A stretch of 63,011 nucleotides of DNA, the filler included, from Reticulomyxa filosa (lineage: Eukaryota > Protista > Foraminifera), in assembly GCA_000512085.1 (NCBI GenBank). It is 19 parts of 19 records of this genome, joined end to end, with 100 filler letters (N's around TTAATTAATTAA, not from the genome) between each part and the next. Parts side by side here need not be neighbours in the genome. Positions count along the whole stretch, not along the records: positions 1 to 20,174 come from ASPP01020293.1; 18 more parts are not named here. One strand, given 5' to 3'. Position 1 is the first letter of the stretch. Each line of letters begins with the position of its first letter. The position numbers were made by a program, and so were the translations under genes. Shown piece after piece: positions 1-63,011 of the stretch. The notes under the pieces are model-generated. The model was given only the letters and a program-made list of their open reading frames with translations. It searched no databases and had not been told where the DNA came from.

Positions 1-30
1 ATTACTGAGCAATTTGAAAAAAAAAAAAAA

Positions 31-460
31 GTTCAACTTTGAAGGATAAGCCCTTCATCCGCTAAGACAAGTCGCCAATACCTATATTACAAAACGATGA
101 GAAACCAACCAACAACATTTGCATTAAAAAGAAAGAGATAAAACAAACCTAAGCTTCCACGAGGATTGAAAAGCGAAAACTGATTTTTGGTGATTGTTGG
201 TTTCAACAAGCCGGGTTTTTAAGTAGCCGTGCAACACGATACCATACGAACGTATCTGCGATGACAGCAGCTTGTTCGGGTGCTTATCTGACTGTGCTTC
301 TTTCATTTCTAGTTGTTCGTGTCTCTTCTGTTTTGATATGTCAACAAACGTCTCCATGTTCTCTTCTTTTGATGTGCTTTCCTTTCTTTTGCTTCTTTCG
401 CGACGCATTGCTTTTGCTTCTTTTTTTTTTTTTTTGCATCACATACCCCCTCACCGCTGT
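31..460 (-). CDS. Multi-exon gene fragment of unknown function, running off the window start
   Basis: ORF 124..408 has a charged N-part. A phase-2 GT..AG splice joins IRS to YWRLVLADEGLILQ. No family recognised and no clear start codon. Confidence 0.25.
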
Positions 461-999
461 CCTTGTTCTTGCCGTTCAAAAAAAAAAAAAAGGTTTTGAA
501 TTTATAAACAAACCCAAAAAAAAAAGAATTTTTTTTTTTAGAACTGAGCAGACGACAAAAATTAGAATTCGTTCACGCTGAAATTACGAGTTGGATTGGT
601 TGTCCTGCGGTTTTTTTTGGTTCGTTATGACGGAAAAAGAGCAAAATTTGAACGCATAACTGTCAGTTGAAAATGGCAACGACCATGGAAAAGTCATCAC
701 AAGGCGACAAAATGTTTCAGTCACAAATGCCAGACGAATTACTCGTTTCCTGGGGGCTACTGGGGATGGGAAAAACGCACGAAACTAACTATTATTACTC
801 GAATGCATCACATTTTGTTCTTTTCTTTATTTTGAACAGTTTTTCCCTCATAACTTTATCTTCAGGAAAGATAAACTAATAAGCAGTAAAATCAAAAAAC
901 AAGAAAGTAATCAAAAGAATATTACCAATAAATAATTTTAAAAAGTTGTTTTCATAGCTGTCATTAAAACAAAGGGAGAGATATGCAATATTAAAAAAT

Positions 1000-1450
1000 A
1001 TTATGTATTTGGGGGAATAGTACAAATCAACATTATAGGAGAAAAAACAAGCCAATAATGCCAACATGGAAAGCTTTTTCAAAATTTTGTTAATAAGCTG
1101 TCTATGTCATTTCAGAATATTGTGGGGAGTCTACTGTGGAGAATCTGCACTAAATGTAATACGAAAGGAACTTAGTTCCAAAAAAACAATTTCAATAAAA
1201 GGAAAGTAAATTAAAGAGAATAATGACAAAAGGAAAGTAAGAAAAGACAAGGAAGCAAGAAGTAGTTAACTGAGGAAGTTTAACCAAAGGGAGCTCCTCA
1301 GTTCCATACAAGTTCAACTATGTGTGATAAGGGCTTGCCCTACAAAAGAAATACAGCAATTTTATGGTCATAATGGGCAGTATTACTTCTATAACATAAT
1401 AATCACTAAAAATAGCTTAATTATGATCTGGACATTAAGAGATTAACAAC
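1000..1450 (+). mobile_element. Degraded non-LTR retrotransposon (LINE) ORF2 remnant, pre-RT region
   Basis: DNA similarity to 34777-35090: gaggaagtttaaccaaagggagctcctcagttcc vs gagggagtttagcccctggatgctccacaattcc, plus shared tctactgt, gaaaggaactt and ggtcataa. Interrupted translation TWKAF...LRKFNQRELLSSI resembles the LINE W..F and F+..E+..AI segments. Confidence 0.45.
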
Positions 1451-1664
1451 TGCGATAGCTTCAAAGTTGAAGTTATATGACAGTCATTGGATTATACAGC
1501 CAGAAATTATCTAATATTTTCATCATATCAAATTATCTTCTAAATTATCTCAAAATCAAACTTTATTTTGTTTGTTTGCGTAGTTTTGTTTGCCCAAAAA
1601 TTACGTAGTTTTGATCGTTTGCAACTTTTAGTTGGATTATCATTTGTTTGACATCTGTTTAAAA

Positions 1665-4091
1665 ATGCAGCGGCAATCTAATCAAGTGTCGTCTCCAACA
1701 TCTCCAGTGTCGAAACGTCCTCCAAAATTTGTAAAAATAAAGGACTTGACACCAACGTCAGGTGGTTTTTCGTTGATTGGGAAGATTGTGTTTGAGAAGA
1801 AAATATTAGACCGATTGAATATTGATGGCACCCGTAAATGTCTTGTGGAATTCCTGATTGGTGACAGCACAGGTATGATATACTTGTATTTATTTCACAA
1901 GAGAAGGAGGGGGGTAAAAAAAGGGGTTATAACTCATAAATCAATAACTTGTGTGAATGGCTTACTCAACCAATTAAAAAAGGTTGTGTAATGTTGACAT
2001 TGCGAAACGAGCAAATTTCGAACATAAAAGTGGGCGAAGTGTTGATACTGCGAAATGCCCGTGTGCATATGTTATTCCAAGGTTACATGCGCGTAGTTAT
2101 AGATAAGTGGGGCGCAATTGACAAAGTACCTAGCAGCAGCATGTCGGATGACATAAACTTTGAGTGCAACAAAAGCGATGTGGAGTACACATTGCAATCT
2201 CCCAAAGAGCACGCACGTGCAACCCGAGAAAACAACTATCGCAATCGCAAGCGTGACCGTGTCTCCCATCACGACACCGAATCGACATCGAAGCAGCAGC
2301 AGCAGCAACGCCCGCGCATTGTTAGAAAATTGCATTCATACGAACAACTGCTTAGCCATACCAATGTCACTACCTGTATTTTCATCAGAGGGAAGTTTAA
2401 AAAAGAAGACATGGCAAATGCTTACCGTTTCGCTAGAATGGAACATCCTTACTTGCGAATGGGGATTCGAAATGCAGTTCACTTTTTTTTTTTCCACCCT
2501 CCCCCCCCCCTTTTTCAAGACAAAGTGAAGACATGCCTTGTGTTTGACTTTTGTAATGCGAGTAGAAAGACAGTGGCAAAGAGTTTGTTGAGATTGTGAC
2601 AAATAAAGACGACACGGTGCCATTAAAGTATGCGACAATAACGGACGAAAAGGAATTTGAAGACGAAGAGTTTTGGATCAAGACAATGGACACAGTGGCC
2701 AATGGCGCCTACGACCACGAAACAGGTACATGCTTCCTCGAGTTGTACAGTAATCCCGGATTGACAAAGCACTGTCTCATCGGTGTTGTTAATCACGCCC
2801 ACATGGATGCCCGTGGCAACTTTTGTCTCTACGATTCCATCTTCACTTACTTGGGTCAAATAGTCGATCATCAAACAAAGATGAAAGGCAACATGAAAGA
2901 CCCCTTTGGCTTCATTTCGTTAAATTTAACTACATAAATATTTATACGTATACACATATATATACATTACTATTTTTTTTTTTTTTTTTTTGGGATTAAA
3001 CAGTGTTCGCTGTCGTCGCCCATTTGTGGATATACTGAGCCGAATATTCACCAACTACGAAAAGGATCCCAATCGCTATCATATGCCACAATTGCACGAG
3101 GAATACGTAAAGCCTCTTCCGTCAAAACCGCGAGACAAGGACCAATCGCCAATTGGCAAAATCAGCTTCCACACGTTTGAGTGGGACGCACAAAGTACCG
3201 AAGAATTTCGACTGGCTTGTCGCAAACATGGTGCCACGGTGCAAGGCGCGTTCTCAGCTGCCTGCATTGTGGCCGTCTGTTGTTTGAATAACTTCCAATC
3301 TCAAGAGCCTACCAAGATAAGACTGATCGTCCCTTGCCAAATGAGCCCGCATGTCGATCCGCCTGTTAACAGCCACGATTGTGTTTGCGGTGCTGCGGCC
3401 TTAGTTTTTGAAGTCAGCATTTCTCTTGGTATTAAACAAAATCAAATAATGTCTTAGCATTGTGTGTTTGTTTTTTATTCACAGTCCCCTTCTCTCCCTT
3501 TTTTTTTTAAAAAAAAAGGAAATGATCCTGTTTACTACACAAAAATAGGTACACCACTGTGGGAACTGGTGCAAAGTTGTCACAAGGAAATGCAAGAATC
3601 AGTCGCCTCTGGTTGTACTTTCGAGTGGATCTCTGCAATAAATGGAAAGGCTTTCCGTCCGTCTGGTGAAAAGATTACCTTGCCAATGGTTACCACAATG
3701 TGCAGCAGTATTGGTGTCAATTGCATGCGGGCTAACTATGGAGAAGGAATTGAAATTAAAGGGGTTAAAATGGTCGGCTCGGCTTATAAAGGCAATGTTT
3801 CTGCTACGCATGCAAGTACAATGGCACATGTGCATGTTAGTTTGTTAGTTTATTTGTTTTTTGTTTAATACCACGCAACAGTTATTATATACCTTTCTTT
3901 TTTTTTTTTTTGAAAAGACCTTCGATGGAAGACTGAACGTGTCGATTGAATACAATTCGCCAGGACTTTCTGAAGAAGAAGCGACCAAATATTGCTCTGC
4001 ATATCATGCTGTGTTGAAAACCTTTTTGAAGCCTGAAACTGATCATCCATTGTCCATAGGTGATATCTTGAAGAAATTTGGAAGCAAGTGA
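1665..4091 (+). CDS. Fusion of an N-terminal At4g28440-type OB-fold (SSB-like) and a C-terminal condensation/PapA5/alcohol-acetyltransferase-like HxxxD acyltransferase
   Basis: ATG at 1665. Predicted introns 1873-1982, 2477-2565, 2919-3003, 3429-3548 and 3836-3917 all keep frame. OB motifs: FVKIKDL, GDSTGCVMLTLRNEQ, LILRNARVHM, MRVVIDKWG. Acyltransferase motifs: RKLHSYEQ, EHPYLRM, NHAHMDARG, ACRKHGATVQGAFSAA, HTFDGRLNVSIEY. Confidence 0.8.
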
Positions 4092-4614
4092 ATATTGCAT
4101 AGAAATTTCTCTATTGTCTGAGTATGCTTGTTCGCTTGAGTATGCTGTATTTGTTTTAAAATTTCGACACTGATCCTGACTCAAAATAATAAAAGTTTGG
4201 ATATTTTACTGGCACAAAACTTTTTAAAAAGGTCAGTTTTGAGCCTTTTCTTGCAAGAAAAAAAAGTAAAAAATGCTCTCACTGCTTAATCTAATAAGTA
4301 GTCACTTACATTACAATATCTGGGACAAAACGCTACAGCCTTTTTTCTTGTGTACATAAATGCAATGTTTAACGCCTTTTTTTGTATGTCAAGGATTATG
4401 AAACTTGAGACCTTGTATCTTGAGCATCTTACAATGATACACTTCCCTCTTTCCTGAAATCTTACTATTTTAAGTAATCTTATATATAGCACTATTTAAT
4501 TATTACTGGTAAGGTGTTGAATCATAAAAATTTTAATCTTGATGGTCTGCCATTTTTAAAGGAAGAGCCGTGCGCACGTGCAAGGAAAAAAACTAGAAAT
4601 TGAGTTTATAAAAA

Positions 4615-5954
4615 ATGATAAAAGTGCTGGTATTGATCTGTATTATATTGACAATTATATCAAATGGAAACTGTGTCAATGTGATTGAAATGCACAAAGC
4701 GGGCAAGAACTTGCATAAAAAAGTGTCCTCCTCGAAAATATTGTCTCGAGACAGGGATGGCGACTGTTACTTTCCAGGGTTTTGCAACATAAACATCTCA
4801 CATTGCAACATAGACCGAGTACCTCTAAAAGACCTTTCTTACGAAGAATTTGTGGCCAATTATGTGGACAAAGAAAGGCCAGTGATATTGGAATTGAATG
4901 ATCTGAGTGAAATGCTGGACAATAGCAGTGGGATATTTGAGTGGCAGTCGATGATAAGTCGAGTGCGAAATAAACAAGATTTTGAGCATTTGGTAGATCT
5001 AGAATATAAACATAGCACTCCATATGAGCGTAGTCAAACCTGTGACATCCATGCATTGGAGGATCGAAAGACAGTAGTGTACAAAGAGATTATCGATAGG
5101 ATCTATAAAATTCCGGAAATTTTGGAACACATTGATATTTTTAATCATTTGATTGGATATTTATCGACTGTCGATGGATCCCTATTGGGTTAATTTTTTT
5201 TGTTTTTTTAAACTTTTTAAATCCACGTTTTAAGTATATGTACATATTATATGAAGGCAATAAATGGGTAATATTTGGAAACACTGGAAGTGGTGCCCAA
5301 TTTCACTTTGATTACTATTTGACTTCTTTTTGGAATTTGGTTGTGACCGGGAGCAAATATTGGTTGTTGCTATCGCCGGAGGTTGTGGAAAATGTGCTGT
5401 TCCCTGATGTTAGTGATTTGCATAAGGTCATAAAAATGCCATTGTGGCAGTTTTATCTTCAAATCTATCCTTACTTATCCCTTGTGTTACATGACGCACT
5501 TGTTGCACCCGATAATAAACAACTACACACTCTTAAAAACAAACCTTTTGATACCAATATTTATGAATGTTTACAACGCCCTGGAGACATATTGTATGCA
5601 CCTTCCAAATTTTATCATTCCACTTTTAACTTAAACGCCACTTTATCCGTTTCCAGAAATTTGATTACGTATCAAAATTTTCAATTTGTTTTTGACTTTA
5701 TCACCTCTTTGCAAGCAATGCACTCTGAAGACAAAAAAGGAAATAATGTCGGCATGAAACATGCCATCGAATTATGTGCTGCCTTGTTTCACTTTAACCA
5801 AACCATGTTCAAACAGACAAATTGTTTTACCAAGTCTTTTTTGCAAAGGCTTGGCTCTTTTCCGGTTCAAAAAAATGGAGTCACCAATGCTGACTACTAT
5901 ATTCAAGCTTTAAATTTTGCAGCTCAAGCACCAATGTTTTCTTCTTTTTTTTAA
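4615..5954 (+). CDS. JmjC/cupin 2-oxoglutarate oxygenase, JMJD8-like, with signal peptide
   Basis: Hydrophobic N-terminus MIKVLVLICIILTII. CNIDRV...LSYEEFVANY..RPVIL is JMJD8-like. Also GSGAQFHFD, GSKYWLL and CLQRPGDILYAPSKFYHSTFNL. One intron, 5189-5256. Confidence 0.85.
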
Positions 5955-6574
5955 TTCAAAAATAAAATTGACTCATTTATAAACGCTTTTTGATTTTTTA
6001 TTATTATTGTATTTTGTTTTTGTACTATTTTCTTCTTTGGGTCACACTCAATTGTGTAGATGAAAATTAATCTTGCAATTTATTGCTTTTAACAGATTAT
6101 TGAATTTTTTTGCTTGATTCAGTTCATTGTATATTAAATCAAAAATTGTGTGAATTGGGATAATTTTGTACTATCACTTGAAAAAAAACTTGAAAGAGCC
6201 ATTTGACAATTCAAAAATTCAAATAAAAACATCTAAAAAATATTTTACCATTAAGGAAAGAAACTTTTTTTGCCTGCAACAAAAATAAACGTAATTAGAA
6301 ATTAAAAAGAAAAAGTAATTTTTAAGATAATGGAAGCAAAAAACAATTATACATTAGTTTCTATACTTTAAAAATTTCCATATATACCGTTCATAGATGT
6401 TTTTAAATCACTTAAATTTGAACAAAAATAAATCAAGCAATCTTAAACTACAATGACAAAACAACTATTTAGCTTTTCTGCCGATCTTGTCGGACGAATT
6501 GGCTCTTGAAAAATTCTTTCGCAAAAAAAAAAATCTTGCAAACTTTTCATTTCAAATAAGTAGATCGTGCCTGT

Positions 6575-7944
6575 ATGGATCGAGAGAAAAAGAACGACGG
6601 AGATGAAAAAGGTATGCAAGAAATTTATTTTCCAACTTCAAAAGTTTGTGTAGGCTTTTTGTTGTAATCATTTCACTGTCCCTTGTTTTGTTTTACTGTA
6701 GAACAAGGTGAAGATACCGGATTATCAACAACGGACACTTATGTTCAAATATTCTTAATTCAAGTGGAAATTGCAAAAGCTACGAATTTGGTGAAAGCAG
6801 ATGTATTTGGATTATCAGATCCATACTGTCGGGTTAGCAAATTCATTATAATAAATAATTTACCTTAAAAAAAATTAATAATACAATGAATGATTAGGTT
6901 TCAGCTCTCCGTCAAACATACACAACCAAAACAATTATGAAAACATTGAATCCAGTGTGGAATGAAAACACGCAGTTTATATTTTTTAAAGACCCCAAAG
7001 AGTTATCATTTAATGTATGGGATTGGGATCGAGGTACCAAGCATGATCCAATCGGAGAGTGCACTGTATCCCTGGAAGGGCTTTTTGATAATGGCCACGC
7101 TGGTATTATTTAAAAAAAGATGAAAGTAACAATAACAAAAGCATGTTCGACTAAATTTGTTTTGATGTATTCTTTTTTTATAAAACAAATACAATCAAGG
7201 TTTTTCAGGACCAATCGTATTGAAAAAAGTAAAGACGGGAGAATTGTTTGTAACAATTAAATGTCGTAAACTGCTCCCCATCGAATTGGAAATGCGGGCC
7301 ACTCAATTACAAAATTTAGAAAAACAACAACAACATACTCTAGCGGAACAAGGAAAACAGATGGAAGTATTGACAAAACAAAACAATACGTTGACTGAGG
7401 CAAATCAATCATTACAAGAATCAATTGGTTCGTTAACAACAAGCAAGAAAATTTTGGAAGATCAAGCATCACAGCTGAAAACTCGGAGTTCCGAATTTTT
7501 TTTTCTGTTGTTAAATAATGAACAATATTATCAAGCAACAAAAACCCTGAATTTCTAAAAATAGAGCAAGAACTGGAAGAAGAACAAAAAAAATTATCTC
7601 AAGCCCGTGATGTGGTGCAAAAGGAATATGAAGACTTAAACAATCAATGTTTTTTTCTTCAAAGCACGTTACAAGAGGAACAAGATATTTTAAGTGATCT
7701 GGCACGTGAAAATGAGGAACTTAAAAGTTCACTGAAAAAAGGTACTAGTGAACTCGAAGAAGTGACTCAAGAAATTGCAAAATTTCAGCAAGATATCGAA
7801 ACCTCGAAACAAAAAGAAATTCAAGTATCTGCACTTGCATCTACAGATGCCAATGATGATGAAGCCAAAGCATCTGCGCCATTGATTAATGCGAAAGCAA
7901 ACTCTGCCAAGGATACTAACTGTCAATGTTGTGCTGTGCTTTGA
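6575..7944 (+). CDS. C2-domain plus coiled-coil protein with C-terminal CaaX motif
   Basis: Spliced (introns ~6612-6701, 6833-6897, ~7083-7199, ~7488-7564). C2 motifs KATNLVKADVFGLSDPYC, TKTIMKTLNPVWNE and VWDWDRGTKHDPIGE. Heptad-rich middle region. Ends CQCCAVL*. Confidence 0.85.
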
Positions 7945-8225
7945 TTTAAAAATTTGTTTTACTTTGGAAAAATATTTCTTATTTTTTGGTTGTTCGGCTT
8001 GTAAGAACTTTTTTGTTCTGTTATTTTTGAGCATATTAATCCCTTCGTCGCAGTGATTTCTAAGAAAATACAAAAAAGTTCTGCAAAAGAGGGTTGCGTT
8101 AAAGATTTAGTTACAAAAATGTCACATCACAAGAATTTAAGAAGAAAAAAACCCAGACAAAGTGCAAAATAAACCTGAAAGTATGCATATATAATAGAAA
8201 GATAGACAAAAAAAATTTCTCGGTT

Positions 8226-11200
8226 TTAATTTTTTGATCGGCTTTCCTCGCTTTCATCTATTAATTCGTCAATTATTTCGCCCACAACATCGTCCATGTT
8301 GCTTCTCATGGTTTGCGTTACGACTTCGTTACTTATTAAGGTCTTCTTTTCGTCTTGGTCGTTCTTTAAGATTTGATTTTCACCTTTTCCTTCATCTTCA
8401 TCTTCATCATTCATGAGTTCATCCACTAAATCTTCTAGGTTATTACTTCGCACGGTTAGGTTTTCATTGTTTTCATCTTTGTCGGCTCCCAATAGCATCT
8501 CATCCACTAAATCCTCAATATTGCCCCGGAAGGTTACATTGTCGTTTGGATTACTTACATTACTTGGATTGTTTATTAAATTGTTGCCGGTTGTATTTTC
8601 CTTCTGGTCACTGGATATAACCTCTTGGGCTAAATCTTCAAGGTTCGTGTCAGACGCCACTTTGTCAAATGCCTTTTGATTACCAGTCTGGTCTGTCCCC
8701 TGCGCAAATGCTTGATCATCGGACAATAACTCGCTCATCAAACGATCATCTTCGGCAGGAGCAGCACCATTTCCAATGAGTTCTCCGTCTATCTTTCTCT
8801 CTGTTGTGTCATTTGACATAATCGGCATTTTTCCAATATCGCCTGAGTCCTGTTTTGAACGCTTTCTTTGTTGCTTGTTGCTCTCATTGCTTTGTAATCT
8901 CCTAATCATTGCATGTTTCTTTAAGAAGTCATCTCGTACCGTTTCGGCCATTTTCACGGTATCAGTGAAAACACCTCCTGGTGGTAGTGCTCCTTCCGGT
9001 GGAGGAGCTTTTTTCAATAATGTCAACTGCACATTGATCAATGGTATTGTAACTTTCTTACTTCCATCATTGTCAATCATTAAGCCAGTCTTTGTATGTT
9101 TACGTACGATTCGTTTATGAGGAATAGTGCTTTCCGATTGCAACGTTTCCTTAGGCGATTTGGTACCCTTTGGTGATTTATTTGATTCCCTTGGTGTGCC
9201 AATATCCTCGCTCAAAGTATTATCTTCATCGATAAGATCAGTTGACGTCTGACCTTCGAGAGTTGGAATATATGGCAATTTATCCAAAAGTAAAAGATAT
9301 ATGAAATAGGGTGTCAAAAAGAATGGTCCCAATGCTAATATAGCTTCAATAAGGTGAAAAGCAGAAGGGGCTTCCAGTTTGATATTGAAGAGAGTAATAG
9401 CCAATGCGATAAACCAAACATAAGCTTCGCCAATATTTGTGGAGTGATGTGCCATTGGATTAACAAACAATTGAATCGCCACAATTAAGCCTACAATTAT
9501 TGCAAGCACTGTAGATGTAACTTCAGTGCTGCTAAAAGGTAAACTGGAGACAAAGACAATAGCAAACCTTCGTAATAATCCATACGAAACATGCCACCAT
9601 GTATTTTTGCGGAACATCAATACCAAAGAAGGATAACGAATTTTCAAGTATAAATGCCCTCCAACGCGATACTCTCGCAACATGACAAAGTATAAAAATA
9701 TTGGTACAGTTACTATGACAAACAACGCCGCGTAAGCAATGAAATGCCATTTGTCATAGCATTCCACATGACCAACATAATACATGCGTACACCATAGCC
9801 AGATACGGGCCTACAATTGGTCAATTTAATCAATGCACTTGCAATTTGTGCGTACAACGTTATAAACACGTTCCAAATAGCGCTGTTGAATCCATTCTCC
9901 CAACGGACAGGCAAGGGACGCCCGTTCAATTTGATGTATTTGTACGACATCATACCAACGTATACAATCAGTAATTCAACGAACAATACCAGTGAGGGCA
10001 ATAAATCCAATGACAATTTTTGTCGTCCTGACATATTCTTCAACACGCACTCACCTGAACTGCTGGAAGAGAAAAAGTCCATGCGAAAGTTGGCCGCTCT
10101 CGCCAAAGGCTCAATAATTTTTGATGTTTGCTGGAAGGTTAAAAATGGAATCAATTGGAAGACAAAGAGTGCTGACTTTGTCAAATAGGTTTCAATTGGC
10201 ATTGGTGCTTTTTGTGCTTCACGCCATCCAGATCGGAAAAACAGTCCAATCATTGCTATTCCCAAAAACACTGCCAATAAGATTTGCTTTGTTAAACCAG
10301 AGTTATCTGTGCATATAGCGCAATCGCCAGAGGGAGAAGTTGTTTCCGACAACCCTTCCGTGCATCTACCACAGAGTGGTACGGAGGAATTTCTTCCGGT
10401 CGCGCACAAATAACTCGTGTTTAAAAAGTTGCAGCCATTGGTGTTGTTGCAGCAATATCCAGCAGGACAAATTTGAGTGGCCAAGTAACCGTTGTCATTT
10501 GCAATGGCATACCAATTCAATTTCACTGTGACAAAGTTATAACCTTCACACTTGCATCCCAATGGACATTCCTTACAAGGATTAGTTTTGAGGGTGTATT
10601 CTCCCAAACCGCAGGCCTGGCATGTGAAGATCCCTTCTCCCAAATTTTGTTGAATTTTTTGATAATAACCCGGAAAACAATTGATCACTGTCACTTTCAC
10701 TATTTGCGTTATCGCCACTCCGTTTGGATCCACCACAGAGGCATTACCAGTTTTTCCAACACTTCCTGCATCGACAAGCATGGGGAAGACCCATGACAAG
10801 TTCTCTCGTCCTGGAGCAGTGGTTGTCACTGTCACTGGTGGTACTCGTTCCAGTTTAACAGTATACTTGACAGATTTCAAAGGATTGCCAAAAGCATCCC
10901 ATCCAAACACTTGCATGAGCTTGTACGATCCTGGCGTCATATTGAAATAGAGGATAGGTTTATACAACTTACTCTTGTCAATCGAGGTATTGAGCGAAGC
11001 TTTTTCACATGGTCCACTAAAATCGACTGTTGTGGTTTGAACACACAAATACTTGACACTAGAACTAAAAGTTGCACAACTGCTGCTCGATTTGCAAAAT
11101 CCAGATAATAATGAATTAGGATCAGTGATTGGATTATCTCCCTGGACAATTTCAAAAAATCCATCAGGAGCCGCCACCGAAGCATTATTGTCATGATTAG

Positions 11201-14200
11201 AAGCGTTTAGGAACAGAGTACAATCGGCTTCATGATCAGAAGTCTTGCCATAGAGTTTCCAATAGAAAGCTCCTCCACGACTGGCAATATTTTTTGTCAA
11301 ATTGGTGTAATAGAAACCCATACACATTTGATAAGGTGCGACTTGGGACAATTCTCGATAATGTCCCCCTCCGTAACTACCGGCAACATTTCCTTGAAAT
11401 AGAACCTGAGATGATGAAAACACAGCATTCTGCATCCAAACACCTCCACCGTCTTGTTCTGCGATATTTTTGGAAAGTACGGTTCTGACCAATTGCAAAT
11501 TGCCCCAGTTTACATATGCTCCTCCTCCGTGGATAGATGCATTATTACCATATAACAGACTGTCTGTGAATCGAATGACTGATTTGAACGTGGTTTGGAC
11601 TTGACTGTTAAGTGCCATTGATACGCCTGCACCGTATTTTGCGCTGTTGTTCGTCATCGTTACTTTGTTGAAATCCACAGCGCCAATAAATGGCAAATCT
11701 GATAGACTGCTGGACACTCCAAAGTATCCACCAAATGCCCCTCCGTATTCACCTCCACTGTTATAGTCGAACGAGGTATTAAACACGCCCACACTCAAAT
11801 AGTTTTCCATATTCCATTTTCCTTGAATATTCATTGCTCCACCGTTCTTACCTGCCTTGTTTTCTTGGAACACACAGTTATCAATTTGGACATTGGGCGC
11901 AATCCAATTGTACAAACGTTTTATAAGCACTTTATAAGGCTTTGTCGAGGTTTTCCTTTGCACGGCCAAGCAATAGCTTCCTTTGGTCAAATTTTGAATA
12001 GTAAGTGAGACTGCTTTACTGCATTTTGTGCTGGAAGAAGGGGCAAATGAAATCCAATGTTCTTGATTTGTAGATGTAACAGAGATATTTGTTTGATTGA
12101 GAGGTATCAAAATGTAATCTTCATAAAACAAGCAAAAGGAGTTAAGTGTTTCAAATACTGTATCCATTCCTAAGTGCAAGTTTGCGCTTCTTGGGCTGTA
12201 CTGTGTGATATTGCACAAGTTCCAAAATCGCTGAATCGTGTCTTGCTGTGAAGAATTCACATGATTTAAGCCAAACAATTTGAAAGGTTGATCAAATTCG
12301 CTTCGATACAGTTGGAAACCAACTTCCTTTTTTTTGGAGGTCGGATTGGTGTTGGATGCGGTTGGAGCTGCAACAGTAGGTACTGTTGTTGGCAATGGGG
12401 TCGTTGGTTGTTTGTCTTTAACCATGTCAATGGTATAATTGGCTCCTGTCTTAATCACAAAATTATGAGGAATCTTGGTTGCTACTCGGATTGGGATATT
12501 AACATGTACTACAGCAGGTGTTGGTTGCTGCGTTGGGCTAATGGTTGGTGCTTGTGTTGGGATTTGTGTGTAATGTACTAATGAATTAAACGTCATCGAA
12601 TATGATCCTTCAGAGCTTGATTGCAATTGATACAAAACAGCATTCGACAACATGGTTGTAAAGACACTTTGTTCAAGATTTTCATATGGAGTTTTCGTGT
12701 CATTCACTTCGACTGTTGTAATAAAGGTAATGGTCTTGTTGGAAACAATTCGATAAACAAAACGCTGTGTTTTGCCTGATAACAGTTCATTCAATGAGCT
12801 AGAAATCTTTGATTCGAGTGAAGCAAAGGCTGACTGATTGATATTGTTCATCGTTGCATTGATGTCGATTCGTTGGACAGAAGACGAGGATTTGGTTGTG
12901 TTGTGCACGTCCGAATTACTAAACACAATTGCACGCGCTCCGAAATGATAAAAAGATTCGACTAATTTCACCCAATTACAAGTAGATGGAAGACGAAGGA
13001 AAGTTACAACTTTGGTCAAATCCGAATCAGTGTTTGTGTAGTTGCATCCTTGATCCAATATCAATATCTTCATTGGGACTTTATGAAAAGCGTAATACTT
13101 TGTTCCCAATTCAAAAGGTTCAGAAGGGATGAGTTCAGCACTGGTGACATTATAAAATTTGAGTTTGATATAGCTTTCATCGTATCCCCAATCTTGACAA
13201 ATACTCGATTGACAGATAACAGGAGCATATGTTCCATCGAATGCTTTACAAACAAAAGGTACCAATTCGGATTGATGGAGTATATTGCAATAGGAAGAAT
13301 TACTATTCCAATTAGTAAATTCATCATTTACATCTGCAACGTGGTAAGCTTGGTTACTTGCAACAACTAATGGCAATGATTGGCCCTCAAAGACTTTGTT
13401 GAAACTCAAGGATACATTCAAAGCGTCGATCGTCGAATTGGAATTCAAATTTCCCTGCACCAACGGACAGCGGGAAATGATATCCAAAGCATTATTTAAA
13501 ATGGTGGTATCGTTAGTGTCATTCCAAAAATATTGCCAATTCAATGTACTTGACAGCGAAGGATCAGCCCATAGGCACAACACAGCAAGCATATGTTTCA
13601 ATATATCACTGCCACCCAATCGCTCTGGATAACAATAGCGACCGCTGCGGATACATTCAGTGTTGTTTGTTTTTGGATACATCGAAAACACATTAGAGAA
13701 AGTAATATCTACAACCAATCGATTATCCATTAATTTAAATAGTTGATTTTTCATGTCCAATAAAAGATTTGATCCACTGCTGTCGTGGATTGTGGCTCCC
13801 ATAGTAATACTTTTGTAAACATTTTTCCAAGATTTTGGATTGCAAATTTCAATTGTTTCAGAAGGTCCATAGTCTCCGTGTGAAGGCGAAATAAATGTGT
13901 GATTATTCCATACTATCGACCATGTTCCATCTCCATAGCCTAAACCATCCCCAAACGAATCTTTAATTGTAAACTGTAAACAGGTTTCATTTGTTGAAAT
14001 GCAAGTTGAGTTTGCATAGTTTCCTGTGTGGCTAGTGCCATTGTTTCCTGTCAATTTCCATGAAATATCCCCCGTGTGAAAAGTGTCTCCCGTGATCAAC
14101 AATTGAATGTTGCACGGCTCTCCGTCAATAGTTTCTACTAGTCGCCTTGATGAGATAGATGGCGGAGATGTCGGGCTAAATGTTGGAGGAGATGTTGGAG

Positions 14201-17200
14201 GAGATGTCGGGCTAAATGTTGGAGAAAATGTCTGTTTGGTAAATGCGCTTGTGTCCGTCACGTTCACATCAATTGTATCAAAGTCAGTACTAATATATAA
14301 ACATCCACCACCAAGTCCGCATTGATTGTTGATGAATTTACTATTTTGTAAATGCAAAACGTCATCGCTGCTTATATTGCCATTTTTTTCAAATATCATA
14401 TCGGCCACCCGTGTAATGTACATACATCCTCCATTTCCATTTACGGCTTTGTTATTGAGGAACGTGCAATTATCCATTGCCACAGTCGAGTGTTCTGCCC
14501 ACATATTACCACTTAATTGTGTCACACTGTTGGATACAATGACATTTGTCATTTTCAAGCTCGAATATTGGAAATGTCCATTACCAGCGTATCCTTGGCA
14601 CTTATTTCCATCCAAACTATTTTGTTTTTTTGTGATCCCATTTTTTTTATTGATTTTTACCTATTTTTTTTTACAAGAGATAATTCAAAACTGGACATTT
14701 TCTATCTCTAGTTGAGTGCATTTTGAAGACATAGCTGCAATTGCCACAATTGCGCTATTGTTTCCGATGAATGTATTTTGAATTCGAACGAATGCCTTGG
14801 GCTTCATGTCTGCACTGCAACTCCAAAAAGCACCTACACTGGAAGCAGCTCCATCATTGCTTGAAAATTTGCTTTTGTCGATAAACAGGTTAGTATTACC
14901 AAAATTGTTATCCATGAAAAATCCACCCATGCCAAGGGCCAAATTGTTAACCGCTGCACAATTAGCAAATTTTATTAATGTTGTTGTCTGATCAATGCTA
15001 GTTGAACCAGGTACAACTCCAATTAAATCGAATGATACATTCAATTTTTGACTTTTACCCATGTTCATGTAAGCAATCAATTCAGTTGCATTTAACACTA
15101 ATTGCAATGCAGTTTCACTCGCAAGAGCGCCTTGTTTAATATCAAACACTACGATATGCGGATATCCAAGTCCATATTGAGAAATATTTGCAATTTTTTG
15201 ATTATTAGAACTGATCAGCTGCAAGTGACTATCGTCCCAAGAATAGATTTTGTTAAATAACAAGTCGGTATCACTTGACAAGATCAAATACAGCCTTTGG
15301 ATATTTCCACCATAATAGCTGTCAACATTTATATCGAAAGGATATGTCAGTGCTGTCTTGTTAACTGACAACGGTAAACTAGGAGATGAATACAACAAGT
15401 CCACATATTGATGAGTGTTGATATAGGATATCGATCCAAACACAGCTTGATTGCTATCAAAACGATTATTGGTGAAATGAACTTGTTGTTTGTTAGGATC
15501 AGATGTAACTCCCAATCCAAAAGCTCCACCACCGACAACACCTTTATTAGAAAGCCATTTAACACGATCTATGTCCAGTGTACTTGCATGTTCTGCGTAC
15601 ATACCACCTCCAATTTTTCCCTTGTTTTTGGAGAATGTTGACTGTTTTATGCGAATATCTTCGACGCAACCAACATACATAGCACCTCCATATTCAGTTG
15701 CATAATTATTTTCACTAGTAGCCTCATATATTTCATGTGCACTTCGCAAGGCCATGGCACCACCAAAAGTACTATTGTGCACAGAAAAGTTGGTCTTCAT
15801 AATTTGGATTAATCCTGTTGCCGTTGATATACCACCACCTAATTGGGCTTGGTTACCGAAGATGTTACTTTGAACTACTCGTGTGGTCATGTTTGAACTG
15901 TAGTCCTTGCATGTACAAGCGCCCAAAGTGTAAGGTAAATCAGATCCTTGACACTCAAATGAAGTGATAAATATGGCACCTCCTTGGGATCCTCCATCAT
16001 TTGTTTTGAATTCGGAGTTCATAAGATTTAGTTGTCCCTATGTGTAAACATAAACAATTGTACAACGTAGATAATGAAGAAAGCAAATATAACAATAACA
16101 AAAAATTTTTAGCATTATATTCACTTAACTTTTGAAAGACTTTCAGTTAGCCACGCAATAGCACCACCTCCATGAGTTTCATCAAAGGATGTCTCACGTA
16201 TACTATTACTTGTAAACAGTGTTTTTTCCACTAGCATACTTATCGTACTTGATTCATTCAAGACGATTTCATTGCCGCTGTCGTATTCCAACCAATGTCT
16301 CGAAACCGCCAGTGCACCTCCATATTTGCTTGCCTTGTTGTGAAGAAATTGAATACTCTCAAAATCTATCATTCGAGCTGCTTCTGGATGCACTGTGTTC
16401 ACTAAGTGACATATTTTTGTTGATGTATTATAATGTCCTAGGTCCTTTCTAACTCCTCTTGCATGTTTTTTATTGTAGACGAAATAGTAACAAAGTACAA
16501 ACATAGCATATACCTTGGAATTGTAAAAATTCATATTTGGTTGCCTCGACATTTATAAGCAAATTTAGAATATGAATAGCTCCACCACCATAAATGGCAG
16601 TGTTAGAATCAAACAATGTACTATTGTTTATAAATGTGTTACAGTCTGTTTGACTTCTCAATTCGGAAATTGCAATAGCACCACCAAAATCAGCACTATT
16701 ACTTTGTATATTTAATCGTTGCATCTGTAAACAAGTGCTGTGAGCAACAATTCCACCACCACGATATTGAGCAGTGTTATTGGAAACACTGCCATTAACC
16801 ATTTTCAACACATAACAGTTGGACACAATTCCTCCTCCCAAACCAAATGGTGCGCTATTCAAATTGAAATTGCTATTTTCTATGTAAAATACTGGATTCA
16901 TTTTTGTTGAAGTGTTGGAACATTGATCCGGATTATGAACAAGAGCTCCACCACCAGCTACCGAAGCATTGTTTCCGCTAAATACTGACTGTTTGGAGTC
17001 AATTGATATTCCTTGTAAAAACATGCCACCTCCATAAGGAGCAATATTCCACTGGAAATGGCTAATTTGGACCGTAACTTTTCCAGATATGCTTTGATTC
17101 TCTCCCACATGTTCATTTACTCCAGGCACAATTTTTACAAAAGCTCCTCCTCCATACCCACTGGCAGTGTTTCGAAGGAAAGAGGAGTTTACAATGCTGA

Positions 17201-20174
17201 CAACAGGGCGAATATAAATGGAATTATTGTAATAAAAGGACAGGGCACCTCCCAAAACCGCATGATTTGTTTCAAATATGGACGAAAGTACTCGATACAC
17301 ACTAAAACTATTATTGAAGCTGCTATCAAAAACGCAGCCATAAGTACCACCAACATTACTTTTAAACAATGACTCGCTAATTGTTACATCTGCCACTTGG
17401 GTCATCAAAAACGACGATATGTTTCCCTGTATTTTTCAATCAAAAAACAAAAACATCCAATCACTATTTCACTTTTTTAAAATCGTTTTCTTAACTTGAT
17501 TATTGCCTAACGAACTCGATTTCAGCAACAACACAGAACAATAGGCGTAAATTATAGCAGTGGAATAATTATTGCTATCGAAGGTGCTACCAGTAACAAT
17601 AAAATGTTGTGCATACGTTGACGACGTATCAAGGTCCAACAGTGAACAATCATTTCGTGAAAACGTGTCCAAAATAACTAAACTGCTGGAATTTTCCTGC
17701 ATTTGTACATTGTCGAGCCAATGACACGAATAAAGTTCGATTTTGTGAGAGGCAATACCATTGAATAAATAATACAAAACAGTTCCTTTGTTCGATTGAC
17801 TAGTTACGCTCGTTAAAATTAATTCAGTCAAAAAAACGTTTTGTGTGTTTGTTGTTTCCTCGTCTTCTACAATGCCAATAACATCCGTATTGTTAGTGAA
17901 AAACGAATCCGAAATACTTATATTGGCCAACTTATTTTTGTTTCGATTCAAATTATTAAGTAAAATAAGCGGCTTGGAAGTGAAGTGATTAAGAGAATGT
18001 TGAAAACGACAAAGATGTAACGAGCTGTTAAATAACCATGGATGGTAGGTAGGAACATTAATTATCAAAGCGGTTTGTAAATGGTAATAAGAAAAAGTGC
18101 ACTGAGAGAAGTAAACTTGATGAGCAAAGGAAGCATGAGTATCAGTGCCACTTTCAAAAGAAAAAGTAATTTTAGAGAAATTACTGGAAGACCAAATAAT
18201 TTGATCATAAGATTGTACATTCATATTAACACCAAGATTACTCCATTGCGATGTAAATTGACAATTAGTTGCAGTTAATTTTGTTCCAAAAGTACTAGAA
18301 CGAGTGTCATTTAAATAAATTACATCACTTCCATAAGTAATAATATTACTTAATTGAATATTACTTATTTGAGAATTAACTATTAAGCGATGGTTATTAA
18401 TTGTGGATGAAGATAAAATTAATGAAGCATCTTTTATATTTATTAATGAATCACTTACATTATTACTAGTAAAAGTATTTTGTAATGCATCTAATAAAGG
18501 AGTATATGTTGATAAATCAGGTCCACTCATTTGAATTATGTTCCATACAGTATTTTCTGAAAATATATTAGTTGTTAATTGGACAACTGGACCCAAAATA
18601 CATGCATTTGACCAATGATCGCTTCTCCATTTAATTATCCATTCAACTTTATTGTTTTCAAAAATATTATCAACTAATAATATACGAGGTTGAGAAATAT
18701 CATTGAAATTATTTGCAATTAATTTCCAGTCCATTACTGCAATTTCTCCAATCATACTCAAAAATGATGATTTTTCGATTTTTACCCAAGGTCGATATGA
18801 GTTATTTACTAAACTAAAATCAATGTCTGTCAAATGTAATGACGCACTAGTAGTGAAATCTTTAAATATCACATTATCAATCCATATATTTGCGGTTGTT
18901 GGTTGAGTTGACATTTTCTTTCCACTTGCCCCAAAAGACATGTTTACATAAGCTTGTGTAAAATTACTTGCATTAATTAATATTGTATCTGTTGGTTGAA
19001 TGTTGTATATTCGGATCATTTCCAATGATGATGATAATGATTCGTCATTAAATGTGCAATGATGAATTTTGATACTCATTGAATTAGTCTTTGTAACATT
19101 CACTCGTTTTATATTTAATCCATGAACAAATGATTCGAATATCATTCCTTCCATTGAAATACTATTGCAATCTTCACAATACAAATATTCCGAGTTATCT
19201 TCTATTAACATGTTATTATGGACTGTATCAATTTTTCCATATAATTCAATCCATTTATTTGTTTGTAAGTTGTTCCATTTGTTATTATTTAATAAAAATG
19301 TTACTGGATTTCCATTTGTAGTTAATTGGATTAAAAATGGTGATGCATGATTATTTTTATAATTTTTAAATGTGTTATCCACAAAATCAACGTGAGATCT
19401 TCTATTATTTTGGTTATCACTATACCAATTTCCAATCATTGTTGTTGTTTCAAATGTATTGTGTGATATATTCAATTGTATTGATGTGTTTTCCGCTTTT
19501 GTTGTTTGATGAAAGAATAATGACGTTGTGGATACTTCTTTAAAAACATTGTCCATTATTATCGCATTAATTGTTTGATTTTTAAATGCTGTATCATCTT
19601 GTTCTAAATAAATTCCATAATGCACACGTAAACTGTCGATAGCGTTATTGGTAATTTTGATGATATCTCCACTACCTACGTCGTGAGCATAGACAAATGC
19701 GATTGCAGTGTCATTTTTTTCTGTATTCGTGTCTATGCATGTTTCGACTGTGCTCAGGTGCGACAAACTTTCGGTGCTTCTTTTGATGTCTATGATGGAA
19801 GGCCCATAGTTAGTCGAAATATATGTGTTTTGTGCCATTTTGAAAGTGGTATCAATGAACATAAGACATTGTGTTGCAAACGTGTTGCTGATACTGTCTG
19901 TACTGCAATTATTGTTGATTAATTGCAATTGTTTCATCCATATTCTGTGGTTCATGAATCGCATCAAATAATTACCTCCAGATCCAATTGCATTACTTAT
20001 AAAATTGACTCGCTCCCATTCCATAACACCTGTAACATCCCATTGATCCGTGTTGGTTGGACAGGCAAGGGTTGATGGAATTCCTTCCCAACTGGTGTTT
20101 GACTGTTGACTGTCAAAAAGTGTCCCAATGTTATTTTCAAATAAAGTTGAATTTATTTTTAACCAAGTGTTTGT
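8226..20174 (-). CDS. Giant (~3,880 aa, 5'-truncated) Pmp-repeat/beta-helix surface protein with VSR-like and PA modules, Cys-rich region and ~8-9 TM C-terminal domain
   Basis: Five ORFs join in frame through GT-AG introns (17495-17427, 16513-16438, 16129-16038, 14691-14617). Many FxxNxA..GGA(I/L/M) repeats, PT/SP linkers, a CxPGYY..CxxC..GEY Cys-rich block, multiple hydrophobic helices and an acidic tail. Confidence 0.8.
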
Positions 20175-20274
20175 NNNNNNNNNNNNNNNNNNNNNNNNNN
20201 NNNNNNNNNNNNNNNNNNTTAATTAATTAANNNNNNNNNNNNNNNNNNNNNNNNNNNNNNNNNNNNNNNNNNNN
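20175..20274. other. Artificial contig spacer N44-TTAATTAATTAA-N44 (first of 18)
   Basis: Equivalent 100-bp spacers start at 20175, 22317, 25336, 27606, 31005, 32976, 34677, 36153, 37491, 45208, 46506, 49574, 51453, 53608, 54844, 58448, 59783 and 61826. The core gives stops in all six frames. Confidence 0.98.
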
Positions 20275-21901
20275 GCCATCAGTCTGCTTTCTAACATTGA
20301 AACAAAATTCAACACTAACCAAGGACTTTTTCTTCTCAAAGCGAGTAAATAAATCATACCATTTGCCATCGATTCTCTTCATTGGAAAACTCCACACAAG
20401 ATAGGGCATGACACCTGTTTTATTTTCCAATATTCGAACTCGATCGCCGACAGCCACGTCAAAGAAATTAGCCACCGTGCTTTTTGCGCGTCCATGCCAG
20501 GCTTTGTCGTCTTCGTTTTCGTCTTCGTTTTTATTCACTTCTGCTTCTTCCTCGCGTTTTCGTTCTTTATCTTCGATCGTTTTTTTGATCTCGTCCAAAG
20601 GTATTTCGCCATTGCTTCTGTTCACTGGCCGAGTATCTTCCTCGTATTGTCTTTCACGAGTATTCATTGTTTTCTGTACACTGTATTGAAACACGCACAA
20701 ATATGATAACACAAGATAAGTAGATTCTTTTTTTAATGTTACTGTGAACTTGGAGTATTTCTTCCACCATGATCATCGATCTACCAATTATCGAGTTCGG
20801 GTCCCGTTTCTCGCTGCCACTAAAGTCAGTCCACCGACCAATTTCACAACACCTTTACGAACACGGTCGCCAACTTTGACTCTTTTTGCTTCTTGTGTTG
20901 GTCCTACCACGCTCGCCGTTGGTAACCCCCACGACACGGAATTTTCCGTCATGCACCCTTTTCTCCGTTATGGCCCCTTTCTCCGTTATGGCCCCTTTCT
21001 CAGTCATGTGCCCCTTTCTCTAATGTGCCCCTTTCTCCATTGATCAACTACAAAATGATCATGTCCATAAATCCAATGAACTTGACATCGCTTCATTTGC
21101 AACGAATCATTTTCACTTTGTTGACGAACTGGAAGCGGTAGTGGACTCCGTCGCACTGGTCCAAGCACAAGCAGCAAAACTCGCCCAAAGCGTCGGATCG
21201 GTCTTGGCAATGCGAATGGCCATGAATTCTTGAATGGTCTGCACTCGTCCAACTCAATGGCAATGGCAATTTGATATTTGGAATTAACTTTCATCGTAAG
21301 CAAATTGTGCAGCATCTTTGTTCGAACATGCTCCTATTAAAAGCATCTGGGCCAATAGTCGGTGGGCAGAATTCGATGGTATTTCTCAGTAAACAATATG
21401 TTTACATTTTTTTCATTTACTATCAAGCGTTTCTTTTCTTTCTTTTTATTATATAGCTCCACATCCAATCGTTATTTTTCTTGCAAGTATTCGGTCGTCA
21501 TTGAAATTCGCCATCCTTGCAAGCGTTCAATTTCGTATAGCTGCCCCTTTATATGTGGATCACTGCATTTGATATTGCCTTCTTTGTGCAAAATCAAATA
21601 ACGCGTTTCGAAATATCTTCAATCTTTGCATTTACGCCAACAAATCTATTATTGACAAAAACAAATTAATTATAAATAATAATAAGTATACATATAAACA
21701 TATAATATTTATTATTACAAGCAGATAAACACAAAACCAAATAACAATAGTTTCATCATTGCCAGTCGATCGGTGATTCAAATGAAACGAAAGTTGGCCG
21801 ATCAGCAAATCAATCATTTGATATAAACACGCGCCAGACATCGACTTTGATGATTTTTTTTGGAGCTGCATTCTTTTTTGTTTCGATTTAGGCTCCTCCA
21901 T
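20275..21901 (-). pseudogene. Disrupted multi-CAP-Gly-domain gene
   Basis: Fragments VGDRVRKGVVKLVG, FDVAVGDRVRILENKTGV, IAIELDE and DQW..GxHDGK lie in different frames, separated by stops and frameshifts. Confidence 0.55.
20951..21040. repeat. Imperfect ~18-bp tandem repeat (atggcccctttctccgtt-like, ~5 copies)
   Basis: Visible directly: atgcacccttttctccgtt / atggcccctttctccgtt / atggcccctttctcagtc / atgtgcccctttctcta / atgtgcccctttctcca. Confidence 0.85.
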
Positions 21902-22416
21902 TTTTTATTTGCTTTGTCGACCGGAGCAAAAAAAAAAAAATATAAAACATTACTAATGTCGTCTCATTATCGAGAACGACGAAATATTATTCTTTAAATG
22001 CTGCTCTAATGCGCACTTCAATATTTTTTTTTATCTTATTTTCTTTTTTTTTTCCTTTTTTTTATTTTATTTTTTTCTTTTTTACCATTGCCATTTGTTT
22101 TTTTTTTTTCCTTTTACAATATTTTTTTCTTCTCATTTTTATTTTTTTCATTCTAACAATTCTTTTTTATAATCATTTTTGCACTTTTTTTTTCCCATCC
22201 CTTTTTCTTTTCTCCACATTTTTCTTTTCTAACCCTTTTTCTTTTCCCAAATTTCCCATCCACATCAAATAGAAAAATAAAATAAAAAATAAAAATAAAA
22301 CATGAAAAAATTGTGTNNNNNNNNNNNNNNNNNNNNNNNNNNNNNNNNNNNNNNNNNNNNTTAATTAATTAANNNNNNNNNNNNNNNNNNNNNNNNNNNN
22401 NNNNNNNNNNNNNNNN

Positions 22417-22456
<40 letters not shown>

Positions 22457-23349
22457 GCAACAATGGTGGACAAGAGAAGAATAAAAAAATAACAATAGAA
22501 GAAGCATATGCAACGAATGAAACAAATGATGAACAGGACGCAGTGATGATGGTAAACGAAAAGAGTCCATTTTCCAGCTATGGCAGTGACGACCGTAAAC
22601 AAGAACCTTTCACTGACTCTCCACAATTGTCTGCTTTGCAAGTGCCACAAGACTTGGACAGCGCGATGAAAAAGTCCAAATCGGGTAACACTTCGCCATG
22701 GAGCCCTTTGCCCAGAACCCCAGTGCTGCCAACGGTCGATAATAATGTTGTTTCCCCTTCTCGACTGAAGGTGACTGACGGTCATAAAAACAGTGTGGTG
22801 CTGGACATTGCAATAACTATTCCAGGCTTGGAACTGGCCGTGCAACCCCATTCACACCACCATCAACATACCTTTACTCCAACATCTGTCTCTGCATTAG
22901 AACTCTCTACAGTTCCTTCCTTCCATCCTGAAAAAAGCGTGGATGATGCTGTCATCATTTACAATCAATCGAGCAATAACAACAACGCCAAAGACTTGCA
23001 ATCCAATGACCATTTGAAAAAAGCACTGTCTTTGCACAACAAAGACTCGAACAGTGTCATCCATCAATATCACACACATGGAGATGACAAATCTATCATT
23101 CGTTACGAAGATCCAGAAAAACAAGCTCGATCTGCTTTATTACGAGTGTTTGATAGAGCTGCTGAAGAAGTTATGTGTTTTACTTTCCTTTTTTTTTTTT
23201 GTTTTTTTTTTTTAACACATTTTAACAACCATTTTGGCAATTGTACATAGACTTATGAATTAATGTCTCGTGACAGCTTTTCTCGATTTGCAACAACCGA
23301 AGAGTTTGGTCGTTTTATCAAAAAATATATGCATATTTTGCGACGATGA
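22417..23349 (+). CDS. RGS-domain protein, C-terminal part (5'-truncated)
   Basis: Intron 23170-23250 yields LLRVFDRAAEE|TYELMSRDSFSRFATTEEF, matching the RGS terminal helices (FD.A...LM..DS..RF). Preceded by a long low-complexity stretch. Confidence 0.75.
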
Positions 23350-23828
23350 TTATCTTATAATAAAATATATACATATACATATATATATAAATTTTTTTTT
23401 CTTTTCTTAACCATTGAAAGTTTTTTTTTTCTGTTCTCAAAACTGTAATGTCACCCATTGTTACTTATTCAAAATAGTTTCAAGTGTTTTTTTCCTTTTT
23501 GTTTACCTATCCCCTTGCTTGGGTTTGTACAACGAAATGTATCAACTATATTTGCTTTTCCTTCTGTCAAAAATTTGTTTAAAAAAGTTTGTATATTGAA
23601 TTGAAATATTCAACTGACACTGAATTTGGAATGAAAGAGAAAAGCAAATAGCGCGCGGGGTTTATCTTTTTCCGTCAAAATTTTGTGCAAACAAAAGCAA
23701 ATGCAAAAAAAAAAAAAAAAAAAAACAAAACCAAATATAATTGCCAAGTCACATTGTTAAACATGTAAACGGTTTAAATTGTTCACAAGTCGCAAAAAAT
23801 GTACACAACATCTCATCCAAGTCGAGTT

Positions 23829-25280
23829 TCAGACGCCACGATCACGGAGAGAACTGCGTTCATATGTATCCTCTCGTTGGATTGGTTGTTCCTGATTATC
23901 GTCGGGATTGTTGTTGTTGACTTGTAAATAGATCATTTCCACATCTCTTTGTTCAAATGGATATTGTTGTGAGTACAACAAGATGAGACGAGCGACAAGA
24001 ATGCAAACGCCCACATAGAGGGCGATCAAAAAGCCACAATAATGGCCAGTTGCATACTCAAACCAATTACAAGCCAATACACACTGGTATTGAACAAAAG
24101 ATAAGAGAGATGATAGCCAAAGCTGAAAACAGTGCTTCGTACTCTGTTATCAGTGACCCAATCGCTCAACCAAATAACGGTTGGCGCGTACACTGCACTT
24201 ACTCCAACAGCCAAGGCGAGCTAAAGAAAGAAGATGGGACAAATATATGGACCACAACGAACGAACGAACGAACGGACAAACAAACAAACAAACAAACAT
24301 CGCACATGCACATCAAAAAAAAAAAAAGTATACCTGAAGCATCGACAATATCCAGGAGACATGAAGAAAGCCCATGATAACGGGAAGAATAGCAAAGATG
24401 AGAAAGCCCAAGACAAAAGATCGGATCATGACGGTGAACATGCCGTGTTCGTCGGACAAGAAGCCCTGGACTAAAAAGCCAAAGGCCATGCATATATTGA
24501 CTCCAATGTTGACATTATCGGCGTAGACATCCTCGTCATTGCCATGAATGAACTTGGGATACCATTCCACGGTGACTTTCCACGTGACGATGCAAGCGCT
24601 GAAGGCGATGACAATGACAGCCAGTTCCCTTCGATAATTGGTAATGGCATAAGAAAAGGGTTTTTCCATAATTTCGCCAGCGGAGCGCAGCTGAGCATAA
24701 ATTTTGTCTTCGGGCAAAGACCTGCGTAAAAACAGTCCCGGCAATGTGAGCAGTGCGGACGCCAAGAACGACATCCTCCAAACCCAGTCTTTGAACTGTT
24801 GTGAGTTGGAGTACGTTTCGCTAGCATAATATGCGATCGTTGCCAGCTGTCTCCCCAACATGAACACCAACAGAGCACTGATCAACACTCCTCGTCGATA
24901 GGCCACTTTGGACGGACTTGCAGTTATATTCGACAGATATGTTATCGCTATTGTGAACTCTCCCCCATAGCTTAGCGCCATTAATGTGCGAACTAAGAAA
25001 TATAGAAATGTGCTGAAATACGACAAGTATTTTTTTGGCGGAATTAAACCTATGTTTATTTATTTATTTATTTGTTTTATCAAACTATTCTTTTATGTCG
25101 GACTCACAATATTCTTTTTTTTTTTTTTTTTTCTAACAGCAACAACAAAACGAAAGATTGGACACACCGACAATAAATACAGCTGTCCCCATTGTCATCA
25201 ATGTGAGCATTAGTGATGTGGATGACCCATAGCGGTCTGCTATCTGTCCGAATAATATCGCTCCGAGAGGCATGACCAAC
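23829..25280 (-). CDS. MFS transporter, metabolite:H+ symporter (ProP-like) family, 5'-truncated, apparent frameshift near 24080
   Basis: Motifs MPLGAILFGQIADRYG, RTLMALSYGGEF, WVWRMSF, LSDEHG and RVRSTVFSFGY. Introns ~25167-25050 and 24333-24221. Confidence 0.8.
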
Positions 25281-26098
25281 CTACTTTTTTTTTTTTTTTT
25301 TATTTTTTTTTAAAAAAAACTCCCCTCCCCTTTTTNNNNNNNNNNNNNNNNNNNNNNNNNNNNNNNNNNNNNNNNNNNNTTAATTAATTAANNNNNNNNN
25401 NNNNNNNNNNNNNNNNNNNNNNNNNNNNNNNNNNNTAATTTACGACAAATTTGCCAAAGTCATTATTTAAAAATTTTAAAAATCTTTAAGAAATGTTGAT
25501 ATTTGTCGTCGTTTGATCCTATATTCTTAATTCGATCAGAGTATTTTATATTCAAAATAGTGTTAACCCTATGCTTAAATGTTATATTATATTTACATTA
25601 GAACTGAATTGTTTGAAACAAAATATTATTAAATTTTTCATTTAATGCATAATTTTTTGTTTAATTTGAAATGTTGTGCAATTGTGTTTTACTTTGATGA
25701 ATTTGAATACAAGAGCAAGCTTAGCAAAGCAATAGTCAGTGTAAGAAACAAATATATTCAAAGTAAATAAAAGTTGTGTGAATTACACCTTTTATTTCAA
25801 CATTGAAGCTTCTTTTTGTTTTCAACATTCTTTACAACTACAAAAAAAGTTAAACAACTGTTTTCAAAGATTTTGTTGAAAATCTTTTGAAAAAAAAAAC
25901 TTGTGATCTACGTGCATGCTCAGTGTTGGACAAGTTCTTTTAAAAAAATTTCTTATCTTCACTGAAAAAGAAAATTAAAATTAGTTTTTCATGCCGCCAA
26001 AAATATTTTTGAAAACATCTTTCATTGCCCCCTAAAGGAAAAAAGTTCAAGATTTCCATTTTACATCATCGAAAACGGTCTTAAGAAAAAAAAATAAA

Positions 26099-26680
26099 AT
26101 GACAACTATCAGCAATACGAAGCAAACCTCAGCACAACCAGAGTTGGTAAGTTTTATTACAAGTTTTTAGAAAATCTGTTGTCTTTTTTTTAACGTTTTA
26201 TTTATCGTATGTAAATTGTGATCCGAACAGTCTGAAGAAGCACGCGGAAACGGAACACCAATGATATCATTAGTAACACGAAAAGATCAAATATCCAGAG
26301 TACAAAAAATGTTAGAAGACGAACATGGAATGCATCAAATATAAAATCAAGAGTAAATCGTTTATCTGTATTATCAGTTATAACAATTGCAAGAGAAAGA
26401 TTAAAATTATATAATAAAGTACCTAAAAATGGTTTAGTGGTACAGTAAATGAGATATGACGGAAAAGAAAAAAAAATGTCAATACATTTTGAACCATTTA
26501 AACCTATAAACACATCATTATATTTATTTGATGATACACAACATTTTATAACAAATTTATTGTTATTAAAATTGTTGATACTTCTTATGGTGGTGAAAAT
26601 GGTTTTAATCAAGCTATTGAATTAAGTAAAGATGCTTTAGCTAATGCTACATTTGTTCGTGCAAAAAAAAAAATTATTAA
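26099..26680 (+). pseudogene. ETF1: eRF1 (eukaryotic release factor 1) pseudogene
   Basis: Absent from the ORF track. Reads [70 protein letters not shown] and [17 protein letters not shown], with frameshifts, a stop and large deletions. Confidence 0.9.
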
Positions 26681-27705
26681 TGGACGTTATGCAAGAAATT
26701 GCTAATAAATATTGATTTGGTTCACTAATTTTTTAAATAAAAAAAAACCAAAAAACAACTAATAAAAAAAACTAAACTACATTTTGGTATGTGTATTTGG
26801 CGACTTTTTTTCGCCATGTTGTTTGTGTGATTTTTTGCATATGGGACAGTGCCGAGGGGAACGTTTTTAAAAAAATTGATTTTATTTAGCGGCCTTTGAG
26901 CTCGCTGTGGCTTTTTTGAAAGCCGACACGACTTGTGATATCAAAAATGTTATCCAAAAAAATATTTGCTTGAAAAAATTCGTAAACATTTAAGCTTTTT
27001 TGGCGTGTGCAAAAGTTTGGCCTAACGAGAAAAAAATGTTGCGACATTTCTACGTCAGAAATGTGCATAATGCACAAAATTTCTTCTAAATCATCAAGAA
27101 AAATGTTTCGGTCCCGTTTTTTAAGTTGATGCACACGTCAAAAATGAACACGTTTTTTTTTAACAACGTATTCATCAATTCTGGTCCCGTGCATAAAAAA
27201 AAAAATTTTTTGGCAATTTTCCAAAAATTGTTTATGGCTAGCTTTACACATACAACGTCTTTTCCTTTCAATAACGTCCTCCCCCAAAAAGTGTCACCAC
27301 GAGGCACGCGTCTTCAACTAAAGCACTTTTCAAAAAAATCTGTACATTTTGGACGTGTTCACAATAGAAACAGCACAAAATTTTGGGTGTCTCATTCTAA
27401 AAACGGTCCAAAAAAATGTTTTTTGTCTTCGAAAAAGGTTTTCTTTGGCGATATTTTGCGAAGACAGAAAGCGAATAATTTGCAAAAGTATCTAAAAAAA
27501 AATATTTTTTTTTTGTCGCTGAGACGATACTAGCAGAAATTTTGACAAATAATGAGTTGAAAGAAGATCTCGCGACAAAATGTGGATATATTTTGAGCAT
27601 TTTTGNNNNNNNNNNNNNNNNNNNNNNNNNNNNNNNNNNNNNNNNNNNNTTAATTAATTAANNNNNNNNNNNNNNNNNNNNNNNNNNNNNNNNNNNNNNN
27701 NNNNN

Positions 27706-28379
27706 AAGGGTTTTTGATATGCTTCCCGCTGTTTGCATTTGCGTATACCGCGCAGCAGTATATGCTACCCATTTATATTGAGCTGCAGGAACAGTCACGT
27801 CCAAGGATGCAAAAAGTGTTGCGGAGGTCGTCATGCGTTATTTTGTTCATCTACATTTGCGCAGCTGGCTTCGGCTATTTGACTTTTTTGGATGGCGTGT
27901 GTGGTAACATATTGCTGAATGACTACCACAAAGATTGGCCTGTGATCATCGCTGCTATCACCATTAGCATTTCCATGATATTTGCGCAGCCCATCACTAT
28001 GTATGCGTGGCGCATGAATTTTGCCGAAATTGTGTACAATGTCAAGCGCCTTTCTACGTGTATGCACGTAGCTATCACCACGTTGTTTGTGTTTGTCACC
28101 ATGTCCTTGTCTTTGCTTCTCACTGATATCGAAATTGTCTTTGGCTTGCTTGGGGCTACCACGTTCCCCGCCATTGGCTTTGTCTTGCCTGCCGTGTTTT
28201 TCGTCTCTTTGGTCCCCTCCCATTTGCATCCCTTTCGACGCAGGTTTGCCATTGTGCAAGCCGTTCTTGTCACTCTTGCTAGTCTCGCCTCTCTTGTCTA
28301 TCAAGTCTTTGTCATGATTTATCCGTCCGATGATCATTGCAACTCCATGCAACAAATTCAGACTCCTGATTTGTTTTAA
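27706..28379 (+). CDS. Amino-acid transporter (AAAP/SLC38, Aa_trans), C-terminal half
   Basis: Motifs FPLFAFAYTAQ..LPIYIEL, GFGYLTF..GNILLND, IVFGLLGAT and GFVLPAVF. Confidence 0.85.
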
Positions 28380-29046
28380 TTCCTTACTTTATATACTTAT
28401 ACAATTTACATGTACTCGTTTTTTTTAAAAAAAATTATTTCACTTTTTAGTTTTAATTGTAGCTGTTTTAGTATCCATCGCATTTACCATCATTATACTA
28501 TTCACTATCTCATACCGTACGTATCGACTTTTTTTCTCCCGTATCTTATCCATTAACATAAAAACGTTATTTGGAAAAATTTTCAAATACGAAACAATAA
28601 AACACACTTTTATCTCCTTGTGTGTTTATTTGCCAACTGTCTCTTCTCTTAATCTTTTTTTTTAGTTGAATTCATCTTGTGTTGGAATGTCTGATCTCGA
28701 TCCCCTCTTTCTCTTTTATTTTCTTCCAAAGCTATTGTTTTACATTCAATATGCAGACGTTTTCACTCTCCCTGGAAGTCGTTCCAATTTTATTTTTGGA
28801 CAAATTACTATATTCATTGCGCACAGTCCATTCCACTATACCCTTTTAAACACATTCTCGTAAACATTGATCTTGTGAGAAAAAAAAAAATGTGTACTAT
28901 TATCCATTGATAAATTATTGGTTTTGGGAACAATAAATACACACACACTGTAACTATATAGACAAAAATGTCCAAATTAATCAAGACACGTTACTTTTTT
29001 TTTCAAATTTTTTTTCCCTCCTATTTTTCCTTGTCTGTGCAAAAAC

Positions 29047-30567
29047 ATGCTTGGCAACGATACAGCAATAAGTTTGTCGGATCTTAAGTTAAAGCCTCAT
29101 CCGAACGATAACTTTGGCGCTGGAAATGAAAGCTCAGCCTCTTCAGCGTCATCCTCACAGGTGGCCGTGCCAGCACATTTAGAAAAGCAAAGAAAGACGA
29201 AGCCAAAGCAGAAGTCTAGAGCGAGCACAATAGATGAAAGTGAAATGGATACTGTGACAGGCAATGGCAATGAGAACAAGATTGAAACAGAGACTAGCAA
29301 AGGAGAAGGGAAGACAAATGAGAATGAAAAAGAAAAAGGGAATGAAACTGTGAACGCAAGTGCAAATGAGAGCACAAAGCTACAAAGCGACAGTAAACGG
29401 CCTTTGTTGCAACAAAAAGTAGGTCAATCGAGATCGGATGCAGAAGAGAACTCGACATCGAGCGAAGAGAGTGGGAAAACGGAAGACGAGGACGAAGATG
29501 AGGACGAGGACGAGGACGAGGATGAGGAGGAAGAAGAAGAAGATGGTGATGATGATGAAGAGGAAGAGGAAGAGGAAGATGAGGAAGGGGGATCACATAA
29601 ATCGAAAGGATCGGATCATTCCTACCATTCCAATTACACCACATCCACATCAGAAGAAGAGGAGGTCTCATCAAGCACAAGTGGGTTTTCCCCGGGATCT
29701 TCGCAATCTTCTAGTTGGGACGACCCTGCAACAACAACAACAACAACAACGACGACGACGACAGCAGCACCAGCAACAACAACAATGACATCATTTCCCT
29801 TTCACTATGGACAAGACTCGTATGCAACGACGAATATGTACGCCAATCATTATGTGTCGAATGTGTCATATTCATTGGAGTCGTGGATAAACCACTCAGA
29901 GAGCAATGCATATAAGAGTGGTTATCTTCCTCATCCATACCCTTATCCATACGCACACCCTTATGCTTACCCTTATCCTTATCCTACTCTTAATTCCAAT
30001 AATTCTAATAATTCCAATGCTTCTAATAATCCTAATAATTATCCTTATTCAGGTCCTCATCCGTATGGATATCCTTATTCTCATCCTCACTCGTACTCGT
30101 ATTCACACCCGCATCCGCAAGCATTGCTGCTCAAGCACTTGCAGAGTGGTGGCTCCAGCAGTAGTGGTAGCAATGGCAGTGGCAGTGGCAGTGGCAGTGG
30201 TGGTGACGATGCTGTCACCACAGACAACTTTCTCAGTCCGCAGGCTTGCGGGTCACATCCTTATCATCATGTCACTAGTCTCCTTGGCGCTGCCACTCCG
30301 AGTGGTGGAGAAAGCCACGCTGAAGATGATGCGGACATGCATGCGCGCATGCGCGACCATGAACATTTCGTCCACGACGATAGTGCGCATGCCACTATGC
30401 AACATCCATATCCACATCCGCATCCACAGCGACAACGTTCGTATCGACATCGCAAGAAAAAAAAGTCACTGACGACCAATGCGGAGGATGCCAGTGATCA
30501 TAGGGATGCCGATCATGATCATGACCATGATCATGATCATGATGGTGATGATGACAATGACAATGAC

Positions 30568-30602
<35 letters not shown>

Positions 30603-30980
30603 TAATAATAATAATAATAATGATGATGATGATGATCATAGTTATGATGACGATGATGATGATGATAACGGACGTATACCACTTCATATGAATGAACATG
30701 ACATGACAATGAATGAACATCGAAATACCTCAACTCCGAACTCACATTTGGAAAGGAAGTACTGCTGTTGCCAAAGTGTCAAAATTGCGCAGTCCATTTA
30801 CAACCTCATGAAAGCCATGGAAGAGGACTTTTTATTCTTCCCCGAACTCGACTACCCCTCTCTCATCCTTCGTCATGGCTTCACCGTGTACACGCCCAAG
30901 GAAATACAAGATCCCCCTCCTCCCAAGCTTCCTTTTGTTCAAGATTTCTATGACTCCAACAAAGACACTACTACCAAAGA
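29047..30980 (+). CDS. Low-complexity protein (acidic, poly-T, HP/YP, SG, HD, poly-N tracts), 3'-truncated
   Basis: A >640-codon open frame running through trinucleotide and hexanucleotide repeats. No family recognised. Confidence 0.6.
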
Positions 30981-31146
30981 GTTTTTTTTTTTTAAAAAAA
31001 AAAANNNNNNNNNNNNNNNNNNNNNNNNNNNNNNNNNNNNNNNNNNNNTTAATTAATTAANNNNNNNNNNNNNNNNNNNNNNNNNNNNNNNNNNNNNNNN
31101 NNNNTAAATTAAAAATTAAATTATAATAAATAAAAAAAAAACCAAC

Positions 31147-31628
31147 CAAAAGACATGTTGAGAACGGGGGCCCAATTTTTACCAAGGATCTCAGCACAAA
31201 CTTTGCCATCTGCTTGATTCACCGAAGGGTGGTAAATTTTGGTCAAAAATGTCAGTTCAGGAGCTTTCATTGGATATTCCGCTGGAATATCTATTTGAAC
31301 CCTGAATTTGCCACCTTCATAAGGGGAGTCTTTCTTCAATTGCAGTGTGGTGTATGTGTACACAACCACATCGCAATCAAAAGGTTCCCAAAAAAAAAAA
31401 ATTATCCAATAGAAGACCGAGTTGATCTCATATGCATAGGTGGAAGGATAGGTTCGAAAAGTTCAAGTTTTTTTTTTTAACTGGTCCTTGTATTTTCGCC
31501 ACCCATTTCAACATGTTATCACCCTCTGGCCCTGCTTCCGCATATGGCAAAGGCTGCTTCTTCAATTTTGCTAATTCTTTTTGCAGACGTTTGACAGCTT
31601 TTGAACTATCGCTTTCTGCTTGTGCCAT
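31147..31628 (-). CDS. Ubiquitin-conjugating enzyme E2 (3'-truncated)
   Basis: KRLQKEL, W...IQGP|KDSPYEGGKF, YPMKAPELTFLTKIYHPSV and GKVCAEIL (catalytic Cys). One intron ~31480-31334. Confidence 0.92.
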
Positions 31629-32218
31629 GTCGCTCTTTTGCCCTTAATCGCTACACCGACTCACAAAAAAACTTCCAATATTTTACCAACAAAAGGGTGT
31701 TCCACAAAAAAAAAAAGGCTTTTTTTTTAACCAGTTAAATATTTTTTAGTTTAAAACAAACGCTTGTCTACAGAAAAGTAAAAAATTACTTATTATTGTA
31801 ATCTTCTTTTCGAATTGAGAAGTAAGACATAAGTCTTTAAAAATAGTTGCATTTTCAGGAATTCCCGGAAATCTTTTTAAAAAACATGTCTCAATGATTT
31901 GTGATAAAAAAGTTTAAATCAGATAAAACAAGGAATAAGCAAGCAAACTTAACACAATAAATATCAAACTCGCATGCTTTCATTCTTTTTTTTTAGCAAT
32001 TTAGACATACCTTGTAAAATCATGCTTTTGAAAGATGTAGAATGACAATACTTGCGAACATAGAATTATTGAACAATTAATGGTTTTCTTAAATAATATG
32101 AACGACACTAACAGTAAAAAAATTCAAACTTGTTTAACTAATCAACATTAAAAACAAACAAAAAAAGCGAGGAAAATTGACAAAATCACAAATGCATTGA
32201 AAAAAAAAACAGTATTTT

Positions 32219-32726
32219 TCAATTATAATACGAAAACTTTTCAATTTTGGCATACTCTTGTTTGAGATAGGTTCCAAACAATTTGAATTCTTCATACGAA
32301 ATGGCTCCAGTTCCATTGACTCCAATTCGCGGGACCAGTTCACTTCTTAGTTTCTCGATAAATGGCTCCATTGAGTCTCGAGAAGGAGGTTTAACTTGAG
32401 GATCTTTGGCCTTTTTTTTATCGTTGTTATTATTGTCGTTTTTAAAAATTTGTATTTCCATCTGTTTTTTTTTGCTTTCGAAAACATAATCAGATTGCAA
32501 AGATGTTTTCCGGTTTGTATTCTTTTATTCTATTTTTAACTTGACAAAAGATTTGCAGCGCAGTGAACAACAATTGATCAAATTCGTCTTTGTCTAGGAC
32601 ATCGTCATCGTCACCGTTAAATTGATTCCAAATTGTTGTGAGCTGTTCTTCATTTTCTAAAAATTTGCAAAGTGCTTCACGGCCGCTTTCTTGAGATGGT
32701 TTTGGAGATGAATGCAAGCAACCCAT
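32219..32726 (-). CDS. Small N-acylated EF-hand-like protein
   Basis: N-terminus MGCLHS. EF-like loops FNGDDDDVLDKDEF and IGVNGTGAISYEEF. An intron joins IFCQ|AKDPQ. Confidence 0.65.
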
Positions 32727-33075
32727 TCTGCTTTATGCAAGTCGTAAACTGTTTAAATGTAACTAAACGCTCTCAAATACACATTAACAGCCGCGGGCTC
32801 AGCTAGAATGCAAAAAAGGAATCAGGAAACCAGTCCCTCAACAGCACAATTTCAATTCTGAACAAAAAATAACTGATGTAAACGTAAACACTACAACTGG
32901 TCCAATTTTTGAAAAGAATTTACTAGTGAAGTTTTGACTTTAATCTTATACAGTAATTTTTTTAATTACTTTTTTNNNNNNNNNNNNNNNNNNNNNNNNN
33001 NNNNNNNNNNNNNNNNNNNTTAATTAATTAANNNNNNNNNNNNNNNNNNNNNNNNNNNNNNNNNNNNNNNNNNNN

Positions 33076-33396
33076 TGATCAACAAATTCGAGTGTTCAAT
33101 GGACATACAAAGCGTGTCAATGCTATTGAATATTCACCATTTGTAGTAGATAATATCGAACTAGGTGGCAGTTCAAATGTAATATGTTTTGGATCAGATG
33201 ATAATACGATTCGATTTTGGGATATTCGATCAAATAAGAAAGAGTTGTATCTGATCAAAGAAAACCACCAAGGAAATTATGGAATATGCTGTCTAAATTT
33301 CTAGAATTAAAAAGAAAAGCAAATGTGATTATAGTAATTATGATATTAATTTGTGTTATGTATCATACAATGGTCCCATTCGTATTTAGGGGTAAT
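33076..33396 (+). pseudogene. WD40-repeat gene 3' end, disrupted
   Basis: FNGHTKRVNAIEYSP...GSDDNTIRFWD. Frameshift at CLNF*, and the expected terminal IRIWG has TGG->TAG. Confidence 0.7.
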
Positions 33397-33879
33397 ATCG
33401 TTTTTTTCAAGAACACAATTTTTTGGTGATAAATGAAGTAAATTTTCCCCACGTGTAAAAATTTATATCTAAGCTTCTTATAGACAATACTTTTAACAAA
33501 ATAAAAATAATTTAGAAAATTTTTGTTTTTGCACATTTTGAAATGGATTTTGTTGACATTTTTGCTTTAATTTTATAAGACTATATATATTATTATTCTT
33601 GCATATATCAACCGTTTAGCAAGCTGGAACCACTACCACAAAATATACCAATTTTGTGTACAAAATGTCAAAATAGAAATATATTCTGTTTTAGTGTTTA
33701 TTTTTCCGTTAGTATTGTTTTACTACTCTTGCTTTCTTTGTGCTAAAAAAAAACTTATCAGCTCAATTTCATGTCTTTTTAACGTGAAAGATGCAAAATT
33801 GATTATTATATGCTAATGACCATAACACTTGTCCTGCATATTACAAACAAAATCATTACTCACAATTAAATACATAAAC

Positions 33880-34676
33880 TCAACCAAGTGCATCCAAATT
33901 CTGATCATCTAACTTATACTTTATTTGTACTTCTTTTTCAACATACTCTTTTCCTTTCATGGTTATTGTCACTCGGATCATTGTTTCACCAAAATAAAAA
34001 CGAACATACAATTCATCCTTCACATCATCGAAATCTTCTGGGTAAGGAACTTCAATTTTTCCTAAACATTTGCATCCTGTCATCACTCCTGGATCGGTTT
34101 CCCACTACGACAGATTGAGAAATATGCAGTTTTTTTACTTTTACTTAGTCTAATATAACTCCTTTCAATCATCTGTAAAAAAATGAAAAAATCACCAACA
34201 TTTGATACATGAAAATTGATGTTTGAATAAATATTAAAATATTAACTTGTCCCACTTTCACTTCTTCATCTTTGTTCACAAATACACGGAAACAATTACT
34301 AACGTACACTTTATTATCAATATCACGAATATATTTATGTTTGTTGATGAGATTGAGCATATCCTATTGGCCTACCACAACCAGTCCCATAAGTGTATTT
34401 AACAATTCTAGAAGTAATGAAAGAGGGGATTCTTGACAACTGAGCAGCTCCTTGAATTACAGATAAAATAGGTCTTTGAGAAATTACAAACGTGTATTTT
34501 GGCTCGTAATGTTGTTTGAGTTTGTATTGTAAATAAGGAGATTGACTAAATCCGCCCACCAAACACATATATTTCAATTTTCCACTTAATATCCTTGCAT
34601 TTTTGTTCAGTATTTCATCCATTTTTTCTATTATTGGATCAATTCTCAAATCAAATAGTTTCATCCACAATTGACA
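33880..34676 (-). pseudogene. HSP70-like (HSPA12-type) 3' part with frameshifts
   Basis: LVGGFSQSPYLQ, SVIQGAA, ITSRIVKYTYG, FRVFVNKDEEV, CKCLGKIEV and FYFGET. Frame breaks near 34350 and 34100. Confidence 0.7.
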
Positions 34677-34776
34677 NNNNNNNNNNNNNNNNNNNNNNNN
34701 NNNNNNNNNNNNNNNNNNNNTTAATTAATTAANNNNNNNNNNNNNNNNNNNNNNNNNNNNNNNNNNNNNNNNNNNN

Positions 34777-35090
34777 TTTTTTGCAATCTACTGTATGAAA
34801 GGAACTTTGCTCCGAAAACAAAATTTTAGTAAAACGAAATAAGTTGAAAGATAATTCACAAAAGACAAACAAAATAACGAAAACACAAAAGAAGGAGTGT
34901 TGTTTGTGGAGGGAGTTTAGCCCCTGGATGCTCCACAATTCCTTTGGAGTTTCGTCATATACAGTAAGGACTTATTGTGCCATTATTGTAGAGTTTTTTT
35001 AGGTCATAAGCAATTGAAAATTTTCATGTCGAACATATCCGTACTTTGATTACTGGCAATATACGCTGAATATTACCGCAAACTATGAGT
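34777..35090 (+). mobile_element. Degraded LINE ORF2 remnant
   Basis: Homologous at DNA level to 1000-1450 and 46606-46830 (tgcaatctactgta; actggcaatata). Confidence 0.45.
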
Positions 35091-35362
35091 TTTGCATCCT
35101 CTGGCAGTAAAACAATAGCAGCAACTTTGAATATTTTGCTATTTTGCTATTTTGAAAGAGCTAACTAAATTTGCAAAATAAAATTGGTGATTGTACCATC
35201 TTTTTTTGATTACGAAACAAACTAGTCACAAAGCCTAAGAACAAGCCCAACAGCGAGAGGGAAAACTTGTTGTAGAAGTTGCTCCTGCATAGTGCTGGTA
35301 ATTTTTAAGAATTAGGCTTGTTGATTTCAAATTAACACCAAGAAGCAAATAAAGATTCAACA

Positions 35363-36152
35363 ATGGATTTTGTGAGAAGTATTGGTAATACTATGGTTCA
35401 GAAACTTGACTCGTTTCAAGGCACCGAAATGGAGAGAAAAGTGAAAGAAGCAACTTCAAACGAAGGTTGGAATTCTTCAAACACAACAAAAAATGAAATT
35501 GCAGATGCAACATTCAACTCTCAAGTTTAGTGTGTTTTTTTTTTTGTATCTCTTTCTGTTCTGATTATAAAATGAACAACAATAGAGTTTTCGTGAGGTC
35601 ATGGGAATATTGTGGAAGAGATTAGGAGAAAAAGAAAGCAATTGGCGCATTGTATTCAAATCCCTGGAACTGTTGATGTATTTGTTAAAATACGGAAGTG
35701 ACAAAGTTGTCGAAGATACTCGTGATCATCAATCCGCGCTAAAGGCACTTCAAGCTTTTTCATGTGTTGACCCCAGCCATGGCGATGACAAGTTTGTGAG
35801 AGAGAGAAAAAAAAGGGGGCCAAAAAAAAAGGAAGGGTAGCACTAAAAGCATGACAATACAATAAAATGAACAGAGGACGTGGAATCCGACAATTATCAC
35901 AACAGATCATAGATTTGGTCGAAGATGCCAAAAGATTGAAGGATGTCCGAAATGAGGCCCAAAAGCAACGAGTTTACAAAACTATAATAAAATAAAATAA
36001 AACTAAAAAATTCTAAGAATTGAAGGAAAAGAGGACCTTTTTTTTTTTTTAACTAAAAAAAAAAAAAAGTTCAAAATGTATCTTCCAAAGATGGGTGGCT
36101 TTGCAACAGAGAAGAGTGCAAGAATCCGGCGGTGGATCGGGCCTGTCTAGTG
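35363..36152 (+). CDS. ENTH-domain (epsin-like) protein, 3'-truncated
   Basis: TEMERKVKEATSNEGW, EIADATF, ILWKRL, NWRIVFKSLELLMYLLKYGS and GIRQLSQQIIDLV. Three predicted introns. Confidence 0.92.
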
Positions 36153-36277
36153 NNNNNNNNNNNNNNNNNNNNNNNNNNNNNNNNNNNNNNNNNNNNTTAA
36201 TTAATTAANNNNNNNNNNNNNNNNNNNNNNNNNNNNNNNNNNNNNNNNNNNNTTTTTTTTCCCCCCTTTTTTTTTTT

Positions 36278-37450
36278 GAATTGCAAATTGGAAATGCAAA
36301 AGTGGGTTTGTGGAAGCCTCTCGAAACACCATGGCCAGATATTGCTTGAACAGCATATCCGAGATCCGGTCGTCAGCCAGAATGCTGTTGCAAGGGATTG
36401 TCAAACGGATGACGAACGAAATGCGGGAAATGCTAATCCGCAAGTGGAAAAAGAGGTTTTGCTTGCCGCATCATCAAAACGTGCGTTCGTTGAACGGCGG
36501 CCACGCGCATTCGCGTATTGGAAGTGAGTTCGCATCCGAGTCGGCCCAAGGCAACATGGCGACCTTCCACAAGCGGCGTCTTCAGCAGCAACAGACCACG
36601 TCGTCTGGAGGCTCGTTTGCACAAAGATCGAACAATGACTCCTCACACATCCAACGATCGGTTGGCAATGATAGTCAAATGTCCATCGGCCATGGCATGA
36701 GCATTGGAATGGCGAGGACGCACGACATAATGGCACCCATCAAAAACGGACTCCAAAAAACGGTCAAGTTTTCCGGGAAAGCGCAAAGCAATGGACATAT
36801 GTTGGAGGATGAAGGAGGAGGTGAAGAAGGCGGAGAAGAAGTAGCAGAAGAAGTAGAAGAAGAAGAAGAAGAAGAAGATGACACATTTGGCAGCTATCCA
36901 AAGAAATGACAGAAAGAAACGAAACAAACAGACAAAAAAAGAAGAAAATGGAGATATTGATGAAGATGAAGATGAAGAAGAAGGGGAGGATAATGACGAT
37001 GGTGATAGCAATACTACACGTAAGAAAATGACAACGACAACGAAGACGATGAAAAACGAAGAAAAGAAGAAGAAAGAGAAAAGCAAGAATAAGAATACAA
37101 AACATAAGACGGCCGATAATAACAACGATGAAGAAGAAGACAGCACGAAACGAAGTTTGGGAATGATCCCTTCCTCGGCTTCGCACTCGCAACTCTCGGC
37201 CTTGGGCGGTATCTCCATCTCCGATTTGCAAGGGGAGATGAGCGAGATGGACAGAGAGGTGTTCATGCCCGAACTGACCGAAGGATTGGCTGTCAACGGC
37301 GTCCTCGTCAATCGTCATGGACGCGTCCCTTTGTCCGTCTTGTTAGGTGCTGTCGTCATTTGCATCATTCATGGCTTGCAAAAAAATAACATTGAAGACA
37401 TTGTTGCCACGAGTGTTATTAACACTTTAATTTGTGTTTTGAAAGAACAA
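36278..37450 (+). CDS. WDR7/rabconnectin-3beta-like internal fragment
   Basis: MARYCLNSISEIRSSARMLLQGIVKRM...LIRKW and LSVLLGAV resemble WDR7 LARRW..EVREAAQALL...W and IVLLGVIG (recalled sequence). The frame changes near 36890-36945. Confidence 0.45.
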
Positions 37451-37684
37451 GTTTAAAAAACAACTCGTGCACATTTTTTTTTTTTTTTTTNNNNNNNNNN
37501 NNNNNNNNNNNNNNNNNNNNNNNNNNNNNNNNNNTTAATTAATTAANNNNNNNNNNNNNNNNNNNNNNNNNNNNNNNNNNNNNNNNNNNNAAAAAAAAAA
37601 AAAAAAAAACATTGTTATCGAACTTTCAATAAATATAAGGTATATGCCATACCCATATCTCTAAGCCAATCACGACAATCGCTG

Positions 37685-39220
37685 TTGGGTGACTCGCTAT
37701 CTCTATCCATGTCCATATCGATATCCTCGTGGTCGGCACGCATTCAACCCAACAAAATTAACATGGACAAATTTGTGTCTTGCAACGGACATGACGAGGT
37801 CGACCCCAAGCATGACGAGAAAGAAGAGGACATATATAAACTTGACTTTGCTGCTAATGATGTCGTTGTGGCGCCAATGGAGCTGCCCAATTTCTGCGGA
37901 AATATAAACGAGTTGCTGTCCTGTCATGAGAGTAGTACAAAGCTTGGTGGTGTCAATGCCGAGAATCATCAAGGTCTGGATGGCCATCCTATTCGCATTC
38001 CCATTGATCCTGACTACAGCAGCAATATCAACAGCAACAACAACAACAACAACAACAACAACAAAACAACAATAGCAACGGCAGCAGTGTTCCCGAAGAT
38101 AGTCACCAAAGCGAAGTACGTGTGCACGTGCGCAATGATAACAATAACAGCGAAAATGCGGACAAAAACGAGAGTGAACATGATGCACGAAAGTCGACGG
38201 AACATTGGAACGACCGAGTGCACGTTAAACAAGAAAACAAAGAAGACATTAAAAAAGAGGAAGATATTGAGGCATTAGAAGATGCCAAGGAATTGAATGC
38301 CTTGAAATGTCATATGAACTTTGAAGCCATATCTGGTCGAGATGACTCGCTTTCGCAAGGAGAAACTGTCGCCACAATCCCAACGCCCATTCCAAATCGC
38401 ACTACCAATGGTTTTGAGGTTATTTGCAAATCTCTCTCGCATTTGTTTATATATGTACATATATATATGTATGTACGTACATATATATGTATATATTACA
38501 ACTTTTTTTGGTTTTGTTTTGTTTTGTTTCGGTTTGTGTCTTGCCAAATTGAATTTCTTTTCTTTTTTAAAAACAAAACAAAACAGATTCAAGGACAAAA
38601 TGACAACGTAAATAAGAACAACAACTACGAGGGGGTCGACCCATTGGTAGCACCGACACCGGGGACCGGCTGCAGAAAAAGAGCCTGCTCCTTACTGACT
38701 CCGGATACCGAATACAGAAAAACAAATGCAAACGACAAAAACTAACACCAACCACTTGTAACAGCGTAAAGACATGTGAGTTTGACAGCGATCAGTCCTT
38801 GAGTCCAAGTGGCAATTCTGCCATGAAACAATACGTGGAAAAAAACAAAATGGCCTCTACATTGTGTGACATCAATGAAAACGATGACCATGTTGGACAG
38901 GATGACGATAACAATAATAATGCATCGCAAATGGAACAAGGTAGCACTGAATTTGTTTTGCCAGACATTATACCACCACCACCGCCTTTGCCAGAGATAA
39001 AAATCGATTTTGATGATGACACTCTGTCGAGCTATGTCCACAACTATGATAAAGGTACAACTGATAACGACTTGGGTGTGCAAAGCTGAAAGAAGGAGTC
39101 CCACAAAGTCAAACCCAAGAAGTAGCTCAGGTGGAAGACAACAAAAATAACTGCAATGCTCCAGCTGACGCTGGAGTTCGTCGTCGTCGTCGTGCAAAAA
39201 GGCCTTTCCATGCTCGTTAA
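37685..39220 (+). CDS. Fragmented low-complexity coding sequence (frameshifted gene or pseudogene)
   Basis: Successive coding-like ORFs in different frames (37685, 38122, 38799) with an intron at ~38420-38586. No family recognised. Confidence 0.3.
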
Positions 39221-40639
39221 AAGGTTCAACATGCTTTGTTTATTTATTTATTTTTTTTTAAGTGGTTTTTTTTTTTAGGTGCGGGAAATTTTTTTGTCAA
39301 CGATTGAACATTTTGCTATTTAAACTTGGTTTGTTTTTTTTCCAAACAAAAACAAATCAAATATAAGTGCTATCGCATATCATTTATAATAACTCTATTT
39401 TTGAGGAGTGCTCCAGTGCTCTCAGAGTACTTGAAATGTTTAGCAAAACACGTCTGACAACAATCTCCCGCATCTAGTGCAGTTTTTGCGCTATTCTGGT
39501 GTCGGATGGGGCACTGGTTAATTTTATTTTACAAAATATTTTTTTCTGACCCGATCGTTTTATTTATTTTTTTTAAAAAGGTATCAATATGAATGCGTTG
39601 CTGAAAGGATGCACGTTTTCGGTAACGTCGCATAAAAGATCAAGATTTGAACACAATATATGAAAGAATGTGATCTTGGTGGATCGTCAAATGTGCACAA
39701 AGAAAGTGAATCAGATAATGGTGAGACTTGCGTTGTTCCGTTAATTGATCATCATTCGAAACAACATGGTTAAACCCATCGGTGCATTGAGAAACGATAT
39801 GAAAGTAACATGAAAAATAAACGTGATCTGTCGTTACTTGACGATACTGAAAAAAACTCTACATCCGAAGAAATAGTAAGACTTACAAACCCGGGTATAG
39901 AGTCACATCTTAGTCATATTGACTCTATCAATACTAAAATTCATATTGTTGACACAAAAGTCTTTCCAATCATTAAGTATATATGGAATAAATTAAGGAG
40001 TATTTTTTAAAAAGATTATAAAAATGACAGCTATCCAGGAAACATTTTGGATGATGCATTTATTTCAATTAATTACTGAACTTGTACTTGAATACTTAAA
40101 ACAATACTGTTACTATCACAAACACGACATTGACAATTTTGTTTTAGTATTTCAACATGACTATTTAATCTTAATTTAAAAATATATAATCATGTTTTTG
40201 TTAAAGAAAAAAATATATTATAGTATAATTTTGATAAAAACATTTTTCACACAACATATCATGACTTCGAATTCGATGTGCCAAATATATAATATATATA
40301 TTTGTTTTGTGACAGTTTGACTTAACTAACGCAAAATAATATTCAACACAGCATTACATATTTATATTTTATATTTTATTTTCAAATCAAATTGTACAAT
40401 GTCCTTTTGAATAAACAAAAGAAAACAAATTATTGTTGTCTACTTAAAAAAAAAAGGTATGCACAAAACTTAGTATAATTCGAATATATAAAATTACAAA
40501 CATAATAATTTTCATTTACATATACTAACGCAAATAACTTTATTTTATATCTTTATGTTTTCAAAAGAACAAACAATCATTTTTTTTTTGTTTCTTTTAA
40601 TTTATTGTTAAAAAAAATTTAAAAATATATATATAACTT

Positions 40640-40948
40640 ACATTTACATCGATCCAATTAGTAATGCAACACCAAGTATATATTGCTTCTTTTTTGATTT
40701 TATAATCAATCAAGGTCATTAAATCTTTAAATTGCTTTCAAGCAAAGATTAATCGCTGTTGCTATGGTGATATGCCATCATTGTCTTGGATTTTTGCATT
40801 TATGTTTTGTATATTGCGTTGTGATAGACTTCCGACGTGATTGTTTTTCCAGTTAAGGTTTTCACTAAGTTATTCAGAATAAATGCAAATAATCATGTCT
40901 GTTTAAGATAATGCGTATAGCATAATGTGCTTACATTTGCGTCGCCAT
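40640..40948 (-). pseudogene. Polyubiquitin pseudogene (one monomer plus the start of a second)
   Basis: MATQI|intron|..[49 protein letters not shown]|gtaag. Confidence 0.85.
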
Positions 40949-41964
40949 TTTCTACTTTTCTTTTTTTTTTGAACTAAGACGACCACAAAAGCCAACAGAT
41001 TTTTTTTAAGAAAAACTTTCACCTGTTGGTCCCCTGTTTTTGGTGAAACACTTTGGTTTGTCTAATCAAAATTACAATAAGAGCTTAATGAAATTTGCCG
41101 TGAAGCAATACAATTCCAGATACAATATCTTTCCACCAAAGTATTTTTTCGGAATTTTAAAGAAAATTCGATTTAAACAAAACTTTTGCGATAAATTTGG
41201 AAAAGTTTTTAAAAATGTAAAATTTTTGCTAAATTTGTGAAAAGGTGCTCATTTATATGCAACAGGGCCATCTTAAATTTTCAGTTGTCAGCATTTTTTT
41301 AGGTTTTTGAAACGCAACCCCAAAGATTCCATTGAAAATTGTGTTTCTATTTATTAGTATCAAACGATTATTGCTACAGAAATTTCCACATAATTGTTGT
41401 ACTTGGAGGACTTTCCATAAGTAATAATCTATCTATAACTATTTTTGTGCTATTTATGGAATGGAAATGAAAATCTATCTTTTTTTATTTGTTGTTTTCC
41501 TCAGCAATTGCTATCGTTTTCTTAATGAATCTTTAACAATAGAGCCAAAATAGCGGGGGATTCTGTGTATCAAATGATCATGTGAAAAAAACACAAGTTA
41601 CCAAGATATCAATTTATCGCCACCAAATTGCTAAAATATATCACCTAAGTTATTAAATAAATCTTTAAACTGATAAAATGTGAGCTGATATTAATGATTA
41701 TGAGGTTTAGTTCTTGCGGTTATTAACAAATACTAATGATAACTCTTTTTAAGAGTTTTAAACTATAAAATACTTTTTTTCTTTTTCTCCAAAAAATGAC
41801 ACAAGAGGACCAAAAAAGAGAATCTGTTTCCAATGATTTGAATGAGCATTTAATTGAAGCAGTTTGTTAATATTTTCAATATCTAAATTATGAAAGGTAT
41901 AGCTGAAAGGAATAATCTCTAATTGGTGTTTTTTTTGTAATATACATCCACCAGGACCACAGTA

Positions 41965-43479
41965 ATGGCTCAAACCAAAAGCATGTGAGTTTTGCAGAAG
42001 ACTTATTAGCTTCAACAACGCAGCACGAAACTGTAACTAGTATAAATGATCATGGCAGTGAAATAAACTCAAAAAGAAAAGATAGAGATCAGAATAATGA
42101 GGTTGACGTTGAAAAGCAAAAAGAAGCAAATGATACAGAATCAAACTCAAAGTCAGCCCATTTACATTCTCCACCTGTGCCTGATATTGATAGTATCACA
42201 AGGGAAATAACAGAAAAAAATAAAGCGCAAACAGTGATAACTTCAACAATGCAACAAAACACAGAACAAGACAATACAATAGGTACCAATTCTACAAATT
42301 TGCCGCCAATTCAACATCTTACAATAGAAACTCCTCAAGAGGCCTCTCTCACCGTAATTAATTCAACAAATCGTTTGCAAATCATGATTGATCAAGCAAA
42401 GCAAGAAAACAAACGTTTACAGTCACGAAACTGTAGTTTGATACAACAAATCATTTACATTATTGATCAAAACGGTGGAGGGCTAGGTCTAGAAGCTGAC
42501 ATACCAACTATCACAACAAATGCAGAACCACCCGAAAGTCAATATGCAAATTTATTAAAGCAAGTGTGCCAACTTCATGCCGAGTATGCACAAAAGCAAG
42601 TTTATGATAATTTAAATACATTCCAAAAAAAAAATTCCATTTAGGGATTCCTTTCAAAGCAAACACTTTTGGTTGTTTGAAACGCATAGCACGAGTATTC
42701 AAATAAATTGGAGCAATTTAATGATCGCGTACTTGCAGAAGATGACGAAACAGAGCAAATCAGAAATTCTTACAAAGAGTTTAAACGAAAGTTATCTGCC
42801 AATGCTATAAATATCAAAACCCAAAAACCTATTTCAAAAAAATGGATATTGCAAAAAGAGCAAGAAGAAGAAGAAGTTGATCGAATGATGGAAACAAATC
42901 GATTGAAAAAAATTCATTTTCAAATGCAACTAGTGAAATTCGCTCAGCGCATAAAAGAGAAGGATAGATCTTCTGAGAAACTACATTTCATTGATTTTGA
43001 ACAACTAAAAATTGAGAATCAGACGTTAAGCGAAAAAATTGAAGAACGCAATGATGAATTGCATAAATTGCGAAGAAAAATTATGTCAACTGTTCAAATA
43101 CTCGCACACGTAAAAGAAAAGCTTTTGCATGTCCGAAAAATGAATGATCAATTGTCAGAAGAGCAAAAAAATTTGGATAACTCCGTCAACGTCTTAAGAG
43201 ATAAAGTAACTGATAAAAAAAGAGAAAGAGATAATCTCAGGCATCAAAACAACAAATTGAAACAAAGAGAGTCATTTGTTGGAAATGATATGTTGGTGAC
43301 TGACTTTCAAAAACGCAAAGTTTTGACCAACTCAAAATTGCAAACCATAATTTTGTTTTTCCTTCATTTGTCTGCATTTAAAAAAAAAATCATAATTTTT
43401 ATAGCATCATATTATTGACATGGAGAAAAACGTTGAAGAACTTCGCAAGAAATGGAAAATAATAAAAAAAGGATCATAG
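41965..43479 (+). CDS. CCDC96: CCDC96/CFAP184 (DUF4201) ciliary coiled-coil protein
   Basis: LHFIDFEQLKIENQTLSEKIEERNDELHKLR...TVQILAHVKEKL. Predicted introns 41985-42040, 42600-42689 and 43320-43404. Confidence 0.85.
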
Positions 43480-44337
43480 ACGATCATACAACAGAAAAAC
43501 AGTTTGAAAAAGTAATAAATAGTTACAAATCAAAGTCAATTTTAATTTTCTTAATGTTACAATTTAAACAAAACAATGTTTTTTGGGTTGCCAACGAATA
43601 GTATTTTACTCATTACCAATTCCTTCAAAAAATAAAAACAACATTTTAAAACAAAAATTAAATTAAAATGTACGTAAATTTTGAAAATTTGTTTTACACG
43701 TTATAATCATAGATTAAATTTTTTTTGAATAGGAAAGTAAACTAGTGTAATATAAGCAAAAATTAGTATTCTGTGTTGAATAAACTTTGATGACCACATT
43801 TCCTTTTTATTTGATAGAGTAAAAACAGTTGTTCGTACTGTAAATCAAGGGGACCTTAAATCACTTTTCTCTCAAAACTTACTTCCTCTCCATTTCTGTT
43901 GTTTGTTGTTTTATTCGACTGCTGTTATTTAATTCTTTTTCGTTCTGTATGAAAATGGCTTGAAAAGCGTACTTTTCGTATTACACTTTGGTAGTTGGCT
44001 GGTCTTCCAACAACAGACTATCTGCACACTTGTTCAAAATGATTATTTGTATTAAGAACTTATTAATGAAATGAGAAGGGGCAAACGCATAGTCTGAAAT
44101 TAGAATATCTTCGCTTTTTAAATATTACGTGTTTTTCACAAAAAATGAATTTGAAACCACAAACAGTTGTCTTTCGTTATGTAAATACGCAACCAACAGG
44201 CTATGCAAAAAGATTACATCGCATTTTGACAACTTTCAACTGAGAGCGATGTACGAGAATTCATTAATATTGTAATTTGAATGAGAATGTAAAAAATTGG
44301 ACCGCAATTGTTGTTATTTCTTACAAGAAAAACACAA

Positions 44338-45207
44338 CTAATTCGGTTTCATTTTTGTCTTACTTTGCGTTTTCAAGGCACTTTGAGTGAGAACTTTTTT
44401 TGGATTTCTTTTTGTTGTCTGACAGTCCCAAATAACCGCGGCATTCTTTCGCGCCACAGAAGCACTTCTATGTATTACCATGAAAGGGTAATAATAAAAT
44501 ACGGAATATATATTAAAAAAAAGAGAAAAGTTTTTGTTATTGTTTTCCTCCCAAAACTGGTAAGCCAGCGATATGAGGATCTTTCACATTATATTGGTAA
44601 TCGTAGGTCAGTTCTTCTCCACAAGGAATTTTATTCAAAGCAAAAATTCCCACGCGCATCTTTCCGTTAACATTCCTGCTTGCATGTACAAATAATACCT
44701 CTTTTTTTTTTTGGATCCCCCCAATTGACAAAAAAAAAAAAAAATAAAAAAAAATAAAAATATATATATGTATATGTATACATATATAAACATTTTTTTA
44801 TTTTTTATTTTTTTAAAAAAACACACACACCACACAAATTAACCACACTGCGCTTGTACAATTTGGATCGCAAGAATGATTTAAAAATCTGGCTTCATTT
44901 CCAGTGTTGGTAGCGTCAATGACCAACTTTGAGTTCACTTGGAAAAAGTAAAAATGTAGCGCCCCTTGGCTGTTCATGAGCTGTAATCGCCTATTGCTTT
45001 CCTCACTCGTGATCATTTCGCCAACGTATTCACAGACCAGTTCGCCCGCCTCAAAGGTTTTCAATGCAAACCCACCAAAGCCACGATTTTCTGTCTACAT
45101 ACGTAAACACACTAGAGTCTTGCCATGTTTACGTATAAGATGCAAAAAAAAAAAAAAAAAACAGTATACGTAAACAAAGTTTTTCAAACGTGCATTTGTG
45201 ACGGATT
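44338..45207 (-). CDS. SET-domain histone lysine methyltransferase (Set2/ASH1/NSD-like) with post-SET, 5'-truncated
   Basis: TENRGFG, VCEYVGE, IDAT..GNEARFLNHSCDPNC, WNVNG.MRVGIFA, GEELTYDY and KCFCGAKECRGYLG. Confidence 0.88.
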
Positions 45208-46605
45208 NNNNNNNNNNNNNNNNNNNNNNNNNNNNNNNNNNNNNNNNNNNNTTAATTAATTAANNNNNNNNNNNNNNNNNNNNNNNNNNNNNNNNNNNNN
45301 NNNNNNNCTTTTGCTACTTGTTTACGAGACTTCTTTCCAGCTTTCTTGTGGTATTTGCTCTTTGTCCAAAAAAACTGTTTGATTTTTTTAAGGTTTGTTG
45401 ACTTGCAATATTATGTGTCAATACACATATATTTGATACTTCGGTAATATCTCACAGTATTGTGAGAAACGATTCATGTTTGGTAAGTTTGTTTTGAATC
45501 TCATTTTTTCCAAACATGCCTACAAATTAAAAAGTACAGTATTTGTGAATACACTGCATAATATTGAGAAAAAAAAACATTAAATCCAACATATTTCCAC
45601 TCAAAATATCACTGTACAGTAGATTACACGCAAAGTAATCCAAACATATTAACAAAAATACTACACATAATGCAATCACTACGTAATCAACAATTTCATT
45701 GGCTTTTTTTACAAAAAGAAGTTTATTTTTCACAATTTTGTTTAGCTGTACTTGGCAAAAAAAACGAATATATTTCATTTGTTGAAAACATCTTTATTTC
45801 CAGATTTATCTGGAATATTTGTTGCTTTTTTGTATTCGAAATTACTATTGCTATATCTAGTAAAAATGAAGTGAATTTATGCCAATCTTCAGCTAGATTT
45901 ACTTGACTCAATTGTTTCTACTGAGAAAAAAGCTGATATGCAATTGGGTTAATCTGAAAATCACATATGAAAATCGACATATGAATCAAAAAAAAAGCTG
46001 TACCAGTTGAATAAGTTTAAAAAAGAAATTAATAAGTGTATTTTTAACAAAATAACGCAAGTTATCAAGTTTAAATATAAAAAAACAGTAAAAACTAAAA
46101 TTCTGTTGAAAAAATCATATAATCGAAAAGGTGCTCAAAAAGGGGGTAGTCACATTTTTTTTATTTCTTTATCTTTCATGTTTTCTCACTGACTATTCTG
46201 TTTTCAAAAAGAAGTGGCTGTGATACAAAAATCCTTACCTTAAGCTTGTGACTTTCATGTTCGTCTTGAAAATAGAACTGTACTTTCTTTTTTGAACGAA
46301 AAATCAAAATAAATGTGTATTTGCAAGTTTAACAAGTTTTCATTTGATTGATGCATTCGATATTCTGCTTAGTGAATTTGTGCAATTAATGCCTGACTTC
46401 CAAAACTTTGATAATACCTTTTATCAAATTTGTTTAATGCGTGATATTGGATTTGCTATTGAATAATGAATGAGATACAAAGTCACAAAAAAGTTTGATA
46501 TGAAGNNNNNNNNNNNNNNNNNNNNNNNNNNNNNNNNNNNNNNNNNNNNTTAATTAATTAANNNNNNNNNNNNNNNNNNNNNNNNNNNNNNNNNNNNNNN
46601 NNNNN

Positions 46606-46830
46606 GTTATATTTAAAAACTACAAGATTTGCAGATATTTTAAAAAATTAAAGTTAAATGTTTATTTTTCATGGAGAAAATCGGTTCTCTTCATAGGGGT
46701 GCTACTTAGGTATGTAAGTTTTCTGCAATCTACTGTACATGCAAAAATTCATTCCTTCTGATGTTATCACTTTTTCATTTATTTAAACAACTGGCAATAT
46801 ATATGTTAAAATAGAAATAGCATAACATCT
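46606..46830 (+). mobile_element. Degraded LINE remnant, an inverted copy relative to 49430-49573
   Basis: atatttaaaaactacaaga...ttaaatgtttatttttcatggagaaaatc matches the reverse complement of the other end of the same contig. Confidence 0.45.
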
Positions 46831-46945
46831 TTAAAAAATGAGAGTATATTATTTGAAAAAAGACGTACTTTAACAAAACAACTCCAGTAGAAAAAGGATA
46901 AAAATAGAAACCCGGAAAATTCAAGTTTTTATATTATCCAGGAGA

Positions 46946-48121
46946 ATGAATACTACTGCCAACGGAAAAGAGTTTGCAATATCACTGTTGGTAAGTACTT
47001 ACGTCCCTACCTTTCAGGGAATATAATTGGTTACGGTGTTCGAAACATCGATACAAAAACGAACAAAAGCCAGAAAAAGACATAAAGATAATTATTCAAC
47101 ATTGGATTCGAATTTTTAATATCAAATTAGGATGGATCAATGACTTTGATAAACTTGTTGCCAAATATGTAAATTAATTCTTTTTATTTTTGAATAATAA
47201 TGAAAATTATTGCTGTGACTTAACGTTAAAAAATAGGCAAAATATTTTCAATTGTTAAAAATCTTACAAGGACATGACAAAGGAATAAGTAGCGTAAGAT
47301 TTTCTGCAAATGGTCGTAAGATTATTTCGGCATCACTTGATAAAACAGTTTGTATATGGGATTGTATAACAGGACAACAAGTCCAAACCTTCGAAGGACA
47401 TTTCAATCGAGTCATTATTGCGGCATTTTCTCCTAATGGACAAATAATCGCTTCATGTTCGGCAGATCAAACAGTTCGATTATGGGATGTGAATTCAGGA
47501 AGAGAAATAGCAAAATTAGAAGGACATTCGGATTGGGTATGGGATATGAACTTTTCTCCAGATGGAAATAACATTGCATCTTGTTCAACCGATAAAACAA
47601 TACGATTATGGGATGTAAATTCTAAAAAGGAAATAAGAAAACTGGAAGGTCATGCAAGTGGTGTATTAGGTGTACAATTTTCGCCAAATGGACAAATGAT
47701 TGTGTCAGCATCCACAGATAAAACAGTTACTTTATGGAGTGTACAATCGGGTGAAAGATTAAAACAGTTCATAGGACATTCTGATTTTGTTACACGTGCA
47801 CAATTTTCTCCTGATGGCCAATTTATTGTGTCCTGTTCAGATGATAAAACTATTCGAATATGGAATGTAGAAATAGGAAAAGAGCTGAAAAGATTAGAAG
47901 GACATTTAGATGGTGTAAATGACGTGAAATATTTTCCAGATGGACAAACAATTGTCTCTAGTTCAAGTGATGAAACAGTTCGTCTGTGGGATATAAAAAC
48001 AGGAAACGAAATACAGAAATTAGAAGGACATTCTGATTGGGTAAAATGTGTTGATGTTTCTTCAAATGGTACTACAATTGTGTCATGTTCTTATGACTTG
48101 ACAATTCGAATTTGGGGATAA
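46946..48121 (+). CDS. WD40-repeat protein (7 repeats) with a short helical N-terminal module
   Basis: Seven GH...WD-type repeats in an intact ORF. Upstream exons MNTTANGKEFAISLL | PEKDIKIIIQHWIRIFNIKLGWINDFDKLVAKY (introns 46991-47069 and 47169-47236). Confidence 0.9.
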
Positions 48122-48749
48122 ACAAAACTATGACAATATTTTTCAAAGAAAATACAGATCAACAAACGTATTTTCATTAAAAATTATTTGAACACATTAA
48201 TTCAACTTGTTTATTGTATATTTGTTTCTTGTTACTCGGATCAGTGAAAATTTGCAAAAAAAAGAAAATACTTCAATTCCAAAAAAGACTTATCATGGAT
48301 CTCACAGATTAAATCTTTCAATAACAAAAACAATATAATTTTAATTAAAATGTAAAAAATATTTTTTTTACTTCTGAAAATTAACAATTTCAAGAGTTAA
48401 AAAAACAAATTTTGAGTTGGGAAAGCCACACAATAATATCTCAACAAAAAAATTGAATTCAAATCAGGTTGCCCTTAAAATATGATCACTATATCAACTA
48501 AAAAAAGCAACACATGCATTTCATCCATTTCATAATTTTTTTGTTAAAATGAATTACAAAAAGAATAAATTAATAAAAAATAGTCAAATAACAATAAAAA
48601 CTACAAAAATTTTGTCGAAAAAATTATTTACATTTTTGAAACAATTAGTAAATATTAATAAAAAACCAAAATCATATTTAAAAACTACAATATTCTTATA
48701 TACCTTTCATGAAAAAACAACATATATTTTTTTTTTGAAGAAAATAATC

Positions 48750-49573
48750 ATATAATGTGTCATTTATGTGTCAACTTTCTTTTGCATTCTACTGTATTAT
48801 TAAACAATCATATTCAAAAAAATTGTTTGGAAGTTTTTATATCAATTAGTATCCACGCAAGAATTGACATAATTTTTTAAAATCATTCTGAGTTTACATT
48901 ATATATAGTCCGCTTTCAAAAATTGCAAAGCTTAAACAAACTCGAATGCATCTGTTTTTGACAAAGAAGTTTCTTTCCTTCATCGCACCGCATCTGCCAA
49001 TGCTCATGTGCTGTTTATTGTGACTATTGTTGATATGTTTCAAGAAATTCATAATAACATAACCTAAACTTGTGTCTACTCTGAAGCAAGTACGCGACTC
49101 AATCAAATTTCAAAGTCTTTGTTGATATATCATGTACATTACCATGATTATGATCATGATTAAGTCGATAATATAGATTAACCAATCGACTTTGAATTAA
49201 TCGAAAATGAACTTTATAATCACAATATCTTGGCAGACACAACGTTGCTATTACAATTCCTGCATCTGTGTTGGTGAATTATGTCAAACGTTGAATAGGA
49301 TGTTGTCAGAAGGGATGTGCCAATAAAGTATTTGTGTTTGAAATGTATGCTTGTATTAAATTTTTAGTTTAATATGATAGGGGAAATTTTGTGCGTTCTG
49401 TTAGTGTGGACTTTACAAGTATTTTTAAGTTTTACAGTATGTTGAAAAGAAAACTGAACGACTAAAACATATCTTATGATGATAATTGATTTTCTCAATG
49501 AAAAATCAACATTTAGACTTAATTTTTTTTTATTTTAAAAAAATATCTAAAAGTCTTGTAGTTTTTAAATATG
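48750..49573 (-). mobile_element. Degraded LINE reverse-transcriptase remnant
   Basis: Decayed RT motifs appear in the expected order across frames: LFN; DYK..ISI.S.SIG (NYRPISL-like); AHE..G (AYDSVW-like); NFFVKNRCIRVCL (SFL..R...V); FESGL. The PQG and ADD motifs are lost. Confidence 0.5.
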
Positions 49574-49699
49574 NNNNNNNNNNNNNNNNNNNNNNNNNNN
49601 NNNNNNNNNNNNNNNNNTTAATTAATTAANNNNNNNNNNNNNNNNNNNNNNNNNNNNNNNNNNNNNNNNNNNNCTTTGTTTTGCACAATTGACTATTGA

Positions 49700-51380
49700 T
49701 GTGGATCAAGAGTTCAAATCGAGCACGAGAACAACACACAAAAACTGAGCGAAAAGATAACGAAGCAACAAAACGGTATGCTCAAATGAAAACATCACAA
49801 ACAACAACACTTTTTTCACGTTTTACATTTTTTTTATTAACAAAAAAAAAACGCAGAAATTAAAGAATGGATCCAGCAAAACGAACGGTTATGTACACAA
49901 TCAAAAGAACAACAAGTTTAACTTAAAAGAAAGAAAAAAAGACAACACAGAACGTATCCGTCTTTAAAAAAAAATACAAAAAAAGAAAACAATAGATTCT
50001 CTCAGCGTTACAAACGCAACTTTGGAAAAAGTCAATTACTGACAATGTCACAAGATATCAAGTTTGTTTATTTGTTTGTGACAATCAACAATTCAAAGCA
50101 AAAAAAAAAAGATTTTTTGTAATATGAATAATAACAACAGACAATGCAGGCAAGCGTTGATAATCAAATTACAGAATTGGTTTCTCAAAACAATTTGTTG
50201 AAAAACACAGTACAAACCCACAACAAGGTTTGATTTTCTTTTTTTCTTTCAAAACAAAACAAAAGAAAGTGTTGTTGCAAAAATGCTTATAAACAAAAGT
50301 ACATTGAGACATTGGAAAACAATTTGAAAGAATTGCAGAAATTGATAATGCAAGCGTCATTGGAAACTGAAACATTACAATACCTTCCGATTAAAAACGC
50401 TGTTATTGATACGGTATCTCCCAACAAAACAACATAAAAAGATTGTTTGTCAATTGTTATTTTTGTTGTGTTGATGATAGAGTTTGGAAAGAGAAAAATT
50501 TGGGATTCCTGTTAGAGAAGAACCAATCAAATTCTCAGAAATGACACCTCATTTGTTTCAATCGTTTTGTCAACTGATTTTTTTTTTTTTTTTTGTAAAT
50601 CACTCTCACCTTTGTGAACATACTTTGCATAGAAAACAATCGCTTCTCGAACGTGAGCTCAAACAAAAAGTACTCAAGAACAGTGTTCGATTTTTATTGA
50701 TATCAGTCTTATTGACAACTGTTTTAGAATTGTTACATTTGTAACTTCTATGTCTTGACGACATTTTTTTCTCATTAATTTGTTTATGATGCTGCCAAAA
50801 AATTTAATTTGTTTCCTTGGCAGAATCTCTTATTTGAATAACTTACTTAATGGAAAAACATATTTTTTTCTTCTAAAAAATAATCATCAAAGAAACAAGA
50901 GTGTTGAAAACGTGTCACAAACTCATAATAACATTTCTACTGTTTTTCTTCTCTCATTTACAGTCTTTCTTACCAACACGAAAAATATTGGAAAAAATGA
51001 TTGAGCTGACAGCTGCGGTATTTAATTTGTGCTTTCAAATATGTCGTATGTTTGTTCAAAGAAGCATAATCTCAAGTAAAACAAATTAATGAATAAACAA
51101 AAGGATATTGAAGAATATCGAAAAACTTTTAAAAATTTTCGTCAGCACATGAATCAAGACAGTATCATAGTGGATTGGTCCGAAATGCCAAACTTGTTGC
51201 GGAAGTTAGGTGCAACGCACACCGAAACAGATTCCAAGACATTTTTTAATGAGTTAGAGATATCAGGAGACGGAAAAGGATGGATTTTAGATTTTCCCAC
51301 ATACGTTGTAATGATGGTTCATCAAGGAAACATCCAAGATGTGCAAGAATCTTACAAACAATGCTCTGAGCAATGGCAAA
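49700..51380 (+). CDS. Spectrin-repeat plus EF-hand protein, alpha-actinin-like fragment
   Basis: Small exons EIKEWIQQNE..FGKS and TLENNLKELQKLI, then IEEYRKTFKNF...LLRKLG...ISGDGKGWILDFPTYVVMM (degenerate EF pair). Exon chain not fully resolved. Confidence 0.4.
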
Positions 51381-51552
51381 GTTTTTACTTTTTTTAAAAA
51401 AAGAATTTATTTCTCTTAAAACATTACCAAAACTAAGTGATTAAAAAAGATTNNNNNNNNNNNNNNNNNNNNNNNNNNNNNNNNNNNNNNNNNNNNTTAA
51501 TTAATTAANNNNNNNNNNNNNNNNNNNNNNNNNNNNNNNNNNNNNNNNNNNN

Positions 51553-51610
51553 GAAAGTGAAACATGCCACATCCAATGAGAATTGGGGCACTTCGAGTAC
51601 ATTAAGTTCG
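51553..51610 (+). pseudogene. ENTH-domain fragment
   Basis: KVKHATSNENWGTSSTL is paralogous to the ENTH gene near 35440. Similarity is lost immediately afterwards. Confidence 0.5.
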
Positions 51611-53738
51611 TCAAAAAGAAAAAAAAAACATGTGATGATATCACTCAAAACGGAAACGATATCAATATTGAGGTATCGCAACAACAGCAGCGACTGGATT
51701 GGTAGAAAAAATAAAAGACAAACACGAAGAGAACCCGAGAGTTATATGAAATAAATAAGTGTGCATGATGATCGAGTGAGCAACTATCACATGAAACTAT
51801 CCTTATGATATCGTTGCTCAATTTGGTGGAAACTCAAGCCAACATCACCATCAAACAAGAAGATAGGAGGATGAATAGAAAGAAGATTCCGAGGATATCG
51901 TGTTGGATTTGTTTTTAAAAATAAAAAAGACCACCTGTCAACTTTACTTCAGTTATGAATGCTATTCATCTCACCGTGGCGGATTTGCGCAATCTCATTT
52001 ATGGACTAATTTCACATAATGCGCCCCCCCCCCCAATGGCAGATGTGACAATGTGAAGTGCAGCGCCAGTAATGCTTGTAATGACGACGACGACGAAACT
52101 CAATCCATATCATATCTTACTCATTTGTCAATTTTTTTCAATACACTGGACTGGTGTTGTGCACGTCAATATTTGTGTGCCACTGCCATATTCCACGATT
52201 TGATTTGGTGTGCACGGAAAAGCTAATGTTGCTGCATTTGTTATAAAAAAACAACCATCGTGACGGTCGATAATTGCATCGACGATTCAAAAATCGCGCA
52301 ATTACTTGACAAATCAAGACAAAATCATGGATATTGGCAATGTGTTGGCCCTGCTAAGCAGATATACGAACAGCATTTTGTCCCCTCCCAAAGACGTGGT
52401 CGATATGGCTATGAATTGGTTACCAAAAATCGAGTCACTTGGATTCGAAAAGTGGAAGGGTCAACAATTGACAAGACCGTCAGTTGTCCTAAAATAATGG
52501 AATACTTGATAGGAACAGTGGTGATTGAAATTGAAGCGTGCATTCGCAAGACCTCAAGAAGTTGATGTTATTTTGGTTTGGTCGCTTGTGCGCCTGCCTC
52601 TTTTCCAGTTATCTGACGCTATAAGTCGTGTTTAAGTCCATTGCTTGACAAAGTTTTTTATATACTTTTTTTTTTTTTTATGTGTATATGTTCAAACTAA
52701 TAGCAACATCTTTATACGTATATTGATTATTTATTTATGTGTTGCTTGAAATTTTTTAATAGACATTTTAAAGTGTATCAAATGAAATTTTGGAATGTGA
52801 ATGGACATGTTTTTGCTGTCTATTTTGTCATTGGTCTGCAGAGAGTCCCCAGCGATGGTAGCAACAACAGTATCAATATCAATGGTTGCATTACATGAAA
52901 GTAAAACTGACAATATCATGATTGAATTGTTGCTGATGGAAATCATGGAAGCCTCACTACAACACACGCATCTGTCGCTTCTCCAATAAAAATTTATTTG
53001 TTCATTATTGAACGAATATCTATTGGTGACGACGTGTATCGAATGTGGATCATAGTATTTCGTTTTAAATGACGTATAATTTGGGAAAAAAATTCGAGGT
53101 CCATATCGTGTAATGTGGCTCATGATTGATCGAAAGTAAATTGAACAATTGAAAGTGGTGAGCTGAGGATTATGATGATTATGTGAGCAACCTATATTCC
53201 AAGTTATAATGTTTTTTTATGATGTGATTAAAATATATATGATCAATATACATGTATATAACATAGGTCTCTCAAAGCATACAATACTTGTCTTATCGAT
53301 AAATTGGAAAGTGAGGCTGCGGTACCAGTAAACAAGGGTGAAGTAAAGTGCAAACAACGCCAAATTTGTGGCATATTTCATCACAAGCATTTAACTTGCC
53401 TCAATTTTTTTTATTGGAAAAATTTGCTTTTTTGATTTTTCTTTTAATAATTTTAATGTCCTCCAGCTCACCTACTTCTTTATCAAATTACACTTATCGT
53501 AAAAAATTTTTGAATGTTAATATTTTTAAAAGAAACCTGCAATTAATTCCAGTTATCAGTTTTTTCAAAGACAAAGCGAAAATCAAATCGAATTTATTTG
53601 CACATTTNNNNNNNNNNNNNNNNNNNNNNNNNNNNNNNNNNNNNNNNNNNNTTAATTAATTAANNNNNNNNNNNNNNNNNNNNNNNNNNNNNNNNNNNNN
53701 NNNNNNNGAAACTTCAAAAATAAACCTTTTTTTTTTAC

Positions 53739-54797
53739 CTAGTAAATTTTCATAAGAAAATTCTTGAAACAAAAAATTCATAAACAACTCCAATCCGTCT
53801 TTTGCACTCAAAAGTTCTCGAAGAGTCAAAGCTTTGGGGTGATTTGAACTGCGTACGTCCAGTTTAGGACGGTCGTCACTGTAAACCACACTCTTTTCTT
53901 TGAACTCGCTCCGTTGCACCTCCAGCTTCCGCAGCATTTCATATCTTAGCGCGAGCAGTGAGTTACGATCGCGACCGATCGCGCCGCGATTCTGTTTGAT
54001 GAATGCCAGCAAATGTGTCCACTTCAACACACCGTATGTGGTCACCATTACTCCAGAAAAGCATAGCGTGCTGACCGCCGGATTCAAGATCGCCAAGTAC
54101 CCAAATAGCGGCAGACGCTGGTACTGCTGGTCCGTCGCCACGCTTATGCTGTATATTATGTACGCGAAGAGCACTGACAAGTTTAGATACAGCAGCCATT
54201 TCACTTCGCGTTTCAAAAAGATTGTGTCCACGTATGGTGGCATTTTAAGCCTTTTTTCATATACACGTACACACATACACACATGTATATACGTATACAT
54301 AATACTTATTCCATAAATATATTTTACACACATGTGTACATGTATACGTACATACATCAAGTGTGTATGTGTTGCACATGCAAGGAGGTACGTGTTCATG
54401 CATACTTTGTATTTATTTTTTTTTTTGGGGGGGGGGGGGGGGAAAAAAAAATAAAAAAATAAAAAGAGTAAGGAGATCGCACATAAAAAGTATACAAACC
54501 AAAGGCCAGAGACGCTGGTAGCGGAAATGGCAAAAGTGAGGGTCTTGAAAATGTATTGAAACCAAGCAGGCTGGACGACGGTTTCCAATAAAAACCCGCA
54601 AATGCTCTCGAACAAGAACAGAGGGACTACGAATCGAAACACCAACCACCGTTCATTGCCGATGGTTTGCTTATACTTTTCAAAGAAATTGGACGACCGA
54701 TAGACTTCCACTTCACGTTGGTTGATATTCCCAACCCATTGGCCATGGGACAGGTATTGATTCTGTTTCAAGTGGTAATATCTATCTTCCCATTGTT
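53739..54797 (-). CDS. Multi-pass membrane protein with C-terminal RGS domain (TM-RGS), internal fragment
   Basis: Four hydrophobic helices, a DTIFLKREV loop, then LRELLSAKDGLELFMNFLFQEFSYENLL (RGS N-terminal helices). Confidence 0.8.
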
Positions 54798-55810
54798 TCA
54801 AAAAAAAAAAAAAAGGAAGCTACAATCACTTCATATAAGGATCNNNNNNNNNNNNNNNNNNNNNNNNNNNNNNNNNNNNNNNNNNNNTTAATTAATTAAN
54901 NNNNNNNNNNNNNNNNNNNNNNNNNNNNNNNNNNNNNNNNNNNATTCTATGGATATAATGTACACTCCAATTTATATAACATTATCTGTTTGGCACAACA
55001 CTTTTTTGTGCTTGCCTTCCCTTCTTCTTCTTATCATTATATTATCATTATTATTATTGCTATTGCTGTTCCTTTCTCCCTCCTCTTCTTCTTTTGTTTC
55101 GTTAACTTTTCGTCATCACAGTCGAGCATCAAATTTGACAAGGCGTTTTTCAAGTTCTCAAACGCTTCATTCACTAAACTCATTTCGGTCACTTTTATTT
55201 TATGTTATGTTTCAATCTTTTGTTTATCTCTCCGTTTTTGTTCAGTTTCACTTTTGAAGAAAAAGAGACAGTAAACAAGAACTCAACGTTGGTACAGCTC
55301 TTGGATTTCTTTTTTAAAACAAAAGTTTGGATCCATATCTTGATTCTATTGAAAGAGAAAATATTCCAACTCTGGAATAAAATTCACAACCAAAATCCAA
55401 TTTTTTTTTAATAAAGGAGATCTGGTCAAAAAAACAAGCTTTTCTGCAATTGACATTAGAGTTTTTTAAACCGTTTTTTGGTAGAATGAAATGTGCTCTC
55501 AAGCATTTTCGTTCGTGCATAGAAATGTTTTATCCAGACAGGACAGCAAAAATAAAAAAAAAGATTTTTGTAATGTATATGGGCGAGACGAAATAAGACT
55601 GAGCTTCAAAATATTTTGAACTTTCAAAAGTCACTTTTTTTTTTATTTATTTACTTACATACATTACTCCTGGACTCCCTCTTTTGAAAAAGAAGAGCAA
55701 ATGAGTTTGTTTTTTATTGAAACGAAAATGGCTAGATGAACTTTTGAAAGCAAAAATAGTGAAATTGTATTGCAATGAAGAGAGAAACAAAAGGAAGATA
55801 AAGCTCTCTA

Positions 55811-57140
55811 TCACAAGAAATTGATCAAATGTTCCATAACAAATTTTTCCATATAGCAAATGTTTTGCCAGGAGCGAATGCCATGTCTCTCTTCTGGGAA
55901 AATCTTCAGAACGTATGGCTTCTTGGCTTTGACCAAAGCATCAATTAATTGCAAAGTATGAAACATGTGAACATTTTCATCCGCCATTCCGTGTATGACA
56001 ATTAACCGATTGGCCCTGGAGCAAAAACAAAACAAGTAATCCAAATCTAAATCTAACTCAAAAAAAAAAAAAAAAAATTTTACCTCTTAACTCATCAGGG
56101 AACTGTCCAACATAATGAGTGACATTACCCACTTGATAGCCAAAAGGATGTTGTTGAGGCGTGCCCATATATCGTTCAGTGTAGCCAGTGTCATACAATT
56201 CCCATTTGACGACGGGAGCGCCGGCAATGGCAATGCGAAAGACGTCAGGTCTTTGACACAAGGCCATCAAAGACATGTAGCCACCATAAGAGAAGCCAGT
56301 AATGGCGACGCGTTTTGGATCGGTGATTTTCAAATCATTGGCCAAGTATTCGACTAGACTCACTTGGTCTTGGATTTCAATTTGTCCCATACGATACTTC
56401 AAACGCCCCTCAAAGGCCAAGCCACGATTGCCACTACCTCTGCCGTCGAGTACGGCCACCACATAGCCAAGGGTTCTCCACATTTGCCATTGCGATCTTC
56501 CGGTGGTGAGAGAAAAATCATTTCGAATTAACTGCGCATGTGGTCCTCCATACGTGTAAATGATTGTCGGATAGCGCTTTCCACTTTCGTATTGATAAGG
56601 CTTGTACACCAATGCCGTAAAGTTGGTCAAATCGTCATTGTCCTTGTCTTGATCCGTTTGCTTTTTGCCTTTGATTGTCACGAGCTGTGGCACTGTGTAT
56701 TTCAACCACTCCGGAGACTTGGAATGATATTTCGGAATCTCAAACGACACCTTTTTCACAAAGTCGTTCGGCTCCGAGTTGTCTTTTTCACTCGCTTTTT
56801 TTTGGAGGAGAGTGGAGTCGACGACGAAGACGGCAGCACCAACACGTTCAATGACTTGGGCGATGTCAGATTCGAAGACACGCACGCAAATGCTTTCAAA
56901 CTCGGAGACACTTGCACGTCGTGATTATAGCCAGGCGCCGTCAGTCGAAGCGTTTTCGACGTCACGCTGGGGTGTTCAAAGTCAAAGGGAATGCCGTACA
57001 AATGGTTTTCCAAATGCGAGTCTTTCGTCCCAACAAAGTATAGCCATTTCATTGCGGGATCATACCAAAACCCATCCGCAGAAACACACCAATTGCCACT
57101 GGTCAGCGTCTTCAATTATATAAATAAATAAATGTAAATA

Positions 57141-57171
<31 letters not shown>

Positions 57172-58340
57172 TTATTTATTTATTTATATAATTAACTAAA
57201 ACTTTCTCTTGTGACACCAATGGCGTGCGCAATGTCATGTTGACTTTGGTAGGATGAGAGCCGTATGGCGACGTATTGTCTTGCTCTTCCTCATTGCTTT
57301 CGCGTTGCAGATCGGCGTCTTTCATCTCCACCACCGTGACGTGTTTTTTAGCTCCGACTTCGGAGCCAAGCGAAGACGACTCCGAGCTCGGATATGGAAT
57401 GTAGTACAAGTGCAAGAAGCCCGTGGGCTCCAACGACCAAATCGCTCCGTGTTTTCCAAAATAATATGAGTCGTGATAATTGATCCAAGGCGTGCCAAAG
57501 TATTCAAATAAGCAGATACCTGGTTCGCCATGTTTTTCTTGTCTTTTTCTTTTTCTTCAATTGACTTGAAGTCTTTGGTTGTGTCATAGAGATACAAAGC
57601 CATTTTTTGTTGATCTCTGTCCATCAGTTGCAGCCAGCACCTTTTGAAATTGCACATGCACATCACATACGCAAGTGAATATAAAACATATTTCACGTAA
57701 TGTAAAAAAGATAACACCCAATTCGGACATAAAAAAAAAAGAGAGAGCAATAGTCAAATAAAACGAAACTCGTTTGGTCGTTGTGTCCACCCAGCTCGCA
57801 CAATGTATTCCAACCACGGGTGGCAATCATAGAGCGAGTGAGTCAGTTGGAAGTATTCCAACGTCACTTCCGAATCCAAAGAGATCTTTCCACTCTTCGG
57901 CACTGTAAAAGTCACCATTTTGACCGTGTAGGAGCAATTGCTTTCGCCGGCGCGTGGCCATTTGTGTGATTCCACGCCATTCGAGTTTGGAATATTTATC
58001 GTTGGCACTTTGGAATTGTCACATTCCAAATACATTATTGTGTATTTTTTACACCTGTCAATTTGTGATTTGTGATTTACAATTTGTGAATTTTATTTTT
58101 ATTTTTATTTTTTATTTGTATTATGTTTTGCAATCGTCACGTCTCATAGCATGTTGCATGCCACATGTAATGTTACATATGACACACTGTGTACAAACAC
58201 ATAACTTGACACCCTTGCCGGAGGATACTTCCTTAATGTCAGGCGAAATCCAATATCCAGTGAATCTGTTAAACTCTTCTTCCATTATAAAGTCACATAC
58301 GCCTGCGGTGATATCCTTACTTTCTGATTTTCGTTAACAT
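55811..58340 (-). CDS. Dipeptidyl peptidase 8/9-like (S9B), 5'-truncated
   Basis: AGVCDFIMEEEFNRFTGYW, WPRAG, EYIVRAGW, TGFLHLY, YGGPHAQ, DGRGS, GFSYGG (Ser), HGMADENV (Asp) and ERHGI (His). Confidence 0.9.
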
Positions 58341-58547
58341 TGGTGAAGTCGATATTTCATCCCATTCCAACACCAACCCAATCAAAAAAAAACAAACAAG
58401 TTATTTGGATTATAAATATAAATATATATATAAATATATATATTTACNNNNNNNNNNNNNNNNNNNNNNNNNNNNNNNNNNNNNNNNNNNNTTAATTAAT
58501 TAANNNNNNNNNNNNNNNNNNNNNNNNNNNNNNNNNNNNNNNNNNNN

Positions 58548-59782
58548 GAATCGAATGATTATGCATTCCATTCCTTTAATGGATCACAATGAATTGATGG
58601 AAACAGCAAAATCCATTCTCGAAAAATCAGATTCCTTTTCAAAACAAGCAATTACAAATATAATAACAGTGTATGAAAAGATAATGAAAGAGCAAACGAA
58701 TGCATTCAAACCCAATGGAAATAGTGACTTCTTTGGAGCACGTGATTTTTATGCATTAATCAAAAATCAAGCCACTCACTCTGAAGTATCCAGTGGACAA
58801 TCATTGGAATGCTATCTTCGTAATTTCGGTGGACTTGACCACAATGACTATAGAAAACAATTAAATAAGATCTTAATAGAAGTATTGAATAAAACAAAAA
58901 GCGAAGTTTTCCGAGAAATGAAGAAATGGAATCCTGTCATGTGTGTGGAAAGAAACTTAATGGAGAAGAAACGTGGCCAGTCATCAGATGATTTGATGGT
59001 GAGCCGGCATTGTATGGTAATCAGTGAAAAATATTATTCTTGGCAATTACTTTTGGAATACAATATTTTGAATTTCGATCAAGTATTTTTATTTAGAAGT
59101 TATTTTCCTCAAGATAAATATTCGAATATTACCAATTACAATCAATTGAATAAAATTATTGATTGTATGGACACTGGCAAAACTGTTATTTTACATAATT
59201 TGGAAAGTATTTATGAAAGTTTGTATGACATGTTGAATCAGAGATATCAAAAAAGGCCTTCAGGTATTTTCATTTATTTTTTATTGCTTAGTGTAAATCA
59301 AATCATTTCAACGTAACATTTTTTTTTTAAATAAAAGGAAATATATATTGTCGAGTGGCATTGGGAACTGAAAGTAGAGATTGCTATGTTCATGAAAATT
59401 TCAAATGTATTGTCGTTGTTCAAAAGGAGGATGCTCATAGTCCAAATATGCCAGTTTACTTTTTTTTAAGAATATCAAATATGTTACATAACATACATGG
59501 TTGAATAAATATAATATAAAAACAAAAAAGATTGCATTTCTCAGTCGTTTTGAGAAACAATTTATTTCATATCGCAATTCGTTGCCAATCAACATTAATC
59601 GACATGTGAAATATGCAAGGACAGTATTGATGGAAGCATTTAAAGTAAATCTATCCGATTTATTTTGTGGATATTGTGAAGATACTATTTTCTCGTCATT
59701 ACTTTATTTGGCTACACAAAAATCAATGCAAACAGATTATATCAAAGATGATGAAAAAAAGGAACAAGTGCAAATATCAAAT
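58548..59782 (+). CDS. RNF213/mysterin-like AAA+ protein, internal fragment
   Basis: DFFGARDFYALIK, LRNFGG, SYFPQD, CMDTGKTVILHNLESIYESLYDMLNQRY, YCRVALG..CYVHENFKCIVV and AFLSRFEK. Confidence 0.85.
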
Positions 59783-59984
59783 NNNNNNNNNNNNNNNNNN
59801 NNNNNNNNNNNNNNNNNNNNNNNNNNTTAATTAATTAANNNNNNNNNNNNNNNNNNNNNNNNNNNNNNNNNNNNNNNNNNNNTTTTAAGCCTTTTTGGAT
59901 CGAATGATAGTTTTTTTTTTTTTTTTTTGGGCGCATTAATCATTTTTTTTTTTTTAAATGAAAAAAAAAATAAAAAATAAAAAG

Positions 59985-60936
59985 AAATACAAACGGCTAA
60001 TTCGCCGGATTCGACGTGCGAGTGATGCGACCAGACACTTGTGTGCGATAATGGTGATCACTCGAGGGCCACAAATGCGCACCGGAGCATTAAAGTCACG
60101 ACACGTGAACAAGAAGAAAGGCGCAGCCAATCGCCACTCTTCGCTGCAAAAAAAAAACAAAACGAAACAACACTCGAAAGTGTACAAGAATGATGTCACC
60201 AATAATACAGGTAGTGATGTTTTATCTGTCCATGTTTTGTACGACTTCTTCTTATTCTTCTTCTTTTACATATTTAAAAAAAATACTTTATTATTATCAT
60301 TATATTATTATTGCATTTACGTTTAAAAAAAGGATCAAATGCTCAATTGTCAAAAGCTTCGAGCTTTCCAGTTCTTCCCAAACAGAAAAATCAGCCCGAG
60401 AACAAGTTGAGCTCAGTGCCTGAGCATGTGGAAGCTGATTGGAGCTCCACGGCCAAGCAAAGTGAACACGTGGACAAACAGGTCAGCGACAGTGAGGGAA
60501 GGGATACCTTCTCTTTGGACGGCAACTCTTCGCAGTCCAATAAACCTTTTTTTCTGAGTATCGATCGCGGATTTGGAATGACACCTGTCAAAAGTGACAG
60601 TTTTGTTATAGCCTAACTTGTATCATCAGTTTATTGTTTGTTTCAAGTAACATTATCTGCCAAAACAAAATGAAAATGAAAATGAAAATGAAAATGAAAA
60701 TGAAAATGAAAATGACAAACACAAAGGCAATGACAATCTGACGTCGGATGAATCGGACTTTTCAAATGACAGCTCGAATGAAGGGGATAAGATCAAGAGT
60801 AAGTTTGGAGGATATGACAATTCGGAAAGCGATTCGCAAAGCGATGACCCAAATGAAAATGAGTCTTCATTCTCGCGTGAAAAAAGCATTAGCGAAAAAA
60901 GAAAAAAAAACAAGTACAAGCATTTATCTATCGTCG

Positions 60937-60975
<39 letters not shown>

Positions 60976-61750
60976 GCAATGATAATAATAATAATGCCAA
61001 GAAAACGCCGGAAGATTCTCCTCTCTCTTCTTCTTTTTCTTCAAATAAAGCAGGAAAGAGCGAATATGTTGAGTCGGCCGATTTCAAACGTCAAAACGCG
61101 GACACTAATCCAAAAGGCATCGATAGTGGTAACGAAGAAGAAGAAGAAGACGAGAAGAACGAGGAGAACGAGGAGGACGATGAAGACGAGGACGATAGGA
61201 AGAACGCGAATGCAAGTGAATACAGACAGACGATTCCCGAAGAGCTGACAAGTCAAATGCTTGTGCGAGCCATTGATGACGCGCAAGAGATGGCCGAGGA
61301 AATGGAGTTTGAAAAGCAAGACGTATCTTGCGACACACTGCCATTGGCGGCCTTGGACGCGAAAAAATATGGGGTTGGATCGTTGTTGAAGACGAACAAT
61401 GCAGTCATCAATGACAATAGCATAAAACAAAGCAATTCGAAACCCAGCGAAAAGCCTTCTTCTTTTTCGCCTGTCTCCTCATTCACTCGAAGCAGGGCGC
61501 AATCCGAAAAAGACTCGTCTTCGTTGAACAAGCTGACGACGACTAGTCGAAAGTCGGGAGGAAATGAAAAGAGTGATTTGGTGGCAAGCGCAATCAAAAA
61601 TGAAACGCCCGAGCCCATCAAAGTTATCGAAGGCGATATCGACACGGCCATGAAGACCACTGGCAAAATCTCGTTCTTGTTGCGACAGGGAATGATTGTC
61701 AGAATTGTCACCGACCGTCATATCAAAGGCACTGCAGAGGAATTCAGTGT
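59985..61750 (+). CDS. Pyruvate-kinase-like protein fragment with a large low-complexity insertion
   Basis: IRRIRRASDATRHLCAIMVITRGPQMRTG corresponds to LCAIMLDTKGPEIRTG. ~430 aa later comes LLRQGMIVRIVTDRHIKGTAEEFS (PK B-domain start). Predicted introns 60211-60333 and 60600-60726. Confidence 0.65.
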
Positions 61751-62099
61751 TTTTTGTACTGAATTGACTGCAGTTCTGCTTTTTTTTTTTTTTTTTTTAC
61801 CGTTAAAAAAAAAGCAAGGGAGGAGNNNNNNNNNNNNNNNNNNNNNNNNNNNNNNNNNNNNNNNNNNNNTTAATTAATTAANNNNNNNNNNNNNNNNNNN
61901 NNNNNNNNNNNNNNNNNNNNNNNNNGTTCAATGCCTTAAATTGTGTGAATAAGTTCCTTGTATTCCCTTTAATGAATTACAAACCATAGGATATTTTATT
62001 TAAAAAAAAAAAAGATATTTTATTTTTGATCATAGTGATTTGATTTCTGCAGCCAGTTGGAACAAAATCGTAGATTTTGATCAGACCGATGGTATCACA

Positions 62100-62990
62100 A
62101 AGTCTCCAAATCTCCTGAGAAATTCAGTAACTCACAATTTAAAAAAGGAAATACAGCGTGGATTTTTCCAACTGGCTGTATTCACAAAACTTCAATATGT
62201 ACTGAATGAAAATTGTAAAAATGGAACATAATTCAAACAATGAACAAAACATCAATTTACTTTGGTCAAAAGAAAATTCTTGGTATTTGCATGTCCTAAA
62301 GGACAATAATCAATTCACTAGAGCATGAAAGCCCTGTTTTCCCGTTTGGGATTTTTCCGACACACAACCACATATTTTTGCGCTCGGAAACCTTTGGCTT
62401 CCTCGAGAGCGCAGGCCCGGATACCTTGAACCTCCACGCATGTTGGACATTTTGAATGTCTGTTATTTTTTTTTTCCATGTCGATATGGCGAGATAAGTC
62501 GGGCATATTGAGCCCCTCCCTTCTGTGTTGGTTTTAATTGGTCTTGCTTTCCAATGACGAAGGTGATTATATATTTTTTTTTTTACTGTTGGTCTTTTCC
62601 CCTTTGGTTGTTTAAGGATTTTGCATGAAACATGCAATTTGTTGTTTGTTGATTACATTGTATTCTTAGCTTATGTTTATTCTTCTAGCCAATAAGCTTA
62701 AGTACTGATGTTGCTGACTTAAGCTCTTTGGCTTGAATTAGTGTAATCACCAAGGTTGAGGATAATGAGCATAGGAAATTGTGTCGAATTCTTGTCGAAA
62801 ATTTCCACATGTTAGAGAAAGTGGTCTCTTCCTCTTTCTTCTCATCCACTTCAGGTCGCACAACGATTTGTACTTGCATTTGAGAAGATTGTTCATTAGT
62901 CCTTCTCTTCTTAACATTCATATCGTGAATGTCATCATTTTCCGGCAGTTCCCTTTTCTTTGCTCTGTTTGCGTTGCCGTCAATATCCAT
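62100..62990 (-). pseudogene. RING/TRAF-like zinc-finger gene remnant
   Basis: C..CKILKQP, GSICP/LSRHI...SKCPTC and YVVVC are split across frames. Confidence 0.35.
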
Positions 62991-63011
62991 GGCTGATTGC
63001 CGTTGTTATAA

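Follow-up and report, generated by a model that had tools for sequence, protein, structure and literature searches.

An At4g28440-type OB fold joined to an HxxxD condensation-fold domain in a predicted gene of the foraminiferan Reticulomyxa filosa

The closest described relatives of the protein considered here are OB-fold proteins of the At4g28440 type and HxxxD enzymes of the condensation/CAT fold. For the former, five Arabidopsis loci were queried, which we take to be members of the At4g28440-type family. Three of the five appear in a table of proteins captured with UV-crosslinked poly(A) RNA, where At4g28440 itself is enriched with a log2 value of 10.8, and the supplement of the same study marks At4g28440 as found in two out of three previous studies (PMC7226388, Table S1 and supplement; cf. 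PMC4942612). The At4g28440-type family has been called uncharacterised, and has been linked to Asgard proteins, in a 2026 preprint (10.64898/2026.10.28.762692). The nucleic acid contacts of a related protein, the Sulfolobus SSB, have been described: bases are stacked on W56, W75 and F79, and RNA and ssDNA are bound on the same face (PMC5346138). A related OB fold is found in the structures of Sulfolobus SSB (1O7I, 2MNA) and in human SOSS-B1, with profile E values against the R. filosa domain of 4e-12 and 2e-5.

For enzymes of the condensation/CAT fold, the commonest chemistry is acyl transfer from acyl-CoA to a small acceptor. In PapA5 the residues of the catalytic motif are H124 and D128 (PMC6996325). 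AzeD has been described as a stand-alone dehydratase of the condensation family, in which the first His of the HHxxxDG motif is replaced and the second is essential (10.64898/2026.07.17.738954). Searches of open-access papers and preprints turned up no account of an HxxxD enzyme joined to an OB fold, which agrees with the statement in the initial annotation of this locus that no such architecture was known.

Gene model and the exon joining the two domains

The window analysed, a stretch of 63,011 nucleotides, is made of contigs joined by N spacers, and the gene, R. filosa RFI_23395, lies entirely inside the first contig (bases 1-20174), at positions 1665-4091 of the plus strand, as do all features given below. 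Six exons and five GT..AG introns of 82-120 nt are predicted, and the spliced product has 646 residues with no internal stops or frameshifts, consisting of an At4g28440-type OB fold (PF21473), a 38-residue linker and a full HxxxD condensation/CAT-fold domain. Exon 1 (1665..1872) carries the start codon and the first half of the OB domain, residues 1-69 (OB profile E 1.3e-15). Intron 1 (1873..1982; 110 nt, phase 1) falls within the GDxTG motif, and its border is identical in the deposited model. Exon 2 (1983..2476) encodes, in a single frame, the second half of the OB domain, the linker and the beginning of the enzyme (51 residues). The OB domain, split by intron 1, extends over 1710..2200 (residues 16-142), the linker over 2201..2314 (residues 143-180) and the enzyme domain, shared among exons 2-6, over 2324..4079 (residues 184-643). 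After intron 2 (2477..2565; 89 nt), exon 3 (2566..2918) holds the active-site motif NHAHMDARG at 2791..2817, with H311 at 2794-2796 and D315 at 2806-2808. Exon 4 (3004..3428) contains the PapA_C region (PF16911 E 6.4e-9), the ACRKHGATVQ motif and S466 (3344-3346), and exon 6 (3918..4091) contains TFDGRL and the stop codon, so that all three motifs predicted to lie downstream of the fusion exon were recovered. Exons 5 (3549..3835) and 6 both have profile support. Junctions 4/5 and 5/6 agree with a relative on a 996-base JGI contig, P0002 (105/217 identical), which runs across both uninterrupted, without the extra residues of the deposited model.

The deposited RFI_23395 protein, of 660 residues, also fuses both domains, and precomputed PF21473 and PF16911 matches are attached to it in a database search; the pairing is thus visible in automatic annotation. 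Compared with the six-exon model it has lost, to a longer intron at the place of intron 2, the last 35 residues encoded by exon 2; it carries 10 extra residues at intron 4 and 9 at intron 5, and its end is longer. The missing piece is conserved across the enzyme family, and the family profile gives 373 bits to the six-exon model (positions 3-430) and 281 bits to the deposited one (38-430). The 646-residue correction matters because the deposited protein is without one conserved strand and helix and would probably misfold if expressed.

The initial annotation had claimed that one open exon leads from the end of the OB fold, through a basic, Q-rich linker without Met, into the start of the enzyme. 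This was borne out: the frame is open from 1982 through 2476, running from DKWG and NKSDVEYTL through the linker into RKLHSYEQ...EHPYLRM, and the stop-free frame 1940-2596 is matched by both the OB profile (E 3e-23) and the enzyme profile (E 1.2e-13). On the two sides of the linker, the part of the OB domain in exon 2 is recognised by PF21473 by itself (E 1.6e-12), and the 59 residues encoded by 2300-2476 align with the beginning of the family of stand-alone enzymes (hhalign probability 98.4, E 8.8e-15). The linker has 10 K/R among its 38 residues, and its G+C content is 57%, compared with 32% in the unmasked background; stretches that are open and have at least 50% G+C account for 21 of 2356 unmasked 120-nt windows, a count that is an upper bound, short exons being still unmasked. 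Upstream of the linker the last in-frame ATG lies at 2141, and the one that follows it is at 2411; the sole ATG within 2150-2330 (at 2178) is out of frame, and an internal start was rejected for want of an in-frame Met in the linker. A hidden intron was likewise rejected: none of the 68 possible GT..AG pairs in 2111-2330 resembles the introns of the gene, their longest A/T runs being at most 4 and their G+C 0.43-0.59, compared with runs of 7-19, present in all five real introns, and G+C of 0.16-0.43. The +1 frame across the linker is open as well, over 2157-2528, and is given 13.1 bits by a crude codon model, against 9.3 for the coding frame; 2315-2476 is near zero on the same model, and the +1 frame is matched by neither domain profile.

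The two domains and their relatives

The OB domain was assigned to the At4g28440 type from the outset, and the assignment held. It scores 68.6 bits with PF21473 (Ssb-like_OB; curated cut-off 24), and its closest solved structure is 1WJJ, that is F20O9.120, or Arabidopsis At4g28440 (profile E 6e-18; Z 16.2, rmsd 7.2, 130 aligned). The fold and the conserved residues are common to both, down to the closing NxSxxEY motif: GDxTG, RN, DxWG and NxSxxEY are kept, together with R77, R93, R96, F101, R106 and W112. Proteins of this type are usually small and stand alone, as had been supposed, the OB domain occurring without the enzyme in 124 of the 159 proteins examined, whereas the R. filosa OB domain runs into a 460-residue enzyme. 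RG-rich repeats are present in 14 of the 124 OB-only relatives, some of which end in an RG-rich tail where the R. filosa protein has its enzyme.

The sites of W56, W75 and F79 of the Sulfolobus SSB correspond to R77, R96 and F101, so that two of the three stacking aromatics are absent and only F79 is kept. The substitution is general in the At4g28440-type family, where these two Trp sites are mostly Arg or Lys: among 122 relatives the W56 site is occupied by Arg in 82 and by Lys in 20, and the W75 site by Lys in 72 and by Arg in 19. Membership in the crenarchaeal SSB subfamily was rejected, the score with the NCBIfam SSB equivalog NF005049 (75.9 bits) being below the cut-off of 188. Because two stacking aromatics are missing and the solved structure nearest to it is that of a protein crosslinked to mRNA in Arabidopsis, RNA is, by analogy, the likelier ligand of the OB domain than ssDNA, and the label of ssDNA-binding domain originally given to it is accordingly weakened. 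The RG-rich repeats of some OB-only relatives and the retention of the conserved family residues in the R. filosa domain also speak for RNA.

The enzyme domain is complete, covering profile positions 3-430, and scores 47.5 bits with PF16911 (PapA_C; cut-off 30). It keeps 35 of 42 strongly conserved columns, including H311 and D315, both present in 18 of 18 relatives; these two residues align with H124 and D128 of PapA5 and with the AzeD motif, in line with the HxxxD motif first proposed. No membrane-spanning stretch is predicted in the protein. The structure model was built from the deposited 660-residue protein with 40 aligned sequences (mean pLDDT 79), and the low confidence of the model at 166-215 stems in part from the 35 residues missing from that protein; single-sequence folding gave a pLDDT of 31 and was not the model used, and the two domains modelled as separate chains without alignments scored 0.00, a result counted neither way. 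Among 48,161 representative chains the top structural match is AzeD (8S6L; Z 28.4, rmsd 2.9, 343 aligned, 16% identity), followed by NRPS domains (Z 22-23), PapA5 (Z 21.8, rmsd 3.2, 314 aligned) and Tri3 (Z 20.4). Condensation-fold matches span Z 28.4-19, with an Atlas TM of 0.78 over residues 185-621, and include SgcC5, WS/DGAT and PapA2. From entry titles and known roles, PapA5, Tri3, SgcC5, WS/DGAT and PapA2 are presumed to carry out acyl transfer, and by analogy this is the likely reaction of the R. filosa enzyme as well.

The description of this half as a PapA5-like acyltransferase therefore stands for the fold, acyltransferase folds being matched as had been asked of its C-terminal half, and fails for the subfamily: PapA5 membership was rejected, NF006787 giving 20 bits where its cut-off is 396, and the solved structure nearest to this half is that of a dehydratase. 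PapA5 (1Q9J), Tri3 (3FP0), WS/DGAT (6CHJ) and PapA2 (6AEF) share the two-lobed CAT fold and the catalytic His and Asp, but none has a nucleic-acid-binding domain in its entry title. AzeD, of the C_standalone clade, ranks first by profile (E 3e-21, compared with 2.6e-7 for PapA5) and by structure, and a frequent trait of that clade, replacement of the first His of HHxxxDG with retention of the second, is also seen here (NHAHMD; the first His is Pro in AzeD). However, AzeD is a discrete bacterial protein of an NRPS cluster, whereas the R. filosa enzyme is eukaryotic, lacks the PxxxR Arg and, being fused to an OB domain, departs from the single-domain form of the clade. It is no NRPS module either, PF21473 and PF16911 being the only Pfam families above cut-off, without adenylation or carrier domains. 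With respect to the fungal alcohol acetyltransferases and Tri3 the signs are mixed: PF07247 and PF07428 give no Pfam match, but PF07247 occurs on 15-57% of Atlas-neighbour members and Tri3 aligns at Z 20.4.

The true sequence family of the enzyme half consists of stand-alone proteins some 430 residues long, with an NHxxxD motif and 19-31% identity in the alignment. With 20 of its clusters looked up, its members come from Lokiarchaeum, a Sigynarchaeota genome, Coccomyxa (EIE24884.1), Ostreobium, Brachionus, Basidiobolus and Clastostelium; all 32 enzyme-only rows, several of them fragments, are without an OB domain. No tested function of these relatives was found in the literature consulted. The Arg of a PxNxR motif is present in 20 of 20 stand-alone relatives, in AzeD and in PapA5, but is Ser466 in the R. 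filosa protein; it is also absent from this place in P0007, P0002, P0004 and P0065, an Arg standing one place later in P0007 and P0002 and two places earlier in P0004. If this Arg binds CoA phosphates, as in related folds, CoA use by the R. filosa enzyme is in doubt.

A second copy and the distribution of the fusion

A full scan of cluster representatives detected a partial predicted protein of R. filosa, ETO12648.1 (P0003), on a separate 2366-base contig, with the same fusion; its match to the deposited protein covers residues 16-201, at 55%. In this paralogue the OB domain is followed in frame by a linker 13 residues shorter and by the same enzyme start. Exon 2 matches it at 79 of 159 positions (E 1e-58), and identities with the gene are 78/127 in the OB domain and 28/48 in the enzyme start, flanks of about 60%, compared with 7/25 aligned positions in the linker, which differs in length and sequence and is not basic. 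Conserved flanks around a diverged linker that remains in frame are the pattern expected from selection on one polypeptide. At the place of intron 1, the paralogue protein model has intron-like residues. Its OB domain scores 40 bits with PF21473 and has Glu, His and Leu/Pro at the sites of R77, R96 and F101; because these residues are replaced and the basic linker is absent, the paralogue OB domain, judged from its sequence, may not bind RNA. A chimeric linker had been named as a danger to the fusion, and since the paralogue on another contig carries the same fusion, a chimeric contig or chance read-through is unlikely; overall, the fusion is very probably a real gene.

Three further R. filosa fragments match residues 235-350 (P0006, 66/115 identical, against exon 3), 350-494 and 532-642; two of them begin and end at exon borders of the six-exon model, and all three may derive from that second gene. 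In the OB tree the two fused OB domains form one clade (support 100/99) on a long stem of 1.08, the tree having been made with 74 of 119 OB domains and its bootstrap being not fully settled. For the enzyme, the Reticulomyxa rows group with P0002 in one clade (100/100), the sister of which is formed by the ENA proteins P0004 and P0065; P0004 begins at enzyme profile position 12, so that its true start may lie further upstream.

Among the 159 proteins examined (158 fetched plus the six-exon model), 124 have the OB domain only, 32 the enzyme only and 3 both, namely the six-exon model, P0001 and P0003. The full scan returned 603 matches at E up to 0.001, and no fused protein from outside R. filosa is among the best 150 of the 603, which were listed. 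Word-based searches with exon 2 (290-2000 residues, 136 candidates), with P0001 (363-1155 residues, 4900 candidates) and with a profile of exon 2 and P0003 (90-406 residues, 1007 candidates) each returned one R. filosa protein, no relative was found in the JGI metagenome DNA and viral contigs scanned, and a genome scan gave two loci with P0026 and no match with an archaeal-type alignment. In single records the At4g28440-type OB domain also lies beside unrelated domains, as with PGK in P0063.

In the phylum of Lokiarchaeum, an enzyme match at E up to 1e-40 was obtained in 1 of 251 genomes. The neighbours scanned at one archaeal locus are a DNA methylase, a polysaccharide deacetylase, SIS, a PfkB kinase, a GH2 glucosaminidase, DUF72 and a flavodoxin-ferredoxin, with no OB gene among them, and the neighbouring genes scanned point to no clear pathway. 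A shared-origin test with the archaeal-type rows (p-AU 0.465) neither rejects nor supports a shared origin, and no gene transfer is therefore claimed; the branching of the 64-column tree was not resolved. The protein is a new domain architecture made of two known folds, not a new kind of system, and so far it is confined to one species.

Readings of the fused protein

The reading that we tentatively prefer, at somewhat less than even chances, is that of a soluble, acyl-CoA-dependent enzyme of the acyltransferase type that is tethered to, or regulated by, RNA. Judging from relatives, the OB domain would bind single-stranded RNA and, by way of the variable linker, hold the soluble enzyme on the RNA, or regulate the enzyme through it; the enzyme, with acyl-CoA as donor, would acylate the hydroxyl or amine group of some small molecule, sugar or lipid. 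The anatomy of the protein suggests that RNA would be an anchor or switch, not a substrate, because a linker varying in length and charge suits a leash over a fixed hand-over. One fusion would have come first and the gene duplication afterwards. The two folds, the catalytic His and Asp, the single frame and the second, diverged copy argue for this reading, against which weigh the dehydratase AzeD as nearest solved structure by a wide margin, the replacement of the PxNxR Arg by Ser, the long stem of the fused OB domains and the status of the paralogue as a predicted protein.

Rather less probable is a real fusion whose halves work independently, the exons of an OB gene having been rearranged in front of the enzyme and the OB domain being kept for a job of its own, for expression or for folding. 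The restriction to R. filosa, the lack of conservation of the linker in length, sequence and charge, and the habit of both families of standing alone otherwise, with the OB type found next to unrelated domains, would all suit such an arrangement; a passenger OB domain, however, would be expected to decay or vanish in one copy, and the identity between copies is 61% in the OB domain, at least as high as the 43-58% of the enzyme pieces, which argues that the OB domain was kept after duplication. The tethered enzyme could also be an AzeD-like dehydratase, lyase or isomerase acting through His311 on a free small-molecule substrate, an unlikely reading to which the profile and structural ranking of AzeD and the replaced first His point, and with which loss of the conserved Arg would agree, as it would suit a CoA-independent reaction. 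Yet AzeD itself retains that Arg, its identity to the R. filosa enzyme is just 16%, no NRPS/PKS genes are among the ORFs scanned on the contig of the gene, and the AzeD paper leaves dehydration by other members open (10.64898/2026.07.17.738954).

That RNA itself enters the chemistry, in line with the nucleic-acid-bound substrate or tRNA-linked donor suggested in the initial annotation, finds no direct backing and is quite improbable. Here the OB domain would deliver an aminoacyl- or acyl-tRNA donor that replaces CoA or a carrier protein, or would present RNA for acylation of ribose hydroxyls. The OB domain does come from an RNA-binding family, PapA2-like relatives acylate sugar hydroxyls (PMC6996325), and displacement or loss of the otherwise invariant Arg in all 5 covering rows of the Reticulomyxa clade and its sister hints at a change of donor; but P0004 and P0065, not known to be fusions, lack the Arg at its place too, the linker varies, the protein matches no tRNA-binding Pfam family and no such enzyme was found in the literature search. 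The bolder form of the idea, in which the OB domain stands in for CoA or a carrier protein as the handle and passes His311 either an aminoacyl-tRNA as donor or an RNA to be acylated, the lost Arg marking the change of donor, is given little credence. An artefact or a dead gene, whether through two merged genes, an assembly error or a copy that is not expressed, is as improbable: the gene model is a sequence prediction on a fragmented assembly and the linker is open in the +1 frame too, but a second contig repeats the junction at about 55% identity, the linker lacks a Met and any intron-like stretch and leaves no space for a promoter, and 646 codons run without stop or frameshift.

The narrow range of the fusion, one species so far, limits the weight of the finding. 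Within that range, two families without assigned function are united in one protein that has been retained through gene duplication, and the fusion is a testable hint that an OB protein of the At4g28440 type, a type that binds mRNA in plants and is related to Asgard proteins, can work together with an enzyme of the HxxxD kind. Were RNA or tRNA a reactant, the chemistry would be new to the condensation fold; if RNA anchors or switches the enzyme, as in the reading preferred here, the R. filosa protein would be a hard-wired case of RNA control of metabolism.

Gene model and overlapping frame

The deposited model of the fusion gene, RFI_23395, shows four apparent splicing errors, at positions 2375-2571, 3519-3548 and 3836-3917, and after 4085; among their apparent effects is that a conserved strand and helix are missing. 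The +1 frame of the plus strand is also open over 123 codons (2157-2528), overlapping the linker that joins the OB and enzyme domains as well as the start of the enzyme. This frame contains a single ATG, at 2178, is matched by neither the OB nor the enzyme domain profile, and is probably a shadow frame.

Neighbouring genes on the contig

Past the end of the fusion gene, some 520 bases downstream on the same plus strand, lies a JmjC/Cupin_8 hydroxylase-type gene (4612-5954); the hydrophobic start of its predicted product suggests a signal peptide. It is followed on this strand, at about 6700-7941, by a C2 domain (E 3e-15) and then by coiled-coil-like frames. The minus strand of the same contig carries a stop-free frame of 2144 codons (8229-14660), which encodes 49 cysteines and five hydrophobic stretches within residues 1456-1791, and for which no match was found in Pfam, NCBIfam or solved structures. 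A weak match to the Chlamydia PMP repeat was detected in an upstream frame. Together with two further minus-strand frames (14688-16037 and 16473-17435), the 2144-codon frame possibly encodes a single protein of very large size, located at the surface or in a membrane.

Relatives of the two domains

Single records show the OB type of the fusion behind other domains as well, a PGK fragment in P0063 and a weakly matching NZF zinc finger in P0078; these domain combinations may be gene-model artefacts. At locus L001 of Lokiarchaeum ossiferum (6001-13213), a stand-alone relative of the enzyme adjoins genes for a polysaccharide deacetylase, a SIS protein, a PfkB kinase and a GH2 glucosaminidase, possibly an amino-sugar cluster; the tie to such a cluster is weak, since the neighbours differ at the second copy in this genome (L004) and at locus L002. 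Two ENA proteins, P0004 and P0065, branch together as sister to the Reticulomyxa enzyme clade and likewise lack the conserved PxNxR arginine at its usual place. P0004 seems to be cut at its start, and an upstream OB exon is therefore possible.
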